DNA from: Myxococcota bacterium
GTDB taxonomy: Bacteria > Myxococcota_A > Polyangia > Nannocystales > Nannocystaceae
NCBI GenBank assembly: GCA_039028615.1
Contig: JBCCHT010000018.1
Location: 128,001-192,000, forward strand
Reading direction: 5' to 3'
DNA length: 64,000 nt
Shown here: positions 1 to 64,000 of the stretch, one piece after another
Layout: each line of letters begins with the position of its first letter
Position numbering within the stretch: position 1 is the first letter of the stretch
Program-made: the position numbers and the translations under genes
Notes under the pieces: model-generated
Database searches by the model: none
What the model saw: only the letters and a program-made list of their open reading frames with translations
Told to the model about the DNA's origin: nothing

Positions 1-237
1 GTCGATCCCGAGGCCCGGCCCAGCGAGGTCACCGAGGAGCTCCTCGATGCCGCCGCCGACCCCGGCCCCGACCCCGAAGAGGTCGCCCGCCTCGCCGCTG
101 AGGAAGCGGCCCGCAAGGCCGCCGAGGAGGCTGCTGCCGCCGAGGCCGAGGCTGCCAAGGCCGCCGAGCAGGCCGCCGCTGCCGCCGAGCAGTCCGCCGA
201 CACCCCGACCCAAGCCGCACAGGAGACCGAAGGATGA
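1..237 (+). CDS. rpsF: 3' end of 30S ribosomal protein S6 (acidic, Ala-rich tail), partial
   Basis: Frame +1 is open from base 1 ([20 protein letters not shown]...AAQETEG) to TGA 235-237, overlapping the rpsR ATG (ATGA). Identity is inferred from rpsF-rpsR-rplI synteny only. Confidence 0.7.
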
Positions 238-506
238 GCGAAGAACGAGGAAGAGATCGCGGTGACCGTGGTGATCGCGGCGAGCGTGGCGAGGGCAGCA
301 GCCGTCGCAAGCGCTTCGCGATGGTCGCGGACAAGAACTTGGTGCTGGACTACAAAAACCCCCAGCTGCTCAAGAACTTCTTGACCGACCGCGGCAAGAT
401 CGTCCCCGCTCGCATCTCCGGGCTCTCCGCCCGTCAGCAGCGGCAGCTCACCAAGGCCATCAAGCGCGCGCGCATGCTGGCCCTGCTTCCCTACACCTCG
501 GCCTGA
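234..506 (+). CDS. rpsR: 30S ribosomal protein S18 (cysteine-free form)
   Basis: [25 protein letters not shown]...[19 protein letters not shown] signature. Confidence 0.97.
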
Positions 507-525
507 GGCCGACGAGGAGCCCGTC

Positions 526-972
526 ATGATCAGCGTCATTCTGAAGCAAGACGTCGACAACCTCGGTCGGGCCGGTGAGATCGTCCAGGTCAAGCCCGGT
601 TATGGCCGTAACTTCCTCATTCCGCGCGGCATGGCTCTGCTGGCCACGCGCGGCAATGTGGCGCAGCACGAGCACCACCGCCGTGCCATCGAGGCCGAGC
701 AGGCCCGCATCCACGAGAAGCAGCGCGAGATCGCTGCCGTGCTCGAGAAGACCAAGGTCTCGATCGCGCGCAAGGCCGGCAAGGACGGCAAGCTCTTTGG
801 CTCGGTCGGTTCGCGCGACATCGTCGACGCGCTCGCGATGCAGAACCTCGAGCTCGATCGTCGCCTGGTCAAGCTCGACGATCCGATCCGCGAGACCGGT
901 AGCTTCGACGTGGTCGTGCGCTTCAGCGCCGACATCCAGGTCGAGCTGAAGGTCAACGTCATCGGTATCTGA
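526..972 (+). CDS. rplI: 50S ribosomal protein L9
   Basis: VILKQDVDNLGRAGEIVQVKPGYGRNFLIPRG and GKLFGSV motifs; GAGGAG RBS. Confidence 0.98.
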   Translation: MISVILKQDVDNLGRAGEIVQVKPGYGRNFLIPRGMALLATRGNVAQHEHHRRAIEAEQARIHEKQREIAAVLEKTKVSIARKAGKDGKLFGSVGSRDIVDALAMQNLELDRRLVKLDDPIRETGSFDVVVRFSADIQVELKVNVIGI

Positions 973-997
973 AATCGAGCCTCGCTCGATGACAGCC

Positions 998-1034
998 ACG
1001 AAGGCCGGTCGCAAGACCGGCCTTCGTTCGTTTC
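998..1034 (+). terminator. Intrinsic terminator of the ribosomal protein operon
   Basis: Perfect 13-bp stem ACGAAGGCCGGTC-GCAA-GACCGGCCTTCGT followed by TCGTTTC. Confidence 0.8.
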
Positions 1035-1103
1035 GAAGCTGCGACTCGCTCCTACATCGGCATTGGGCCGCCCGCCTCGACGCGGGGCTGCTAAGCTCGA
1101 CGC

Positions 1104-1568
1104 ATGGCTTCAAAGAAGAAAATACAGCCGAGCCCGCCGCCCAGCGGTCCCGCGCTGTGCAAACCGGTCTTGGGCGCCCTGTTGATGTCGATGCCCGCGG
1201 CGGGCTGCGGCGACGACTCGGGCTCCGAGAGCACCAGCAGCAGCGCGAGTACCAGCACCACGGGCGACGGCACCACGGACATCGCGCCCATGCCCGGCCC
1301 CACCGACACCAACCTTCCGCCGATGGAGCCGCCCACGGGTGATACCGCGGCCGAGGTCGGGGAGACGACCGGAGACGACAGCACCTCGGATGGCTCACCG
1401 ATGCCGCCGCCCACCGGGGATGACACGGGCACGACGGGCGAGGACACGGGCACGACGGGCGAGGACACGGGCACGAGCGAAGGCAGCGAGTCGGGTGACA
1501 TCCCGCCGATGCCTCCCCCCATGCCGCCGCCTCCGATGCCCGCGCCGATGCCCGATCCCGGCGACTAG
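1104..1568 (+). CDS. Low-complexity Thr/Gly/Asp- and Pro-Met-rich putative lipoprotein
   Basis: Hydrophobic segment with lipobox AAGC; DTGTTGE repeats (about three 21-bp units near 1422-1480); PPM repeats. Confidence 0.7.
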   Translation: MASKKKIQPSPPPSGPALCKPVLGALLMSMPAAGCGDDSGSESTSSSASTSTTGDGTTDIAPMPGPTDTNLPPMEPPTGDTAAEVGETTGDDSTSDGSPMPPPTGDDTGTTGEDTGTTGEDTGTSEGSESGDIPPMPPPMPPPPMPAPMPDPGD

Positions 1569-1595
1569 CCGCCCGCACCGTCACTCGAGCCACTC

Positions 1596-2615
1596 GTGAA
1601 GCGAAAGCTCGTTCGTTCGCGCAAGGGACGGTCGCGTACGCGGCCGTCCGCGTCGGCCGTGGCTCCGTCGTGGCAGCGCTGGGTCGCGGACAACCTGCTG
1701 CGCGGCGTGGACGGGCCCGATCTCGTCGACGGGCTCGTCGGCGGTGGTGTGCCCCCAGGGTTGGCGCGGCGCACCGTGGCCGAGATCGCGGCTTCGCCCG
1801 GGCTGGCAGCGGCGCGCGAGAGTCAGCGTCGGGCCAACCGCACGGCGCAGGTCGTTCGCCTCGACACCGAGCTCCGCGGCGGCGCCGTGCTGCGCAGGGA
1901 AGCGCCGGGCGCCGACGAGTTCTTTGCCAACGACTGGGCGCTGGGACGCCCGGCGATCTTCACCGACGTCATTCCTCGATGGCATCGACGCTGGACCCCC
2001 GAGTACCTGCGCGAGCGCTATGGCGACGTGGAGGTGCAGGCGTGTCTGGGTCGCGACCGTGATCCGCGACCGGACGCGAACTGGCAGCGACACGCCATCA
2101 CGCTGACCTTCGGCGAGTACATCACCCGGGTGCTGGAGACCGAGTCGGGCAACGACCTGTACCTGATCGCCAACAACCACAACACCGCCCGCCCGGAGCT
2201 GCAGTCGTTGTGGGAGGACCTGGTGCTGCCCGAGGGGTGGTTCAACGAGCCGAAGCTCGCCAACGGTTCGGCGCTGTGGGTGGGGCCCGCTGGCACTCAT
2301 ACCCCGCTGCACCACGACACCTCGAACATCTTGTTCTGTCAGGTCTACGGGAGAAAGCGGATCGTGCTCGCGCCTCCGGGCGCGCCCGCGCTGCTCGATG
2401 CGGCCGACGGGGTCTACAGCGGCATGACGGCGGAACAGGCGCTGGCGGCCGATCTCGGGGCGGTGGAGGTCGTCGTCGAGCCCGGCGAAGCGTTGTTCAT
2501 CCCGGTGGGCTGGTGGCACGACGTGCTCGCGCTCGATGTCTCGGTGAGCCTGGCGATCAACGCCTTTGCGCGGCCGAACGTGTTTTCTTGGTACACACCC
2601 GGCGCGCTGCGTTGA
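1596..2615 (+). CDS. JmjC/cupin_8 family Fe(II)/2-oxoglutarate oxygenase
   Basis: LWVGPAGTHTPLHHD (HxD), QVYGRKR, PGEALFIPVGWWHDV (distal His). Confidence 0.9.
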   Translation: MKRKLVRSRKGRSRTRPSASAVAPSWQRWVADNLLRGVDGPDLVDGLVGGGVPPGLARRTVAEIAASPGLAAARESQRRANRTAQVVRLDTELRGGAVLRREAPGADEFFANDWALGRPAIFTDVIPRWHRRWTPEYLRERYGDVEVQACLGRDRDPRPDANWQRHAITLTFGEYITRVLETESGNDLYLIANNHNTARPELQSLWEDLVLPEGWFNEPKLANGSALWVGPAGTHTPLHHDTSNILFCQVYGRKRIVLAPPGAPALLDAADGVYSGMTAEQALAADLGAVEVVVEPGEALFIPVGWWHDVLALDVSVSLAINAFARPNVFSWYTPGALR

Positions 2616-2631
2616 GGTATATCGAAGGACG

Positions 2632-3201
2632 ATGTCCTTCTTCGACGACGAGGCCAATGTCGACCAGTACCTGCAAATGGCCGAGGGCTACGATGGCGCC
2701 GCCCTGGTCGAGGTGCTGGGTCGCCACTTGCAGCCCGGGGCCTCCGTACTCGAGCTCGGGATGGGCCCGGGCAAGGACCTGGCGCTGCTGAGCGACGCGG
2801 GCTTCGAGCCGACGGGCTCTGATGCGTCGGAGGTCTTCGTGCGTCGCTACATGGATGGCGGTGGGGCTCACCCGGTGTTGTTGCTCGACGCGGTCACCCT
2901 CGACACCGACGAGCGCTTCCATGCGATCTACTCGAACAAGGTGCTGCAGCACCTGACCCGCGCCGACTTTCGAGCCTCGTTGTCGCGACAGGCCGAGCTG
3001 ATCCCCACGGGCGGGGTCATGCTGCACTCGCTGTGGTACGGCACGGCCGACGAAGAGCACGGCGGGCTCCGCTTCACCCAGCACGACGAGGCGAGCATTC
3101 GAACGTCGTTGCCCGACTCGCTCGAGCTGGTCGCCCACGAGCGCTACACGGAGATGGACGCCGACGACTCGATCTGGGTCGTGCTTCAGAAGCGGCCGTG
3201 A
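2632..3201 (+). CDS. Class I SAM-dependent methyltransferase
   Basis: VLELGMGPGKD motif I; IYSNKVLQHL; GAAGGA RBS before ATG 2632. Confidence 0.9.
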   Translation: MSFFDDEANVDQYLQMAEGYDGAALVEVLGRHLQPGASVLELGMGPGKDLALLSDAGFEPTGSDASEVFVRRYMDGGGAHPVLLLDAVTLDTDERFHAIYSNKVLQHLTRADFRASLSRQAELIPTGGVMLHSLWYGTADEEHGGLRFTQHDEASIRTSLPDSLELVAHERYTEMDADDSIWVVLQKRP

Positions 3202-3740
3202 AGGGCCAGCGTGCCGCCACCGCGGGTGGGGGCGGCCGCCAGCCGTAGTCGCATGGCCCGACGATGGCGTAGCAGCGGCACCGCGCCCACCGTCATGTAG
3301 GCCATGCCCATCGCCTGCATGAAGCCGAAGTTCACCAGGGCCACGGTGAAGCCTCCGCACTTGCAGACCCCGGCTGCAGCCATGGGCCCGAGGCCGGGGA
3401 TCAGCATGAGCTTGGCCGCCCGCATCGCGGAGCGCTCGGAGAGCTGGAGCACGCCGTCCTCGATGCGTTTGTCGATCATCACCGCCGCGGTCAGGGTGCC
3501 GCCGAGGTAGGCCAGCCCGAACAGCACGCCGCCGCCGATGAGGAAGCCACGCTTTCTCTTGATCGCGCTGTTGGAGAGCTTCTTGCCGGGGAACCGATGG
3601 ACGGGAGGCGGATCGAGCTGAGGTTGATGGCTCGGGGCGACGACGGTCGGGGTCGGCGTCGTGGCCTGGGCCGGCGGTGACGGAGTCGACACGAAGGCGC
3701 CCGCGGCCAGTGCCAGCGAGCCCAAGGCAGACAGCGCCAT
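3186..3740 (-). CDS. Secreted or membrane hypothetical protein (paralogue of the adjacent gene)
   Basis: Signal peptide, hydrophobic helices, LIPGLGP motif, C-terminal LHGRF. Confidence 0.75.
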   Translation of the reverse strand: MALSALGSLALAAGAFVSTPSPPAQATTPTPTVVAPSHQPQLDPPPVHRFPGKKLSNSAIKRKRGFLIGGGVLFGLAYLGGTLTAAVMIDKRIEDGVLQLSERSAMRAAKLMLIPGLGPMAAAGVCKCGGFTVALVNFGFMQAMGMAYMTVGAVPLLRHRRAMRLRLAAAPTRGGGTLALHGRF

Positions 3741-3742
3741 GG

Positions 3743-4408
3743 CTAGAACCTCAGCCCCACCGAGACCTGGGCACCGCGGCTCGAGGCCATGCCGGTCACG
3801 TTGAGCCGCTCGAGTCGCTTGGCGCGACCGAGCCGCGCGATGCCGAGGACGACGAGCCCCGCCCCGAGCCCCTGCGTCAGCCCAGCCACGCCCGCGGCCC
3901 AGGCCCGCGTGGCGGTGTCGGCTCGGGCGATGGCCAAGCCGGGGCCGATCCCGGGGATCAGCAGCGCTCGACCGAATCGGCGGCGGTCGTCGGCCCGTGC
4001 CGATTCGTCGACATCGAGGGTGTCGGGGTCATCGACCATGTCGCGGGCACGATCGATGGCCAGCGCGCCCGCCAACGACGTGAACAGGTACGACACACCG
4101 CTGACCATGGCGCCGCTGATGATCAGGCCGCGGCCGCTCTTGCGATCCTTGCGGACCTGATCGGCGCGCTCCCACTGCCGCAGCTGCTCGGGCGTGGGCG
4201 GAGGCGGAGGCGCGGGCTTGGGCGGCGGCGGGGTTGCAGCCGGCTCCGAGGTCACCTCGACGGTGACCTCGGTCGTGGTGGTGGACGTGGGCTCGGCGGC
4301 GACGGCCACGGTGCGCAGGTTGGCGACCGTGGCCGGGGTGGCCGACGCAGACAGGGGCAGCGCGAGCGTCATCAACGACGCCGCGCCCGTAAGGGCTAGT
4401 CGATTCAT
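3743..4408 (-). CDS. Secreted or membrane hypothetical protein
   Basis: Signal peptide, Pro-rich linker, LIPGIGP motif, C-terminal VGLRF. Confidence 0.75.
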   Translation of the reverse strand: MNRLALTGAASLMTLALPLSASATPATVANLRTVAVAAEPTSTTTTEVTVEVTSEPAATPPPPKPAPPPPPTPEQLRQWERADQVRKDRKSGRGLIISGAMVSGVSYLFTSLAGALAIDRARDMVDDPDTLDVDESARADDRRRFGRALLIPGIGPGLAIARADTATRAWAAGVAGLTQGLGAGLVVLGIARLGRAKRLERLNVTGMASSRGAQVSVGLRF

Positions 4409-4539
4409 GGGGACCTGCACGCCGGGCGTGCTCGTGGGCGGTAGTGCCGGTCCCCGGTCGGACGATCATGGGTCCAACGAATCTCGGAGTTTCGCGTCGG
4501 GCCTGAATATTCGGCGTGAACGCGACGTCGTCGGCGATT

Positions 4540-6060
4540 TCAGCGAGGGTCGTGCACGACGATGGTGGCGCTGACCTTGGCCTTGCGGTCGCGTTCGGTG
4601 CGGGCCACGACGCGCGTGTCGGGCAGGCCGAAGCGGTCGATGGCATGCGAGACCACGCGGCGTCCCGCATCGGGCGAGCGCGGTACCCAGACCTCGATGG
4701 TCGAGCGGGAGAACACGCCCGCGAGGAAGCCGACCTCGCTCACCAGCGCCGACTCGGCCTCGGGCGACAGCCGTCGACCGCGAACCTCGTGGGTGAGCAG
4801 GACCTCGCCCATCGGCTCGTTCGTCGTCGAGGTGGACGAAGTGTTCGAGACCGGCTGCGGCCGAACGCCCGAGGACTGTCGCGCGAGGTCGGCGATGACC
4901 GCCGCGCTCAAGGGGATCCGCTCGGGCGGCGGGGTGGTCAGCAAGCCGACGTCGCGCCATAGATCCCAGGTGCGGTGAAACAGCACGTCGAGGTTGACGG
5001 CGCCGCGCCCCGACAGGCCGGCTGCCTGCGCGCTGGCGTGCAGATCGGTGAACTCCATCCAGCCCAGGGCATCGATGAGGTCGACCGCCTCCGGGGCCCC
5101 GGACGCTTCGGACAGTGCTCGGGCGGCGGCGGGGGGATCGAGCGCGAGGGTCTCGACACCGCCCAGCCACACGCGCGACCACTCGACCAGATCGGCCTGG
5201 CGTCGCTCGAGCACGCCCGCGGGGGCCACTGCGACCACGGGCACGAGGTGGGTGGCATCGGCGGTGGAGATCACCAGATCGCGGGCATCGATCTGCCGCG
5301 ACCGACGACGCTCGACCGCCCGCAATGGGTACCGACGCGACTTGTTGCTGGGTTCGACCAGTCGCACGCGGGACGCGGGCAGCCCCGCCTGGTCGAGGAC
5401 GAACAAGCCCAGCAGCGAGGGCGAGGAACCGGCCTCTCCCTGCAACCGAAGCTCGCCGCGTGGCAGGTGATCGAGCATGGCGGACGTACCCACGACCGCA
5501 TCGCGACCGCGGGACCAGGCCACGACCTGGAACACCTGGGGAGACAGGGCTCGCAGTCGCTCGTACGAGGCCACGAAGGCGGGCAGCGGCATCAGGGCGA
5601 TGTCGGCTCCTCGCTCGTCGCTCCCGCCTCGACCCAGCCGCACTTCGATCGCCTCGGGGGAGGTGACGGAGGCAAAGGTGACGGGCAGCCCCGCCTTGCC
5701 GAACGCGTGCTCGGTATTCGGCTTCAGCCCACCGTTGGCCAGCACGCCCGGGGCCAGGACCTCCCAGTCCAGCGCCACGACCTTGAGCGGCTCGCGGGGG
5801 GCCACGGGCTCGGCCGGGTCGGCGTTCGTCGTGCTCGCCGTCGCGACCACTTCGCCATCGGCCGTGGCCTCGACTGCAGGCGTCGTGCCTTCGGCGTTGG
5901 GCTCGGGCTCGGCCGTGGCTTCCGCTTCGGCTTCGACCTCGGAGGCACTGGCGGTGGCGACCTCGACCGGAGGCCAGGCGGGGCGAGGCCGGGTGACGGC
6001 CAGACCGGTCACCACTCCCAGCATGCTCACCAATCCCAGGAAGACTGCTACGCGTCGCAT
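4540..6060 (-). CDS. Periplasmic substrate-binding-like protein (NMT1/TauA-like, divergent)
   Basis: N-terminal TM segment; PLKVVALDWE..PGVLANGGL, WSRGRDAVV and GSSPSLLGLFVL resemble type II periplasmic binding proteins; start overlaps the protease stop codon. Confidence 0.55.
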   Translation of the reverse strand: MRRVAVFLGLVSMLGVVTGLAVTRPRPAWPPVEVATASASEVEAEAEATAEPEPNAEGTTPAVEATADGEVVATASTTNADPAEPVAPREPLKVVALDWEVLAPGVLANGGLKPNTEHAFGKAGLPVTFASVTSPEAIEVRLGRGGSDERGADIALMPLPAFVASYERLRALSPQVFQVVAWSRGRDAVVGTSAMLDHLPRGELRLQGEAGSSPSLLGLFVLDQAGLPASRVRLVEPSNKSRRYPLRAVERRRSRQIDARDLVISTADATHLVPVVAVAPAGVLERRQADLVEWSRVWLGGVETLALDPPAAARALSEASGAPEAVDLIDALGWMEFTDLHASAQAAGLSGRGAVNLDVLFHRTWDLWRDVGLLTTPPPERIPLSAAVIADLARQSSGVRPQPVSNTSSTSTTNEPMGEVLLTHEVRGRRLSPEAESALVSEVGFLAGVFSRSTIEVWVPRSPDAGRRVVSHAIDRFGLPDTRVVARTERDRKAKVSATIVVHDPR

Positions 6061-7226
6061 TACCACCTCGACCCGTCGAACCCGCGGGCTTCGGGATATT
6101 CGGATTTGATCATCGGTTTGAGGACGTCGATGGGAATGGCGAGGTTGAGGTTCTCGCCCCAGAGCTTGGCCACGGTGACGCCAATGACGTCGCCATGCTC
6201 GTCGAAGACCGGCCCGCCCGAGTTGCCCGGAGACACGGGAGCCGACATCTGGATGTAGCGCTTGCCTTCGTACAGGCGCCGCGAAGAGACCAGGCCGTCG
6301 GTCATGGTGTGCTCGAGGCCGATGGGGTTACCGATCACCACGACCGGCTTGCCGACGACGATGTCGGCGGAGACCCCCAGCACCACGGGCTTGGGCTGCA
6401 CCTCGGACTTCATGCGCAGCAACGCGAGGTCCATCTCGGGGTTGGTCTCGAGCAGCTCGACGCCTTCGGCCTTGCTGCCGTCGAAGAGCTTGATCTCGAT
6501 CGTCTCCGCCTCGGCGACGACGTGATTGTTGGTGGCGATCGTGCCGCGCTCGTCGATGACGAAGCCGGTACCGACCCCCGAACCATGGTCGGTCTCGACA
6601 TTGATGGTGACCACCGAGGGGGCCCAGCTCTCGAACAACTCGGCCGGGTCGAGCACGGTTCGCTCGCTGTCGTCGGCCGGCGCGGGGGTGTACTCGGCTC
6701 CTTCGGCGACGACGGTGGGGGGTTTTTCGGTCTCGGGGTCTTCGGCCGGAGCTTCTGCGTCTTCGGCCGGCACCACTTCGGCGGCGGCGGCTTCGGCTGG
6801 GTCGAGGCCTGCGGTCCAGCGCGTGGCCCAGGCGACGTGGCGCCACCCGTGGTCCTCGAAACAAGTGGCCTGCGCCCCCAGCGGGGTCTGCAGGATGCTC
6901 GTGCCGAGGACGACGGACGCGGTCGCGCCCAGCATCCAGGTGGTGGCGAGCACGTCGGACAGCAGCCCGGGACGGGAGGACCCGTCGGTGGGCAGTAGCC
7001 GGTCGGCCAGCAATAGCGGCACGATGGCCGCCACGAATCCGGCGACACCCAGCTGAATCCACAAGTTGTGAGTCACGAGCCCGACCAGGCTCATCAGTGT
7101 CACTCCCGAGACCACCGCGCCCACGACGACGGCCAGGAGCTTGATCGGCCCCGTCAGCCACACCATCGTGGGTCGGTCCGGGGAGCGTTCGGGCGGGGTC
7201 GGTCGACCCGCGTCCTTGGCTTCCAT
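6060..7226 (-). CDS. Membrane-anchored trypsin-like (S1C/HtrA-like, no PDZ) serine protease
   Basis: GTGFVI, TNNHVV (His), DLALL (Asp), SPGNSGGP (Ser); N-terminal TM helices; GGAGG RBS. Confidence 0.92.
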
Positions 7227-7502
7227 CGGCACCTCCTGAATCGGGGCAACCGACGAGGCCGGAGGGTATTTCCCCACCGCGCAGGTCAATTCACCCTGAC
7301 GGCCAATTGGCGCCCCGGGGTCGTTGGAGAGGGCTGTCCGGGCATTCGGTCATCTCGATACGCGTATCTTTTGCGGATCGAATCTCGCCGACCGATCGGT
7401 CCACCCCGGTGGAGCCGATCGCGCTCGGCGTTGGCTCTCATTGGCCCGCAGAGTCTGCCGATTGCGTGCTCTGGGGTCGGGTGCAACACTCCGCGAACAG
7501 CG

Positions 7503-8447
<945 letters not shown>

Positions 8448-8691
8448 CGCGTACAGTCACGAACACGTAACGGTGCTCATCTCACGCGGCGGACTCCGCG
8501 TGTAACCTCGGCGGAGCATGCAACGTCCTCGACGTGGGCCGGCTTTCGTTCCAGTGGGCCCTTGGTGGGCTGCTTGACAAAGGGCAGACCCGTCGACAAT
8601 GCTCCGCTCTACCCTGCCCAACCACTCGAGGGGTTGGAAGGGCGCGGCGGACTCACCCCCGGACGTTCTCCCTAGTCCCCGCCTAGACATC

Positions 8692-10005
8692 ATGTCTGTC
8701 TCTCTCGACGTCGCCAAGGCTCATTGCTCCCCGGGCGATCTGTGGGTTCCTTCGGCCGATCTCGCGGAGCGTTATCCGCTGATTCGAGCCGCTACACGGG
8801 CTCTGACGGCACCTTTGGAGATCGAGGACTACGGTCTCCAGTCGATGCCCGACGCCAGTCCGCCCAAGTGGCACCTGGCCCATACGACCTGGTTTTTCGA
8901 GACCTTCGTGCTCGCGCGGCAGGTCCCGGACTATCAGCCCTTTCATCCGCGCTACGGGTATCTGTTCAACTCGTACTACGAGACGGTGGGTAGCTTTCAC
9001 CCCCGTCCGCAACGCGGACTGCTGACACGGCCGACTGTTGCCGAGGTGCAACGGTACCGGGACCACGTCGACCACCACATGCAGGCGCTGCTCGATCGAG
9101 GGATCACCGATCCGTCGGTCGCCGCCATCGTGGAGGTCGGCCTCAACCACGAGCAGCAGCACCAAGAGCTGATCCTCACCGATCTCAAGCACGGCCTCTC
9201 GTGCAATCCGCTGCGGCCCGTGTATCGCGACGTGAAGTCGGCCGCCGCCGCGGTCGATCCTTCGCTGCCGCTTTCGTGGCTCGAGCACCCGGGCGGCCTG
9301 GTCGACGTGGGGCACGGCGGCAACGGCTTCGGCTTCGACAACGAGTTCCCCCGCCACCGCGTGTACCTGCGCCCGTTCTCCATCGCTTCGCGACTGGTGA
9401 CCAACGGCGAGTACCTCGAGTTCATGGCCGACGGCGGCTACCGTCGCCCCGAGCTGTGGCTATCCGCGGGCTGGGACGTGGTGCGTCGGCAAGGCTGGCA
9501 GGCACCGCTGTACTGGGAGCGAGCCGCCGAGGGTGAGCCGTGGCACGTGTTCACGCTGGGCGGCATGCGACCGGTCGATCCCGCCGGACCGGCGTGCCAC
9601 CTGAGCCTGTACGAGGCCGATGCCTTCGCGAGCTGGAAGGGCGCCCGCTTGCCCACCGAGGCCGAGTGGGAGATCGCATGCAGCCCGCGTCCCGTACGGG
9701 GCAACTTCGTCGAGAGCGAGGCCTTTCACCCCGTGCCGCTGCGAGGGGCCACCGGTCCCGGTCCGCATCAGGCCTTCGGTGACGTGTGGGAGTGGACGGC
9801 GAGCGCCTACGCGCCCTATCCCGGCTTCCGCCCGCTCGACGGTTCGCTCGCCGAGTACAACGGCAAATTCATGTGCAACCAGCTCGTGCTACGAGGCGGC
9901 TCCTGTGCCACCCCGGCTTCGCACGCGCGCGCCAGCTACCGGAACTTCTTCCCGCCCGAAACTCGCTGGCAATTCTCGGGCCTTCGTCTGGCAAAAGACT
10001 CATGA
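8692..10005 (+). CDS. egtB: Ergothioneine biosynthesis sulfoxide synthase EgtB
   Basis: QSMPDASPPKWHLAHTTWFFETF, LFNSYYE, HEQQHQEL, FGE-like C-domain, RASYRNFFPPETRWQFSG. Confidence 0.95.
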   Translation: MSVSLDVAKAHCSPGDLWVPSADLAERYPLIRAATRALTAPLEIEDYGLQSMPDASPPKWHLAHTTWFFETFVLARQVPDYQPFHPRYGYLFNSYYETVGSFHPRPQRGLLTRPTVAEVQRYRDHVDHHMQALLDRGITDPSVAAIVEVGLNHEQQHQELILTDLKHGLSCNPLRPVYRDVKSAAAAVDPSLPLSWLEHPGGLVDVGHGGNGFGFDNEFPRHRVYLRPFSIASRLVTNGEYLEFMADGGYRRPELWLSAGWDVVRRQGWQAPLYWERAAEGEPWHVFTLGGMRPVDPAGPACHLSLYEADAFASWKGARLPTEAEWEIACSPRPVRGNFVESEAFHPVPLRGATGPGPHQAFGDVWEWTASAYAPYPGFRPLDGSLAEYNGKFMCNQLVLRGGSCATPASHARASYRNFFPPETRWQFSGLRLAKDS

Positions 10006-10991
10006 ACTCCGCAGCCGCCAAACTCGAGCCCCTCGACCTCGATCTCGTCGACAACGAGCCCGCCATCGAGCAGTTTCGGCACGACGTGCTGGATGCCCTG
10101 AGCCGCTCCTCGCAAAAGGAGCTGCCCACCCAGTACCTCTACGACGAGCGCGGATCGGCCCTGTTCGACCAGATCTGCGAGCTCCCCGAGTACTACCCCA
10201 CGCGCACCGAGATGGCGATCATGGAGCGCGACGCCGCGGCCATGGCCAAGGCCATCGGCCCCGGGGCGCTGGTCATCGAGTACGGCAGCGGGAGCAGCAT
10301 CAAGACCCGTCGCCTGCTCGAGCAGCTGCCCGACCCGGCCGGCTGCGTGCTGGTCGACATCTCGCGCGAGCACCTGCTGCGCTCGGCCGAGAACCTCGCC
10401 GCGCTCTTTCCCCATGTCGAGGTGCTGCCGGTCTGTGCCGACTTCACCCAGCCCTTCGACATCCCCACGCCGCGCGCCACGGTGCAGCGCCGCGTCGTCT
10501 ACTTCCCCGGCTCGACCATCGGCAACTTCCTGCCCAGCCACGCCTCGCGCCTGCTCGCGCAGATGGCCGACCAGGTCGGTCCCGACGGCGGCCTGCTGAT
10601 CGGCACCGATCTCCGCAAGGACCCGGCCGTGCTCGAGGCCGCCTACAACGACGCGCAGGGGGTTACCGCCGCGTTCAACCTGAACCTGCTGCGGCGCATC
10701 AATCGTGAGCTCGGGGCCGACTTCGACCTCGACGGCTTCGAGCACAAGGCCGTGTACGACGAAGAGCTCGGGCGCATCGAGATGCTGCTCATCAGCCGTC
10801 GCGTGCAGGTGGTGACCGTCGCCGGTCGGCGCTTCTCCTTCGATCGCGGCGAGACGATCCGAACCGAGTACTCGCACAAGTACGCGGTCGAGGGCTTCGC
10901 TCGCATGGCGAGCAAGGTCGGCTTCGTGCAGCCGCAGGTCTGGACCGACCCGAACGACTTGTTCGCGGTGCACCTGCTGCGCCGCGGCTGA
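10002..10991 (+). CDS. egtD: L-histidine N-alpha-methyltransferase EgtD
   Basis: YLYDERGSALFDQICELPEYYPTRTE, EYGSGSSIKT, GSTIGNF, AYNDAQGVTAAFNLN, TEYSHKY; ATGA overlap with egtB. Confidence 0.96.
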   Translation: MNSAAAKLEPLDLDLVDNEPAIEQFRHDVLDALSRSSQKELPTQYLYDERGSALFDQICELPEYYPTRTEMAIMERDAAAMAKAIGPGALVIEYGSGSSIKTRRLLEQLPDPAGCVLVDISREHLLRSAENLAALFPHVEVLPVCADFTQPFDIPTPRATVQRRVVYFPGSTIGNFLPSHASRLLAQMADQVGPDGGLLIGTDLRKDPAVLEAAYNDAQGVTAAFNLNLLRRINRELGADFDLDGFEHKAVYDEELGRIEMLLISRRVQVVTVAGRRFSFDRGETIRTEYSHKYAVEGFARMASKVGFVQPQVWTDPNDLFAVHLLRRG

Positions 10992-11014
10992 TCACCGCGG
11001 CGCCCTCGGGGCGT

Positions 11015-11659
11015 TTAGCCGGCCGCGTTGGCTCGCAGCGCGGACGCGATCTCGATGAGCTCATCGGGATCGTGGCGCTTGCGGTAGCCGTCGAGGAACA
11101 CCTTGGCTCGGATCACCCCGTCGGCGTCGAGCACCAGCGTGCCCGGGTGCGGGATCTCGTTCTCTCCGTCTTCCAGACCGTAGGCGCGGATGGTGGCGCT
11201 ACCCTCGTCGGAGAGCAGGGGAAAGCCGATGTCCTTCATCTCGGAGAAGTCGGCCAGGGTCTCGACCGGGTCGTAGCTCACCGCGACGAGGGTGATGCCG
11301 GCGGCCTCGAGGCGGGGCAGGGCGTCGTGCAGCTTGACCAGCTGCCGTTTGCAGAAGGGTCACCAGTCGGCCGAGCGATAGAACACGATGGCGACGAGGC
11401 GGTCCTTGCCCAGCCACTCGTCGAGGCTGCGGGTCTTGCCGCTCTGGTCGGCCAAGGAAAACGCGGGAGCACGCTCGCCCACCGCGACGCCGGGGCCCTC
11501 GGTGGGGACGGGGGCGGCGGGAGTGCCGGCCGCCGCTTCGTCGTCCTGGCTTTGAACGCCGTTCGGAGAGGCAGACGCGGGAGAGCCCGCGGCGGAGGGC
11601 GGTGACGAGCAGGCGCCCAGGGCGAGGGCGAGGAGAGTCGGCGGGAGAAGTAGGCGCAT
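11015..11659 (-). CDS. AhpC/TSA (redoxin, peroxiredoxin-like) lipoprotein selenoprotein; UGA at 11362-11360 read as Sec (U100-P-F-C103)
   Basis: Track ORFs 11360..11677 and 11015..11281 are in the same frame and join across one TGA: GERAPAFSLADQSG...IVFYRSADW-U-PFCKRQL...LVAVSYD...FPLLSD...PHPGTLVLDADGVIR; lipobox LGAC. Confidence 0.9.
11329..11362 (-). promoter_or_regulatory. Candidate bacterial SECIS hairpin
   Basis: mRNA reads UGA-CCCUUCUGCAAACG-GCAGCU-GGUCA-AGCUGC: a 6-bp stem whose loop starts with GG, 20 nt after the UGA. Confidence 0.7.
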
Positions 11660-11831
11660 CGGCAAAACGTCGCTCACCCAGCCATACGCCGGTTTCGCGC
11701 CACGGTTTCATCCCCGCGGCCAATGAGGCGGTCTCGCGCATTCGCGAGGAGTGAGCACGCTCTCGGATTGTTTGCTCGCGCCGCGTCCGATCGGCGGCGC
11801 TCACCGTCGAGGGACCTTCGTGCCCCGCCCG

Positions 11832-12320
11832 ATGAAGACCGACATGACCGCGACGACCGCCGTCGCTCTGCTCACTGTGGCCGCTGTGCTCGCGTGTGCG
11901 AGCGGCCAGGGGCGAGACCGGGGGGTGGCGGCGAATCGCGGTCAGGAGGCGGCTGAGGAGCCCACATGCCCCGATGACGAGGCGGTCGTCGAGCACGACC
12001 GAGCGCCTGTGATCGCATCAGCCTCCGCATCGGACGAGGCCGAGCCCTGCGCGGCGGTCGAGTGGTGGTTCCAAGCGCCGTGGCCCACGCCCGCCGCCGA
12101 CTCCGTCAACTGCCTCGTCACCACGCTCCCGGAGGACACCCGAGGCTTCGTGTGGAGCAACAACTGGTACGTGCAGCCCGACTCCGACCATCACTGCCCC
12201 GTCGGCAACTTCGATGGTGCGAACTGCTACGTGGGCTCGGCCCCCGCGGGAACGGCTGCGTTCGTGTGGGAGGGCAAGGCCTACTTCACGCCGCAGCGGC
12301 GCCCGGAGGCGCGCGGCTGA
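11832..12320 (+). CDS. Hypothetical Cys/Trp-rich lipoprotein
   Basis: Lipobox VLAC; two related FVW-containing modules; HCPVGNFDGANCYVG; start could also be GTG 11820. Confidence 0.7.
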   Translation: MKTDMTATTAVALLTVAAVLACASGQGRDRGVAANRGQEAAEEPTCPDDEAVVEHDRAPVIASASASDEAEPCAAVEWWFQAPWPTPAADSVNCLVTTLPEDTRGFVWSNNWYVQPDSDHHCPVGNFDGANCYVGSAPAGTAAFVWEGKAYFTPQRRPEARG

Positions 12321-12369
12321 CCGCTTGATTTTCCGAGGGAGCTCGCGTCTGGGGAGCCGCGAGCTCGAT

Positions 12370-12445
12370 GCCCTCGCCGCGGGCTTCCCCCTGGGCACGC
12401 CTCGTTTGGGTGGCGGCTCGGTCGGGAGAAGTCCGTGGCGAGGGC
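12370..12445. terminator. Long inverted repeat between convergent genes
   Basis: GCCCTCGCCGCGGGCTTC (12370-12387) pairs with GAAGTCCGTGGCGAGGGC (12428-12445), two G-U pairs. Confidence 0.5.
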
Positions 12446-12481
12446 CCTACGGGCCCGTGCGAGGGAGAGAAGACTGAAGGC

Positions 12482-13168
12482 TCAGACGGTGGGCCAGACC
12501 CGGCGGATCTCTTCGCAAGCGGCTCCGATGTCTCGCCATCGGCGGCGGTATCCATGCGGAGCGGTGAGCACTCGGCCCGCGAACACGTCGACCACGATGC
12601 AGGCGTCTTCGCTGACCTTGCCGCGGTCGCTCATCTGCTGCATCGCATACATGCGCAGCAGGGTCGCGACATATTGCGCGGAGGCTTCGGTGTGCGGATG
12701 ACTCTTGGGGAAGTGCAGCTTGATCGCGCCCACCACCGGGCGGCCGCGCGAGTCGTCGCCCTCGAGCACGATGTCGGGATAGACGCTCACGTCGACGCCT
12801 TCGACCTCGAGCTTCACGTGCTGCGGCAGCGTGATGGCATTGAGCCCGCGAAGATCGATGAGCGGCTCGAGATCGAGGAAGCGCAGCACCGCCTCGGCAC
12901 AGCCGTGGGCGCGATGCATCGCATAGCTCGACTCATAGGGGCCTTCGACGATCTGTTCGGCGCGCGCCAGCAGTGCACCGCGATCGATGCGGCCGACGAT
13001 GAAGTCGACGATGGCGGCACGCGCATGCTCGTAATAGGCCCCGATATATGAACAAGGGTACTTTTGCCGCTCGATGATGCACTGACGCCTCAATGGGGGC
13101 GACACGAGATACTCACCGAGTTTGTTGGCAGATATGCGTGGATTCAATCGAACGATCTGCTCGGACAT
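12482..13168 (-). CDS. Hypothetical protein, possible PD-(D/E)XK-like fold
   Basis: 228 aa; GGAGG RBS; own sigma70-like promoter; VSVYPDIVL...GAIKLHF resembles a PD...xxK core. Confidence 0.8.
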   Translation of the reverse strand: MSEQIVRLNPRISANKLGEYLVSPPLRRQCIIERQKYPCSYIGAYYEHARAAIVDFIVGRIDRGALLARAEQIVEGPYESSYAMHRAHGCAEAVLRFLDLEPLIDLRGLNAITLPQHVKLEVEGVDVSVYPDIVLEGDDSRGRPVVGAIKLHFPKSHPHTEASAQYVATLLRMYAMQQMSDRGKVSEDACIVVDVFAGRVLTAPHGYRRRWRDIGAACEEIRRVWPTV

Positions 13169-13218
13169 GGATCCTCCATGGCCCGCTAAAACTGCGAACT
13201 ATCGCGAACTACGTTGAT

Positions 13219-13250
13219 CTAAACGTACGCTGAGCACCTGTTCAGGTCAA
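13219..13250 (-). promoter_or_regulatory. Sigma70-like promoter overlapped by a candidate LexA box
   Basis: Minus strand TTGACC (13250-13245)-17 bp-TACGTT (13227-13222); CTGAGCACCTGTTCAGG (13230-13246) fits the Myxococcus LexA consensus CTRHAMRYBYGTTCAGS (recalled) at 16 of 17 positions. Confidence 0.65.
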
Positions 13251-13427
13251 GAAAATGATCACGATTCAATGGGAACATTCTTCACATGCTCGATCCTGAC
13301 AGTGACTGTCAGGATCCGAAATCGCGCTGGGTTCGAATGTGCTTCGGCCCGGCTTCGCCCCCAGTGAGTGGGAGGCGGGCCGGGCCGAAGTGTGGCGACT
13401 TTGTTCGTCGCGCGAAAACCAGACTCG

Positions 13428-14831
13428 CTACGCGAGCAGCTGCGGCAGCGGATCCTTGGGCAGCGAGGGGTCGCCGAAGTCGTCGAGGTCGCCCCCGGAC
13501 GCGTTGCGCAGGCCCGCCGCGGTACCGATCATGTTGAGCAGCTGGCAGTGCGTGCCGACGCCGTCGGCCCGCACGTACTGCCCGGTGCGGAAGTACTCGT
13601 TGGCCGAGCCGCCCAGGATGTAGGGCAGGTTGAGCGACGAGTGGCTGGGACCCTGCGACTGGTCGTTGTGCCACACGGCCACGCCCGCATCGAGCAGCCG
13701 ACCCTGCGGCAAGGGGTAGTTGGCCAGGCGCTCCATGAGGTAGCGGAAGGTCTGGGCGAACTGCCGGTCGACCATCGAATGCAGCAGGTCGGAGTCGGGA
13801 ATGATCGCTCCGTCGGCACCGTGCGACTCTCGGCGGTGCGAGATGTAGTGGTAGTTCTCCATCGCCTCGCCCGTGTCGAGGTTGCGATAGCGCGTGGTGC
13901 CGTCGTTGCCGTTGCCGATCTGGATCGACACCGAGCGGGTATAGCCACAGGCCACGGAGAGCACCGCGACGTCGATGTGGGCTCGCACGGCGGCGAGCAC
14001 TTGGTCGCCGTCGGTGCTCTCGTAGCCCGCCGCGGCTCCGTCGAGCGCAGCCTCTTCGTCGGCGGTGAGCATGCATGACAGCGTGCCCTCGAGGTCGCGA
14101 ATGGCCGAGCGGTGGAGCTCGAGCCGGTCGAGGTCGTTGGCCGACAGCCGGGGGTTGGCCATGAGCGCGGCCATCTGCTCGCGGACGAGGTCGTTGACGC
14201 TCTGGCGACGCTCGACCAGCATGTCGCTCAGGCTCTCGCCGTCGATGCCCGTGACCAGCGCGTAGGCGTTGACCGGGTTGTGCAGCGGAGCACGGCGGTC
14301 GCCCGCGGCCCGGTAGGACTGGCACGCGCCGCCCATCCAGCCCGCGTTGAGGCCGGCGTACAGGAACAGCGACTCGCGCCCGTCGGGGTTGAGCTCGCGA
14401 CCGATGCGGTTGTCGATGGACTCGCCGGCCGCGTCGGCCTCACCACCCGAGCCGATGACGGTGGGACCCATCGCGGTCAGGCCTTGCAGCACGCCGCGAG
14501 CATGGCCGTCACCGTAGTCGAAGGGCGCCGCGTCGACCCCGACGGCGAGGACGTCGTTGAGGTAGCCGTCGAGTTCTTCGAGGGTTCGACCGGCGACGCT
14601 CTGCGGGCTGAGCAAGCCCTCGGAGCTGGGCCAGAAGCGCTCCGGCTCGTCACCGACGTCGGTGCTCTGCGCGGACGCGACCCCGTTGGCCTGCCGCATG
14701 AAAATGGCAAAGGGCTGCACCAGGGCCTCGCCCGCAGTCGCTTCCTTGGCCGATCGCAGCCCCTCCAGGAAGGGGAGCGAAAGAGAGAGGCCTCCAAGGC
14801 CCTTGAGGACCGTTCGACGATGCATCTTCAT
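13428..14831 (-). CDS. DUF1552 (HXXSHH-type) Tat-exported protein
   Basis: RRTVLKGLGG...LPFLE Tat-like N-terminus; DLDRLELHRSAIRDLE; YHYISH; LPYILGGS; coupled to the DUF1592 gene. Confidence 0.88.
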   Translation of the reverse strand: MKMHRRTVLKGLGGLSLSLPFLEGLRSAKEATAGEALVQPFAIFMRQANGVASAQSTDVGDEPERFWPSSEGLLSPQSVAGRTLEELDGYLNDVLAVGVDAAPFDYGDGHARGVLQGLTAMGPTVIGSGGEADAAGESIDNRIGRELNPDGRESLFLYAGLNAGWMGGACQSYRAAGDRRAPLHNPVNAYALVTGIDGESLSDMLVERRQSVNDLVREQMAALMANPRLSANDLDRLELHRSAIRDLEGTLSCMLTADEEAALDGAAAGYESTDGDQVLAAVRAHIDVAVLSVACGYTRSVSIQIGNGNDGTTRYRNLDTGEAMENYHYISHRRESHGADGAIIPDSDLLHSMVDRQFAQTFRYLMERLANYPLPQGRLLDAGVAVWHNDQSQGPSHSSLNLPYILGGSANEYFRTGQYVRADGVGTHCQLLNMIGTAAGLRNASGGDLDDFGDPSLPKDPLPQLLA

Positions 14832-16552
14832 TACTGCATCTCCTCTGTGGAGCGGGTGAGGAAGGGGCGGGAGGTGGCGAACTCGACCAGCAGTTCCTTG
14901 ACGCTGGCGTCTTCGACCGACGCGGTGGCCAAGCGATCGACCAGCGCCTCGTCGAGGTCATCGTAGGGTCGGCCCATCGTGTATTCCGTCCAGTGTTCGA
15001 GATAGCACTGGTGGACTTGCTCGTCGGTGGCCATGGCTTCGGCCAGGTCGACGGCGTTGCTGACCTCGACGGCGCCGCTGGCCAGCGCCACCGTGGCGCT
15101 GGCGTCGACGGTCTGCCCGTTGTCCTCGGTGCGGAAGGCTCCGGTCGAGTCGTAGTTCTCGTAGGGGAAGCCGAAGGGGTTGATGAGCGGCTTGTGACAG
15201 CCCAGGCACTCGGTGCCGGGCGCCTCGGTGTGGGCGATGACCGTCTCGCGGTTGGTCGCATCGGGGTCACCCTCGGGCACGGGGGGGACCGTGTCGGGGG
15301 GCGCGGCGATGGAGTGACACGCGATGTGCCGCGCGAGGTAGGCCCCGCGGTGAATCGGGTCGGGGTGGACCGAGGTCGCGTTGGCGACGAGGAACCCGAT
15401 CTGGGTGAACAGGCCGCGGCGCTCGTTGGGATCGAGGTCGACGCGGGTGAACTCATCGCCGAAGTCTCCGCTCAACCCGTAGATCGCAGCGAGGTCCGCG
15501 TTGACGTAGGTCTCGGTGGAGGTCAGCAGGTCACCCCACGAGCCGTCGTTGTCGAAGACGGTGTGGGCGAGGAACAGGTCGTGCTCTTGCACCGCGAGGT
15601 CGCCGAGGTTCTCGGGCGCATCGGGGTAGAAGGCGGGCGACGGCGCGGTCTGCTGGAACTTCTCGACCTCGAGCAGGGTGTGGTGGAACTTCTGCACCAC
15701 CATATGGGCCCGGGGGTTCTCGAGCAGGCGACGGGCTTGCTCTTGCACGCGGTCGGGATCTTCGAGCTCGCCCGCCTCGGCCAGATCGAGCAGTTCGTCG
15801 TCGGGCATGGTGTCGAGCAGGAAGTAGGAGATCCGCGACGCGACCTCCCAGGAGTTCAGCGGGATGACGCCGTCGACGATCTCCTCGCTGGTCTCGGACC
15901 GGTACAGGAAGTTGGGCGACTGGAGGATGGCCTCGAGTACGAGTCGGACGCCCGCGGCGAAGCCCGTGGTCTCTTCGTAGAGCTCGGGGCCGCGGTTGAA
16001 CAGCTCGACGTACTGGGTCGCTTCGGCGTCGGTCAGGGGGCGACGGAAGGCGCGGCGACCAAAGTTGCGGATGAACTCCGCCGCGCGGGTCGTCTCGTCG
16101 CCCGTATCCGGAGCGATGAACTCGAGGATGCTGGGGTCGGAGGCCGCGATCTCGGCCATATCGACCGCCGCGCGCTGATACCCGGACCACAACGCCTCGT
16201 CGACCTCGAGCGAAGTCGCGTTGTTGTCGAACAGGAACCCGCCCTCACGGGCATCCGCCCGGAAGTCGGCCGACAAACCCGAGGGCTCGTCGAGGTCGAA
16301 TAGATCTTGGACCGTGTTCTCCCACTGCACGTGGGTCAGCCGGAAGAACCGCGTGGTGGGAACCGGAAGCTCCTCCTCGGGGCCGAGCCCATCGGGGCCC
16401 TCGCCGTCGTCGTCACCACCATCGTCGGCGCCACCCTCACCGCCCGAAGCGACGCCGCCGTTCAACTCTTGGATCCCCGTATAGCAGCCGGTACTCACCC
16501 CTAGGGCCAGTACTAGCGCTGGGCCGATCGCGTACTTGTCACGCTTTGCCAT
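14831..16552 (-). CDS. DUF1587/1595/1592/1588/1585 multidomain lipoprotein
   Basis: RLTHVQWENTVQDL, FGRRAFRRPL, LQSPNFLYR, EVASRISYFL..MPDDEL, PIHRG, CLGCH haem-binding motif. Confidence 0.9.
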   Translation of the reverse strand: MAKRDKYAIGPALVLALGVSTGCYTGIQELNGGVASGGEGGADDGGDDDGEGPDGLGPEEELPVPTTRFFRLTHVQWENTVQDLFDLDEPSGLSADFRADAREGGFLFDNNATSLEVDEALWSGYQRAAVDMAEIAASDPSILEFIAPDTGDETTRAAEFIRNFGRRAFRRPLTDAEATQYVELFNRGPELYEETTGFAAGVRLVLEAILQSPNFLYRSETSEEIVDGVIPLNSWEVASRISYFLLDTMPDDELLDLAEAGELEDPDRVQEQARRLLENPRAHMVVQKFHHTLLEVEKFQQTAPSPAFYPDAPENLGDLAVQEHDLFLAHTVFDNDGSWGDLLTSTETYVNADLAAIYGLSGDFGDEFTRVDLDPNERRGLFTQIGFLVANATSVHPDPIHRGAYLARHIACHSIAAPPDTVPPVPEGDPDATNRETVIAHTEAPGTECLGCHKPLINPFGFPYENYDSTGAFRTEDNGQTVDASATVALASGAVEVSNAVDLAEAMATDEQVHQCYLEHWTEYTMGRPYDDLDEALVDRLATASVEDASVKELLVEFATSRPFLTRSTEEMQ

Positions 16553-17201
16553 TGTCACCCGTGCCCAATAGTTCCGACGAACAGCCCTTTTGTCCCGGGC
16601 AATTCCTAAGTGATTCCATGATTCAACCCGATTTCTTGGGGCTATGACTTACGTTCCGAACGAGGCCCGAATTGGGCTGTAGTGCCAGTGGGATCGGCCA
16701 CCAACCGATCCCGTAGATCGCCCTGAAACACCCGTTCCGCGGGCGTTTTTTCGGGGGTTTGCAGACGACGGGAGCAAAGATTTTGGGGGGCCGCGACCCC
16801 CCTACTTCGGCCCATCGGATGGGGTGGCAATCTGCCACTGATGATCAGAGGTGGGGAGCCTCGCCCCAGTCGATCTTCACACTGTCGATTTCGCAGTCCG
16901 AAACGCCCTGCGGGGACCGGGGTCGGTCGCCGAAACGGCTCCCGACGGCAGTCGAACTCGGACTCGTCCCGCCGCGTGGGGACGGCGGGGGTGCCCCGTG
17001 GATGCGCCCGCGTGATCGTAGCCAGGGTGTTAGCACGCGATCCCTCGCGCGCTCGCATTACGGTGTTCGCCGCGCCGTGATCCATCGCGTTGCCGCAGGG
17101 GTTGCAAAGGAGCCGACGCCCAACCATGCGATGATCGACGCCTTATGTTGACTTACTTTGGTTCGATCGTCCCCGTGGTCCAACGCCTCCGTCCTGGGGC
17201 C

Positions 17202-17987
17202 ATGGCGGGGTTGGTGGTGGTCTTGGGGAGTGCATGTCCGACGGAGGACGGCACCGCGGACGCGACGGGCAACGGGTCGGACGGGGGTGGGGGCTCGACC
17301 GTCGCCAGCGAACCGAGCGGCTCGAACACCTCGAGCGACTCGAATACCTCGGGGGTCTCCGATCCTACGGGGGACACGGGCCCGGGCGCGACCAGCCAGG
17401 GCGACAGCCTCGACGACGGCACGGTGACCGGCGACGACTTCACGGGCGCGCTGCCGTGCATGGGCGACTCGGTGGCTCCGCAGGCATCGACCCAGACGGT
17501 GACCCTGACCGTGGTCAACGACACGGCGCAGCCCGTCTTCGTCGCGGGGAAACCATCGGGGTGCACCCCCTTCGACGTGCTGCGCGACGGCCTCTCGCTG
17601 AGCTTCGAGCACAGCTATTTCTGCGGCTGCGAGTGCCCCAACCCCGGCATGGCGGGGCTGCAGGCGGTGGAGCTGCTGCCCGAAGGATCGTTTCAGATCA
17701 CCTGGGATGCGCGGGCGATGGTCACCTTCAATCGGCGCGAGGAGTGCTTCGAGGACGGCTCGTGCTTCGAAGACGAGGACGGCGCGCTGCAGCCGGTAGA
17801 GCCGGGCTCGGTCACCGTGCGTGTGCCCCTGTTCGGAGAGGCCGGCTCCACGTCGCAGGGCGAAGCCCGGCTGCCCTTCCAGGAAGCCTGCTGGTCGCAG
17901 ATGTCCTTCGACGTCGTCTTCGATCTCGGCAAAGACGACGTCGACCTGATGGTCCCGCTCAGCGGCGTGACCATCAACGAGCGGTGA
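17202..17987 (+). CDS. Hypothetical Cys-containing lipoprotein
   Basis: Lipobox GSAC; S/T/G/D-rich linker; FCGCECP; start uncertain. Confidence 0.7.
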   Translation: MAGLVVVLGSACPTEDGTADATGNGSDGGGGSTVASEPSGSNTSSDSNTSGVSDPTGDTGPGATSQGDSLDDGTVTGDDFTGALPCMGDSVAPQASTQTVTLTVVNDTAQPVFVAGKPSGCTPFDVLRDGLSLSFEHSYFCGCECPNPGMAGLQAVELLPEGSFQITWDARAMVTFNRREECFEDGSCFEDEDGALQPVEPGSVTVRVPLFGEAGSTSQGEARLPFQEACWSQMSFDVVFDLGKDDVDLMVPLSGVTINER

Positions 17988-17994
17988 GGCGCCG

Positions 17995-19830
17995 CTACTC
18001 GACGGTGACCGACTTGGCCAGGTTTCGCGGCTGGTCGACGTCGGTCCCCTTGAGCACGGCCACGTGATAGGCGAGCAGCTGCAAGGGGATGGTGGCGAGG
18101 ATCGGCTGGAACACCTCGTCGACGTCGGGGAGCAGGATGACGTCGTTGGCGATGTCGGCGATGTGGCTGTCGCCCACCGTGGCCAGCGCGATGATCTTGC
18201 CGCCGCGGGCCCGCACCTCTTCGAGGTTGGACACGACCTTCTCGTAGCCGGGGCCGCTGAGGGCCACGCCGACCACGGGGAGCTCTTCGTCGACCAGCGC
18301 GATGGGGCCGTGCTTCATCTCGCCGCTGGCGTAGCCCTCGGCGTGCACGTACGAGATTTCCTTGAGCTTCAGCGCGCCCTCGAGAGCCACGGGGAAGCCG
18401 AGGCCGCGACCGAGGTAGAGGAAGTCCCGGGCGTTCATGTAGCGGCGCGCGACGACCTGCATGGCCGACAGCTGCCCCAGCACGTTGGCGGCGTGCTCGG
18501 GCACGGCCGAGAGCCCCTCGAGCAGCTCGCGGATGCGCGCCTCGGGCAGGTGACCGCTGCGCTTGCCGAGGTGAATGGCCAGCAGCGTCAGCATGGTGAG
18601 CTGGCTGGTGAACGCCTTGGTCGAGGCCACGCTGATCTCGGGCCCCGCGTGGGTGTAGACCACATGGTGCGCCGCGCGGGCGATGGACGAGCCCACCACG
18701 TTGCAGATGGTGAGGGTGCGAGCGCCGAGGCGTCGGGCCTCTTGTAGCGCGGCCAGGGTGTCGGCCGTCTCGCCCGACTGGGAGATCGCCACGACGAGGT
18801 CGTTGTCGCCGATGATCGGCTCTCGGTAGCGGAACTCGGAGGCCAGATCGACCTCGACCGGGATCCGAGCGAGGCGCTCGATCATGTACTTGCCGGCCAA
18901 GCCCGCGTGCCACGAGGTGCCGCAGGCGACGATGGTCACCTTGTTGAGGTTGCCGACGTCGAGGTCGAGCCCGTCGAGGTTCACGTCGGCTTCGCCCATC
19001 TGGATGCGGCCGGCCAGCGTGTCGCTGATGACCTGGGGCTGCTCGTGGACCTCCTTGAGCATGAAGTGGCGATAGCCCTGGCGCTCGGCCGCGACCGGGC
19101 TCCAGTCGATCCATCGCTCGGGGCGCTCCACCGGCTTGCCCTCGGCGTCGTGCACGGTGATGCCCGTGCGGGTGACCAGGGCGGTGTCGCCATCGTCGAG
19201 GTCGACCACGCGGCGGGTGTGGCTGAGCATGGCCGCGACGTCGGAGCCCACGAAGTTCTCGCCGCCGTCCTCGTCTTCGCCCAGGCCGATCAGCAACGGG
19301 GCGTTGTTGCGGGCGGCCACGATCTCGCCCTGGTGGTCGTCGTGCAGCACGCAGATGGCCCAGGTGCCACGCACGCCTTCGAGGGCTCGGGCCACCGCGG
19401 CTCGCAGATCACCGCCGTGCTTTTGGACCTGCTGCTCGACGAGGTGGGCGAAGATCTCGCTGTCGGTGTCGCTGCCGAAGGTCCGGCCCGACTCGCTGAG
19501 CCGCGCCCGCAGCTCCATGTGGTTTTCGATGATGCCGTTGTGCACCACGGAGACCTTGCCCTGGCGGTGCGGGTGGGCATTTTGCTCGGACGGCGGACCA
19601 TGGGTGGCCCAGCGGGTGTGGCCGATGCCCGTCGTGCCGCCGACCGGCTCACGCTCGAGCAACGAGGCCAGGTGCTTGAGCTTGCCCTCGGCCCGCGCGA
19701 TCCGGGTGGAGCTGCCGTCTTGCACGGCGACGCCCGCCGAGTCGTAGCCCCGATATTCGAGACGCCGCAGGCCCTCCAGCAAAAGGGGAGCCGCTTGTTG
19801 GTGACCGGTATAGCCGACGATTCCGCACAT
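17995..19830 (-). CDS. glmS: Glutamine--fructose-6-phosphate aminotransferase
   Basis: MCGIVGY, EYRGYDSAG, GHTRWATHG, SQSGETADT, VASTKAF, DQPRNLAKSVTVE. Confidence 0.99.
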   Translation of the reverse strand: MCGIVGYTGHQQAAPLLLEGLRRLEYRGYDSAGVAVQDGSSTRIARAEGKLKHLASLLEREPVGGTTGIGHTRWATHGPPSEQNAHPHRQGKVSVVHNGIIENHMELRARLSESGRTFGSDTDSEIFAHLVEQQVQKHGGDLRAAVARALEGVRGTWAICVLHDDHQGEIVAARNNAPLLIGLGEDEDGGENFVGSDVAAMLSHTRRVVDLDDGDTALVTRTGITVHDAEGKPVERPERWIDWSPVAAERQGYRHFMLKEVHEQPQVISDTLAGRIQMGEADVNLDGLDLDVGNLNKVTIVACGTSWHAGLAGKYMIERLARIPVEVDLASEFRYREPIIGDNDLVVAISQSGETADTLAALQEARRLGARTLTICNVVGSSIARAAHHVVYTHAGPEISVASTKAFTSQLTMLTLLAIHLGKRSGHLPEARIRELLEGLSAVPEHAANVLGQLSAMQVVARRYMNARDFLYLGRGLGFPVALEGALKLKEISYVHAEGYASGEMKHGPIALVDEELPVVGVALSGPGYEKVVSNLEEVRARGGKIIALATVGDSHIADIANDVILLPDVDEVFQPILATIPLQLLAYHVAVLKGTDVDQPRNLAKSVTVE

Positions 19831-19963
19831 GAGCTTGGCTGCGCGCCAGCATAGGCCGAAACGCAGCGCGGGCCCAGCCTCCCGAGGAGGTCGGGCCGGT
19901 CCGAGACCGGTCGCCGCACCTCGGGAATCCGAGCCCGCGTTCGCGCGTAGGGGGCAGGTTTGT

Positions 19964-20464
19964 CTACCGCACCGTGATATCGATCTCGTCGATGATCTGA
20001 GGCTCGATGATGCGGTGATCGGCCCCGTGGAGCCGAGCCATGATCACGTGCGGCCCAGGATCGGCCTCCACCACGACTTCGCCCGTGGAGGTGGTGATCG
20101 TGCCGATCGGGTTGCTCATGAAGTCGTCGAGGTACACGTGCACGTGACCTTCGCGCGGGCCGTGGTACGCGTCCCCGTCGGCGAGCGGGTCGTTCCCTGC
20201 CACCAGCGGGGGGTCGAAGTCGAGCTCGAGGTTGTCGTGATCATGATCGTGGTCGTGATCGTGATCGTCGTGGTCACCGCCCGCTTCGCCCGTGAGCGTG
20301 AAGTGCTCGATGGTGAACGTGAGCGTGACGGTGTCGCCCGAGTCGAGCTCGGTCACGTCCGCTTCCGCCATGAGGGTGGGTGCCGGCTCTTCCTCTTCGG
20401 GGGTGTCGCACCCGAAGGCACTGGTCGCGAGAACGACGGCGAACAACGAACTGACAATACGCAT
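19964..20464 (-). CDS. His-rich putative metal-binding lipoprotein
   Basis: Lipobox AFGC; DHDDHDHDHDHDHD tract; GHVHVYLD and HVIMARLHGADH. Confidence 0.75.
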   Translation of the reverse strand: MRIVSSLFAVVLATSAFGCDTPEEEEPAPTLMAEADVTELDSGDTVTLTFTIEHFTLTGEAGGDHDDHDHDHDHDHDNLELDFDPPLVAGNDPLADGDAYHGPREGHVHVYLDDFMSNPIGTITTSTGEVVVEADPGPHVIMARLHGADHRIIEPQIIDEIDITVR

Positions 20465-20618
20465 GGCGGTCCCTATCCTTCCGCTCCCGGCATAGCTCAA
20501 GCGTGAGTCACGCACAAGGCGACGTGCGGTCGCACCCGTTTCACGAGGGTTTGCGATGCCCAACTCAGGACTGTTCATTCAATTGTGTTGGGATGCACAC
20601 GGGCCGTAGCCTGGGAAC

Positions 20619-22556
20619 GTGGCTTCGCTTCGGTTCGCGTTTTTTGGTTTCGCACTCGTACCGCTGTTCATCGCGTCGTGCTTCAACCCTCCCGTTGGCG
20701 GCGGCGGCACCGAGACCGATGACGCAACGACCGGTGGGTGTACGCCGAACGTCGTGCGCGAGTGCACCTGCCCCGACGGCGCGATGGGGCTCGAGACCTG
20801 CGTCGGCGGCATCGACTTCAGCGACTGCCAGTGCGACGCGCTCGCCACCACCACCACCGATGCGACCGCCGACGAGACCGCGGCCCCCGAGTGTCTCAAC
20901 GACGAGGACTGCGCCGATCAGGCATCCGAGTGCGTGGGCGCGACCTGTGACGGGGGTGTGTGCGTCGTGGAAAACCTGGCCGCAGGGACCGCCTGTGGTG
21001 ACTCGGCCGATGGCGAGTGCGACGGCGCCGACACCTGCGATGGACGCGGCGCATGCAGCACCAACGTCGCCGCCGATGGCGTCGAGTGCAGCACCTGCGA
21101 AGGCGACGTGTGCAGCTGCGTCGAAGGGGCGTGCGGGGAGTGCCCCGGGTTCGCAGCGACCAACGAGTTCCTGACCCCGCGCTCGATCGCGGGCTGGGAG
21201 CTCGAGGGCGGCTGGGGGTTGTTCACCGCCGCGCCCGCCACCTTCGCGAGCGCGGCCGTTACCTTTACCGGTCAGGTCTTCGGCACCGACGGCAACCGGG
21301 TCTCGCCCTATCCCGGGGCGCAGCTCGAGGCCTCGCTCGCCCGCACGCGGCCGACCGTGCTGCCGGCCGAGCTCGAGTTCCAGTCATGGCACGTCGACGA
21401 AGGCGGGATCATCGGGCCACAGCCCGCGGCCTTCGATAGCAAGCGGGTCAGCGTCTCCACCGACGGCGGCGAGACCTGGACGGTCCTGGCCGACTGCAGC
21501 GACGGCAGCGAGGTGCCGCCCGCGTTCTGTGGTCCGCGTCTCGACGAACGATCGGCCACCGACTGGGACGCGATCGCGTTGCCCGTGCCGCCCGAGCTCG
21601 TGGGCGAGATGGGCATCGTGGAGTTCGCCTACGACACCCTCGACGAATGCTGCGACGTCGAGCGGGGCTGGTACATCGACTCGCTCAACTTCGCGACCGA
21701 GTGCGACTGCATCTCCGACGCGGCCTGTGCTGCCTACGACAGCGATTGTGGGATCGCCGAGTGCTTCAACACCGGGGCGTGTGCCTTCATGTCCGAGCCG
21801 CAGGGCACCAAGTGCGGCGACGCGACCAGCAGCTGGTGCGACGGCGCGGATACCTGCAACTCGACCGGCCAGTGCCTGACCAACGTGCGGCCGTCCGTCA
21901 CCTCGACCTGTGAGGACTGCGCGTCGGGTTCGTGCACGGTCTGCGAGGCGGGGACCTGTGGCGACTGCAGTGCCACCGTCAACGAGTTCGACGGGCCCTC
22001 GGCCATCGACGGCTGGACCATCACCTCGTTGCAAGACGGTGAGCCCGCGGGGTGGGGCGTGTACCCGGTCGTACCGCGTGCCCAGAACTTCGACCCGATG
22101 ATGATCGACGGCGGCGTGCTGCAAGGGGCGCCCGCGCTCGGCAACGACGGCAACCGCGTGCGCGACTACCCGGGCGCGCACGTCGAAGAGTCGACCATCG
22201 TCTCGCCGGTCGACGTCGTCCCGGAGACCCTGACCTTCGACTCGTGGCACGTCGACGAAGGTGGATCCGGCGGGCAGTTCGACACCAAGATCATCGAGAT
22301 CTCGACGGACGGGGGTGCCGACTGGGAGACGCTGGTCAACTGCACGGCAGAGGCCGACGGCACGCCGTTCTTGTTCTGCCTCCCCGAACCGGTGGGGCGG
22401 GCGATGGACGACTGGGATCCGATCTCGATCGACCTCGGTCCCTGGGCAGGGCAGATGGGGCAGCTGCGCCTGACCTATTCTACGGGGGATTCTTGTTGCG
22501 GCTTCGAGCGAGGTTGGTTCATCGACAACCTCAACTTCGCCGTGCCGTGCGACTGA
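20619..22556 (+). CDS. Cys-rich lipoprotein with two copies of a beta-sandwich/Asp-box domain
   Basis: Lipobox IASC; CDGADTC modules; duplicated SWHVDEGG..FD.K...STDGG..W...CC..ERGW.ID.LNFA. Confidence 0.85.
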   Translation: MASLRFAFFGFALVPLFIASCFNPPVGGGGTETDDATTGGCTPNVVRECTCPDGAMGLETCVGGIDFSDCQCDALATTTTDATADETAAPECLNDEDCADQASECVGATCDGGVCVVENLAAGTACGDSADGECDGADTCDGRGACSTNVAADGVECSTCEGDVCSCVEGACGECPGFAATNEFLTPRSIAGWELEGGWGLFTAAPATFASAAVTFTGQVFGTDGNRVSPYPGAQLEASLARTRPTVLPAELEFQSWHVDEGGIIGPQPAAFDSKRVSVSTDGGETWTVLADCSDGSEVPPAFCGPRLDERSATDWDAIALPVPPELVGEMGIVEFAYDTLDECCDVERGWYIDSLNFATECDCISDAACAAYDSDCGIAECFNTGACAFMSEPQGTKCGDATSSWCDGADTCNSTGQCLTNVRPSVTSTCEDCASGSCTVCEAGTCGDCSATVNEFDGPSAIDGWTITSLQDGEPAGWGVYPVVPRAQNFDPMMIDGGVLQGAPALGNDGNRVRDYPGAHVEESTIVSPVDVVPETLTFDSWHVDEGGSGGQFDTKIIEISTDGGADWETLVNCTAEADGTPFLFCLPEPVGRAMDDWDPISIDLGPWAGQMGQLRLTYSTGDSCCGFERGWFIDNLNFAVPCD

Positions 22557-22730
22557 CGGCGTCGCGACGGGAGGTGATGCGGCCGGGCCGACGACGACTC
22601 GTTTGGGGGCGAGACGTCTGGGGGCGGGTCAGTCCGAGTCGACGACGACCCGGCCGTTGGGGGCAAGACGTGGGAAAAAACGAGGAGGCGCCGGGTCGGG
22701 TCGACGGCGACCCGGCGAGAGGGTGGGAGG

Positions 22731-23111
22731 CTAGACGGCGGGCTGCGCTGCGGCGGGGTAGGCCGCGTTGGGCTGAGCGGCACCCGACACGATGGACTGC
22801 ATGGCGGCACCGACCTCTTGCTGCGAGGCCTTTTGTCCCTTGTGCACGGTCAGCAGGAAGATCAGCATCGGGATGAGGATGCCGAGCAAGACCAGCGAGA
22901 GCACGAAGACCATCTGCAGGCCCATGCTGGGGAAGGCGCCCTGGATGATGAGCTTGTTCTTGCGGAAGAACACGGTGGCTCCGACCGCGGACGACTTCTC
23001 TGCCACCAGGATGCTCTTGCCACGCATGCTGAACTTGTAGCCGGGCAGCATCGCGGTGAGCGTGGGGATGACGGACTGGGGATCGATGGGCTGGGAGATT
23101 GCGACCTTCAT
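22731..23111 (-). CDS. Small hypothetical membrane protein
   Basis: GAGGA RBS; one long hydrophobic segment; GC3-rich codons. Confidence 0.7.
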   Translation of the reverse strand: MKVAISQPIDPQSVIPTLTAMLPGYKFSMRGKSILVAEKSSAVGATVFFRKNKLIIQGAFPSMGLQMVFVLSLVLLGILIPMLIFLLTVHKGQKASQQEVGAAMQSIVSGAAQPNAAYPAAAQPAV

Positions 23112-23236
23112 TGTTTCTTCGTCCTCGGGGGGCAAGACGAAGCGAAGCGGCCCAGGTTGCACGCTGGCTGCGACAACCAGGGGAAACCGTCGTCAGGGGA
23201 TCGGCGATCGCGGGCTACGGGCGCACCGCGGACATG

Positions 23237-23277
23237 AAAATGGCCGTACATGCCCGAATTCGGGCACGTACGGCCAT
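23237..23277 (-). terminator. Probable intrinsic terminator downstream of pyrF
   Basis: 38-bp near-perfect palindrome ATGGCCGTACATGCCCGAATTCGGGCACGTACGGCCAT; the single mismatch is G-U on the minus strand, and the 3' arm runs into UUUU. Confidence 0.6.
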
Positions 23278-23300
23278 CAGGGGTCGTGTCGGGAGCGGGC

Positions 23301-24011
23301 CTACAGTGCGGCCGCGATCTCGCCGACGATGGCATCGGCCGCGGCGGCGGGGTCGTCCGCCGTGCGGATGGGTCGGCCCACCACCAGGTGCGTCGCCCCG
23401 TCGGCGATGGCTCGGGCGGGGGTCATCACTCGCTTCTGATCGCCGACGTCGGCCCCCGCGGGACGAATGCCCGGCACCACGCGGAACAGGTTCGGGGCCA
23501 CCTCGACCACGCCCTCGAGCTCTTGCCCGCTGCACACGATGCCCGCACACCCGGCTTCGCGGGCACACGCCGCGCGCTTGACCACCAGCTCGGCCGGCGT
23601 GCGAGTGTGCCCCGCTTCCTCGCAGGCCTTCAGGTCTTGGCTGGTCAGCACGGTGACGGCCAGGATGCCCATCGAGTCGCCCGCCTCTTCCACGCAGGCG
23701 CGCAGGTGATCGACGCCGCTGCCCGCATGCACGGTGATGAAGCGAACCCCGAGGTTCTTCGCGCTGTTGATCGCCCCGCGCATCGTGTTGGGGATGTCGT
23801 GCAGCTTGAGGTCGAGGAAGATCTCGAGCTCGGGGTGGGCCTTTCGGATCTGGCGGACCACGTTGGGTCCCTCGGCGACGAACAGCTGGAGGCCGATCTT
23901 CAGCATGCCGACGTGGCCGGCCAGACGTCCCGCCAAGGCGAGCGCTTCGGCTTCGGTCGAGACATCGAGCGCGGCGATCAATCGTTCCCGGGCGTTCGGC
24001 GAGGAGCTCAT
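23301..24011 (-). CDS. pyrF: Orotidine-5'-phosphate decarboxylase
   Basis: LIAALD, KIGLQLF, FLDLKLHDIPNT, VTVLTS, VPGIRP, DQKRVMTP, LVVGRPI. Confidence 0.98.
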   Translation of the reverse strand: MSSSPNARERLIAALDVSTEAEALALAGRLAGHVGMLKIGLQLFVAEGPNVVRQIRKAHPELEIFLDLKLHDIPNTMRGAINSAKNLGVRFITVHAGSGVDHLRACVEEAGDSMGILAVTVLTSQDLKACEEAGHTRTPAELVVKRAACAREAGCAGIVCSGQELEGVVEVAPNLFRVVPGIRPAGADVGDQKRVMTPARAIADGATHLVVGRPIRTADDPAAAADAIVGEIAAAL

Positions 24012-24078
24012 GCCCGGGCTTTTAGCAGGAGTTGGTGCGGTTGCGTGGGATCGACCCGCGGGGCATGCTCGCGTCGAA

Positions 24079-25890
24079 ATGGCGGAACAGCCCCACGGAG
24101 CCGATCCGCTCGACGAAACGATCGGCAGCGACGATCCCGCGGTGACCGATCCCACGCTGGACGCGGGCGAAGCCACTCCCGCTGCAGCCGCCGCGCTCGC
24201 GAGCGCCGAGCCCCCGACGGTGTTGGGTCGCCATCGGCTGGTGCGCAAGCTCGGCGAAGGTGGCATGGGCATCGTGCACCTCGCCCACGACGAGCAGCTC
24301 GATCGCCCCGTCGCGATCAAGCTGCTCCAGCCCGAGGGCGACTCGCGGCGACTGCTGCGAGAGGCCCGCTCGATGGCACGGCTGTCGCACCCGCACATCG
24401 CCGCCGTCTACGACGTGGGCACCACCGACGACGGCCAGGTCTACGTGGCCATGGAGTACGTCGAGGGGCCCACTCTGCGCACGTGGCTGAAGGCGTCGCA
24501 CCCCTGGGCCGAGCGCTACGAGGTCTTGCTGCAGGCGGCACGCGGTCTGGCGGCGGCCCATGCCGCGGGCGTGGTGCATCGCGATTTCAAGCCCGACAAC
24601 GTGATCGTGGGCGATGACGGCCGGGTGCGGGTGCTGGACTTTGGTCTCGCCAAGCTCGCGCCGCGCACGATGAGCACCAACGCCTCGACCACCGAGACTC
24701 AAGCGGGATCGATCGTCGGCACGCCACGCTACATGGCGCCCGAGCAGCTGCGGACGCAGCCCGCGGGGCCGGCCGCCGACCAGTTTGCCCTGTGCGTCAC
24801 CGCGTACGAGATGGCCTACGACGATCGCCCGTTTCTCGGCGAGGTGTTTGCCGATCTCGTGGTCTCCGTGCTGACCCAGCCGCCCCGCGAACCGAAGGGC
24901 ACCCCCGAGGTCCCCGATGCGCTGTGGCCCGTGCTGCTGCGGGGCTTCGCCGTCGATCCCGAGCAGCGGCACTCCGACATGCAAGCGCTGGTCAGTGCGC
25001 TCGAAGCCGTGGCGGGGGCACCCGAGTCGAACGGCTCCGTCACCTCGCGCCCGGCCCTGCGGGACGCCCGGGAAGACGCCCGCAACCGGCTGACCACCGC
25101 CTTTGCCGAGGATCTCATCGACGCCGACGAGATCGACGAACGCCTCGAGCGACTCGAGAACGCCCAAGACCGCGGCAGCGTCGAGGCCTTGGTTCTCGAC
25201 CTCGTGCCCGCGGGGGAGGCCCTCGTGCCGCTGGCGGGCACCGAGCCCTCGGACGCCCTGGCCTTTCGCAAGGCGGTCGAGCCGGCGATCCGCGAAGAGG
25301 AGCAGGCCCTCGCTCTCGCCGTGCCCGAGACCGGTCGCATCGTTGCCGCCTTCTCCGGCTCGCGGCGGGGTGGCAACTGGGTGCCCGCGCGGCTCAACAA
25401 GGTCATCGCCGTGTGCGGGGCGGCCACGCTCGATCTACGCGAGGCCAAGCTGCCCCCCGGGGAGATCGAGATCCGCGTCCGCGTGGTCTTTGGAGGCCTC
25501 GAGATCATCGCCCCGCCCGGAGTCGAGGTGCGGCTCGAGTGCACCTCGCTGTTCGCGGGCGCCGGCCAAGAAGACCCCACCGAGCCGCCCGATCCCAACG
25601 CCACCATCGTGCGGGTGACCGGTGTCGTCATGTTCGGTGGGCTCACCGTCGAAGAGCGTTTTCCCGGCGAGCGAGCTTCGGCCGCGCGCAAGCGTCGGCG
25701 GGCACATCGGCGGGCGCTGACCAAGGCCGCCAAGGCGAAGGCTAAGGCGCTCGGTCCCGCCAAGCACGACTCCGACGACAGCCATCGCCAGCGGCGCAAA
25801 CGCGACGACTCCGACGACAGTCATCGCCAGCGACGCAAACGACACGATTCCGACGACAGCCATCGCAAGCGCAAGAAGAAGCGTCGCTGA
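24079..25890 (+). CDS. Ser/Thr protein kinase fused to DUF1707-like and LiaF/DUF2154-like domains
   Basis: LGEGGMGIV, VAIK, HRDFKPDN, DFGLAK, GTPRYMAPE; then REDARNRLTTAFAEDLIDADEIDERLE and AAFSGSRRGGNW...GAATLDLREA...FGGLEIIAP. Confidence 0.9.
   Translation: MAEQPHGADPLDETIGSDDPAVTDPTLDAGEATPAAAAALASAEPPTVLGRHRLVRKLGEGGMGIVHLAHDEQLDRPVAIKLLQPEGDSRRLLREARSMARLSHPHIAAVYDVGTTDDGQVYVAMEYVEGPTLRTWLKASHPWAERYEVLLQAARGLAAAHAAGVVHRDFKPDNVIVGDDGRVRVLDFGLAKLAPRTMSTNASTTETQAGSIVGTPRYMAPEQLRTQPAGPAADQFALCVTAYEMAYDDRPFLGEVFADLVVSVLTQPPREPKGTPEVPDALWPVLLRGFAVDPEQRHSDMQALVSALEAVAGAPESNGSVTSRPALRDAREDARNRLTTAFAEDLIDADEIDERLERLENAQDRGSVEALVLDLVPAGEALVPLAGTEPSDALAFRKAVEPAIREEEQALALAVPETGRIVAAFSGSRRGGNWVPARLNKVIAVCGAATLDLREAKLPPGEIEIRVRVVFGGLEIIAPPGVEVRLECTSLFAGAGQEDPTEPPDPNATIVRVTGVVMFGGLTVEERFPGERASAARKRRRAHRRALTKAAKAKAKALGPAKHDSDDSHRQRRKRDDSDDSHRQRRKRHDSDDSHRKRKKKRR
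25762..25878 (+). repeat. Three 39-bp coding tandem repeats (consensus HDSDDSHRQRRKR) at the kinase C-terminus
   Basis: Units at 25762-25800, 25801-25839 and 25840-25878. Confidence 0.9.
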
Positions 25891-25936
25891 GCGGGCCGGG
25901 TTGCCGCCGCGCCGCATGCCGGGCAAGCTGCGCCGC

Positions 25937-27091
25937 ATGAGCGACGCCGATCCCTGGCAAGCGGTCTCCGATGTGCTCGAGCAGGGCATCCGCGACGGCG
26001 TCTTCCCCGGGGCCGTCGCCCTGTGCTGGCACGCGGGCGCCACCCTCTATCACGAGGCCCACGGCTCGCTCGCCAGCCACGAGAGCGCCTCCGTCAAGGA
26101 TCGCCCCGTCGAGCGCGACACCGTCTACGACCTCGGCTCGCTCACCAAGATCCTGTGCACCACCACGCTCTGCGCCCAGCTCGTCTCGCAGGGCAAGCTG
26201 TCGCTCGACGACGACGTGCCCGAGCCGTGGAACGCCGCCTGCCCCGGCGCCACACTGGCCGACCTGCTCGAGCACTGCGCTGGCCTGGCCGCCCACCGCG
26301 AGTACTTCACGCGGGTCGAGCCCTTCGATGACGACAAGGTCCTGCACCACGTCATCAACACGCCCCTCGAGTATCCGCTGCGCGAGCAATCGGTCTATAG
26401 CGACCTCGGCTTCATCATCTTGGGCAAGTGGCTCGAGCGCGTGCTCGACCTGCCGCTCGACGAAGCGTTTGCCGATCGCATCGCCTACCGCCTGGGCCTC
26501 GATGCCGGGGTGATCCCCAAGCTCGGCTTTCGGCGGCAAGTCAGCCGGGCCGCGATGGGGTGGAAGTACGAGCGCTTGGTCGCGCCGACCGAGGTCTACG
26601 AGTCGAGCCTGCATCCCGACGGCGCGCCGTCGTACCTGGAGCTGCGCAAGCCCGATGGCATTGCCCATGGGTCGGTGCACGACGACAACTGCTTCGTCAT
26701 GGGTGGTGTGGCCGGGCACGCGGGGCTCTTTGGTACGGCCGATGCGGTGTTCGAGGTCGCGTGTGCGTGGGCGGAGAATCGGGTGCCCGACGTCAGCTCG
26801 AAGGTCCGCGAGCGGTTCTGGGTGCCGAGCACGGTGCCGGGCTCGACGCGGCGGCTCGGCTTCGATGGGATTCCCGGGGATGGGAGCGGGACCACGGGTT
26901 CCGCGATGTCCGAGCACACGGTCGGGCATACCGGCTTTCCCGGGGTGACGGTGTGGATCGATCCCGCCGCCGACGGTGGTCCGAGGATCGCGATCCTGCT
27001 GACGAATCGCGTGCATCTGGGGCGGTACAACCCGGCCGGGATCCGGGGCGTGCGACAGGCCTTCCACGAAGCCGCCGTCAAGCTGCGATAG
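25937..27091 (+). CDS. Beta-lactamase-family serine hydrolase
   Basis: DLGSLTK (SxxK), YSDLGF, GSVHDDN, GVAGHAGLFGT, GHTGFPG, LLTNRVH. Confidence 0.92.
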   Translation: MSDADPWQAVSDVLEQGIRDGVFPGAVALCWHAGATLYHEAHGSLASHESASVKDRPVERDTVYDLGSLTKILCTTTLCAQLVSQGKLSLDDDVPEPWNAACPGATLADLLEHCAGLAAHREYFTRVEPFDDDKVLHHVINTPLEYPLREQSVYSDLGFIILGKWLERVLDLPLDEAFADRIAYRLGLDAGVIPKLGFRRQVSRAAMGWKYERLVAPTEVYESSLHPDGAPSYLELRKPDGIAHGSVHDDNCFVMGGVAGHAGLFGTADAVFEVACAWAENRVPDVSSKVRERFWVPSTVPGSTRRLGFDGIPGDGSGTTGSAMSEHTVGHTGFPGVTVWIDPAADGGPRIAILLTNRVHLGRYNPAGIRGVRQAFHEAAVKLR

Positions 27092-27213
27092 AGCGCCAGC
27101 GGGGCTTCGTGGGCGCCACCCATCGGTATGCGCGGGGGTCCAGCTCTTGCCCCAACTGAAAAGCGGCCGCGCGGGAGACCCGGGCGACCGCCACCATTCG
27201 CTACGGCTCGATC

Positions 27214-28464
27214 TCAGGCCTGATAGGCCTCGATCGCCGCGTGCACCTCGGCGTCCGCCAAGATGTGGTCGGTCCTCTTCGCCAACGCGAACAGGTGCTT
27301 CACCAGGCCCTCGTCGGCCTCGATCCCGCGCGACTCGAGCCAGAACACCACGTTGGACTCGCCCGACATGAAGCCGATCTCGATCGCTTGGCGCTTGCCG
27401 AACCAGCCCGCGGGAACACCCGAGTACACCCGATCGGCCAGCGCTTCGTCGCCCTTGTTGATCGCCTTGATCACCGCGGCCGCATGCACGCCCGTGGCGG
27501 TACGGAAGGCGTCGTCACCCACCAGCGGGTACTGCATGGGGATCTCGACGCCGAGCGCCTCGCCGACCTTGCGGCACCAGGGCACGAGCTGGCTGAGGTC
27601 GTAGCCCTCGAGCTCACCGAGGAGCTTGAGGTTCATGAGCGTCTGGTCGAGGGCGGCATTGCCGACGCGCTCGCCCACGCCCAGCGCAGTACCGTGGATG
27701 CGGTCGGCACCGGCTCGAATCGCCCGCAGGTTGTTCGGTACCCCGAGCCCACGGTCGTTGTGCCCGTGCCAGTCGATGCCGACGTGGGTGGCCGAGATGG
27801 ACTCGAGCAGCATGCGGGTGAAGCCGATGAGGTCGGTGACCCCGTCGGGCACGGCATGGCCCACCGTGTCGCACAGGCACAGCCGCTGGACGCCGTGCTC
27901 GACGGCGGCGCGGAACAGCTGGTCGAGGATCTTGGGCGGCGTGCGGGTGGTGTCCTCGGTGACGAAGGTCATCGGGAGACCCCGCTTGGCGCACAGGTCG
28001 GCGGCCATGACGGTGCGCTCGAGCAGCAGGCCGACGTCCCAGTTCTCGGCGTAGAGCCGGATGGGGCTGCTGCCCAAGAACGCGTACACGGTGATGGACT
28101 TGCCGGTCTTGTCGGCGATGTCCGCCACCGCGTTGATGTCGGCGGGATGCGTACGCGCGGCGCAGGCGTACTCGATGCCGAGCTTCTCTTGCTCGGCGAA
28201 CTCGATGAGGGCGGTGACGTCGGCCACCGCCCGCTTGCCCGCGCCGGGCAGACCCAGGTCGACCGAGTCGATGCCGAGGCTGGCCGTGAGCCGAAGGATC
28301 TCCTTCTTGTCCTCGATGTCGGGATCCCGAACCGAGGGAGACTGGATGCCATCGCGCAGCGTCTCGTCGAAGAAGCTGAGCTTGCGGCGCAGCGGGGACA
28401 AGGGCCCCCGCCGGTTGCGGACGTTCCAGTCGTAGATGAGCTCTTCGGGGTTGGCCTCGGTCAC
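27214..28464 (-). CDS. LeuA-family (DRE-TIM) 2-isopropylmalate-synthase-like enzyme lacking the regulatory domain
   Basis: DETLRDGIQS, LCDTVG, HGHNDRGLG, GVGERVGNA; only 416 aa. Confidence 0.85.
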   Translation of the reverse strand: MTEANPEELIYDWNVRNRRGPLSPLRRKLSFFDETLRDGIQSPSVRDPDIEDKKEILRLTASLGIDSVDLGLPGAGKRAVADVTALIEFAEQEKLGIEYACAARTHPADINAVADIADKTGKSITVYAFLGSSPIRLYAENWDVGLLLERTVMAADLCAKRGLPMTFVTEDTTRTPPKILDQLFRAAVEHGVQRLCLCDTVGHAVPDGVTDLIGFTRMLLESISATHVGIDWHGHNDRGLGVPNNLRAIRAGADRIHGTALGVGERVGNAALDQTLMNLKLLGELEGYDLSQLVPWCRKVGEALGVEIPMQYPLVGDDAFRTATGVHAAAVIKAINKGDEALADRVYSGVPAGWFGKRQAIEIGFMSGESNVVFWLESRGIEADEGLVKHLFALAKRTDHILADAEVHAAIEAYQA

Positions 28465-28503
28465 GACGCGGCTCCTGGGTGCTGCTGGTTGCCTGCGTTG
28501 AGG

Positions 28504-29703
28504 CTAGACGGCTTCGACGACGAGCGCGATGCCCTGGCCGCCACCAATACAGGCCGAGCAGACGCCGTAGCGCCCCTTGCGGCGACGCAGCTCATGCACC
28601 AGGTGGGCGGTAATCCGGGCTCCGGAGGCCGCCAGGGGGTGTCCGAGGGCGATGGCGCCACCGTCGACGTTGGTCTTGTGACGGTCGAGGCCGAGCTCTT
28701 TTTCACACGCGAGATACTGGGGCGCGAACGCCTCGTTGATCTCCACGAGATCCATGTCGTCGAGGCCGAGGCCCGAGCGCTCGAGCGCGCCCTGGATGGC
28801 CGGCACGGGACCGATGCCCATGATGGTGGGATCGACGCCCGCGGTGTGCCACTGCACGAGCCGCGCGAGCGGGGTGAGGTTGTGCTTCTTGACCGCTTCG
28901 CCGCTGGCCACGATGAGCGAGCCCGCGCCGTCGCAGATGCCCGACGCGTTGCCGGCGGTGACGGTGCCGTTCTTCTTGAAGACCGGCGGCAGCTTGGCCA
29001 TCTTCTCGAGGGTGGCGGTGGGGCGAGCGTGCTCGTCGACGTCGAAGACCTCGGGGCCCTTGCGGCTCTTGAGCTCCATCGGCGCCATCTCTTCTTTGAA
29101 GCGACCGGCCTGCTGGGCCTCGCCCCACAGCTTCTGGCTGCGCAGGCCGTACTCGTCGCACTGCTCGCGGGAGATCTCGAACTTCTCGGCGAGGTTCTCC
29201 GCGGTGTTGGCCATGGCACAGCCGGCGTGCGGGTCGTACAGCGAGGACCACAGCGTGTCCTCGAGCTCGGGGCTCTTGCCGAGCTTGATGCCGAAGCGGA
29301 TGCCACGGGCCGCGTAGGGGGCCTGGCTCATGTTCTCGGTGCCACCGGTCAGCACGACCTCGGCGTCGTGCAGGAGGATCTCCTGCGCGCCGTTGACCAC
29401 GGCCTGGAAGCCCGAGCCGCACAGGCGGTTGACGGTGAGGGCGGGGGTGGGGATGGGCACGCCAGCCTTGAGGCCAATGTGGCGAGCCATGTACAGCGCG
29501 TCGGCCGAGGTCTGGGCGACGTTGCCGAAGACCACGTGGTCGATGATGTCGGGGGCGACGTTACCGGCTTCGAGCGCGGCCTTGGCTGCAACGACCCCGA
29601 GGTCGATGGCGCTGTGGTTCTTGAGCTTGCCGCCGAAGGTCCCGAAGGGGGTGCGCTTGGCAGCAACGATGAAAACGTCTCGCGAGAGAGCTTTGGCGGG
29701 CAT
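28504..29703 (-). CDS. Acetyl-CoA C-acyltransferase (thiolase)
   Basis: TVNRLCGSGFQ, TAGNASGICDGA, EINEAFA, GHPLAASG, SACIGGGQG. Confidence 0.97.
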   Translation of the reverse strand: MPAKALSRDVFIVAAKRTPFGTFGGKLKNHSAIDLGVVAAKAALEAGNVAPDIIDHVVFGNVAQTSADALYMARHIGLKAGVPIPTPALTVNRLCGSGFQAVVNGAQEILLHDAEVVLTGGTENMSQAPYAARGIRFGIKLGKSPELEDTLWSSLYDPHAGCAMANTAENLAEKFEISREQCDEYGLRSQKLWGEAQQAGRFKEEMAPMELKSRKGPEVFDVDEHARPTATLEKMAKLPPVFKKNGTVTAGNASGICDGAGSLIVASGEAVKKHNLTPLARLVQWHTAGVDPTIMGIGPVPAIQGALERSGLGLDDMDLVEINEAFAPQYLACEKELGLDRHKTNVDGGAIALGHPLAASGARITAHLVHELRRRKGRYGVCSACIGGGQGIALVVEAV

Positions 29704-29923
29704 GCGTTTCTCCAACCATTCCCGGCCACGACCGGGCCGAGTATGTGAACGCTCCGACGAACTGGCCCAGCTGTGGGCTCGCGCCGAAGCCATCGCACTG
29801 TAGTGCAAGGCACTCCGCGCTGCCGGCGTTCGCCGGCCCGCTTCGCCCCGAAGTCGTGGATTTTCCTCACGGTTTGAGGCACCGTGCGGAAGTGCGGTTC
29901 AATCGAGGCGCGTGAGCGAGCCA

Positions 29924-30748
29924 ATGCCATCGTCCATGTTCGGCCCGAAGCGACGGCGTTGGGCTCGTCGTGGTGTCACGATCGCGGTGACGTGTGGCCT
30001 ATGGAGCCTGGCGCCGGAGGCGAGTGCTGCACCCGAGTCGGCCGACGCTGCACAACAGCAGCCCGCCGCTGCGAAAGAGCAGCCGAGCCCGAGCGAGAGC
30101 CCGACTCGCTTGTCGCGGTATCTCACTCGCGACGTTCGACCGGGTCCACACTTTGTCGATCACGGGGTGCTGCAAGCCACCGTCGCGGGCGGGTGGCCGC
30201 ACCTTTATCGAATCGGTCTGTCGCTCGGTGTGCTCGACCACATCACCGTGGGGGCCACCGCTCACTGGGTGCCGGGTCAGAGCGCCCCGCGGTGGTCGCC
30301 CGACATTGCGATCGCGTTTTATCGGGGGCGTTCGTTCGAGGTCGGGGCGTGGCACATGTGGTCGCTCTATCCTCCGCCCGTCGATGACCTCGATCCAGCG
30401 ACGCCTTCGTATCAGCGGGAGGCGCAGTGGATTCTGGGGACGGCGAGCTTTGGGCAGGCGGCGCTGACGGCTGGGGTCGATGTGGGGACGGTGCGGGAGC
30501 GGGTGGATGATCCGGGGATGGATCCGAACGATGACTCTACGAATCCGTCGATCATTCGGTGGCGGTTTGGTGGGGGGATGCATCTGCGGGCGGGGACTCG
30601 GCGGTGGGGGTTTACGGCGCAGGTGTTGGTGCCGCAGGTGATGGCGGAGATTCGGTTCGATATTCGGTTCGGGTTGTTCGAGATGCGGCGTAAGGGGGGG
30701 TGGAAGTTGCGGCGGAGTATTGCGGATTGGGATCGGCCGTTGGGGTGA
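29924..30748 (+). CDS. Hypothetical secreted or outer-membrane beta-rich protein
   Basis: Signal peptide; amphipathic beta-like segments; start uncertain (29912, 29924 or 29936). Confidence 0.7.
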   Translation: MPSSMFGPKRRRWARRGVTIAVTCGLWSLAPEASAAPESADAAQQQPAAAKEQPSPSESPTRLSRYLTRDVRPGPHFVDHGVLQATVAGGWPHLYRIGLSLGVLDHITVGATAHWVPGQSAPRWSPDIAIAFYRGRSFEVGAWHMWSLYPPPVDDLDPATPSYQREAQWILGTASFGQAALTAGVDVGTVRERVDDPGMDPNDDSTNPSIIRWRFGGGMHLRAGTRRWGFTAQVLVPQVMAEIRFDIRFGLFEMRRKGGWKLRRSIADWDRPLG

Positions 30749-30795
30749 GACGGGCGGCCCCGGTGAGGGCTCTTGCGAGTGGGTGGAGCGGCAAC

Positions 30796-30922
30796 GGTTG
30801 TGGGGAGCGGGCACGGTTGGCTTCGAAGGGGCCTGGTGAGGGCTGGGTTGTGGGGAGCGGGGCTGTCGGGTTGGAGGGGTGAGTGGGGCGGTTCGGTGAG
30901 GGCTGGGTTGTGGGGAGCGGGG
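30796..30922 (+). repeat. G-rich direct repeats with a G-quadruplex consensus
   Basis: GGTGAGGGCTGGGTTGTGGGGAGCGGGG at 30835-30862 and 30895-30922 (period 60); partial copy at 30796-30811. Confidence 0.85.
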
Positions 30923-30930
30923 ACCGTCGG

Positions 30931-31111
30931 CTTCGATGGGGGGGAAGGGGGCCCTGTTGACGCCAGACGCCTACCCCGGACGTGCTCGGCGGCGATGGGG
31001 AAATCGGGTGCTTGTAGGAGCGCATAGTCGCCGCCTCCGCGCGACCGGGGGCCCCTTCCGGCTACGCGGGTGCCCCTCACGGCTAGAAGGAGGGGGTTGG
31101 TCGGGCTCCTG
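30931..31111 (+). repeat. 181-bp structured dispersed repeat, copy A
   Basis: About 90% identical (by eye) to the reverse complement of 37588-37768; nested stems. Confidence 0.9.
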
Positions 31112-31126
31112 ATACGGCCTGCTGTG

Positions 31127-31340
31127 TAGGGCGGTGGTGCTCGAAGGGTGTGGGGCGGTGCGGTATCGAGTGGGGTAGGTCGCGATGTGGGGCGGTGATG
31201 TTCGAGGGGGGTCGAGGGGGCCGCCGCTTTAGGGCGGTGGTGCTCGAAGGGTGTGGGGCGGCTCGATGTGGGGTGGTGTTGTTCGAGGGGGGTCGAGGGG
31301 GCCGCCGCGTTAGGGCGATGGTGTTCGAAGGGGGTGGGGC
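31127..31340 (+). repeat. G/T-rich imperfect tandem repeat of about 81 bp
   Basis: Units at 31183-31263 and 31264-31340; partial TAGGGCGGTGGTGCTCGAAGGGTGTGGGGCGG at 31127. Confidence 0.8.
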
Positions 31341-31470
31341 AGAGGGGTGGTGGCCCGTGGGTGGGCCGGGGTGACGGCCCATTGGTGGGCCACTTGGGGG
31401 AGTGGGGTGGGGCAAGTATGCGAGATCAGGTGGGGGGAGGGGCGGCGCGGATTCTGCTTTGGGTGGGGGC

Positions 31471-31827
31471 ATGGTTCGTTTCTACGTCCTCCTGTTGTTG
31501 CGCCTGTTGGTTCTGTGTTCGGTCACGGGGCTCGCTGGGTTGGCGAGTGGTTCGGCTCGGGCTGCGAGTGTGCCGGTCTTTGGTTTCGTGGTGCCGGCGT
31601 TGTCGGGGCAGCTCAACCTCAATACGGCTTCGGCCGAGCGCCTCGAGTTGTTGCCGGGGGTAGGGCCCGCGACGGCGGCGAAGATCATCGCGTACCGTGA
31701 GCGGAGGCCCTTTGCCAACATTCGTCAGGTCATGCGGATCAAGGGGATCGGGCGCAAGCGCTTCGATGCCTGGCGGCCCTACCTGGTGGTGGAAGGGGAG
31801 ACCACGCTGCACGTGGCTTCGCCGTGA
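31471..31827 (+). CDS. comEA: ComEA-family helix-hairpin-helix DNA-binding protein
   Basis: LNLNTASAERLELLPGVGPATAAKIIAYRE...MRIKGIG; N-terminal signal sequence. Confidence 0.85.
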   Translation: MVRFYVLLLLRLLVLCSVTGLAGLASGSARAASVPVFGFVVPALSGQLNLNTASAERLELLPGVGPATAAKIIAYRERRPFANIRQVMRIKGIGRKRFDAWRPYLVVEGETTLHVASP

Positions 31828-31942
31828 CCGCCTGTTCTCGTGCTTGCCTTGCTCCAACTCCCCTCGGGGCGCGGGTCGTCACCCGCCCTCGTCGGGGGGA
31901 TGGACGCATGGCGGCTCGACAACCTGCTAAGGTGCCCGCGCC

Positions 31943-33079
31943 ATGCTTCGCACGCGCACGCGCTGGGCTCTGGTCGTCGGCTTTGTCGTCTTGGCCGGGT
32001 GTCGCCACAAAATTCCTGCTCCCTACGCCCGAGGGCAGGGGCCGGTCGCCTCCGATCTGCTCGCCCGCACGGGCGCTCAGCTGCCCGCGCTGCAGGTGTC
32101 CGATGCCACGGTGGTGGCCAATCGAGTCGCGCGGGGCAACCTGGCCTTCATCGCCGAGGCTCCGGGGCGTTTCCGAGGCACGGTGGGGCTGGCGGGCAAC
32201 GAGCTCGTCACCCTCGCGTTCCATGAGCAGGGCTATGCGCTGCGGTACAAGATGGACGCGTTTCCGCCGGGCTACTACGCGGGGCCGCCGTCGGACTGTG
32301 CCGTGCAGGCGCTGCTCGGGGTCTCGTTCGCCACCGAGGGGTTGGTCGATCTCGTGCTGGGCGGGGCGCCCGTGATCGAGGCGCCCTTCGAGGTGCGCGA
32401 CCAAAAGTGGAGCTCCAAAGGGGGCTACGAGTCGCTCACCATCGCCAACGACAGGCTCGTGCAAGAGCTGCGCTTCGGCTGGGTCGGCAACGAGTGGCGA
32501 GTGGTGGGCGGGCAGCTGTGGGCCCGCAACGGCGACGGTGTCGGCGAGCGCTACTGGACGGTCGAGCACGTCGATCTGCAGGCCGAGGGGGAGGTCTACC
32601 TGCCCAAGAAGACCAAGGTCATGACGCCGGGCAAGCGGCGGGACGTGACCGTGGTGATCAACTACAAAAAACGCGACCTCGATCCGGCGTTCGCGAAGAA
32701 TCGCAAGCAGGCCGGAGGCAAGGGCGGCGACTCCGATCCCTTCGAAGAGGACGGCGATCCTTGGGAGGACGAGGGCGATCCCTGGGAAGATGAGGGCGCC
32801 GAGTGGGAAGACGGGGCCGAAGCGGCGGGCTCCGCCGAAGCCCCGGCCGAGGGCGGGCCGGCTTCGACCGAAGCCACGGGCGATCAACCGGCGGAGCCCG
32901 GCTCCGAGGCGTCGGCCGCCGAGCAAGCGCCTCCGCCCGCCGAGCAAGCGCCTCCGCCGGCCGAGCAAGCACCTCCGCCCGCCGCGAAGGAGCCCGAGCC
33001 CTCCGGGCCGCCGCCGATTCCTCCCGAGTTCAGCCTCGAGCCCACGGGGCTCACCGTTCGCGGCGATCTGTGTCGGTGA
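31943..33079 (+). CDS. Lipoprotein, possible DUF4292/LolA-like fold, with an acidic Pro-rich tail
   Basis: Lipobox LAGC; beta-rich core; DPWED/DPFEE repeats and three AEQAPPP repeats. Confidence 0.7.
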   Translation: MLRTRTRWALVVGFVVLAGCRHKIPAPYARGQGPVASDLLARTGAQLPALQVSDATVVANRVARGNLAFIAEAPGRFRGTVGLAGNELVTLAFHEQGYALRYKMDAFPPGYYAGPPSDCAVQALLGVSFATEGLVDLVLGGAPVIEAPFEVRDQKWSSKGGYESLTIANDRLVQELRFGWVGNEWRVVGGQLWARNGDGVGERYWTVEHVDLQAEGEVYLPKKTKVMTPGKRRDVTVVINYKKRDLDPAFAKNRKQAGGKGGDSDPFEEDGDPWEDEGDPWEDEGAEWEDGAEAAGSAEAPAEGGPASTEATGDQPAEPGSEASAAEQAPPPAEQAPPPAEQAPPPAAKEPEPSGPPPIPPEFSLEPTGLTVRGDLCR

Positions 33080-33240
33080 TCTAGGTCCTGCCGAAGTCGC
33101 GCGCGCAAGGCCACCGTGGTGCGCCGGGCTGGCGACGACGGCTCGGTCGCCTGCGGGCGCGTTCGGCCTGTCCGGCTGCCGTTGGGCGCTTCTCGACGGG
33201 CAGAAGCCCGTGTGCGTTGGCGCGCGAACACGTCGAAAAA

Positions 33241-33276
33241 TTCATTGTTGACCGATCGGTTCCTAATGGCTACGTT
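33241..33276 (+). promoter_or_regulatory. Sigma70-like promoter and operator 1 of tetR
   Basis: TTGACC (33248)-17 bp-TACGTT (33271); operator TTCATTGTTGACCGATCGGTTCCTAATG (33241-33268). Confidence 0.75.
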
Positions 33277-33282
33277 GAGTTC

Positions 33283-33870
33283 GTGCCCAGGCCACGCGAA
33301 TACGACGAGGATCAGGTCCTCGAGCTGGCGATGGCGCAGTTTTGGTCCCACGGGTACGAGGCGACGTCGATGAGCGCGCTGATGGAAGCCACGGGACTGG
33401 CCAAAGGGAGCCTCTACAAGGGGTTCGGCGACAAGCACCAGCTGTTCGTCAAGACGCTCGTTCGCTACCTCGAGCGGGGTCGCCACGCGCTTCGCGAGTG
33501 CATCGAAGACGCCGACGATGCGCGCGCGGGTCTTCGCCGCTGGCTCGAAGACAACGCCGAGCCGGCGGCTCACGATGGCCTACGGCGCGGGTGCTTCGCA
33601 GTGAATACCGCGGTCGAGCTCGCGCCCCACGATGCTGAAATACGGAGAGTCCTTCGGGACCACGAACGGCGAATGGAAAAGCTCTACCAGGACTGCGTGC
33701 GCAGGGGCATCGAAGACGGAAGCCTCCGAGCAGACCTCGATCCCCCGAACGCAGCCCGCTGGATTACCACCGTCGTCTACGGCCTCCAGGTTCGCTCCAA
33801 GCTCGGCATGAGCCACACGCTGGGGCTGGAGACCGCCGCGCAGGCCCTCGATTCGATGGCCGGGGCCTGA
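33283..33870 (+). CDS. TetR-family regulator, NemR/ComR-like
   Basis: PRPREYDEDQVLELAMAQFWSHGYEATS...GSLYKGFGDK HTH; GCFAVNTAVELAPHD; GTG start. Confidence 0.92.
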   Translation: MPRPREYDEDQVLELAMAQFWSHGYEATSMSALMEATGLAKGSLYKGFGDKHQLFVKTLVRYLERGRHALRECIEDADDARAGLRRWLEDNAEPAAHDGLRRGCFAVNTAVELAPHDAEIRRVLRDHERRMEKLYQDCVRRGIEDGSLRADLDPPNAARWITTVVYGLQVRSKLGMSHTLGLETAAQALDSMAGA

Positions 33871-33889
33871 GCTCCCCTTTTTTTCTTCG

Positions 33890-33917
33890 TTCATTTTAGA
33901 CCGATCGGTCACAAATG
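33890..33917. promoter_or_regulatory. Operator 2, upstream of the SDR genes
   Basis: TTCATTTTAGACCGATCGGTCACAAATG is a near copy of 33241-33268 and resembles the NemR box TAGACCnnnnGGTCTA. Confidence 0.75.
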
Positions 33918-33952
33918 ATCTCATCGACCCCGACAAAAAAGAGAAACGAACA

Positions 33953-34708
33953 ATGACCACGCACAAAAACAAGACGTACCTCGTTACTGGCGGAACCACG
34001 GGCATCGGAGCCGCGACGGCTCACCACCTCGCCGAGGCCGGCGCGAGAGTCATCGCGACCGGGCGCTCCCCGAAGACACTGGAGGCGGCCACCAAGGCGG
34101 CCCCGGCCAACGTCGAGATCGTCGCCTCGGATGCGGGTGATCTCGAGGCGATCGGCAAACTCGTCGCGCACCTCCAAAGCTCGTACGGAACCATCGACGG
34201 TGCGTTCATCAACGCCGGGATTGCCCCCTTTGCGCCGCTCGAGGCGTGGACGGAGGAGCTGTTCGACTCACTGTTCAACGTCAACGTCAAAGGCCCGTTC
34301 TTTCTCACCAAGAACCTCGTCCCCATCATGAACTCCGGGGGCGCGATCGTGTTCAACACCTCCATGGTGCACTCGATCGGCATGGCCTCGGCTGCGGCCT
34401 ATGGTGGCTCCAAGGGCGCTCTGCGATCGATCGTTCGTTCGTTGTCGGTGGAGCTGGCCGACAAGGGGATTCGAGTGGCGTCCATCGCCCCGGGGCCCAT
34501 CGAGACGCCGATCTACGGCAAGCTCGGCATGGACGAAGCCCAGCTCCAGGGCTTCGCCGCTCACGTGGCCAGCCGCGTCCCCCTCAAGCGCTTCGGGACC
34601 GCCGACGACATCGCCCAGGCCGCGGGGTTCTTGCTCAGCGGCGGCGCTGGCTTCATTACCGGCACCGAGCTGGTCGTCGACGGCGGCTGGGCCAACAACG
34701 TCGGCTAG
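33953..34708 (+). CDS. Short-chain dehydrogenase/reductase
   Basis: TGGTTGIG, NAG, YGGSK, PGPIETP. Confidence 0.95.
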   Translation: MTTHKNKTYLVTGGTTGIGAATAHHLAEAGARVIATGRSPKTLEAATKAAPANVEIVASDAGDLEAIGKLVAHLQSSYGTIDGAFINAGIAPFAPLEAWTEELFDSLFNVNVKGPFFLTKNLVPIMNSGGAIVFNTSMVHSIGMASAAAYGGSKGALRSIVRSLSVELADKGIRVASIAPGPIETPIYGKLGMDEAQLQGFAAHVASRVPLKRFGTADDIAQAAGFLLSGGAGFITGTELVVDGGWANNVG

Positions 34709-34724
34709 CCCCGCGGAGCGCCTC

Positions 34725-35564
34725 ATGGACCATCCCGCAATCGCACGAGGAAACGTCGCCGTCATCACGGGCGGCGCCAGTGGAATCGGCCTCGCCGTCG
34801 CACGAGCGCTGTCCAGCAAGGGCATGCGCGTCTGCTTGGCCGACCTGGAACAGGAGGCGCTCGACGCCGCGACGAAGACCCTCGACGGTGAAGCCATCGG
34901 GGTCGTCGTCGACGTCTCGGTCGTGTCTTCATTGGAGACCCTGCACCAGACCGTCGTCGACCGCTTTGGGCGAGTCGATGTGTTGATGAACAACGCTGGC
35001 ACCGGAGGCGGCGGCCCGACCTGCTTCGGGGGTGCCGACCAGTGGCGACGCATCCTGGGCGTCAACCTGTGGGGGGTGCTCAACGGCTTGCAGGTCTTCG
35101 GAGAGATGATGCTCGCTCAAGGCACGCCCGGCGCCATCGTGAACACCGGGTCCAAGCAGGGCCTCACGAATCCCCCGGGCAATCCCGCGTACAACATCAG
35201 CAAGGCTGCGGTGCGTCGGGTCACCGAGAGCCTCGCCGCCGAGCTGCGAGCCCGCGAAGGCGGCTCGGTCACCGCACACCTGCTCGTTCCCGGCTTCACC
35301 TATACGGGCATGATCGCCAAGTCGATCCCCACGCGCCCGCCCGGGGCATGGACGTCCGAGCAGGTCGCCGACCGCCTCCTCGAGCGCATGGGCCGGGGGG
35401 ACTTCTACATCCTCTGCCCCGACAACGAAGTCACCGAGTCGATGGATCACGCCCGGATGCAGTGGAACCTCGACGACATCGTCGAGAATCGACCCGCGCT
35501 GTCCCGTTGGCACCCCGATTTCAAGGAGGCATTCGGGCGCTTCATGGACGACGCTGAAGGCTAG
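34725..35564 (+). CDS. Short-chain dehydrogenase/reductase
   Basis: TGGASGIG, NNAG, NTGSKQG, YNISK. Confidence 0.93.
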   Translation: MDHPAIARGNVAVITGGASGIGLAVARALSSKGMRVCLADLEQEALDAATKTLDGEAIGVVVDVSVVSSLETLHQTVVDRFGRVDVLMNNAGTGGGGPTCFGGADQWRRILGVNLWGVLNGLQVFGEMMLAQGTPGAIVNTGSKQGLTNPPGNPAYNISKAAVRRVTESLAAELRAREGGSVTAHLLVPGFTYTGMIAKSIPTRPPGAWTSEQVADRLLERMGRGDFYILCPDNEVTESMDHARMQWNLDDIVENRPALSRWHPDFKEAFGRFMDDAEG

Positions 35565-35648
35565 ATGCCGGGGCGCTCGCAGGCAGGGCCGCCGTTGCGA
35601 GCGAGCCGAGACCTGCGTGCTGCCCGGGCGACCGACCCGCGGCGCCCT

Positions 35649-36752
35649 CTACCAGTCTTCGGGCTCTTCCGCGTCGTTCCTCTTGTGGTTCCTTCGGGCG
35701 AAGTTCCTTCGCTCGCGCCGCGCGGTATGGCGGGCGTAGGAGTCCTGCCGCTCCTGTCGATGACGCTGCTCTCGCTTCAGCTTGCGTTGGTGCTCGAGCC
35801 ACCCCAGATCGAGCGCCCCGTCTGCGGCCGTCGAGTTCACGACGCAGCCGGGTTCGTGCTGATGTCGGCAGTCACGGAAGCGGCACTGAGGGGCCGCGCC
35901 CTGCCACCCGTCCGTTGAGCTGTCCACCTTCGCCTCGGGCGCCCATGGCTTGAACTCCCGCATGCCCGGAGTATCGATGAGCAACCCTCGACCCGCGGGG
36001 CATGGCTGCCCGCTCGTCCCGCGCTGCGGCAGCGGCACGAGCTGGCGTCGTGTGGTGGTGTGCCGTCCCTTCGCATCGCTCCGCACCGGAGTCACGCGCT
36101 GGAGGTCGTGTCCCACCAGCCGATTGAGCAACGTCGACTTGCCGACCCCCGACGAGCCGACCAGGGCCACCGTGCGTCCGGCCCTCAGGTGTCCACCGAG
36201 GCCGTCGTAGTGCCGATCGTGCAACGCACTCAGCACCACGACTGGGCGGTCTCGCGCCCGAGGCCCCAGCCGCTCGACATGCGCACTCACGTCGCGACAC
36301 AGATCCGCCTTGTTGAGCACCACGACCCCCTGCGCTCCCCCAGCGTGGACTGCAGTGAGATACCGTTCGATCCGACGCGGACTGAATTCTCGATCGAGCG
36401 CCGCGACCACGAACACCGTGTCCACGTTCGCTGCGATCACCTGCGGCTGCATGTCCAGCCCCGCCCGAGCCCGCATCAACACCGTACGCCGAGGCAAGAT
36501 CGCCTCGATCCGCGTGAGCCCCCCGTCCATCGGTCGGCTCACCACCCAGTCCCCCACCGCGGGGCGCTGGTCGACCGCATGCCGCCGCATTCGCCCGGCG
36601 AGCATGCCCCAACTCTCTCCTTCTTCTTCCGACACCAACCCGTACCGGTCGGAGTACTGCACCGCCACCCGAGCGGCCCGAAGCTCATCATCGTTCAGCC
36701 CATTCAGGGCCCGCTGAAACCACTGGCTCCAGCCATACAACTCTCGTCTCAT
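35649..36752 (-). CDS. rsgA: Ribosome small subunit-dependent GTPase A (long form)
   Basis: PAVGDWV, AANVD, LNKADL, GSSGVGKSTLLN, GRHTTT, DTPGMRE, CRFRDCRHQHEPGC. Confidence 0.92.
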   Translation of the reverse strand: MRRELYGWSQWFQRALNGLNDDELRAARVAVQYSDRYGLVSEEEGESWGMLAGRMRRHAVDQRPAVGDWVVSRPMDGGLTRIEAILPRRTVLMRARAGLDMQPQVIAANVDTVFVVAALDREFSPRRIERYLTAVHAGGAQGVVVLNKADLCRDVSAHVERLGPRARDRPVVVLSALHDRHYDGLGGHLRAGRTVALVGSSGVGKSTLLNRLVGHDLQRVTPVRSDAKGRHTTTRRQLVPLPQRGTSGQPCPAGRGLLIDTPGMREFKPWAPEAKVDSSTDGWQGAAPQCRFRDCRHQHEPGCVVNSTAADGALDLGWLEHQRKLKREQRHRQERQDSYARHTARRERRNFARRNHKRNDAEEPEDW

Positions 36753-36939
36753 TGTAGGTCGTCATTCCCAGGCGACGAGATCCCATCGCCCGCCAGCTAC
36801 GCCCCGCGACCCCACAACCGTGCGACCACGAGCCGCAACCATTCCGGTCACGAAACGGCGCAACACCCCAGAAATGACCAACCCCGCCCGATCCAGCCCT
36901 CTCAGGCCGTTCGAGCGACGCTCACGCAAGCCCCGGACC

Positions 36940-37008
36940 TCAGCCCGTCAGCCCACCATCACCCCGAGGACGCTCGCCACACAGATTCACCAACTTCGAA
37001 TTCATCAT
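36940..37008 (-). CDS. 22-aa putative leader peptide MMNSKLVNLCGERPRGDGGLTG upstream of rsgA
   Basis: Perfect SD AGGAGGT (37020-37014) 5 nt before the ATG, just downstream of a promoter. Confidence 0.65.
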   Translation of the reverse strand: MMNSKLVNLCGERPRGDGGLTG

Positions 37009-37037
37009 CACGCACCTCCTCGTAGGCTGCTGCCTCC

Positions 37038-37066
37038 ACCATGCGCCGCCCCACCCACCCCGTCAA
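37038..37066 (-). promoter_or_regulatory. Sigma70-like promoter for the uORF-rsgA transcript
   Basis: TTGACG (37066-37061)-17 bp-CATGGT (37043-37038). Confidence 0.55.
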
Positions 37067-37587
37067 GCCATCACTCCGATCGATGCCAACCGCACAACCG
37101 GAGTGAGCACGACCGCCGCCGAGAACGGCCCAAGGCAAAGGTCTCGCCGAGCGGTGAGATCGTGGGGCGCAACGGCAAACACCGCCCCCCGCGAATCGCG
37201 TGCGAACAAAGAGAGCCGTGAAGCGGCGAAGGGCGTGGTCGCAACGACAGCCGCCGCGAATGGTGTGCAGCCGCGAGGACTCGTAGAGCGTTGACTCGCG
37301 GGCGAGGCGGCAACGCGAGCGGGCGAGGTGATCGTTGCGGGGCAGCGTTGCGGCGAGCAACGAGTCGTGATTCGGGACGATGACGACCCGCGCAGCAAAG
37401 AGCGCAAGGATCAGGCGCCAGAGCTGAGTCGTGGACGAGGCCTCGTATCGCGAAGCTCGTCGGCACCGCGACCTGCCTTCTCAGACCCACGCGCCAACCC
37501 AACGTTCCCCTCGGGCGAAAACCACCGCCCCACACCCCCCACCACGCACCACCGCCCCAACCACCCACAACCAAAAAGCACCCCGCC

Positions 37588-37768
37588 CAGGAGCCCGACC
37601 AACCCCCTCCTTCAAGTCGCGAGGGGCACCCGCGTAGCCGGAAGGGCCCCCCGGTCGCGCGGAGGCGGCGACGATGCGTCAGTCCAAGCACCCGAGTTCC
37701 CCCATCGCCGCCGAGCACGTCCGGGGTAGGCGTCTGGCTTCAACAGGGCCCCCTTCCCCCCATCGAAG
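37588..37768 (-). repeat. 181-bp structured dispersed repeat, copy B (inverted relative to copy A)
   Basis: Reverse complement aligns end to end with 30931-31111. Confidence 0.9.
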
Positions 37769-37939
37769 TCGCTCGAGCCCGTTCCCCAAACTCAGAAAGG
37801 AACCGCAAAAGAAAACCCCCGAACGAACAACCCGAACCACCACCCCACCCAACCGCCGCCGCACCCCAGTCGCTGCACTCAGCTTGCCTCCCCCACCACC
37901 GTGATCGGACGACCCCACGCGTGTAGGTCCCTGTGATCC

Positions 37940-37998
37940 AAAAAAATCCAATAATTCCAATCACAACCCCTTGCGCCCCCCCCCCTCGTGCTTAAGTT
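37940..37998 (+). promoter_or_regulatory. Candidate promoter with an A-tract and a C10 run in the spacer
   Basis: A7 tract; TTGCGC (37971)-16 bp-TAAGTT (37993); C-run at 37976-37985. Confidence 0.4.
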
Positions 37999-38146
37999 GC
38001 CCCCGAACCGATTTGCGCCGAGTCGAGTCGTCGAGCCCCCCTTGCGGGCTCCGACTCGACGAGCCGCAACCCGGCAGGACAAGCAAGACGATCGAGCACC
38101 ACGGTGGCGCTCGACGTCCATCACCCCAGCCCCGACAGGAGCACTC

Positions 38147-39337
38147 ATGCACGTAGCCCTCGACGCCAACGCCAACCCAACCCCCACATCCACGACCGCC
38201 ACCCCCCAGCTCTTCCGCCACTGCAAACGCGAAGACTGGGGCATGGCGGTTTTGCTTTGGGAGCGAGAAGGAAAGCGCGGCTATCGATTCGAGGGCGGAG
38301 ACGAGCGCACGTTCAAAGAGGGCTACTACCACTTCTTCCAGCCTACCGCGGCCATCGGCGACGCAGCCGAGCGCCTACTCGCTTCGCTCGCCGTCGAGGC
38401 CAAGGCCGATCCCGCCACCGCCCGCCGGGCCAAGCGAGCCGCCACCCCGACCCTGGTGGAGCTGATCGCGGTGTTCCACGAGGAGTACGCGGGAGGCTTT
38501 GGCGATGCCGCCTGGACGTCGAAGGTGCGAGGCGTGGGCGCCCGCCGTCGAGCGAAGAAGCATCGCGAGGCCGCGGTGGCACACGCGGCCGAGCTGCTGG
38601 CCAAAGAGGCGCTCGACGGGCTGCTGGCGAGCAACGACGCCGCGGCGGTGGTCGAGCGAGCGGTGACGGTGCTGAAGGCGACGGACCTGGTGACGAAGAC
38701 GCAGCTGGCCGCGCTGGCCAGCGCGGCGCCGACGATGGGCCTGGCCAAGGCGCTGCGCGATCTGATGTACGAGCCGGACGTCGACGGGGCGCACTTCGAT
38801 CGCCTGGCACGGATGCTGGGGCGCTCGCCCGAAGGCAAGGTCTCGTGGCCCCTGATGACGGCCCTGCGTGCCGTGGTCGATCCCGCGGGTGACGTGGTGG
38901 TGCGACCGTCGGTGTTCCGCGCGATGGCGGAGGTGGTGATGCCGAGCCTGTCACGTCGCGTTCGGCCGCACGGCGGCTACTACAACCGCTACGTGGCGAT
39001 GGTCCGCGACCTCCGAGATGCGCTGGTCGAGCGCGGCGAGGCCCCTCGCGACTTGCTCGACGTGTACGACTTCATGTGGACGGTGTGTCGACCGGCGGCG
39101 GCCAAGGTCCTGGTGCGCGTGCGACAGCAGGCGGCACGAGAAGCGGCGGCCGAGACGACGCGCAACGCGGTGGCGACAGAGGTGAGCGGTGACCCGGTGC
39201 AGGCCCCGGTGATGATCAAGGCGGTCAGCGGGGTGATGGTCTCAGGCGAGCTCGAGACGACGACCGACGACTCGCCGTCGGCTCCCCTCGGCGTCGAGGG
39301 CGACGACTCGATCGCGACCGAAGCCGAGGCGGCCTAG
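38147..39337 (+). CDS. Hypothetical protein (SH3/DUF3553-like N-terminus, helical domain ending PRDLLDVYDFMW)
   Basis: AGGAG RBS; FRHCKREDWGMAV; SWPLMT...DP...VRPSVF...PRDLLDVYDFMW. Confidence 0.8.
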   Translation: MHVALDANANPTPTSTTATPQLFRHCKREDWGMAVLLWEREGKRGYRFEGGDERTFKEGYYHFFQPTAAIGDAAERLLASLAVEAKADPATARRAKRAATPTLVELIAVFHEEYAGGFGDAAWTSKVRGVGARRRAKKHREAAVAHAAELLAKEALDGLLASNDAAAVVERAVTVLKATDLVTKTQLAALASAAPTMGLAKALRDLMYEPDVDGAHFDRLARMLGRSPEGKVSWPLMTALRAVVDPAGDVVVRPSVFRAMAEVVMPSLSRRVRPHGGYYNRYVAMVRDLRDALVERGEAPRDLLDVYDFMWTVCRPAAAKVLVRVRQQAAREAAAETTRNAVATEVSGDPVQAPVMIKAVSGVMVSGELETTTDDSPSAPLGVEGDDSIATEAEAA

Positions 39338-39358
39338 TCTCGTCGCAGTCCGAGTCGG

Positions 39359-40093
39359 CTACCGTCGGCGGGTGAACTTGCCGAACTTGATGCCGACGAC
39401 GCCGGAGAACCCATCGTAGTTGTTGGTGATGGCGGTGTCGTAACCGATGACCCAGGTGTAGTGAGCTCCGAAGTAGGGGCGGAGGTAGGGAGCCCGTCGC
39501 GGGGTCCAGGCCAAGCGGACGCCGGCGTCGACCACCAGGTTGGTCGCGTCGGCGTCTCTGCCGTCGAGCAGCTCGTCTTCCCACTCGCTGACGCGACGAT
39601 CGTCGGGGACCTCGCGGTCCTCTCCGCTGAGGTAGAAGCCGAAGCCTCCGTAGCCGAGGGTGACGGGGAGCTCGAGGCTCAGCGGCACGCGACGAAAGTC
39701 GTGATAGGGCGCGATGAGCAGGCCGATGACGGAGCCGTCGCTGCGAAGATCGATGCTGCCTTGCCCCCGATAGGTCTGGCCATCGGGCAGATCGAGCCGG
39801 AAGGTCCGCGGGTTGATGGGGCCGGGACGAGCGAAGCCGGCGAGGCCGATGGCGAGGTGATCGAAGAAGGTCGCACCCGCCTGAAAGCCGGGCCCATGAC
39901 TGAGGTGGCCGGCCATGCCCAGGACGCGCCAGTCGACGGCGACGAAGCCACCGATGCGATCGCGCCTCCGAGGGGGTGTCTCGGCTTCGGTCGGTGTCTC
40001 GGGCGAGGGCTGAGAGTCGGTGGAAGGCTCGGCGCTCGAGCTCGGCGCGGTGACGAGGGCGGCGGCGAGAGTGAAGGTCGTGGGAATGAGCAT
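39359..40093 (-). CDS. Hypothetical outer-membrane beta-barrel-like protein
   Basis: Signal peptide; alternating aromatic beta segments; VGIKFGKF near the C-terminus. Confidence 0.7.
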   Translation of the reverse strand: MLIPTTFTLAAALVTAPSSSAEPSTDSQPSPETPTEAETPPRRRDRIGGFVAVDWRVLGMAGHLSHGPGFQAGATFFDHLAIGLAGFARPGPINPRTFRLDLPDGQTYRGQGSIDLRSDGSVIGLLIAPYHDFRRVPLSLELPVTLGYGGFGFYLSGEDREVPDDRRVSEWEDELLDGRDADATNLVVDAGVRLAWTPRRAPYLRPYFGAHYTWVIGYDTAITNNYDGFSGVVGIKFGKFTRRR

Positions 40094-40106
40094 CGGTTCG
40101 ATCTCC

Positions 40107-40862
40107 TTAGAAGGCTCGCCACTGCCGGGCGCTGGTGCCGAAGACGACGCGGAGACCGGTGGTGCCGCGCACGAGGAACTTGCCGCCGTCGCCGTTGGAG
40201 CCGAACACGCCGCCGGCTTCGAGGGTGGCGAACCAGCTCATGCGGTCTCCGATGGGCACGACGGGCCCGGTCACGAGCAAGGTGCCGATCTTGCTGATGT
40301 CGACGATGGGATCGACCTGCACGCCGAGCGGAGTGTCGATGCCCGCGACCCAGGTGAGGCGCGGCGAGGCGTGGATGTAGGCGAAGACCCCGGCGTCGGC
40401 GGTGATCGACAGGCCTTGGCTCGGGGTGCGCGGCGTGGGCCCCTCGGTGAGGCTCCGGGTGAAGTAGACGCCCGGGGCAAAGGTGAGAGCCATCGTCAGT
40501 CGACGCGAGCGATGGACGGGGAAGAACAGCGGCGCTCGAGCGGCGAGCACCACGTTGTCCTCCGTGGCGTAGCCGCCGATCACGGCGTCCGGCGTAAAGA
40601 CGCCCTCGACCTCGACGCCGACGCCGATCCCGTGCCGCAGCCGTCGTCGAAAACCGAGCAAGCCGCCGTAGCCGGTGTTGCCGGTTCGAAGCGCGAAGGT
40701 CAGGGCGTGCGCGCGACCCTCTCCGGCGTCGGACTGGGCGCGCTCGGTCTCCGGCTCGAACTCGGCCACGGAGGGCTCTTGGGCGCGCGCGGTGGCCGGG
40801 AGCGCCACCCCCAGGCATGCGGAGGCCACTCCCGCGAGCAGCGCGAATCTTTTTTCCAGCAC
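40107..40862 (-). CDS. Hypothetical outer-membrane beta-barrel-like protein
   Basis: GTG start, signal peptide, amphipathic strands, terminal Phe; divergent from the LysR gene. Confidence 0.7.
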   Translation of the reverse strand: MLEKRFALLAGVASACLGVALPATARAQEPSVAEFEPETERAQSDAGEGRAHALTFALRTGNTGYGGLLGFRRRLRHGIGVGVEVEGVFTPDAVIGGYATEDNVVLAARAPLFFPVHRSRRLTMALTFAPGVYFTRSLTEGPTPRTPSQGLSITADAGVFAYIHASPRLTWVAGIDTPLGVQVDPIVDISKIGTLLVTGPVVPIGDRMSWFATLEAGGVFGSNGDGGKFLVRGTTGLRVVFGTSARQWRAF

Positions 40863-40943
40863 ACCCGCAGCCTGAGGCCCTGGCCGGTGTTCTACCGCTG
40901 AATGTCTGGAATACGCCCCATGACGATTTATAATGGGGGTCCG

Positions 40944-41855
40944 ATGCAGGGTCTGATCGGGCTGGATCTCAACTTGCTGCTGGCCCTGGAGATGCTGCTG
41001 GAAGAGGGCAGCGTGACGGGGGCCGCCCGCCGTTTGGGGGTGACCCAGCCCGCGGTCTCCCACAAGCTCCGACGCCTCCGCGAGGCGCTGAACGACGAGC
41101 TGTTCGTGGCTGGCCCGCGGGGGCTGGTGCCCACCGAGCGGGCTCGCGCGATCGCGGGACCGCTACGGCAGGCGCTCGAGCAGCTGGTGACGACGCTCGC
41201 CGACGAAGAGCCCTTCGATCCGCGACACTCCGAGTACGAGTACGTGGTCACGGGCGCCGACTTGTTCGAGCTGGTCGGTCTGCCCTACGTGCTGGACTTC
41301 GTCGCCGAGGAGGCGCCCGGGATCACGGTGACGGTGGTGCGTCGCCGCGTGGACATGTATCAGCGGATGGAACGCGGCGAGATCCACTTCGCGTTCGGGC
41401 ACGAGTTTCCCAGTCGAGCGGGGCTGCGGCAGGTGAAGCTCTTCGACGAGCCCTTCGTGGTGATGGGACGACCCGAGCACCCGGCGTTTCGCGGCCCCCT
41501 GACCCTCGAGAAGTACCTCGCGGCGGACCACGTGTTGGTGGCACCCGAGGGGGCGCCGGGTGGATTCGTCGACGATGCGCTGGAGAAGCAAGGCCTGACG
41601 CGGCGCGTGGCGGTTCGCGTGGCTCACTTCGCCCCCGCGCCGCACTTGGTGGCCCGCCGCGATCTGCTGCTGACGGGCCCGGAGAGCCTCGGCATCGAGT
41701 CGGCGAAGACTCTGCCCATCGAGCTGCGACCGGTGCCGATCGAGCTGCCGCGTACGCCGTCGTACTTGGGCTGGCACGAGCGCTTCGAACGCGATCCTGC
41801 CCATCGCTGGTTCCGGCAGCAGACGCAGCGCTTTACCAAGCAGCGCTGGCTCTGA
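40944..41855 (+). CDS. LysR-family transcriptional regulator (NodD/LeuO-like)
   Basis: LDLNLLLALEMLLEEGSVTGAARRLGVTQPAVSHKLRRLRE...PTERA; WHER..RDPAHRWFR. Confidence 0.96.
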   Translation: MQGLIGLDLNLLLALEMLLEEGSVTGAARRLGVTQPAVSHKLRRLREALNDELFVAGPRGLVPTERARAIAGPLRQALEQLVTTLADEEPFDPRHSEYEYVVTGADLFELVGLPYVLDFVAEEAPGITVTVVRRRVDMYQRMERGEIHFAFGHEFPSRAGLRQVKLFDEPFVVMGRPEHPAFRGPLTLEKYLAADHVLVAPEGAPGGFVDDALEKQGLTRRVAVRVAHFAPAPHLVARRDLLLTGPESLGIESAKTLPIELRPVPIELPRTPSYLGWHERFERDPAHRWFRQQTQRFTKQRWL

Positions 41856-41869
41856 CGCGGGGCGTCGAG

Positions 41870-42460
41870 CTAGCGCTCGGGCACGCAGATGCGCACGAGC
41901 CCGTCGTTGCCGTAGTCCTCGAGATCGGGCGCGCGGTAGATGCCGTGGCTGCCGGTCTCGAGGCACTCGTAGCCGGCACGACAGTCGCTGGCGCGGCTGC
42001 ACTTGCGGCGGCAGCTGGTGCGGGCGGTGACCTCGTCGGCGCACAGGCCCTCGGGGAGGCAGACTTCGTTGGAGCCGCAGTCGTTGCGGGGCGGGCAGGT
42101 GAACACGCCCGACTCGGTGCTCGCCACACAGCCCTGGGACTCGCAGGTGGCCGCGTCGCCTTCACAGAAGGTGGCGAGATCTTCCCGCTCGGGGCTGCAG
42201 GCGATGGTGAGAAAGTCGGTGCCGTAGACCTTGATGCAGGCGGCCTCGGCGGGGCAGGTGCCGCGCCCACATCCGTCGATGGTGCACTCGCCTTCGCCCG
42301 CGGGGGTCACGACCCCGAAGTCGTTGACCCGGTGGGAGAGGTCGCAGATCCGCTCGCCCCGGATGCTGCAATCGGTGCTGCGCTCGCAGGCATCGCCGAT
42401 CTGCGCCTGGCAGGCGGCCAGCGCAAAGAGCGCGAAAACGAGAGAGGCACGGCGGCGCAT
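41870..42460 (-). CDS. Cys-rich lipoprotein
   Basis: Lipobox LAAC; IGDACERSTDC; CRRKCSRASDCRAGYEC. Confidence 0.8.
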   Translation of the reverse strand: MRRRASLVFALFALAACQAQIGDACERSTDCSIRGERICDLSHRVNDFGVVTPAGEGECTIDGCGRGTCPAEAACIKVYGTDFLTIACSPEREDLATFCEGDAATCESQGCVASTESGVFTCPPRNDCGSNEVCLPEGLCADEVTARTSCRRKCSRASDCRAGYECLETGSHGIYRAPDLEDYGNDGLVRICVPER

Positions 42461-42559
42461 GAGCGCGCGGAGCATACACTCCCGGGCCCATCGGGGCACG
42501 AAGGCTGGGATGAGCCGATCTGTCGTGATCTAGGGCGATTCGTGGCAGGCTGGTCCGCG

Positions 42560-44527
42560 GTGCGTAGCCCGCTCGATGAAGTCCTCGAAGCGCTCCAGGC
42601 CCTGCTGGACGCGCAAGGCGAGGCCCCGGTGCCCAGCGCAGCGGGCGAGGGCAACTTCCGGTGCGAAAACTGCGTCGACTGTGCCATGTGCCGGTTCTGT
42701 AGCGACTGCAGCGCGTGCGAGGACTGCACCTATTGCGAGCGCTGCGACGGCTGCAACGGGTGCACGCACTGCCAAGACTGTGAGCGGTGCACCGCGTGCA
42801 CGCACAGTCGGTGGTCGGCGGGCTGCACCGAGTCGTCGTACGTGACGCTGTGTCTCGATTGCGACAACTGTGTGCAGTGCTTCGCGTGCGTGGGGCTGTC
42901 GGGCGGGGAGTTTTGCATCCTCAACGAGAAGCTGCCGCGCAAGGCGTACTTCAGCCGGGTCGCGACGCTCCGGGCCGCGCTGGAAGAGCGCATGAGCCGA
43001 GGCTGGCAGCCGCCGTGGACCGCGGCGCCCGAGCCCGAGCCGGAGCCCGAACCCGAGGTGGAGCCCGAGCCGGAGCCCGAGTACGCGGAGGCCCCCGATG
43101 CGGATGCCTTGGCGGTGGAAGTGCCGGCCCACGGCGGGGAGCCGGCGTCGCCTCCCATGACCGACCTGGCCGGGCCTCGTCCCGGTCGCGGGGACGTCAC
43201 CATCGACACGGGACACCCCGCGGAGAACCCGGCGTCACCGCCGGTCGAGACGCCGCCGTGGACCTTCCCGGATCCTCGGGGGTCGCGACGCGAGCCGAGC
43301 CACGACGAGGATGCCCGCGCGGAGCGAGTCGCGGCCGAGCGATTGCCCGAGCCGCCGCCCTACGGCACGGGTCCGGTGGCGGAGGAGGGCTCGGTGCCGC
43401 CGCTCGATCGAGAGGCCCGCGGCGTCGACGAGTCGGGCGCGCTGAACGAGCGCCCGCGCGATCGCTACGGCTGGTCGGCGCAGGCAGAGGACACCGCGTC
43501 GAGCGTGGACTGGCCGCGACCCGAAGGCACGTCGTCGCGACGGGCGGGCCACCGAGCGATTCCCGAGCGCCGCGCCCGGGGACCTCGCAGCGACCTCGGC
43601 AGTGATTCGCGGGCACGGTCCGACCAGCGGATGCGAGACACTCGCGATGGGCTATCGCCCGCGGAGTATCGCGGGCTGGCGAGCGAGCCGGTGGGGAAAC
43701 GATCCGAGCGCGGCCTGGGAGGCGAGCGTCGCGGGTACCGATCGGAGCGAAGCTACGACGAGCCACGGCGGCCACGACCGGAGCGGCGCAGCCTGGCCAC
43801 GCGCGACGAGGCGGCGCCGCGGGAGCGCGAGCCGCTGGTCGACCCGGGTCGCGAGGCACGGGCCGAGCTCGACTGGCCCTCGCCACCGCCGTCGTCGCGG
43901 CTGGATGACGATCGCGCCCAGGACCTCAAGTGGCGTCGCCGAGAGACCGCCGCCAGTCCGCTCCCCCCCGAGTCCGATCCCGACGAGCTGCTCGAAGGCC
44001 TCGAGGTCGATCCTCGCCCGGCCTCCCCGCGGGGACTCGACGCGTGGTCGCCCTACGACCAAGCCCGCCGAGCCGAGCTGGGCCCCGATGAGCAGACGGA
44101 GCCGGACGCTCCCGTCGCGCGTCGAGGCCAGGCGCGGGCGGAGATCAGCGGCGCGGCCAGTGCTTCGCCGCAAGCCGAGCCGGACGAGGCCGATGCGGGC
44201 ACCTCGAACCCACCGCCGCGGGAGTCCACGCTGTGGGACGAGCCGCCCGGAGCGTCGGGTCCGGCCGAGCCGCGTGCGACGGGGACATCGGGCTTGGGCC
44301 GAGGCCGTCGACCCGAGCGCCCGCGGCCCCCGGAGAACACCCGGGGAGGTGGGCTGAGACGAGGCCGGGCGCCCGCGCGTCCCCAACCGGCACCCCCGCG
44401 CCAGAACGACGCCCCTTCGCTCCGTCGCGCCCGTCGACCGGTTCGCAGCAAAGAGGACGTGCAGACCTCGCCGTATCCGTCTCCCGAGGGCTCGAGCCCC
44501 GACGCGGAGTCCGAGTCCTCGACCTGA
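42560..44527 (+). CDS. Cxx-repeat protein with a long disordered Pro/Arg/Glu-rich tail
   Basis: 16 consecutive Cxx triplets (42662-42805), CFACVGL...FCILN cap; GTG start inferred. Confidence 0.75.
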   Translation: MRSPLDEVLEALQALLDAQGEAPVPSAAGEGNFRCENCVDCAMCRFCSDCSACEDCTYCERCDGCNGCTHCQDCERCTACTHSRWSAGCTESSYVTLCLDCDNCVQCFACVGLSGGEFCILNEKLPRKAYFSRVATLRAALEERMSRGWQPPWTAAPEPEPEPEPEVEPEPEPEYAEAPDADALAVEVPAHGGEPASPPMTDLAGPRPGRGDVTIDTGHPAENPASPPVETPPWTFPDPRGSRREPSHDEDARAERVAAERLPEPPPYGTGPVAEEGSVPPLDREARGVDESGALNERPRDRYGWSAQAEDTASSVDWPRPEGTSSRRAGHRAIPERRARGPRSDLGSDSRARSDQRMRDTRDGLSPAEYRGLASEPVGKRSERGLGGERRGYRSERSYDEPRRPRPERRSLATRDEAAPREREPLVDPGREARAELDWPSPPPSSRLDDDRAQDLKWRRRETAASPLPPESDPDELLEGLEVDPRPASPRGLDAWSPYDQARRAELGPDEQTEPDAPVARRGQARAEISGAASASPQAEPDEADAGTSNPPPRESTLWDEPPGASGPAEPRATGTSGLGRGRRPERPRPPENTRGGGLRRGRAPARPQPAPPRQNDAPSLRRARRPVRSKEDVQTSPYPSPEGSSPDAESESST

Positions 44528-44587
44528 TCCGACGGATCGGATCGCGCCGGGGGCGGCCACGGCCTGAAATGTGGTAAGCGCCGGCTC

Positions 44588-45412
44588 ATGTCCGAGACGG
44601 AGCAACGCCTGGTCATCGTCGGTTGCGGCACCATGGGGGAGGCCATCCTCGGCGGGCTCTTCCGCGCGGGACGGATTCGGCCCGAGCAGGTGATCGTCAC
44701 CGCCCGTCGCGAGGAAGAGGCGCAGCGGCTCCACGAGGCGCACGGCGTCACCGCGCTCACGGACAACCTCGAGGCGTGTCGCCAGGCCACGGTGGCGCTG
44801 GTGGCTCTCAAGCCGCAGCGCATGGCCAAGGTGCTCGACAACCCGCCGATGCGCGAGGCGTTGGAGGGCACGCCCGTGATCAGCGTCGCCGCGGGGATCG
44901 CCGTGTCGACCCTCCAGGGCTGGCTGCCCCAGTCACCGATCATCCGGGCCATGCCCAACACGCCGTGCCTGATCGGCGAGGGCATGACGGTGCTCGCCGC
45001 GGGCGAGGGGGTGACCAAGGAGCAGCGCGCCTACGCGCGAGGCGTGTTCGAGGCGGTGGGTCGCTGCGTCGAGCTCGAGGACAAGCACATGGACGCGGTC
45101 ACCAGCCTCAACGGCAGCGGGCCCGCCTTCGCCTACGTCATCCTCGAGGCCTTTGCCGACGGCGGGGTCATGATGGGCCTGCCGCGCGACGTCGCCCTGC
45201 AGATCGCCGCCCAGGTGCTCCAGGGCTCGGCCCGCATGGTGCTCGACACCGGCTTCCATCCCGCCGCCCTCAAGGACCAAGTGACCACGCCCGCCGGTTG
45301 CACCATCGCGGGGCTGTTGACGATGGAAGACGGCCGCATTCGTTCGGTGCTGGCGCGCTCGATCCAAGAGGCCACGAAGGTCGCGGGCGGGCTCGGCAAC
45401 GAAGGCAAGTAG
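44588..45412 (+). CDS. proC: Pyrroline-5-carboxylate reductase
   Basis: GCGTMGEAI, LKPQ, ISVAAG, RAMPNTP, GSGPAF, LKDQVTTPAGCT. Confidence 0.98.
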   Translation: MSETEQRLVIVGCGTMGEAILGGLFRAGRIRPEQVIVTARREEEAQRLHEAHGVTALTDNLEACRQATVALVALKPQRMAKVLDNPPMREALEGTPVISVAAGIAVSTLQGWLPQSPIIRAMPNTPCLIGEGMTVLAAGEGVTKEQRAYARGVFEAVGRCVELEDKHMDAVTSLNGSGPAFAYVILEAFADGGVMMGLPRDVALQIAAQVLQGSARMVLDTGFHPAALKDQVTTPAGCTIAGLLTMEDGRIRSVLARSIQEATKVAGGLGNEGK

Positions 45413-45571
45413 CGACGACGGGCGGCGTTACGACCGCCCGATCGAACGGACAGTCGTTCGCTCCGTAACGGGCCGGATCCAGGTCACTACGGCCGATGGG
45501 CCGTCGATTTCTGTCGGGGATTCCAAGTCCCCATCCTGCGATCCACCTGCTACGTTTGATCGTTCGGTTCG

Positions 45572-48500
45572 ATGGAAAAGACGGCTCGATTCTCGGGGCG
45601 GCTGCTCGCAGCTGGTCTGTTGACCCTATGTGGATGTCACGACGATCCGCGGAGCGGCAATTTGCCCGGCTCCGTGTTGGTGGTGATGCCCGACGACACC
45701 GACGCGCTGGGTGAACGGCTGGCGGGCGAGACGGCGGACTACCTGGCCAAGGTCAGCGACCGCCCGGTGATCACGGTGCCGGTCGCCGACGCGTCGTTCG
45801 ATCGCCTGGCCGACATCGAGAAGCTCGCCGCCCATCATCGGGCCGGGTTGGTGGTGGTGCTCGAGGCCGATCGCCTCGCCACCGAGCAAGTCGACGCCGA
45901 GCGGATGGCTGGGCTCGGCGACTGGGGCTTTGCCCTCGAGACCCACGAGGTCGGCAGCTGGACCAATCGGCTCGAGGACGACGAGCCCGGGGCCACGGTG
46001 GTGCTGACGGCGGGGCCGAGCGCGCTGCCCCGGCAGTACGCTGCCTACGAGCTGCTGCGGCGCCTCGGCGTACGGTTCTTCCATCCCGAGCACGAGTACG
46101 TGCCCACCCACGAGTCGGCCGACCTCCGCGACCTGGCGCGGCGCCCCACCGCGCTGCATCGCGACGGTGACGACTATCGGCCCGACTTCGCCTGGCGCTC
46201 GTGGTCGTTCCACGGGGCGCACCCGCTCGAGCACCTCGAGGCGTTCTCCGATCCCGAGCATCCCATCGACGAGGCGGTCGCGGTCAACGATTGGATCGTC
46301 AAGAACTTCGGCAATCGCTTCCGCGGGGCCGGGCGGGGGGCGGTGCCCGAAGAGGCTCGGCAGCGGCGGGTCGAAGAACTCGAGCAGTGGCGAACCACGC
46401 TGGGTTTTCCGCGAGGCACGGGCATCTCGCTGCACAACCTCCAGCAGGGGGCCAACGCCGAGATCGATCCCAACAGCGACGTGCCCGTGCGCGACCAGAT
46501 CGAGTCTTTGGTCGGCCAGCGCCTGCGCGACCGCCCCGACGCGGAGTGGTTCGGCATCCACTTCGGCCCCACCGAGTTCACCACCACGCCCGGTCCCGAG
46601 ACGGTGCAGTGGATCGACTGGGCGGGTCAGGCCGCGCTGCGCCTCAAGCCGGACATCGCCGTCGAGATCAACAACCACATCACGGGTACGCAGCCGACCC
46701 CGGGCTTCGACGATCTCGGCTGTCCCAACGGCACCAACGACGACGGCGTCATCGACTACTACGACCTGGCGTTCCACACCGATCCTCGCCTGGGGATCCG
46801 GGTGCACACCGTCATGTTCTATCCGCTCGAGGGGCCGGCCCGCGTCTACAACCAACAGAGCTTCGCCCACAAAAAGTGCCTCATGGAGCGGGCGTCGGCC
46901 GAAGGCCGGCCCCTTCATTGGTTCCCCGAGGGCTCGTGGTGGCTGAGCTTCGACAACTCGGTGCCCGCCTACCTGCCGCTGTACATGGCCACGCGGGCCC
47001 GCGACATCGAGCTTCTGCGTCCGCTGCTAAAGTCCCGGGGCGGCGGCACCGTCGACGAGCACCGCATGTTCAACAGCGGCCACGAGTGGGGCTACTGGCA
47101 GCAGGACTACGTGGTGGGGCTGATGGGCTGGAACGCCGACGTCACCCTGCCGCAGGTGCTCTCGGAGATCTTCGATCCGTTGTGCGAGCCCGCGGCCTGG
47201 CGAGAGGGTTGCGGAGCCAAGACCGAGGCCATCGCGGTGATGGACGAGGTCATGGAGCACCAACGCGAGTTCTTCCTGACCCGCGAGGACTGGCAGGGCC
47301 GCCCCGGTGGGCTCTATGCGTACTTTGCTGGCGAAGACGAAGCCGACGAGATCGCCGCGGCGAGCGGGCTCGAGTTCCGGCCCGTGCGGGTGTCGTTCTC
47401 CGAGGTCCTGACCTGGGATGCCGAGCAGCTCGAGCACTTCCGCCAGACCGATCTGCAGGGGCTGCGCGACGCGGCGGCGGCCTACGAAGGCTGGCGGGCG
47501 CGACTCGAGGCGGTGCGCGCCCGCGTGCCCGAAGCGGGGCAGCCGTGGCTGGCCGAGGTCCTCGACGGCATCGAGATCGACGGGCTGCGGGCGGCTCAGA
47601 CTGCGGGGCTGTACGAAGCCGTGCTCACCTATCGCGAGACCGAGCTCAGCGGCGAGGGGGACCCGGCTACCATTGCCTACCCCCACTGGTTTGGCGCGCT
47701 CGAGGTGCTCGCCCAGGCGCAGCGGGTCATCATGCGGCGCGAGTCCAGCTATCGCTATCCCGCGGCGCAGACCCACGGCGGGGGGCTCACCGATGCCACC
47801 GCCGTCGACAACGGCACCACCTACCCCTATCGGGTTCACACGAAGACGCACCTGCTGACCTACTGGCTCAACCGCCACGCTCAGGTCACGCGCTTGCTGG
47901 TCGGTGAAGGCATCGGCGGTGATCCGGTGCAGCTCGAGCTGGCCGAGGCGCTCGACCACACCGGGGCGCCGCTGAAGCTCGAGTGGCCGACGCTCGAAGA
48001 CCTCACCGGGGAAATCGAGATCGGCGAGCACCGGGTCGACCCCTCCATGCTCGAGCTCGACCTCGGCGGCACGCCCGGGTATTGGCCGGTCAGCGGTCAG
48101 CTCTCGTCCAACGGATCGCCCGTGGTCATCGATGCGGGCGGGGTCGTGCGCAGCGACGTGCTCGCCACCACTCCCGCGCAGGGCATGGCCGTACTCGTGC
48201 CCGACGATCCCGCCACCGAGGGCGTGCTCGCCAGCGTGTTGCCCTCCATGCGTTGGGCCTGGGTGCCCGAGCCGAGCGCGCTGGTCTTTGCCCCCGACGC
48301 CGACGGCGATGGTTCGGTGAGCTACGACTCGCTGGTCCACGCGGCCACCGCTTCGGGTGATGCCAGCGGGTTCTCCACCGAGCCGGTCGAGATCGCCTTG
48401 CCCGTCGCGCTCAGCTCCGGCGGCGAGACCCTGTACATCACCATCGCCGACGCCGAGCTCTCCGGGCGGATCGAAGGCGGCGTGCTCGCCGATCCGGTGA

Positions 48501-48664
48501 CGCTCGACGGGCAGCTGTCGGTCGAGGACGTCGTTGCGGCCGCGATCGAGCTGGCCGGGTTCGACGAAGCGGGCACGATTGCGCTGCTGGCCGGGGTGTG
48601 GGGCTTCGATCCCGCCGACCCGCCGCAGTGGGTGCCGATCGTCGCCGAGCTGCGCGTCGAGTAG
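45572..48664 (+). CDS. Large lipoprotein, possible glycoside-hydrolase-like (GH20/67/115-type N-domain plus barrel)
   Basis: Lipobox LCGC; QYAAYELLRRLGVRFFHP...PDFAWR; HPLEH; FNSGHEWGYW. Confidence 0.7.
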   Translation: MEKTARFSGRLLAAGLLTLCGCHDDPRSGNLPGSVLVVMPDDTDALGERLAGETADYLAKVSDRPVITVPVADASFDRLADIEKLAAHHRAGLVVVLEADRLATEQVDAERMAGLGDWGFALETHEVGSWTNRLEDDEPGATVVLTAGPSALPRQYAAYELLRRLGVRFFHPEHEYVPTHESADLRDLARRPTALHRDGDDYRPDFAWRSWSFHGAHPLEHLEAFSDPEHPIDEAVAVNDWIVKNFGNRFRGAGRGAVPEEARQRRVEELEQWRTTLGFPRGTGISLHNLQQGANAEIDPNSDVPVRDQIESLVGQRLRDRPDAEWFGIHFGPTEFTTTPGPETVQWIDWAGQAALRLKPDIAVEINNHITGTQPTPGFDDLGCPNGTNDDGVIDYYDLAFHTDPRLGIRVHTVMFYPLEGPARVYNQQSFAHKKCLMERASAEGRPLHWFPEGSWWLSFDNSVPAYLPLYMATRARDIELLRPLLKSRGGGTVDEHRMFNSGHEWGYWQQDYVVGLMGWNADVTLPQVLSEIFDPLCEPAAWREGCGAKTEAIAVMDEVMEHQREFFLTREDWQGRPGGLYAYFAGEDEADEIAAASGLEFRPVRVSFSEVLTWDAEQLEHFRQTDLQGLRDAAAAYEGWRARLEAVRARVPEAGQPWLAEVLDGIEIDGLRAAQTAGLYEAVLTYRETELSGEGDPATIAYPHWFGALEVLAQAQRVIMRRESSYRYPAAQTHGGGLTDATAVDNGTTYPYRVHTKTHLLTYWLNRHAQVTRLLVGEGIGGDPVQLELAEALDHTGAPLKLEWPTLEDLTGEIEIGEHRVDPSMLELDLGGTPGYWPVSGQLSSNGSPVVIDAGGVVRSDVLATTPAQGMAVLVPDDPATEGVLASVLPSMRWAWVPEPSALVFAPDADGDGSVSYDSLVHAATASGDASGFSTEPVEIALPVALSSGGETLYITIADAELSGRIEGGVLADPVTLDGQLSVEDVVAAAIELAGFDEAGTIALLAGVWGFDPADPPQWVPIVAELRVE

Positions 48665-48802
48665 GCACGGGCCATAGGCGTCGCCTGGCGCTCGGATCGG
48701 GTGAGCGGGGAGGCGGCCGTGCGCGGCCGCTCGGGCCTCGTCGTGTGTGCGGGCGCAAACCCCACACAGCTGCCCGAGGGTTTGCATTCGCGCCGCATCG
48801 CG

Positions 48803-48830
48803 CTAAGTAAATGAGCACTCACTTACTTAG
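48803..48830. promoter_or_regulatory. TetR operator palindrome
   Basis: CTAAGTAAATGAGCACTCACTTACTTAG, AT-rich inverted repeat 30 bp upstream of tetR. Confidence 0.75.
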
Positions 48831-48860
48831 TCCTCCCAGCGATCCCGAAACGCCGTTCTC

Positions 48861-49475
48861 ATGCGACCTCGCCAATTCACGGACGAAGCGCTGCTCGAAA
48901 CCGCGCGCCGCTGTTTCCTCGAACAGGGCCCGGGGGTGTCGACCTCGGTCATCGCCGCGGAGCTGGGGGTGTCCCAGGCGGCGTTGTTCAAGCGCTTCAA
49001 GACCAAGCAGGCGCTGCTGATCGCGGCCCTCGCCCCGCCCGAGATTCCGCCCTGGGTCGAGGCGGTCATGGCCGGGCCCGACGAGCGCCCCGTGCCCGAT
49101 CAGCTGCGCTCGATCGTGGAGGGCATCGACGCCTTCTTCTCCGGGATGATCCCCTCGCTCACCGTGCTGCACGCGGCGGGTCTCGATCCCAAGTGCATGA
49201 TGGCCGAGTTCGAGGTGCCGCCGCCCACCGCCGCCCATCGGGCGCTCACCGGTTGGCTCACCGCGCTGCACGACAGCGGGCGCGCCCTCGTGCCCGCGCC
49301 CAAATCCACCGCCATGACTTTCCTGGGCACCATCCATGCCCGGCACATGCTCGGGCACGTCTTGGGTGAGCACGCGCCCCAGACCGAGCCCGAGTTTCTG
49401 TCGAACCTGGTCGACCTGATCTGGGCGGGCATCGATCCGTCCCGCTCCCCATCCTCCGAAGGAGGTTCGCGATGA
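48861..49475 (+). CDS. TetR-family regulator of the efflux operon
   Basis: RPRQFTDEALLETARRCF...IAAELGVSQAALFKRFKTK; ATGA overlap with the next gene. Confidence 0.93.
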   Translation: MRPRQFTDEALLETARRCFLEQGPGVSTSVIAAELGVSQAALFKRFKTKQALLIAALAPPEIPPWVEAVMAGPDERPVPDQLRSIVEGIDAFFSGMIPSLTVLHAAGLDPKCMMAEFEVPPPTAAHRALTGWLTALHDSGRALVPAPKSTAMTFLGTIHARHMLGHVLGEHAPQTEPEFLSNLVDLIWAGIDPSRSPSSEGGSR

Positions 49476-50668
49476 AGATCGTCACCCGATTGTTGTTGCC
49501 CGGCGTCATCACCCTGTCCGCGGTCGCGGGCGCCGTGATGCTCGTGCAGTCGGCCGAGTCCGCCGAGCGCGAGCCCCCGGCCGCCGAGGCACCCCTGGTC
49601 GAGTACATCCGCGTGCAGCGGGAGTCGGTGCCGCCGCGCCTGCCTGGCACGGGGGTCGTCGAGCCGGCTCGCGAAGCGATGATCACCCCCGAGCTCTCCG
49701 GGCGCATCGTGTACCTGTCGCCGTCGTTGGTGGTGGGCGGTCGCTTCGAGGAAGGCGAGGTGCTGCTGCGGCTCGACAAGCGCGACTACCAGATCGCGCT
49801 GACCCAGCAGCGCTCGCAGGTCGAGCAGGCGAAGGTCGAGCTCGAGCTCGAGAAGGCCCACGGCAAGGTCGCACGCAAGGAGTGGGAGCTGATGGGCAGC
49901 TCCGAGGAGGCCGGCCGCCTGGCGAGCCGCGTGCCGCAGCGCGAGGCGGCCCAGCTCAAGGTGGACTCGGCCAAGAGCTCGTTGCGACGCTCCAAGATCG
50001 ACCTCGAGCGCACCACGATTCGGGCGCCCTTCAATGCCACGGTGACCTCCGAGTCGGTGGAGATCGGCGAGATCGCCAGCCCCGGCGGAGCGGTGGCCAC
50101 TCTGGTCGGCACCGACGAGCTGCTCGTGCGGGTCTCGGTGCCCGTGGAGTCTCTGGCCTTGCTCGACATCCCCGGCTACGGCGCGGACGAGGGCTCGGTG
50201 GCCATCATCACGCAGCGCCTCGGCCGTCGCGGCACCGTGCAGCGCGAGGGTCGAGTGATTCGGCTCGTCAACGAGCTCGACCCGGATAGCCGCATGGCGC
50301 AGGTGTTGGTGGAGGTGAAGTCTCCGCTCGATCCCCGGCCCGGCGAGCTGCCCCTTTTGCCCGGGGCCTTCGTCGAAGTGGAACTCTCCGGGGCGCCCGT
50401 GCCCGACGTGGTGCCGGTACCCCGTGTCGCCGTATTCGAGGGGCGCCACGTGTGGGTGATGAACGACGACGAGACCCTCACGCGCCGCGAGCTGACGATC
50501 GGCTGGGGTGACGACACCAAGGTCTACGTCACGGCGGGCTTGGCCGAAGGCGATCGCATCGTGCTGACCCCACCGTCTCCCGTGCTCGACGGCATGAAGG
50601 TCCGAGGGGAAGCGGCGGCCGAAGAGGGCCGCGTCTCCGCCGTCATTCAAGACTCGACGCAGGGGTAA
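49472..50668 (+). CDS. RND efflux periplasmic adaptor (membrane fusion protein)
   Basis: ELSGRI, GEVLLRLD, LERTTIRAPFNA, LLPGAFVEV, GLAEGDRIV. Confidence 0.95.
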   Translation: MKIVTRLLLPGVITLSAVAGAVMLVQSAESAEREPPAAEAPLVEYIRVQRESVPPRLPGTGVVEPAREAMITPELSGRIVYLSPSLVVGGRFEEGEVLLRLDKRDYQIALTQQRSQVEQAKVELELEKAHGKVARKEWELMGSSEEAGRLASRVPQREAAQLKVDSAKSSLRRSKIDLERTTIRAPFNATVTSESVEIGEIASPGGAVATLVGTDELLVRVSVPVESLALLDIPGYGADEGSVAIITQRLGRRGTVQREGRVIRLVNELDPDSRMAQVLVEVKSPLDPRPGELPLLPGAFVEVELSGAPVPDVVPVPRVAVFEGRHVWVMNDDETLTRRELTIGWGDDTKVYVTAGLAEGDRIVLTPPSPVLDGMKVRGEAAAEEGRVSAVIQDSTQG

Positions 50669-50674
50669 ACCGCC

Positions 50675-53600
50675 ATGGACCAGCGCGACGATCGACCGGA
50701 GTCCGCCTCGGCGAGCATGAGTGGTGTCCGTGCCCCGCGTGCCAAGGGCGCGCTGGCGTGGATGGCCAGCAACTCGGTGGCCGCCAACCTGCTGATGTTC
50801 GTGCTCGTGGTGGGCGGCATCCTCGGCGTGGTTCGCACCAAGCAGGAGGTCTTCCCCGAGTTCTCGCTCGACAACATCACCGTCTCGGTGCCCTATCCCG
50901 GCGCGAGCCCGGCCGAGGTCGAGCAGGCGATCTTGCTCGCCATCGAAGAGCGGGTCCGCGGCCTCGATGGCGTCAAGCGGGTCAAGGGCACCGCGCGCGA
51001 GGGCTCGGGCTCGGTCACCGTCGAGCTGTTGCTCGACGCCCAGCCCGACCAGGTGCTGGCCGACGTCAAGAACGAGGTCGACCGCATCACCACCTTCCCG
51101 CAGGAGGCCGAGCAGCCCACGGTCAGCCTGGCCAAGAATAGGCGTCAGGTCATCTCGCTGATCCTGTCGGGCGACCAAGATCTACGCACGCTGCACGACC
51201 TCGCCGAGGAAGCGCGGCGCGAGCTGCTGGCCTCCGAGGGCGTCACGCAGGTCGAGCTCGAAGGCGTGCCTCCGCTGGAGATCGCCATCGAGATCTCGCG
51301 GGAGACTCTCGAGCAATACGGGCTGACCTTGCAGCAGGTCGCGGCCGAGGTCTCGGCCGCGTCGCTCGAGCTGCCCGGCGGCGGCATCGATACCGCCAAG
51401 GGGGAGATCCTGGTGCGCGTCGCCGATCGGCGCCTGCTGGGGCACGAGCTCGAGGAGCTGGTGATCCGTGGCACCGCGCGGGGTGGCCAGGTGCGCCTGG
51501 GCGACATCGCCAAGATCTCCGACGGCTACGAAGATACCGATCAGTACTCGCTGTACGACGGGCGCCCCGCGGTGCGGCTCACTGCCTATCGCGTGGGCTC
51601 GGAGACGCCGACCTCGGTCGCCGACACCGTGCACGACTACGTCGACCAGCTGCGCGAACGCGTGCCCGCCGGGGTCCACGTCGACACCTGGCAGGACGAC
51701 TCCGAGATGCTGCGCGCGCGCATCGACCTGCTGCTGCGCAACGCGGGCATGGGCCTGGTGCTGGTGCTCGTCACCCTGGCGCTGTTCCTCGACCTGCGGC
51801 TCGCCTTCTGGGTGGCGCTGGGCATCCCGATCTCGTTCCTCGGCTCCTTCCTCATCCTCGGGGGCACCGACCTGTCCATCAACATGATCACCCTGTTCGC
51901 GTTCATCGTGACGCTGGGCATGGTGGTCGACGATGCCATCGTGGTGGGTGAACGGACCTACGCCAAGATGGACGAGGGGCTCGGGCCGCGGGCGGCTGCC
52001 ATTGCGGCGGCCAAGGAAATGGCGTCGCCGATCACCTTCGCCATCCTCACCACCGTCGCCGCCTTCGCCCCCATGTTCTTCGTGCCGGGCACCATGGGGA
52101 AGATCTTCAAGATGATCCCCGCGGTGGTCATCTCGGTGCTGATCCTGTCGCTCATCGAGTCGTTCTTCGTGCTGCCGGCCCACCTGGCCCACAGCAACGG
52201 CGCGAAGCGACTGCCTCGCAAGGGCCTCATCGGTCTCCCCGGTCGGTTCCAACGCGGCGTCGCCGGGACCCTCGCCTGGTTCACCCACAGCGTCTATCGG
52301 CCCACCGTCGCGGCCATGGTGCGCCAGCGCTACATCACGTTCTCCGTCGCGCTGGCCACCTTCGTGCTCACCGTCGGCTTCGTCGCCAGCGGTCAGGTGC
52401 CCTTCAACTTCTTCCCCAAGCTCGCGGGTGACGTCGTCACCGTGCAGGCGCAGCTGCCCTACGGCGTGCCCGTCGAGCAGACCGAGAAGATCCGTGCCGA
52501 GCTGGCCAAGTCGCTGGCCGCCACCATCGACGAGTTCGGCGACGACGGCATTCGCGGCGTGTTCACCCGGGTGGGCGAGCAACCGGCGCAGCGCGGCCCG
52601 GGTGGGGGCCAGGCCGAGACGGGCAGTCATCTCGTCGCGCTCGAGGTCGCCATGGTGCCCTCGGACGAGCGGGACTTCACCGTCGAGGATTTCACCGCCC
52701 GCTGGGAAGCGCTCACGCCTCCGCTGCGGAACCTCGATGCGATCACCTTCAACAGCTCCACCGGTCCGGGCGCAGGCGAAGCGGTGGCCGTGCAGCTGCT
52801 GCACCCCGACACCGAAATCCTCGCCCAGGCCTCCGAAGAGGTCGAAAACGAGCTGCGCTCCTATCCGGGGCTGCGCAACATCAGCAACGAGTACTCCTCG
52901 GGCAAGCCGCAGCTCGACTTTCATCTCGTCGAGCAGGCGCGCTCGTTGTCGCTGAGCAGCAACGAGGTCGCCGTCCAGCTTCGCTCGCGCTTCTTCGGCG
53001 CCGAGGCCATCCGCGAGCAGCGGGGTCGCAACGAGCTCAAGATCATGGTGCGGCTGCCTCAGGACCAGCGCAGCTCCGAGCACGACCTCGAGTCGCTCAT
53101 GATCCGCACGCCGCGGGGCTCCCAGGTCCCGCTCCACTACGTCGCCGACTTCGAGCGGGGCCAGGCCGCGACCGCCATCCGTCGCGAGGACGGCCAGCGC
53201 ACCATCACCGTGTCCGCCGAGCTCGCCAAGGGCGTCGAGTCCTCGCGGGAGATCCTCGCCAACCTCGACGAAGAGGTCTATCCGCGGCTGCGCGAGCAAT
53301 ACCCTGGCCTCACCATCGAGCTCGCCGGGGCGCAGCGCGAGCAAAAAGAGTCCTTCGAAGCGCTCGGGCAGAGCTACATCTTCGCGCTGTTCATCATCTA
53401 CGCCCTGCTCGCCGTTCCCTTTCGTAGCTACATCCAGCCCGTCATCATCATGGCGGTGATCCCCTTCGGCTTCGTCGGGGCCATCCTCGGGCACGTGATC
53501 ATGGGCTACAGCCTGAGCATCATGAGCATCTTTGGTCTCGTCGCCCTCTCCGGCGTCGTGGTCAACGACTCGCTGGTGCTCATCGATGCCACCAACCGCG

Positions 53601-53965
53601 AGCGTCGTGCGGGCAAGTCTGCCTTCGATGCCATCTTGGCGGGTGGCACCACCCGCTTGCGGCCGATCTTGCTGACCTCGCTGACGACCTTCTTCGGCCT
53701 CATGCCGATGATGGCCGAGACGTCAGTGCAGGCCCGCTTCCTCATTCCCATGGCGATCAGCCTCGGGTTCGGCGTGCTGCTGGTGACCTTCATCGTGCTG
53801 CTGGTCGTGCCCGCGCTGTACATGATCGTCGAGGACTTCCGCTCGCTCTTCGGTGAGGTCGACGTGCACGGCGGGGCGGGCGAACAAGCCGAGGCTCCCG
53901 CGTGGACGCCCTCTGCGGTGGACGAGGACGCATCCGGGCGCGTGACCGCACCGCCACGGCAATGA
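50675..53965 (+). CDS. RND efflux permease (AcrB/AcrD/AcrF family)
   Basis: YPGASPAEVE, GMVVDDAIVVGE, GVVVNDSLVL, RLRPILLTSLTT. Confidence 0.97.
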   Translation: MDQRDDRPESASASMSGVRAPRAKGALAWMASNSVAANLLMFVLVVGGILGVVRTKQEVFPEFSLDNITVSVPYPGASPAEVEQAILLAIEERVRGLDGVKRVKGTAREGSGSVTVELLLDAQPDQVLADVKNEVDRITTFPQEAEQPTVSLAKNRRQVISLILSGDQDLRTLHDLAEEARRELLASEGVTQVELEGVPPLEIAIEISRETLEQYGLTLQQVAAEVSAASLELPGGGIDTAKGEILVRVADRRLLGHELEELVIRGTARGGQVRLGDIAKISDGYEDTDQYSLYDGRPAVRLTAYRVGSETPTSVADTVHDYVDQLRERVPAGVHVDTWQDDSEMLRARIDLLLRNAGMGLVLVLVTLALFLDLRLAFWVALGIPISFLGSFLILGGTDLSINMITLFAFIVTLGMVVDDAIVVGERTYAKMDEGLGPRAAAIAAAKEMASPITFAILTTVAAFAPMFFVPGTMGKIFKMIPAVVISVLILSLIESFFVLPAHLAHSNGAKRLPRKGLIGLPGRFQRGVAGTLAWFTHSVYRPTVAAMVRQRYITFSVALATFVLTVGFVASGQVPFNFFPKLAGDVVTVQAQLPYGVPVEQTEKIRAELAKSLAATIDEFGDDGIRGVFTRVGEQPAQRGPGGGQAETGSHLVALEVAMVPSDERDFTVEDFTARWEALTPPLRNLDAITFNSSTGPGAGEAVAVQLLHPDTEILAQASEEVENELRSYPGLRNISNEYSSGKPQLDFHLVEQARSLSLSSNEVAVQLRSRFFGAEAIREQRGRNELKIMVRLPQDQRSSEHDLESLMIRTPRGSQVPLHYVADFERGQAATAIRREDGQRTITVSAELAKGVESSREILANLDEEVYPRLREQYPGLTIELAGAQREQKESFEALGQSYIFALFIIYALLAVPFRSYIQPVIIMAVIPFGFVGAILGHVIMGYSLSIMSIFGLVALSGVVVNDSLVLIDATNRERRAGKSAFDAILAGGTTRLRPILLTSLTTFFGLMPMMAETSVQARFLIPMAISLGFGVLLVTFIVLLVVPALYMIVEDFRSLFGEVDVHGGAGEQAEAPAWTPSAVDEDASGRVTAPPRQ

Positions 53966-54367
53966 CCCACGATCCCGCCAAGCCCGGTCACGGGCCGACG
54001 CCGTCGAGTATGCGCTCGAGCGAACACGGCGGAGCTGCGTGAGTCCTCGACGGACGCGAATCTGCCCTCGTGTCGGGTGCATTGTTTGCCCTCGCCCAGA
54101 CGACTCCCTTCTCGCGAGGGGCAACTCCCTTCCGTTTCCCCTGAAGGTCTATTGGGCTGACCCGCTGCCGCGGCGATGTGGATGTGGTGATGATGGGTTC
54201 GTGAACGGTGACCTCCGACTGCGAACCGCTTCGACTCGCGCACTCGCGTGAAGGAATAGTCGCGCCCCCAACCGCAGTGGACAGGAATTCGGAGACAAAG
54301 AAAGGGTGTCCAACCTCGTTCGGGGCACCAGCTACTTGCAGCAGAAGTTCGTCTCGAGGGGACAACG

Positions 54368-57300
54368 ATGCAGCAAGGGTTACCAAACTCCAATTCTCTA
54401 TCCGTACTCCATGCATCCATGGCGATGGCGCTCGCCGTGGGGCCGGCGGCGTTGGGGGCGTGTACGGCCGCGACGGATCTGGACGAAGAGCTGTCCGGGG
54501 GGACGAGCTCGCCGATCGATGAGAGCGAAAATCAAGAGCTCCACGCCGAGCCACCGAATCCCGAGCCTCAGCTCGACGATGTCGGTCTGGGCATCGGTGG
54601 CTTCGCGCTCGATGGCGAGACCAGCTACGACTATGCAGCGCGTGCCTTCACTCCGGTCGGCGATGTCAATGGGGACGGCATCGACGACTTCGCGGTCGGG
54701 GCCCACGGCAACGACGAGGGGGGATCGAGCGCGGGCCATACCTATGTGGTCTTCGGTCAGAACTCCTTTCCCGCGGGGCCGCTCGATTTGGGCGCGGTCG
54801 GGGGCTCGGTGCCCGGCATCTCGTTCATGGGGAGTACCGGCGACGTCTCGGGCTACGCCATCGGTGGCGGAGGAGACTTCAATGGCGATGGCCTCGCCGA
54901 CCTGATCGTCGGCGCGCGGGGCCACAACGGCTCCCGGGGGAGCACCTACGTGATCTACGGGCACCCTCAGCTGGGGGGCTCGGATGTGCCGCTCTATGCC
55001 GTCGAGCTCATGTACGGCACGGGCAACGCCTCGGGGTTGGTGTTTCGGGGCGAGTCTTCCTCCGACTCCAGCGGCTTCAGTGTGGCCAACGCGGGCGACG
55101 TCAACGGCGACGGGCTCGACGATCTCCTGATCGGGGCGCCCTACGCCGACCCCAACGGCAGCGCGTCGGGTCGCACCTATGTGGTCTTCGGTGGGCAGCA
55201 CTCGCCGATCGCCGCGTGGGTCGATCTCGATACGGTGGCCCAGGGCAACGGCGGTGTCGCCATCGACGGTGAGAACGGGTCCGACTATAGCGGGTACACC
55301 GTCGATGGAGCGGGTGACGTCAACGGCGACGGCTTTGCCGATGTGCTGATCGGCGCGCCGTGGGCCGATCCGAACGGCAACTCCTCCGGTCGGACCTACG
55401 TCGTCTACGGTGCAGAGGACTTCGGCACGGGCCCGATCTCTTTGGCCGATGTGGCGGCGGGCCTGGGTGGCTTCGCGCTCGATGGCGAGAACGCCTACGA
55501 CTACGCGGGCCGAGGCCTCAGCCGCGCGGGTGATGTCGATGGCGATGGCCGGTCGGACATCCTCGTCGGGGCACCGGGCTACGACGGGCCGTCCTCTGCC
55601 AGTGGGCGCAGCTACATCGTCCTCGGTCAGGAAACGGTCGCCGCGAGCCCGATCGCGCTGGCCGACATCGTGTCCGGGGCCGGCGGCATCGTGCTCGACG
55701 GGATCTCGGGCAACAACGACACCGGGCGAAGTGTCGACGCCCTCGGTGACCTCAACGGGGACGGTCTCGACGACGTGCTCGTCTCGGCCGATCGGCGCGG
55801 CCCCGTGAGCGAGCCACTCGCGGGCACGTCCATGGTCGTCTTCGGTGGTGATGACCCCGGCCTCACCACCGAGCCCGGCATTCTCGCTTCCGTCGACGGC
55901 GCTTGGGAGGGGGGCTTCACCCTCGAGGGAGAGAACGCGGGCGATCGTGCGAGCTACGCTCTGAGCGGAATCGGTGACGTCAACGGCGACGGCGTGCCCG
56001 ACATCGGTGTCGGAGCCCCGTATGCCGATCAAGCGGGCACGAACGCGGGCCGGGCCTACGTGGCCTTCGGTGACCCGGCGCAAGGGAGCTACCACGTCGG
56101 ATATAGCCGGAGCCCGCGTGCCGTCGCGGACGAGTACGTCGTTGCGCAAGGGTCGACGTTGGCGATGGGTGGGCCGGGGTTGCTCGCCAACGACTTCGAT
56201 GCCGACGGCGATGGGTTCCTGGCCGTGCGCACCAAGTTCACGACGCCCGCTGGCTCCAATGTTCGGATCGATATCGACGGAGCAATGAGTTTCACGCCGC
56301 CCAGTGATCAGTGGTGGGGTCGTGACTCCTTCGAGTACACGATCGAGGACGACACGGGCCGTTCGGGCGTCGGTCGGGTCGACGTCGTGGTCTCGCCTAC
56401 GGCGATCTCGCTCGAGCTGGTCGCGACCGGTCACGGCGGATTCGCCCTCGATGGCGCCGAGCCCTTCGATGGTGCGGCGCAGGCCCTCTGTGGTGCGGGA
56501 GATATCGATCAGGACGGCTACGACGACCTGCTCCTGGGCGCGTTCGAGGCCGACTCACCGCTGACGAGCGCCGGGCAGAGCTATGTGTTCTACGGCGAGG
56601 CCAGCACCACGAGCCCCATCGAGCTGGCCATGGCGGCGACCGGGTTCTCTGGAGAGTCGGCCTTCGACTGGTCGGGCATTGCGGTGTCTCCGGCGGGGGA
56701 CTTCAACGGCGATGATGTGGACGACTTCCTCATCGGTGCACTGGGGTCGGACACGAACGGGAACCGCTCCGGTCGCAGCTACTTGGTCTTTGGTGATTCG
56801 CTGCGTCCCAGCGATCCGCTGGCCACCCTCGATGGAAACAACGGCATCATCTTCGACGGTGCGGCGGCCGAGGACGACTCGGGCCGTACCGTGGCCAGCG
56901 TCGGAGACGTCAATGGCGATGGCTTCGATGACATCGCCATAGCGGCCTATCGCGCCGACGTCTCCGAGGAGGACGAAGGGCGTGTCTATATCGTCTACGG
57001 CACCGACACTGGCTTGGGGCCCTTGCCCGTGCAGCTGTCCGACGTCGGAGTCTCGGTCCCCGGGTTCGTGATCGAAGGCGAGAGTGCGGGCGATTTCGCC
57101 GGCTTCGCGGTCTCGGGAGCGGCCGATTTCGACGGTGATGGTTACGACGACATCGTCGTCGGTGCCTACGATGCGCTGCAGACCGTGTGGGGCTCCGGGC
57201 GCGCCTACGTCATCTACGGTGGCCCGGCCATCCCTTCGCTGGTGTCGCTCGTCGACGTGGCCGATCCGACCACCGTGCCCGATCTCGGGATCGCCATCGA

Positions 57301-57919
57301 CGGCGATCCCGACGTGATGTCGACGGCCCGGTCTGTTCAGGTGGCCGGTGATGTCGATGGTGACGGACGGCCGGATCTGCTCATCGGTGCGCCTGCGGCC
57401 GACTTCAGTGCCTCCGGGTCGGGTCGCGTGTACCTGATCTCGGGTGGGGCCGCACTCGAGCCCGGCGCACCTACCATCGCCCTGGCAGACGTGGGGTCGA
57501 CGGTCGAAGGTGTCACGTTCGATGGGGAGGCCGAGCTCGATGGGGCTGGCGCGTCGCTCATCGCCCTGGGCGACGTCAACGCGGATGGTTTCGACGACTT
57601 CGCCATTGGAGCACCCCTCGCGTCGTCGGCCACCATGTTCGCCTCGGGCCGTGGCTACGTGGTGCTGGGTCGACCCGACTTCGACCTCACGCCGTCGGTT
57701 GCGCTCGAGGACATCGCCGCGGGTGTCGGCGGGTTCGCGCTCGACGGTGAGATTTCGTTCGACTCCGCGGGTCACTCGGTGGGCGCGGCGGGAGACGTCA
57801 ATCGAGATGGGTATCCCGACATCGTGATCGGGGCGTTCAACGGTGGTCCGGCCGCGGAGGGTCGTGCCTACGTCATCTACGGCGGTGACTTCATTCAAAC
57901 CCCGGCGTCCACGCTCTGA
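54368..57919 (+). CDS. FG-GAP/integrin-alpha repeat lipoprotein: 7 repeats, a cadherin-like Ig domain, 7 repeats
   Basis: 14 GD.NGDG..D...GA-type motifs; central AVADEY...LLANDFDADGD...FTP...GRDSFEYTIED; lipobox LGAC. Confidence 0.92.
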   Translation: MQQGLPNSNSLSVLHASMAMALAVGPAALGACTAATDLDEELSGGTSSPIDESENQELHAEPPNPEPQLDDVGLGIGGFALDGETSYDYAARAFTPVGDVNGDGIDDFAVGAHGNDEGGSSAGHTYVVFGQNSFPAGPLDLGAVGGSVPGISFMGSTGDVSGYAIGGGGDFNGDGLADLIVGARGHNGSRGSTYVIYGHPQLGGSDVPLYAVELMYGTGNASGLVFRGESSSDSSGFSVANAGDVNGDGLDDLLIGAPYADPNGSASGRTYVVFGGQHSPIAAWVDLDTVAQGNGGVAIDGENGSDYSGYTVDGAGDVNGDGFADVLIGAPWADPNGNSSGRTYVVYGAEDFGTGPISLADVAAGLGGFALDGENAYDYAGRGLSRAGDVDGDGRSDILVGAPGYDGPSSASGRSYIVLGQETVAASPIALADIVSGAGGIVLDGISGNNDTGRSVDALGDLNGDGLDDVLVSADRRGPVSEPLAGTSMVVFGGDDPGLTTEPGILASVDGAWEGGFTLEGENAGDRASYALSGIGDVNGDGVPDIGVGAPYADQAGTNAGRAYVAFGDPAQGSYHVGYSRSPRAVADEYVVAQGSTLAMGGPGLLANDFDADGDGFLAVRTKFTTPAGSNVRIDIDGAMSFTPPSDQWWGRDSFEYTIEDDTGRSGVGRVDVVVSPTAISLELVATGHGGFALDGAEPFDGAAQALCGAGDIDQDGYDDLLLGAFEADSPLTSAGQSYVFYGEASTTSPIELAMAATGFSGESAFDWSGIAVSPAGDFNGDDVDDFLIGALGSDTNGNRSGRSYLVFGDSLRPSDPLATLDGNNGIIFDGAAAEDDSGRTVASVGDVNGDGFDDIAIAAYRADVSEEDEGRVYIVYGTDTGLGPLPVQLSDVGVSVPGFVIEGESAGDFAGFAVSGAADFDGDGYDDIVVGAYDALQTVWGSGRAYVIYGGPAIPSLVSLVDVADPTTVPDLGIAIDGDPDVMSTARSVQVAGDVDGDGRPDLLIGAPAADFSASGSGRVYLISGGAALEPGAPTIALADVGSTVEGVTFDGEAELDGAGASLIALGDVNADGFDDFAIGAPLASSATMFASGRGYVVLGRPDFDLTPSVALEDIAAGVGGFALDGEISFDSAGHSVGAAGDVNRDGYPDIVIGAFNGGPAAEGRAYVIYGGDFIQTPASTL

Positions 57920-57963
57920 GGGTCGCTCCCAGCTTCAATCCACAACAGAAACGACATCGAGCC

Positions 57964-60900
57964 ATGAATACGATGATTCGAACGAAGAGCGTCCTGCTCG
58001 GACTGTGCTTGCTCGCGACGCCGCTGGCGTCTTGCGATCAGTCCGCCGAAGAACAGACGCCGTCCGACGGCAACGAAACCGCCACGGGGGCGGCTCAACA
58101 GCAAGATCTACCCTGGTCCAACGAAGACGCGGACGTCTACGACGACTTCGAGCGGGAGGACGGCGAGACGCTGGGCCAGACCCCGGTCGGTGCCTATGCG
58201 TGGCGTGCCATGTCCGGTGGCCACGCTCGGTTGGTGCAGGGGCGGCTGTCCTTCTCCACGCAGCGCGGCGCGGCGACTCTCGAAGGATTCGAGGCCGAAG
58301 AACTCGCGCTTTCGCTGGAAGTCGAGGCCGCCGGGTCCGAGTCCACGTGGACGGTCGGGTATCGCTCGGACGGCGAGAGTCACTATCGGCTGGTCGGGTC
58401 TGGCTCGTCGATTGCCTTGTTCCGTGGCGACGTGCAGATCGGCCGGGCCGATGCGGAGCTCGAAGCTGGCGTTCCGGTTCAGCTGCGGTTGGTCGTTCGA
58501 GGTTCGACCCATCGCCTGTCCGTCGACGGGGTCGAAGCCCTGCGGGTCGACGATGAAGGCGGCCCCGCGCGAGGAGGCATCGAACTCGGGGGCAAGGGCG
58601 TTGCCTTCGAAGAGCTGTGGATTGCTGCCTCCGTTCCCGACGACGATCGGTTGACCGAAGGCGAGGGGCGTACTCGAGGTGCCTCGAGCGCGGGTCCGGG
58701 TGCGTTGGCGCCCGGCGGAGGCTCAGATCCGGGAGAGGACGCAGACGATCTGACCATCACCCTCGGGGGCGCCGGAGGTGGCGGCGGCGGTGCTGGTGGA
58801 GACGGTGGCGCGGGTGGAGACGGCGGTGCGGGTGGGGCAGATCCCAATCCCAGCACCTCCGACGACGATCCGCTTCGGGCGAGCTCCGCTCCTCCGCTCG
58901 ACCTCACCGTGCCTACCAACCTGTATCAGCAGGTGCGGTTCTTGTTCGAGGGTCCCGCGGCGGAGCAGCAGGGGGCGGACCTCGATGTTCTGCAGCCGGC
59001 CCGTATCGCCGTGATCCACGGGTGGGTCCGCGATGCATGGGGTAACCCGCTGTCGGGCGTCGATGTCTGGGCCTTGGGGCATCCCGAGTTCGGTGCGACC
59101 GTCACCCGCTCCGACGGGTCGTACGACCTCGTCGTCGCCGGAGGAGCGCCACGGTCGGTCGTCCTCTCTCATCCCGGGTTCTTGTCGGCTCAACGTCGCA
59201 TCACCACCGAGGCGGGGCGGTCGCACCGGGCGGACGATGTCGTCATGTTGGCGATGGATCCCGAGTCCACGCCGATCTTCTTCACCGATCCCATCGAGTC
59301 TCACCACGCGTTCACGCTCAACGACGGCGACCCCGATCGCATGGCGACGGTGATGTTCCGCCAGGGCACGCAGGCCACCATGGTCTACGAGGACGGGTCG
59401 ACCGAGCCCCTTCCCGAGATGACGGTGCGCCTGACGGAGTACACGGTCGGCGAGGACGGGCCGGCTCGCATGCCGAGCCCGCTGCCTTCGGGCACGATCT
59501 ACAACTACGCGGTCGAGATCAGCGCGGACGAGGCGGAGGATGCAGGCGCGGTCAGTGTCGAGCTCGATACACCCGCATCGTTGTACGTCGACAACTTCCT
59601 CGGTTGGCCCGTGGGCACGGTGGTTCCCTCGGGGTCGTTCGATCGTGTCGCTGGCCGTTGGATGAGCGAAGCCGATGGTTTGGTGATGGAGGTCATCGGT
59701 GTCGATGGCATGGGGCTCGCAGAGCTCGACCTCAGCGGAGACGGCGTCGCGGCGACCACCGAGGAGCTTCAGAACTTCGACATCACCGACGACGAACGAG
59801 CGGAGCTGGTGTCGATCTACGCCGAGGGGGCGGAGCTATGGCGTGCGCCCATCGAGCACTTCACGCCCTTCGATCTCAACCCCTCCGGGGCCGGGAACGG
59901 TGTGCCTCCCGACGACGGATTTGGGCCGGATGACGGCGAGGTCTGCGACAGCTGCCAGGGTCCAGGTTCGATCATCCGCTATGAGAACCGTGAACTCGGT
60001 GAGCGCATGCCCATTGCGGGCACCCCCTTCTCACTCGAGTACCGCAGCTCGCGAAACCGTGGCGCGCCCAACCGCAGCATTCGCATGCAGGTCACCGGCG
60101 ACGAATTCCCACCGGAAGTGTTGCTGACGGGCCTCCTGGTTCGGGTTGGGGGCAGAGTCCTGACGAGGTTTAAACCGCCGGCTCCGAATTCGCACATCAC
60201 GATAAATTGGGATGGGTTCGATGCCTTTGGCCGATCCATGCAAGGGCCACAGCCGATCGATCTGTGCGTGGGTTGGGCTTTTCCGCCGCCTCCGAGTGTC
60301 CTCCTCGAGGCGGACCAAGCGGGTGGAGGCGGCGGAGGCGGCGGAGGCGGCGGCCAGCCTAGTCTAGATGGGCAGACGTTTGGCAACTACCCGGGGGGCG
60401 CATTCGGTACCCACTGGCCCGGTCGACTGAGCATCAACACGCTCACAAAGTGCTACGGGAACGGAAAAGCCGTTGCGGCCGCCGCAATGGACTCCATCAC
60501 CAGCGCAGGCAAGTACCGACTCGGCGGTCTCGATGCTCAGACCATTTCCGATCGTCTCGGTGGGTGGACACTCGACGTTCACCACACGCTCGCCCAATCG
60601 ACATCGACGCTCTACCGCGGTGACGGGGTCGAGCGTGAGCTCGCGGACGAAGCGATCTGGATGGCCTCGCGCTTCGGCGGGAATCGGCTCCTGGACGTTG
60701 CCTTGGTAGAAGGCCCCGCTCGCGGCGTTTCCTTCCACAATCCCACCGCGATCGCGTCGGATGCCTTGGGCAACGTCTATGTCGCGACGCCCGGCCTCGT
60801 GCGCCGCATCGGGACCGATGAGGAGGCCACGATCGTCGCCGGAACTCTGGGCGATCCCATCTCGGGATTGTACGACGCCACCGATCCCGCAGAGACGGGC

Positions 60901-63900
60901 TTCGCAGGCGATGGTGGTCCTGCCACGTCGGCCCTGCTGTCCAACGCCATCACGTCTTTGGTCGTCGATAGTGAGGGCGGCATCTACATCGCCGACAACG
61001 GCAACGCCCGTGTGCGCTATGTCGATCCCGGTGGAACCATCACCACCGTTGCGGGGTCGGGCTCGCTCGATCTCAACGATCTCCACGATGGCATGACGGC
61101 TACGGGCGGGGATCCGCTCGACGTCTCGATGACGTTGGTGTCGGACCTCGCGCTCACCCCCGATGAGGATGGACTCCTCATCACCCAGGGCTTTCAGCAG
61201 AACGGCCTCGTTCGGCTACTCACCCACGAGGGCGAACTCCTACACATCGCGGGCGATGCGTTCCCCAGCTTCATCAACCCCGATCTGCTTCGCCCTTCGA
61301 TCCCGTGCCCGGCCGATGACACGTGTTCGAATGGGTCGGGCAATATCCGCGGAACGGCGCCGTGGGACTCGATCCCTGGCTTGGGTCAACATCTTGGCTC
61401 CTACCTTCATCGGGCCGAGTGGGCGCAGTTCGATCGGGTTCGAGCGGTCGCGGCCTACGAGGAATCGATCTACGTCGGCGAGGGTGACCGGATCCGGCGT
61501 ATCGACGGCCTTCGCGGAGGCAACATCTTCGGCTTCCGTCGAGAGTACGACGTCACGCCTCCTCTGCAGTGCGGGTTTGGCTCGTGTTCCTATCCCGTCA
61601 GCACCGACATGGAGGCTGGCAGCTCGGTCGCGGATTTGCTCGCGGGCCCCGACGGGGTGTTCTTCGTGAAGGGCCAGGACCTCTATCTCGGCAAGGACGA
61701 CCTGTCGTCACCTCTCGAACGCATCGTGGGAGGGGCCGAGGCGGATACGCTCATGGAGGGAGACGGCGACCTCATGCTCGCGAATCGCCTCCTGATGAGC
61801 GCATACACGCAGATCACTCGCGGTCCCGATGGTGCGATCTACGTCGCCGATGCGGGGCGGAACTTGGTCTATCGGGTCGCGCGCATGGTGCCTCCGATGT
61901 ACACGTCCTCGCGGGTGCCGAGCGAGGATGGCTCGCAGATCTTCTTCTTCGACGAACAAGGTCGTCACCTCGAGACGCGAGATTCCCGGACCAACCAGCT
62001 CGTCTGGTCCTTCGGATACGACGAAAACGGTTTCCTCACGGGGGTGACCGATCGTTTCTCCGCGACGACGGTGATTCATCGCGATGGCTCGGGGCGTGCG
62101 ACGTCGATCGAGAGCCCGGACCATCAAGTGACGTCGCTCGACTACGATGGCCATGGCTACCTCTCGGACATCACCGATCCTTCCGGCGCCCTGACCGAGT
62201 TCGAGTACACGAACGAAGGGCTGATGACGTTGATGACGGATTCGGACTCTCGGTCCGAGTTCGACTACGACGAGAGGGGGGCGCTCGATATCGATGACCT
62301 GGTGATCTCCTATCAGGGCGCCGAGGAAAGCACGGCGACTCAAACGCTCGTGCGCAACGACATCGATCCTCGCACGGTCGAGATCACCCATACCTCTGCG
62401 GAGCAGGCCGTCACGGTCTTTCGCAGGCACCGGTCCGGTGGTTCGGTCATGGAGCGCGAGATCACGTGGCCCGACGGGACGCAGAACATCGGATACGAGT
62501 CACCGACTCGAGAAACCTTCGAGTATCCCGATGGCCGAACCATGACCACGATGTTCGAGCCTGACTTGCGAATCGGCGAGAATACCCGGGTTCCGGTGAG
62601 GGCGACGGCCGAGAACGCGGACGGCACCAGCGTCACCACGCTGTTCGACCGGCAGTTCTCACCGCACTGTTCGATCTTCACCGAAGACTGCGATCCGGAT
62701 GCGGACTCGCACTTGGATGCCGACGAGGTCGTCCGGACCGCGACCATCGCCGGCCGATCCTGGACCGAGACCTATCACCGTCGCCATACGGAAGGCGGTG
62801 TCGAGGTTCCGGGGACGTTGACCACCACGACGCCCGAGGGCCGTCAAACGACGGCGACTTACTACGAGTCGGGTCTCGTGCACGAAACGTTGGTGCCCGG
62901 CATCGCGCCCATCGTCTTCGACTACGACGCGCGCGGGCGCTTGGTCTCGACCTCGCAGACCGATGGCATCAGTACGAGACAGACGACCTACGCCTACGAC
63001 GACGATGGCTTCATCGAGTCGGTGACGACTCCGTTGGGGCAGACTTCGTACGTCTACGACGACGTGGGGCGCGTGACTCGGCAGACCCTTCCCAGCGGTC
63101 AGTTCGTCGAGTTCGGCTACGACGATGACGGGAACCGGATCTCGCTACTGCCTCCGGGGCGTCCGGCTCACACCTTCACTCATGACTCCGCGGACCGAAC
63201 CCGGAGCTACACCCCACCCGTCGTGCCTCCGTTGGTGCAGCCGGAGTCGGAGTATGCGTACAACGGGCATCACGATCCGACGATGGAGTCGTACGCCGAC
63301 GGCGAGACCATTCAGCAACTCTACGAGCCAACGACGGGTCTCCTGGACATCATCGCGACTCCCGACGGCAACTACGACTACAGCTACGAGCCGTCCACGG
63401 GGCAGCTGTCCAGCATCGAGGACCCGCAAGGAGGCGTGCTCTCGTATGCGTACTCGGGGATCTTGCTCGAGGAGGAAGCGCTGACGGGGCCGGTCTCCGG
63501 GGCTGTCTCGTGGACCCACGACTCTCGGATGCGAACGGCAACGGAGAGCGTCAACGGCTCACACACGGTCGTGCTCGGCTACGATCTCGACGATGGGCTG
63601 ACCTCGGTCGGAGAGTTGGCGATCACCAAGGACCCCCTCAACGGCCGAATCGACGGGACGACCGTGGGAGGAGTCGTTGGTAGCCACTCCAGGAACGGTC
63701 TTGGAGAGGTCTCCGTCGAGACGTACTCCTTCGGCGGCAACGACCTGTACGAGATCGAGTTGATCCGCGACGACGTCGGGAGGGTTCAGACCAAGATCGA
63801 GGTGCGCAACGGCGTCACGTCGATGCGGTGCTACGAGTACGACAACTCGAGCCGACTGACGGACGTCTACGATGGTGCGGATGCGTTCGGCTGCGTCGGC

Positions 63901-64000
63901 AACCTCGTCGAGCACTACGGCTACGACGCCAACGGCAACCGCAACGAGGTATTCAACGACGAAGTCGACATCTCGTCGGCCGAGATCGTCGTCGACGATC
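57964..64000 (+). CDS. Teneurin-like NHL/YD(RHS)-repeat lipoprotein, partial (>2000 aa, runs off the window)
   Basis: Frame +1 from ATG 57964 (MNTMIRTKSVLLGLCLLATPLASC) appears open to the end; the track lists no frame +1 ORF here. Contains TRSDGSYDLVVAGG, RLTEYTVG, NHL-type GFAGDGGPATSALL and IYIADNGNARVR, and YD repeats such as YDARGRL and YGYDANGNR. Confidence 0.9.
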   Translation, partial: MNTMIRTKSVLLGLCLLATPLASCDQSAEEQTPSDGNETATGAAQQQDLPWSNEDADVYDDFEREDGETLGQTPVGAYAWRAMSGGHARLVQGRLSFSTQRGAATLEGFEAEELALSLEVEAAGSESTWTVGYRSDGESHYRLVGSGSSIALFRGDVQIGRADAELEAGVPVQLRLVVRGSTHRLSVDGVEALRVDDEGGPARGGIELGGKGVAFEELWIAASVPDDDRLTEGEGRTRGASSAGPGALAPGGGSDPGEDADDLTITLGGAGGGGGGAGGDGGAGGDGGAGGADPNPSTSDDDPLRASSAPPLDLTVPTNLYQQVRFLFEGPAAEQQGADLDVLQPARIAVIHGWVRDAWGNPLSGVDVWALGHPEFGATVTRSDGSYDLVVAGGAPRSVVLSHPGFLSAQRRITTEAGRSHRADDVVMLAMDPESTPIFFTDPIESHHAFTLNDGDPDRMATVMFRQGTQATMVYEDGSTEPLPEMTVRLTEYTVGEDGPARMPSPLPSGTIYNYAVEISADEAEDAGAVSVELDTPASLYVDNFLGWPVGTVVPSGSFDRVAGRWMSEADGLVMEVIGVDGMGLAELDLSGDGVAATTEELQNFDITDDERAELVSIYAEGAELWRAPIEHFTPFDLNPSGAGNGVPPDDGFGPDDGEVCDSCQGPGSIIRYENRELGERMPIAGTPFSLEYRSSRNRGAPNRSIRMQVTGDEFPPEVLLTGLLVRVGGRVLTRFKPPAPNSHITINWDGFDAFGRSMQGPQPIDLCVGWAFPPPPSVLLEADQAGGGGGGGGGGGQPSLDGQTFGNYPGGAFGTHWPGRLSINTLTKCYGNGKAVAAAAMDSITSAGKYRLGGLDAQTISDRLGGWTLDVHHTLAQSTSTLYRGDGVERELADEAIWMASRFGGNRLLDVALVEGPARGVSFHNPTAIASDALGNVYVATPGLVRRIGTDEEATIVAGTLGDPISGLYDATDPAETGFAGDGGPATSALLSNAITSLVVDSEGGIYIADNGNARVRYVDPGGTITTVAGSGSLDLNDLHDGMTATGGDPLDVSMTLVSDLALTPDEDGLLITQGFQQNGLVRLLTHEGELLHIAGDAFPSFINPDLLRPSIPCPADDTCSNGSGNIRGTAPWDSIPGLGQHLGSYLHRAEWAQFDRVRAVAAYEESIYVGEGDRIRRIDGLRGGNIFGFRREYDVTPPLQCGFGSCSYPVSTDMEAGSSVADLLAGPDGVFFVKGQDLYLGKDDLSSPLERIVGGAEADTLMEGDGDLMLANRLLMSAYTQITRGPDGAIYVADAGRNLVYRVARMVPPMYTSSRVPSEDGSQIFFFDEQGRHLETRDSRTNQLVWSFGYDENGFLTGVTDRFSATTVIHRDGSGRATSIESPDHQVTSLDYDGHGYLSDITDPSGALTEFEYTNEGLMTLMTDSDSRSEFDYDERGALDIDDLVISYQGAEESTATQTLVRNDIDPRTVEITHTSAEQAVTVFRRHRSGGSVMEREITWPDGTQNIGYESPTRETFEYPDGRTMTTMFEPDLRIGENTRVPVRATAENADGTSVTTLFDRQFSPHCSIFTEDCDPDADSHLDADEVVRTATIAGRSWTETYHRRHTEGGVEVPGTLTTTTPEGRQTTATYYESGLVHETLVPGIAPIVFDYDARGRLVSTSQTDGISTRQTTYAYDDDGFIESVTTPLGQTSYVYDDVGRVTRQTLPSGQFVEFGYDDDGNRISLLPPGRPAHTFTHDSADRTRSYTPPVVPPLVQPESEYAYNGHHDPTMESYADGETIQQLYEPTTGLLDIIATPDGNYDYSYEPSTGQLSSIEDPQGGVLSYAYSGILLEEEALTGPVSGAVSWTHDSRMRTATESVNGSHTVVLGYDLDDGLTSVGELAITKDPLNGRIDGTTVGGVVGSHSRNGLGEVSVETYSFGGNDLYEIELIRDDVGRVQTKIEVRNGVTSMRCYEYDNSSRLTDVYDGADAFGCVGNLVEHYGYDANGNRNEVFNDEVDISSAEIVVDD

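Follow-up and report, generated by a model that had tools for sequence, protein, structure and literature searches.

Can a stop codon in the middle of a redoxin-like reading frame encode selenocysteine (Sec), and what would the resulting protein do? A locus in a window of 64,000 nucleotides from a Myxococcota bacterium (contig JBCCHT010000018.1, positions 128,001 to 192,000) raises this question. The original prediction, made from the sequence, had proposed a lipid-anchored, peroxiredoxin-like selenoprotein with a UxxC motif and a bacterial SECIS hairpin. Our analysis makes it very likely that the mid-gene stop codon encodes active-site Sec in a disulfide-exchange protein that is predicted to be exported and anchored to the membrane, and whose gene we call RSADW after its active-site motif.

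Results

A single in-frame TGA divides a redoxin gene

The gene is encoded on the minus strand, a detail absent from the original prediction, and has the following features.

11015..11659, minus strand: predicted selenoprotein gene, 214 aa, Sec at residue 100; ATG at 11659, TAA at 11017-11015
11677, minus strand: alternative in-frame GTG start, 6 codons before the ATG at 11659
11609..11659, minus strand: predicted lipoprotein signal peptide, residues 1-17; lipobox LGAC by motif inspection
11611-11609, minus strand: lipobox Cys17
11492..11608, minus strand: low-complexity Ala/Pro/Ser linker, residues 18-56; A, P or S at 24 of 39 residues
11105..11482, minus strand: redoxin domain (AhpC/TSA, PF00578), residues 60-185; Pfam 105.8 bits
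11362-11360, minus strand: in-frame TGA, predicted Sec100, first position of U-P-F-C
11351..11353, minus strand: Cys103, predicted resolving cysteine, aligned with the peroxidatic Cys of true peroxiredoxins
11329..11345, minus strand: predicted bacterial SECIS hairpin, 6-bp stem, within the R-Q-L-V-K-L-H codons
11339-11335, minus strand: SECIS loop GGUCA, 20 nt from the UGA to the loop
11144..11146, minus strand: Pro172, at the position of the peroxiredoxin (Prx) catalytic Arg; kept in 95% of 281 family rows

The 214-codon frame contains a single recoded codon, the TGA at residue 100, in the context VFYRSADW-U-PFCKRQLVKL. As first described, the TGA falls at the first Cys position of a CxxC motif (FYRSADW-TGA-PFC), with Cys103 downstream, and the redoxin domain continues intact for 114 residues beyond it; the AhpC-TSA match (PF00578, 105.8 bits against a cut-off of 26) runs across the TGA. 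The GC content at third codon positions was 0.91 both before (codons 56-99) and after (codons 101-214) this codon, and the gene headed the 11 candidates of a motif-restricted scan of the whole genome for in-frame TGAs flanked on either side by coding-like codon use. The expectation that annotation pipelines would split the gene also held, with a plain table-11 listing giving a 105-aa frame that ends at the TGA and an 88-aa frame behind it. No sigma-70 promoter and no minus-strand terminator were found for the gene (11659-11015, minus strand).

The host genome encodes a complete Sec machinery

The host genome (G000; 12.27 Mb, 68% GC, 96.7% complete) gave 65 MYXO-CTERM matches, against 0 in 14 control genomes, which points to a myxobacterium. 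The sequencing run that matched best carries a marine metagenome label and may be where this DNA came from. A search for selA, selB, selC and selD had been proposed as a check, and all four were present above their curated cut-offs: selA at 402.7 bits (cut-off 267.9), selB at 280.6 (242.25), selD at 385.4 (125) and the tRNA-Sec gene selC at 68.6 (47). Among the other genomes tested, selA exceeded its cut-off in both of the 2 with a TGA form of the gene and in none of the 3 with a Cys form.

At least six UxxC redoxin-type genes, RSADW included, are encoded in G000. The five others, each with an in-frame TGA and a short hairpin candidate, lie at C42:70173(+), C6:131401(-), C1:338912(-), C50:49269(+) and C14:16632(+); those on C6 and C42 have an N-terminal hydrophobic stretch ending in Cys, and those on C1 and C50 have long upstream extensions. 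Two CxxU candidates, at C5:96454(-) and C2:229521(-), each with a hairpin candidate, are presumably AhpD-like. A DsbA/DsbG-like gene at C68:22651-23361(+) matches NF041057, a model listed as Rcas_1661_fam_Se, below its cut-off and contains one internal TGA.

The TGA codon is conserved in genomes and metagenomes

The closest gene was found in a genome of the same genus (G002); it is 60% identical and keeps both the TGA and a lipobox, in this case LAAC. From a search of 61 genomes, G000 included, 30 loci were taken, of which 23 have TGA, 5 a Cys codon and 2 Thr at the site, most of these loci being of a sister FYRGxW type and not orthologues. With a pattern open to TGA, TGC and TGT, matches were obtained in 3 of 73 genomes of the family and 5 of 301 of the phylum (G000 counted in both), all with TGA; the distribution of the gene is thus patchy. 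A TGA-only pattern, RSADW-TGA-P(F/Y)CK, retrieved at least 120 metagenome stretches. Named genomes of Proteobacteria, Acidobacteria and Opitutae contributed 80 Cys homologues, 69 of them with the RSADW motif. Homologues of both kinds, with Cys and with TGA, were therefore found, and the UGA aligns with the conserved Cys of the homologues. The outcome named in advance as speaking against recoding was a genome lacking Sec machinery together with homologues that have only TGC or TGT; the machinery is complete, and G002 has TGA.

A tree of 281 family rows and 8 outgroup rows, from which rows with fewer than 40 residues upstream or 85 downstream, duplicates and one broken copy were omitted, required 13 parsimony changes between Sec and Cys. 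RSADW grouped with its G002 homologue (support 0.94). Because the family node had a support of 0.19 and the sampling was biased by the search patterns, we make no claim on the direction of Sec/Cys change or on a donor.

Several family members depart from the common form. The copy omitted from the tree (G034 C70:5467-5715; L021, L254) has the RSADW-TGA motif and an intact hairpin and is broken about 26 codons after the TGA, by either a deletion or a misassembly; another frame after the break reads like the end of what we take to be a rhodanese-type protein. A sister-type homologue (L035, G044 C154:63636-64124) has two TGA codons in the motif, giving U-P-F-U. A divergent RSADW-TGA gene (L256, G109 C384) begins with a lipobox-like N-terminus; its hairpin differs, and its C-terminal extension is shorter and ends in C-x4-C. 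An extra N-terminal domain of about 100 residues, with a Cys near its start, precedes the redoxin domain in the TGA forms L134, L146, L168, L178, L183, L191, L200 and L208, among others.

The SECIS hairpin is under selection in the TGA forms of the family

The predicted hairpin, GCAGCU-GGUCA-AGCUGC, was located at 11345-11329 with the claimed spacing of 20 nt between UGA and loop. Its spacing, GGUCA loop, 6-bp stem and folding energy of -11.9 kcal/mol lie within the published bSECIS consensus (loop of 3-9 nt with G in the first two places, stem of 4-16 bp, spacing of 16-37 nt, MFE <= -7.5; PMC13188914), a loose test for a single GC-rich gene. Indeed, when the peptide was recoded synonymously, 140 of 600 versions passed a loose bSECIS test, as did 156 of 400 random TGAs in the window. 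The z-score was -1.08, with 31 of 200 shuffles folding equally well, and folds that begin at the UGA favour another structure, in which UGACC pairs with the loop. Significance of the hairpin from this gene alone was rejected, and a family test was used instead.

Once duplicates and short reads had been dropped, our bSECIS test was passed by 107 of 114 distinct TGA forms, compared with 9 of 68 Cys forms; these counts overstate independence, since the two sets come from different collections with different selection patterns and contain related members. The difference persisted where the locus GC was at least 55% (81 of 85 TGA forms versus 8 of 51 Cys forms), and Cys forms sharing the QLVxL peptide passed in only 4 of 14 cases. 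The stem position was identical across all TGA forms of the family, and loop bases +22/+23 were GU in 114 of 114. The stem pairs covaried: +18/+28 is G-C in 95 and A-U in 17 of the 114 forms (12 parsimony changes on the protein tree), +19/+27 is C-G in 108 and U-A in 6 (4 changes), and +15/+31 is G-C in 84, C-G in 20 and C-C in 5 (11 changes). Changes at the first two of these pairs are synonymous on both sides, and Cys forms displayed no coupling at these stem pairs. Fisher p-values for the coupling ignore relatedness and were not relied on. Together, our bSECIS test and the covariation demonstrate that the hairpin is under selection in the TGA forms, and the SECIS check suggested with the original prediction is answered at the level of the family only, not by the single gene.

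Sec is the favoured reading of the TGA

From these sequence comparisons, we regard recoding of the TGA at residue 100 as Sec as close to certain. A reading of UGA as Cys or Trp, by a variant code or leaky readthrough, is very improbable. Cys would restore the CPFC site of the family, but TGA terminates the adjacent egtD (10989-10991), the sole tRNA with a TCA anticodon among the ARAGORN calls listed is tRNA-SeC, in agreement with Rfam, and the hairpin fits the bSECIS consensus (PMC13188914) and is specific to TGA forms. It is hardly credible that the TGA is a true stop, created by a nonsense mutation or by an error in assembly, with the gene reduced to a pseudogene or a pair of fragments: this reading can draw on the non-significance of the hairpin taken alone, on the G034 copy, whose break means that decayed copies exist, and on the Cys found in 80 of 80 genome matches, but conservation largely refutes it, the same TGA being shared with G002, with four further genomes from the phylum and with at least 120 stretches of metagenome sequence.

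The 80 of 80 Cys matches do not count against Sec: the scan was run with the peptide ADWCPFCK, which itself contains Cys, so the bias is built in. Sequencing runs also spoke against a true stop, within limits. A contig of the possible source run matches with zero differences and is not independent; weak support came from a depth-2 contig in an RNA run of another study, with 11 differences per 150 nt and none listed at the TGA or stem. The X2 contig ends too close to the TGA for differences there to be listed. RNA run X3 gave two 151-nt contigs of depth 2 with about 92% similarity; they come from a relative, may derive from DNA and were not counted as transcription.

The protein has a peroxiredoxin-like fold and a probable thioredoxin-type active site

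The protein contains the R-S-A-D-W-[U/C]-P-[F/Y]-C-K-x-Q-L motif and the SYD, LLSD and IP-x-PG blocks of the RSADW subfamily; two family residues differ, with Asp164 in place of Asn and Glu168 in place of Gly. None of the 13 families matched in the NCBIfam scan (ResA, TlpA, DsbE, SelL-related and PrxU types) reached its curated cut-off, the BCP model scoring 57.9 against 140, and no curated NCBIfam model was found for the RSADW subfamily. An AlphaFold2 single-sequence model of the domain, of modest confidence (mean pLDDT 66.7), matched Prx, BCP and ResA folds. The best sequence matches among solved structures were BCP/PrxQ and AhpE peroxiredoxins (PDB 2cx3, 1xvw; E 2e-12 to 5e-11), and the overall fold is common to them and the RSADW protein (TM about 0.7-0.77). 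These peroxiredoxins have the peroxidatic Pro, Thr/Ser and Arg, whereas in the RSADW protein the corresponding places are filled by Arg95, Sec100 and Pro172, and Cys103 aligns with the peroxidatic Cys. The PxxxTxxC motif and the Arg are described as conserved across peroxiredoxins (PMC3322552), and because both are missing we classify the protein, on its sequence, as not a true peroxiredoxin. The label peroxiredoxin-like thus applies to the fold alone. From its position, Pro172 would be the cis-Pro of the thioredoxin fold. A UxxC site combined with a Pro at this place corresponds to the active-site layout of thioredoxin-type thiol-disulfide oxidoreductases.

These results bear on the possibility that the protein is an exported selenium-dependent peroxidase, in which H2O2 or lipid hydroperoxides at the membrane would be attacked directly by Sec100, with Cys103 resolving the intermediate. 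A selenol is more reactive to peroxides than a thiol, the closest solved sequences and folds are the BCP/AhpE peroxiredoxins, and Cys homologues are named "peroxiredoxin family protein" in databases. Periplasmic peroxide removal has a precedent in PprX (PMC3322552). We nevertheless consider this function unlikely: the PxxxTxxC and Arg described as absolutely conserved in peroxiredoxins are absent, Sec occupies the Thr position and not the peroxidatic one, many homologues function with Cys in the same frame, and no peroxidase activity was detected for PrxL, in which these residues are likewise missing (PMC3322552).

The family is predicted to be exported and linked to the DsbD branch

Export and lipid anchoring are predictions. 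A lipoprotein signal has a positive N-terminus, a hydrophobic core and a lipobox with Cys; R2, the hydrophobic residues 9-14 and the L-G-A-C motif ending in Cys17 fit this rule by motif inspection, and a Ser/Pro/Ala-rich linker follows. With the LAAC lipobox of the G002 homologue (L020), this motif makes a lipid anchor a good prospect. Where the N-terminus was usable, a hydrophobic stretch was present there in 85 of 90 TGA forms and 64 of 66 Cys forms; by a strict rule, a lipobox was scored in 3 of these 90 and 0 of these 66, respectively.

Among complete sequences, a C-terminal extension was found in 43 of 52 TGA forms and 20 of 68 Cys forms. It contained C-x4-C in all 63 and scored as DsbD_N (PF11412) in both of the 2 that were scanned, which links the family with the envelope's reducing branch. 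The RSADW protein has no C-terminal DsbD_N, its TAA lying 114 codons past the UGA, and PF11412 was not found in the 96.7%-complete G000 genome; the electron relay must therefore be unlike the one in the fused relatives. G000 has a single DsbD_TM match (C13:186791-187414(-); L252:892-2211), in a protein with a transmembrane domain and a thioredoxin domain (WCLPC), without DsbD_N. This DsbD protein adjoins a glutaredoxin-domain protein. The idea that DsbD_N was fused to the redoxin to replace one missing from the host DsbD was rejected, since 5 of 5 long-form genomes tested had a stronger DsbD_N match directly upstream of the DsbD_TM match.

An analogous arrangement is described in Caulobacter, where the exported proteins TlpA, PprX and PrxL are held in the reduced state by the DsbD-class carrier ScsB and no peroxidase activity could be detected for PrxL (PMC3322552). 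By that description, all three resemble the RSADW protein as exported thioredoxin-fold proteins reduced via a DsbD-class carrier, and PrxL, like the RSADW protein, resembles peroxiredoxins yet lacks their catalytic residues. Unlike the RSADW protein, they use Cys and not Sec, the two Cys of PrxL lie far apart, and PprX is a true PrxQ (PMC3322552). PrxL is an analogy only, since it belongs to a different subgroup, cd02969 (PMC3322552).

The gene neighbourhood is lineage-specific

In the window, egtB (574.5 bits) and egtD (389.1 bits) for ergothioneine synthesis occupy 8599-10991 on the plus strand, ending 23 nt from the stop of the RSADW gene, with which they are convergent. A link to egtB-egtD or to selenoneine synthesis was rejected: the neighbour exceeded the EgtB cut-off of 360 and scored 362.5 with the SenA model, below its cut-off of 420, the genes are convergent, and synteny is lacking in G002, whose homologue shares no flanking genes with the RSADW locus. 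Two large minus-strand ORFs at 13428-16558, the upstream one with a lipobox-like start, are presumably of the DUF1592/DUF1552-like type, which commonly occurs in pairs in myxobacteria. The neighbourhood offers no partner for the RSADW protein: across 141 family loci the neighbours were lineage-specific, and no dsbD-type cluster stood among their largest recurring groups. An MNIO gene adjoins L056, L057, L062, L065, L067, L068, L072, L106, L123 and L197; the L062 neighbour scores as BufB (357 bits against 310), and several of these loci also have an HvfC-like gene and a small Cys-repeat precursor.

Such neighbourhoods could suggest an exported selenoprotein on the oxidising or metal side, either a DsbA-like disulfide donor or a thiol/selenol ligand in defence against copper or another metal. 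Some family members have as neighbours an ECF sigma gene or, at 10 of 141 loci and mostly in related Acidobacteriaceae, a bufferin-type MNIO cluster, and a P-F or P-Y dipeptide may be closer to the sites of DsbA, DsbG and glutaredoxin than to the G-P of thioredoxin. This role seems quite unlikely, as the DsbD_N fusion points to the reducing branch, these neighbourhoods are lineage-specific and absent at this locus, and no DsbA-type match was obtained in the NCBIfam and Pfam scans.

Discussion

A proposed lipid-anchored envelope reductase or isomerase

We favour a role as a lipid-anchored, thioredoxin-type reductase or isomerase of the envelope, with Sec100 as nucleophile, Cys103 as resolving residue and DsbD as electron source, because of the UxxC/Pro site, the DsbD_N fusions in the family, the DsbD of the genome and the precedent of Caulobacter ScsB. 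SelB would bind the GGUCA hairpin and deliver Sec-tRNA, and the protein would be exported, lipidated at Cys17 and held on its flexible linker. Sec100 would then attack a substrate disulfide, or an oxidised Cys, and Cys103 would resolve the intermediate, giving a selenenyl-sulfide. The U-P-F-C site would in this way reduce or rearrange envelope disulfides, and electrons would return from cytoplasmic thioredoxin through the DsbD-type membrane carrier of the genome. Taken as a whole, we consider this mechanism reasonably probable.

A broader reading is tentative and rather doubtful. A myxobacterial lineage may have turned an RSADW selenoredoxin that is usually exported by a signal peptide into a single-domain lipoprotein, re-reduced directly by an alpha-less DsbD, one without the DsbD-alpha domain. 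It would be one of at least six UxxC genes forming a selenium-based envelope reducing network in a large-genome marine myxobacterium, against a review statement that aerobic bacteria rarely retain selenoproteins.

A further member of a known selenoprotein subfamily

The gene adds a member to a subfamily that has been known, as a predicted selenoprotein, since 2006. A Solibacter usitatus selenoprotein with VFYRSADW-U-PYCKTQLVEL and a C-terminal extension was reported in that year (Zhang et al. 2006; PMC1794560, supplementary file 4). Compared by eye, the two proteins have in common the active-site string VFYRSADW-U-P-Y/F-CK-x-QLV-x-L with the same Sec position, a hydrophobic leader and the SYD, LLSD and IP-x-PG blocks; the Solibacter protein has no lipobox Cys and its C-terminal extension ends in YQAC-x4-C, whereas the RSADW protein is single-domain, with a lipobox and a 39-residue linker (PMC1794560). 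Because the same active-site motif was published in 2006, the selenoprotein call is fairly ordinary.

A "Prx-like thiol:disulfide oxidoreductase" family (PF00578, UxxC/UxxU) is listed among selenoprotein families as predicted only (PMC13188914, PMC9312934), and "Prx-like 1" comprised 225 sequences of the GOS metagenomes (PMC2398784). By its listed features, this family (exemplar WP_010940744.1) has PF00578, UxxC, Cys homologues and a bSECIS in common with RSADW, which scores 105.8 bits for PF00578 (cut-off 26) and carries U100-P-F-C103. The words "lipoprotein", "signal peptide" and "periplasm" do not occur in the review passages on the Prx-like family (PMC13188914, PMC9312934). A Prx-like (U/CxxC) domain fused with Pfam11412 was described from GOS metagenomes in 2021 (PMC9402790); by that description it has the domain pair of the long RSADW members, including DsbD_N, whereas the gene studied here has no fused domain. 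Exported and lipid-anchored selenoproteins have precedents in SaoB, which has a signal sequence, and in the SaoX lipoprotein, in which a TGA is aligned to Cys (bioRxiv 10.1101/2022.07.06.499078).

In mainly open literature and the supplements of one paper, we found no paper on the single-domain lipoprotein form or on myxobacterial members. Searches with RSADW-type motif strings gave no relevant main-text match; the precedent was located in supplementary material, and closer sequences may exist in that of other papers. The differences from the known subfamily, namely the lipobox, the linker and the missing DsbD_N domain, are small, and the finding is unlikely to surprise a selenoprotein specialist. 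The original prediction was correct on Sec and on the hairpin, and probably so on the lipid anchor.

The annotation is corrected to one 214-aa protein instead of 105-aa and 88-aa fragments under table 11. Part of why the gene matters is that its subfamily lacks a curated NCBIfam model and is listed as predicted only. The very short SECIS, with its clear covariation, is convenient for testing what a myxobacterial SelB recognises, and natural Sec/Cys pairs at about 50-56% identity offer a convenient way of testing the benefit of Sec in the oxidising environment of the envelope.
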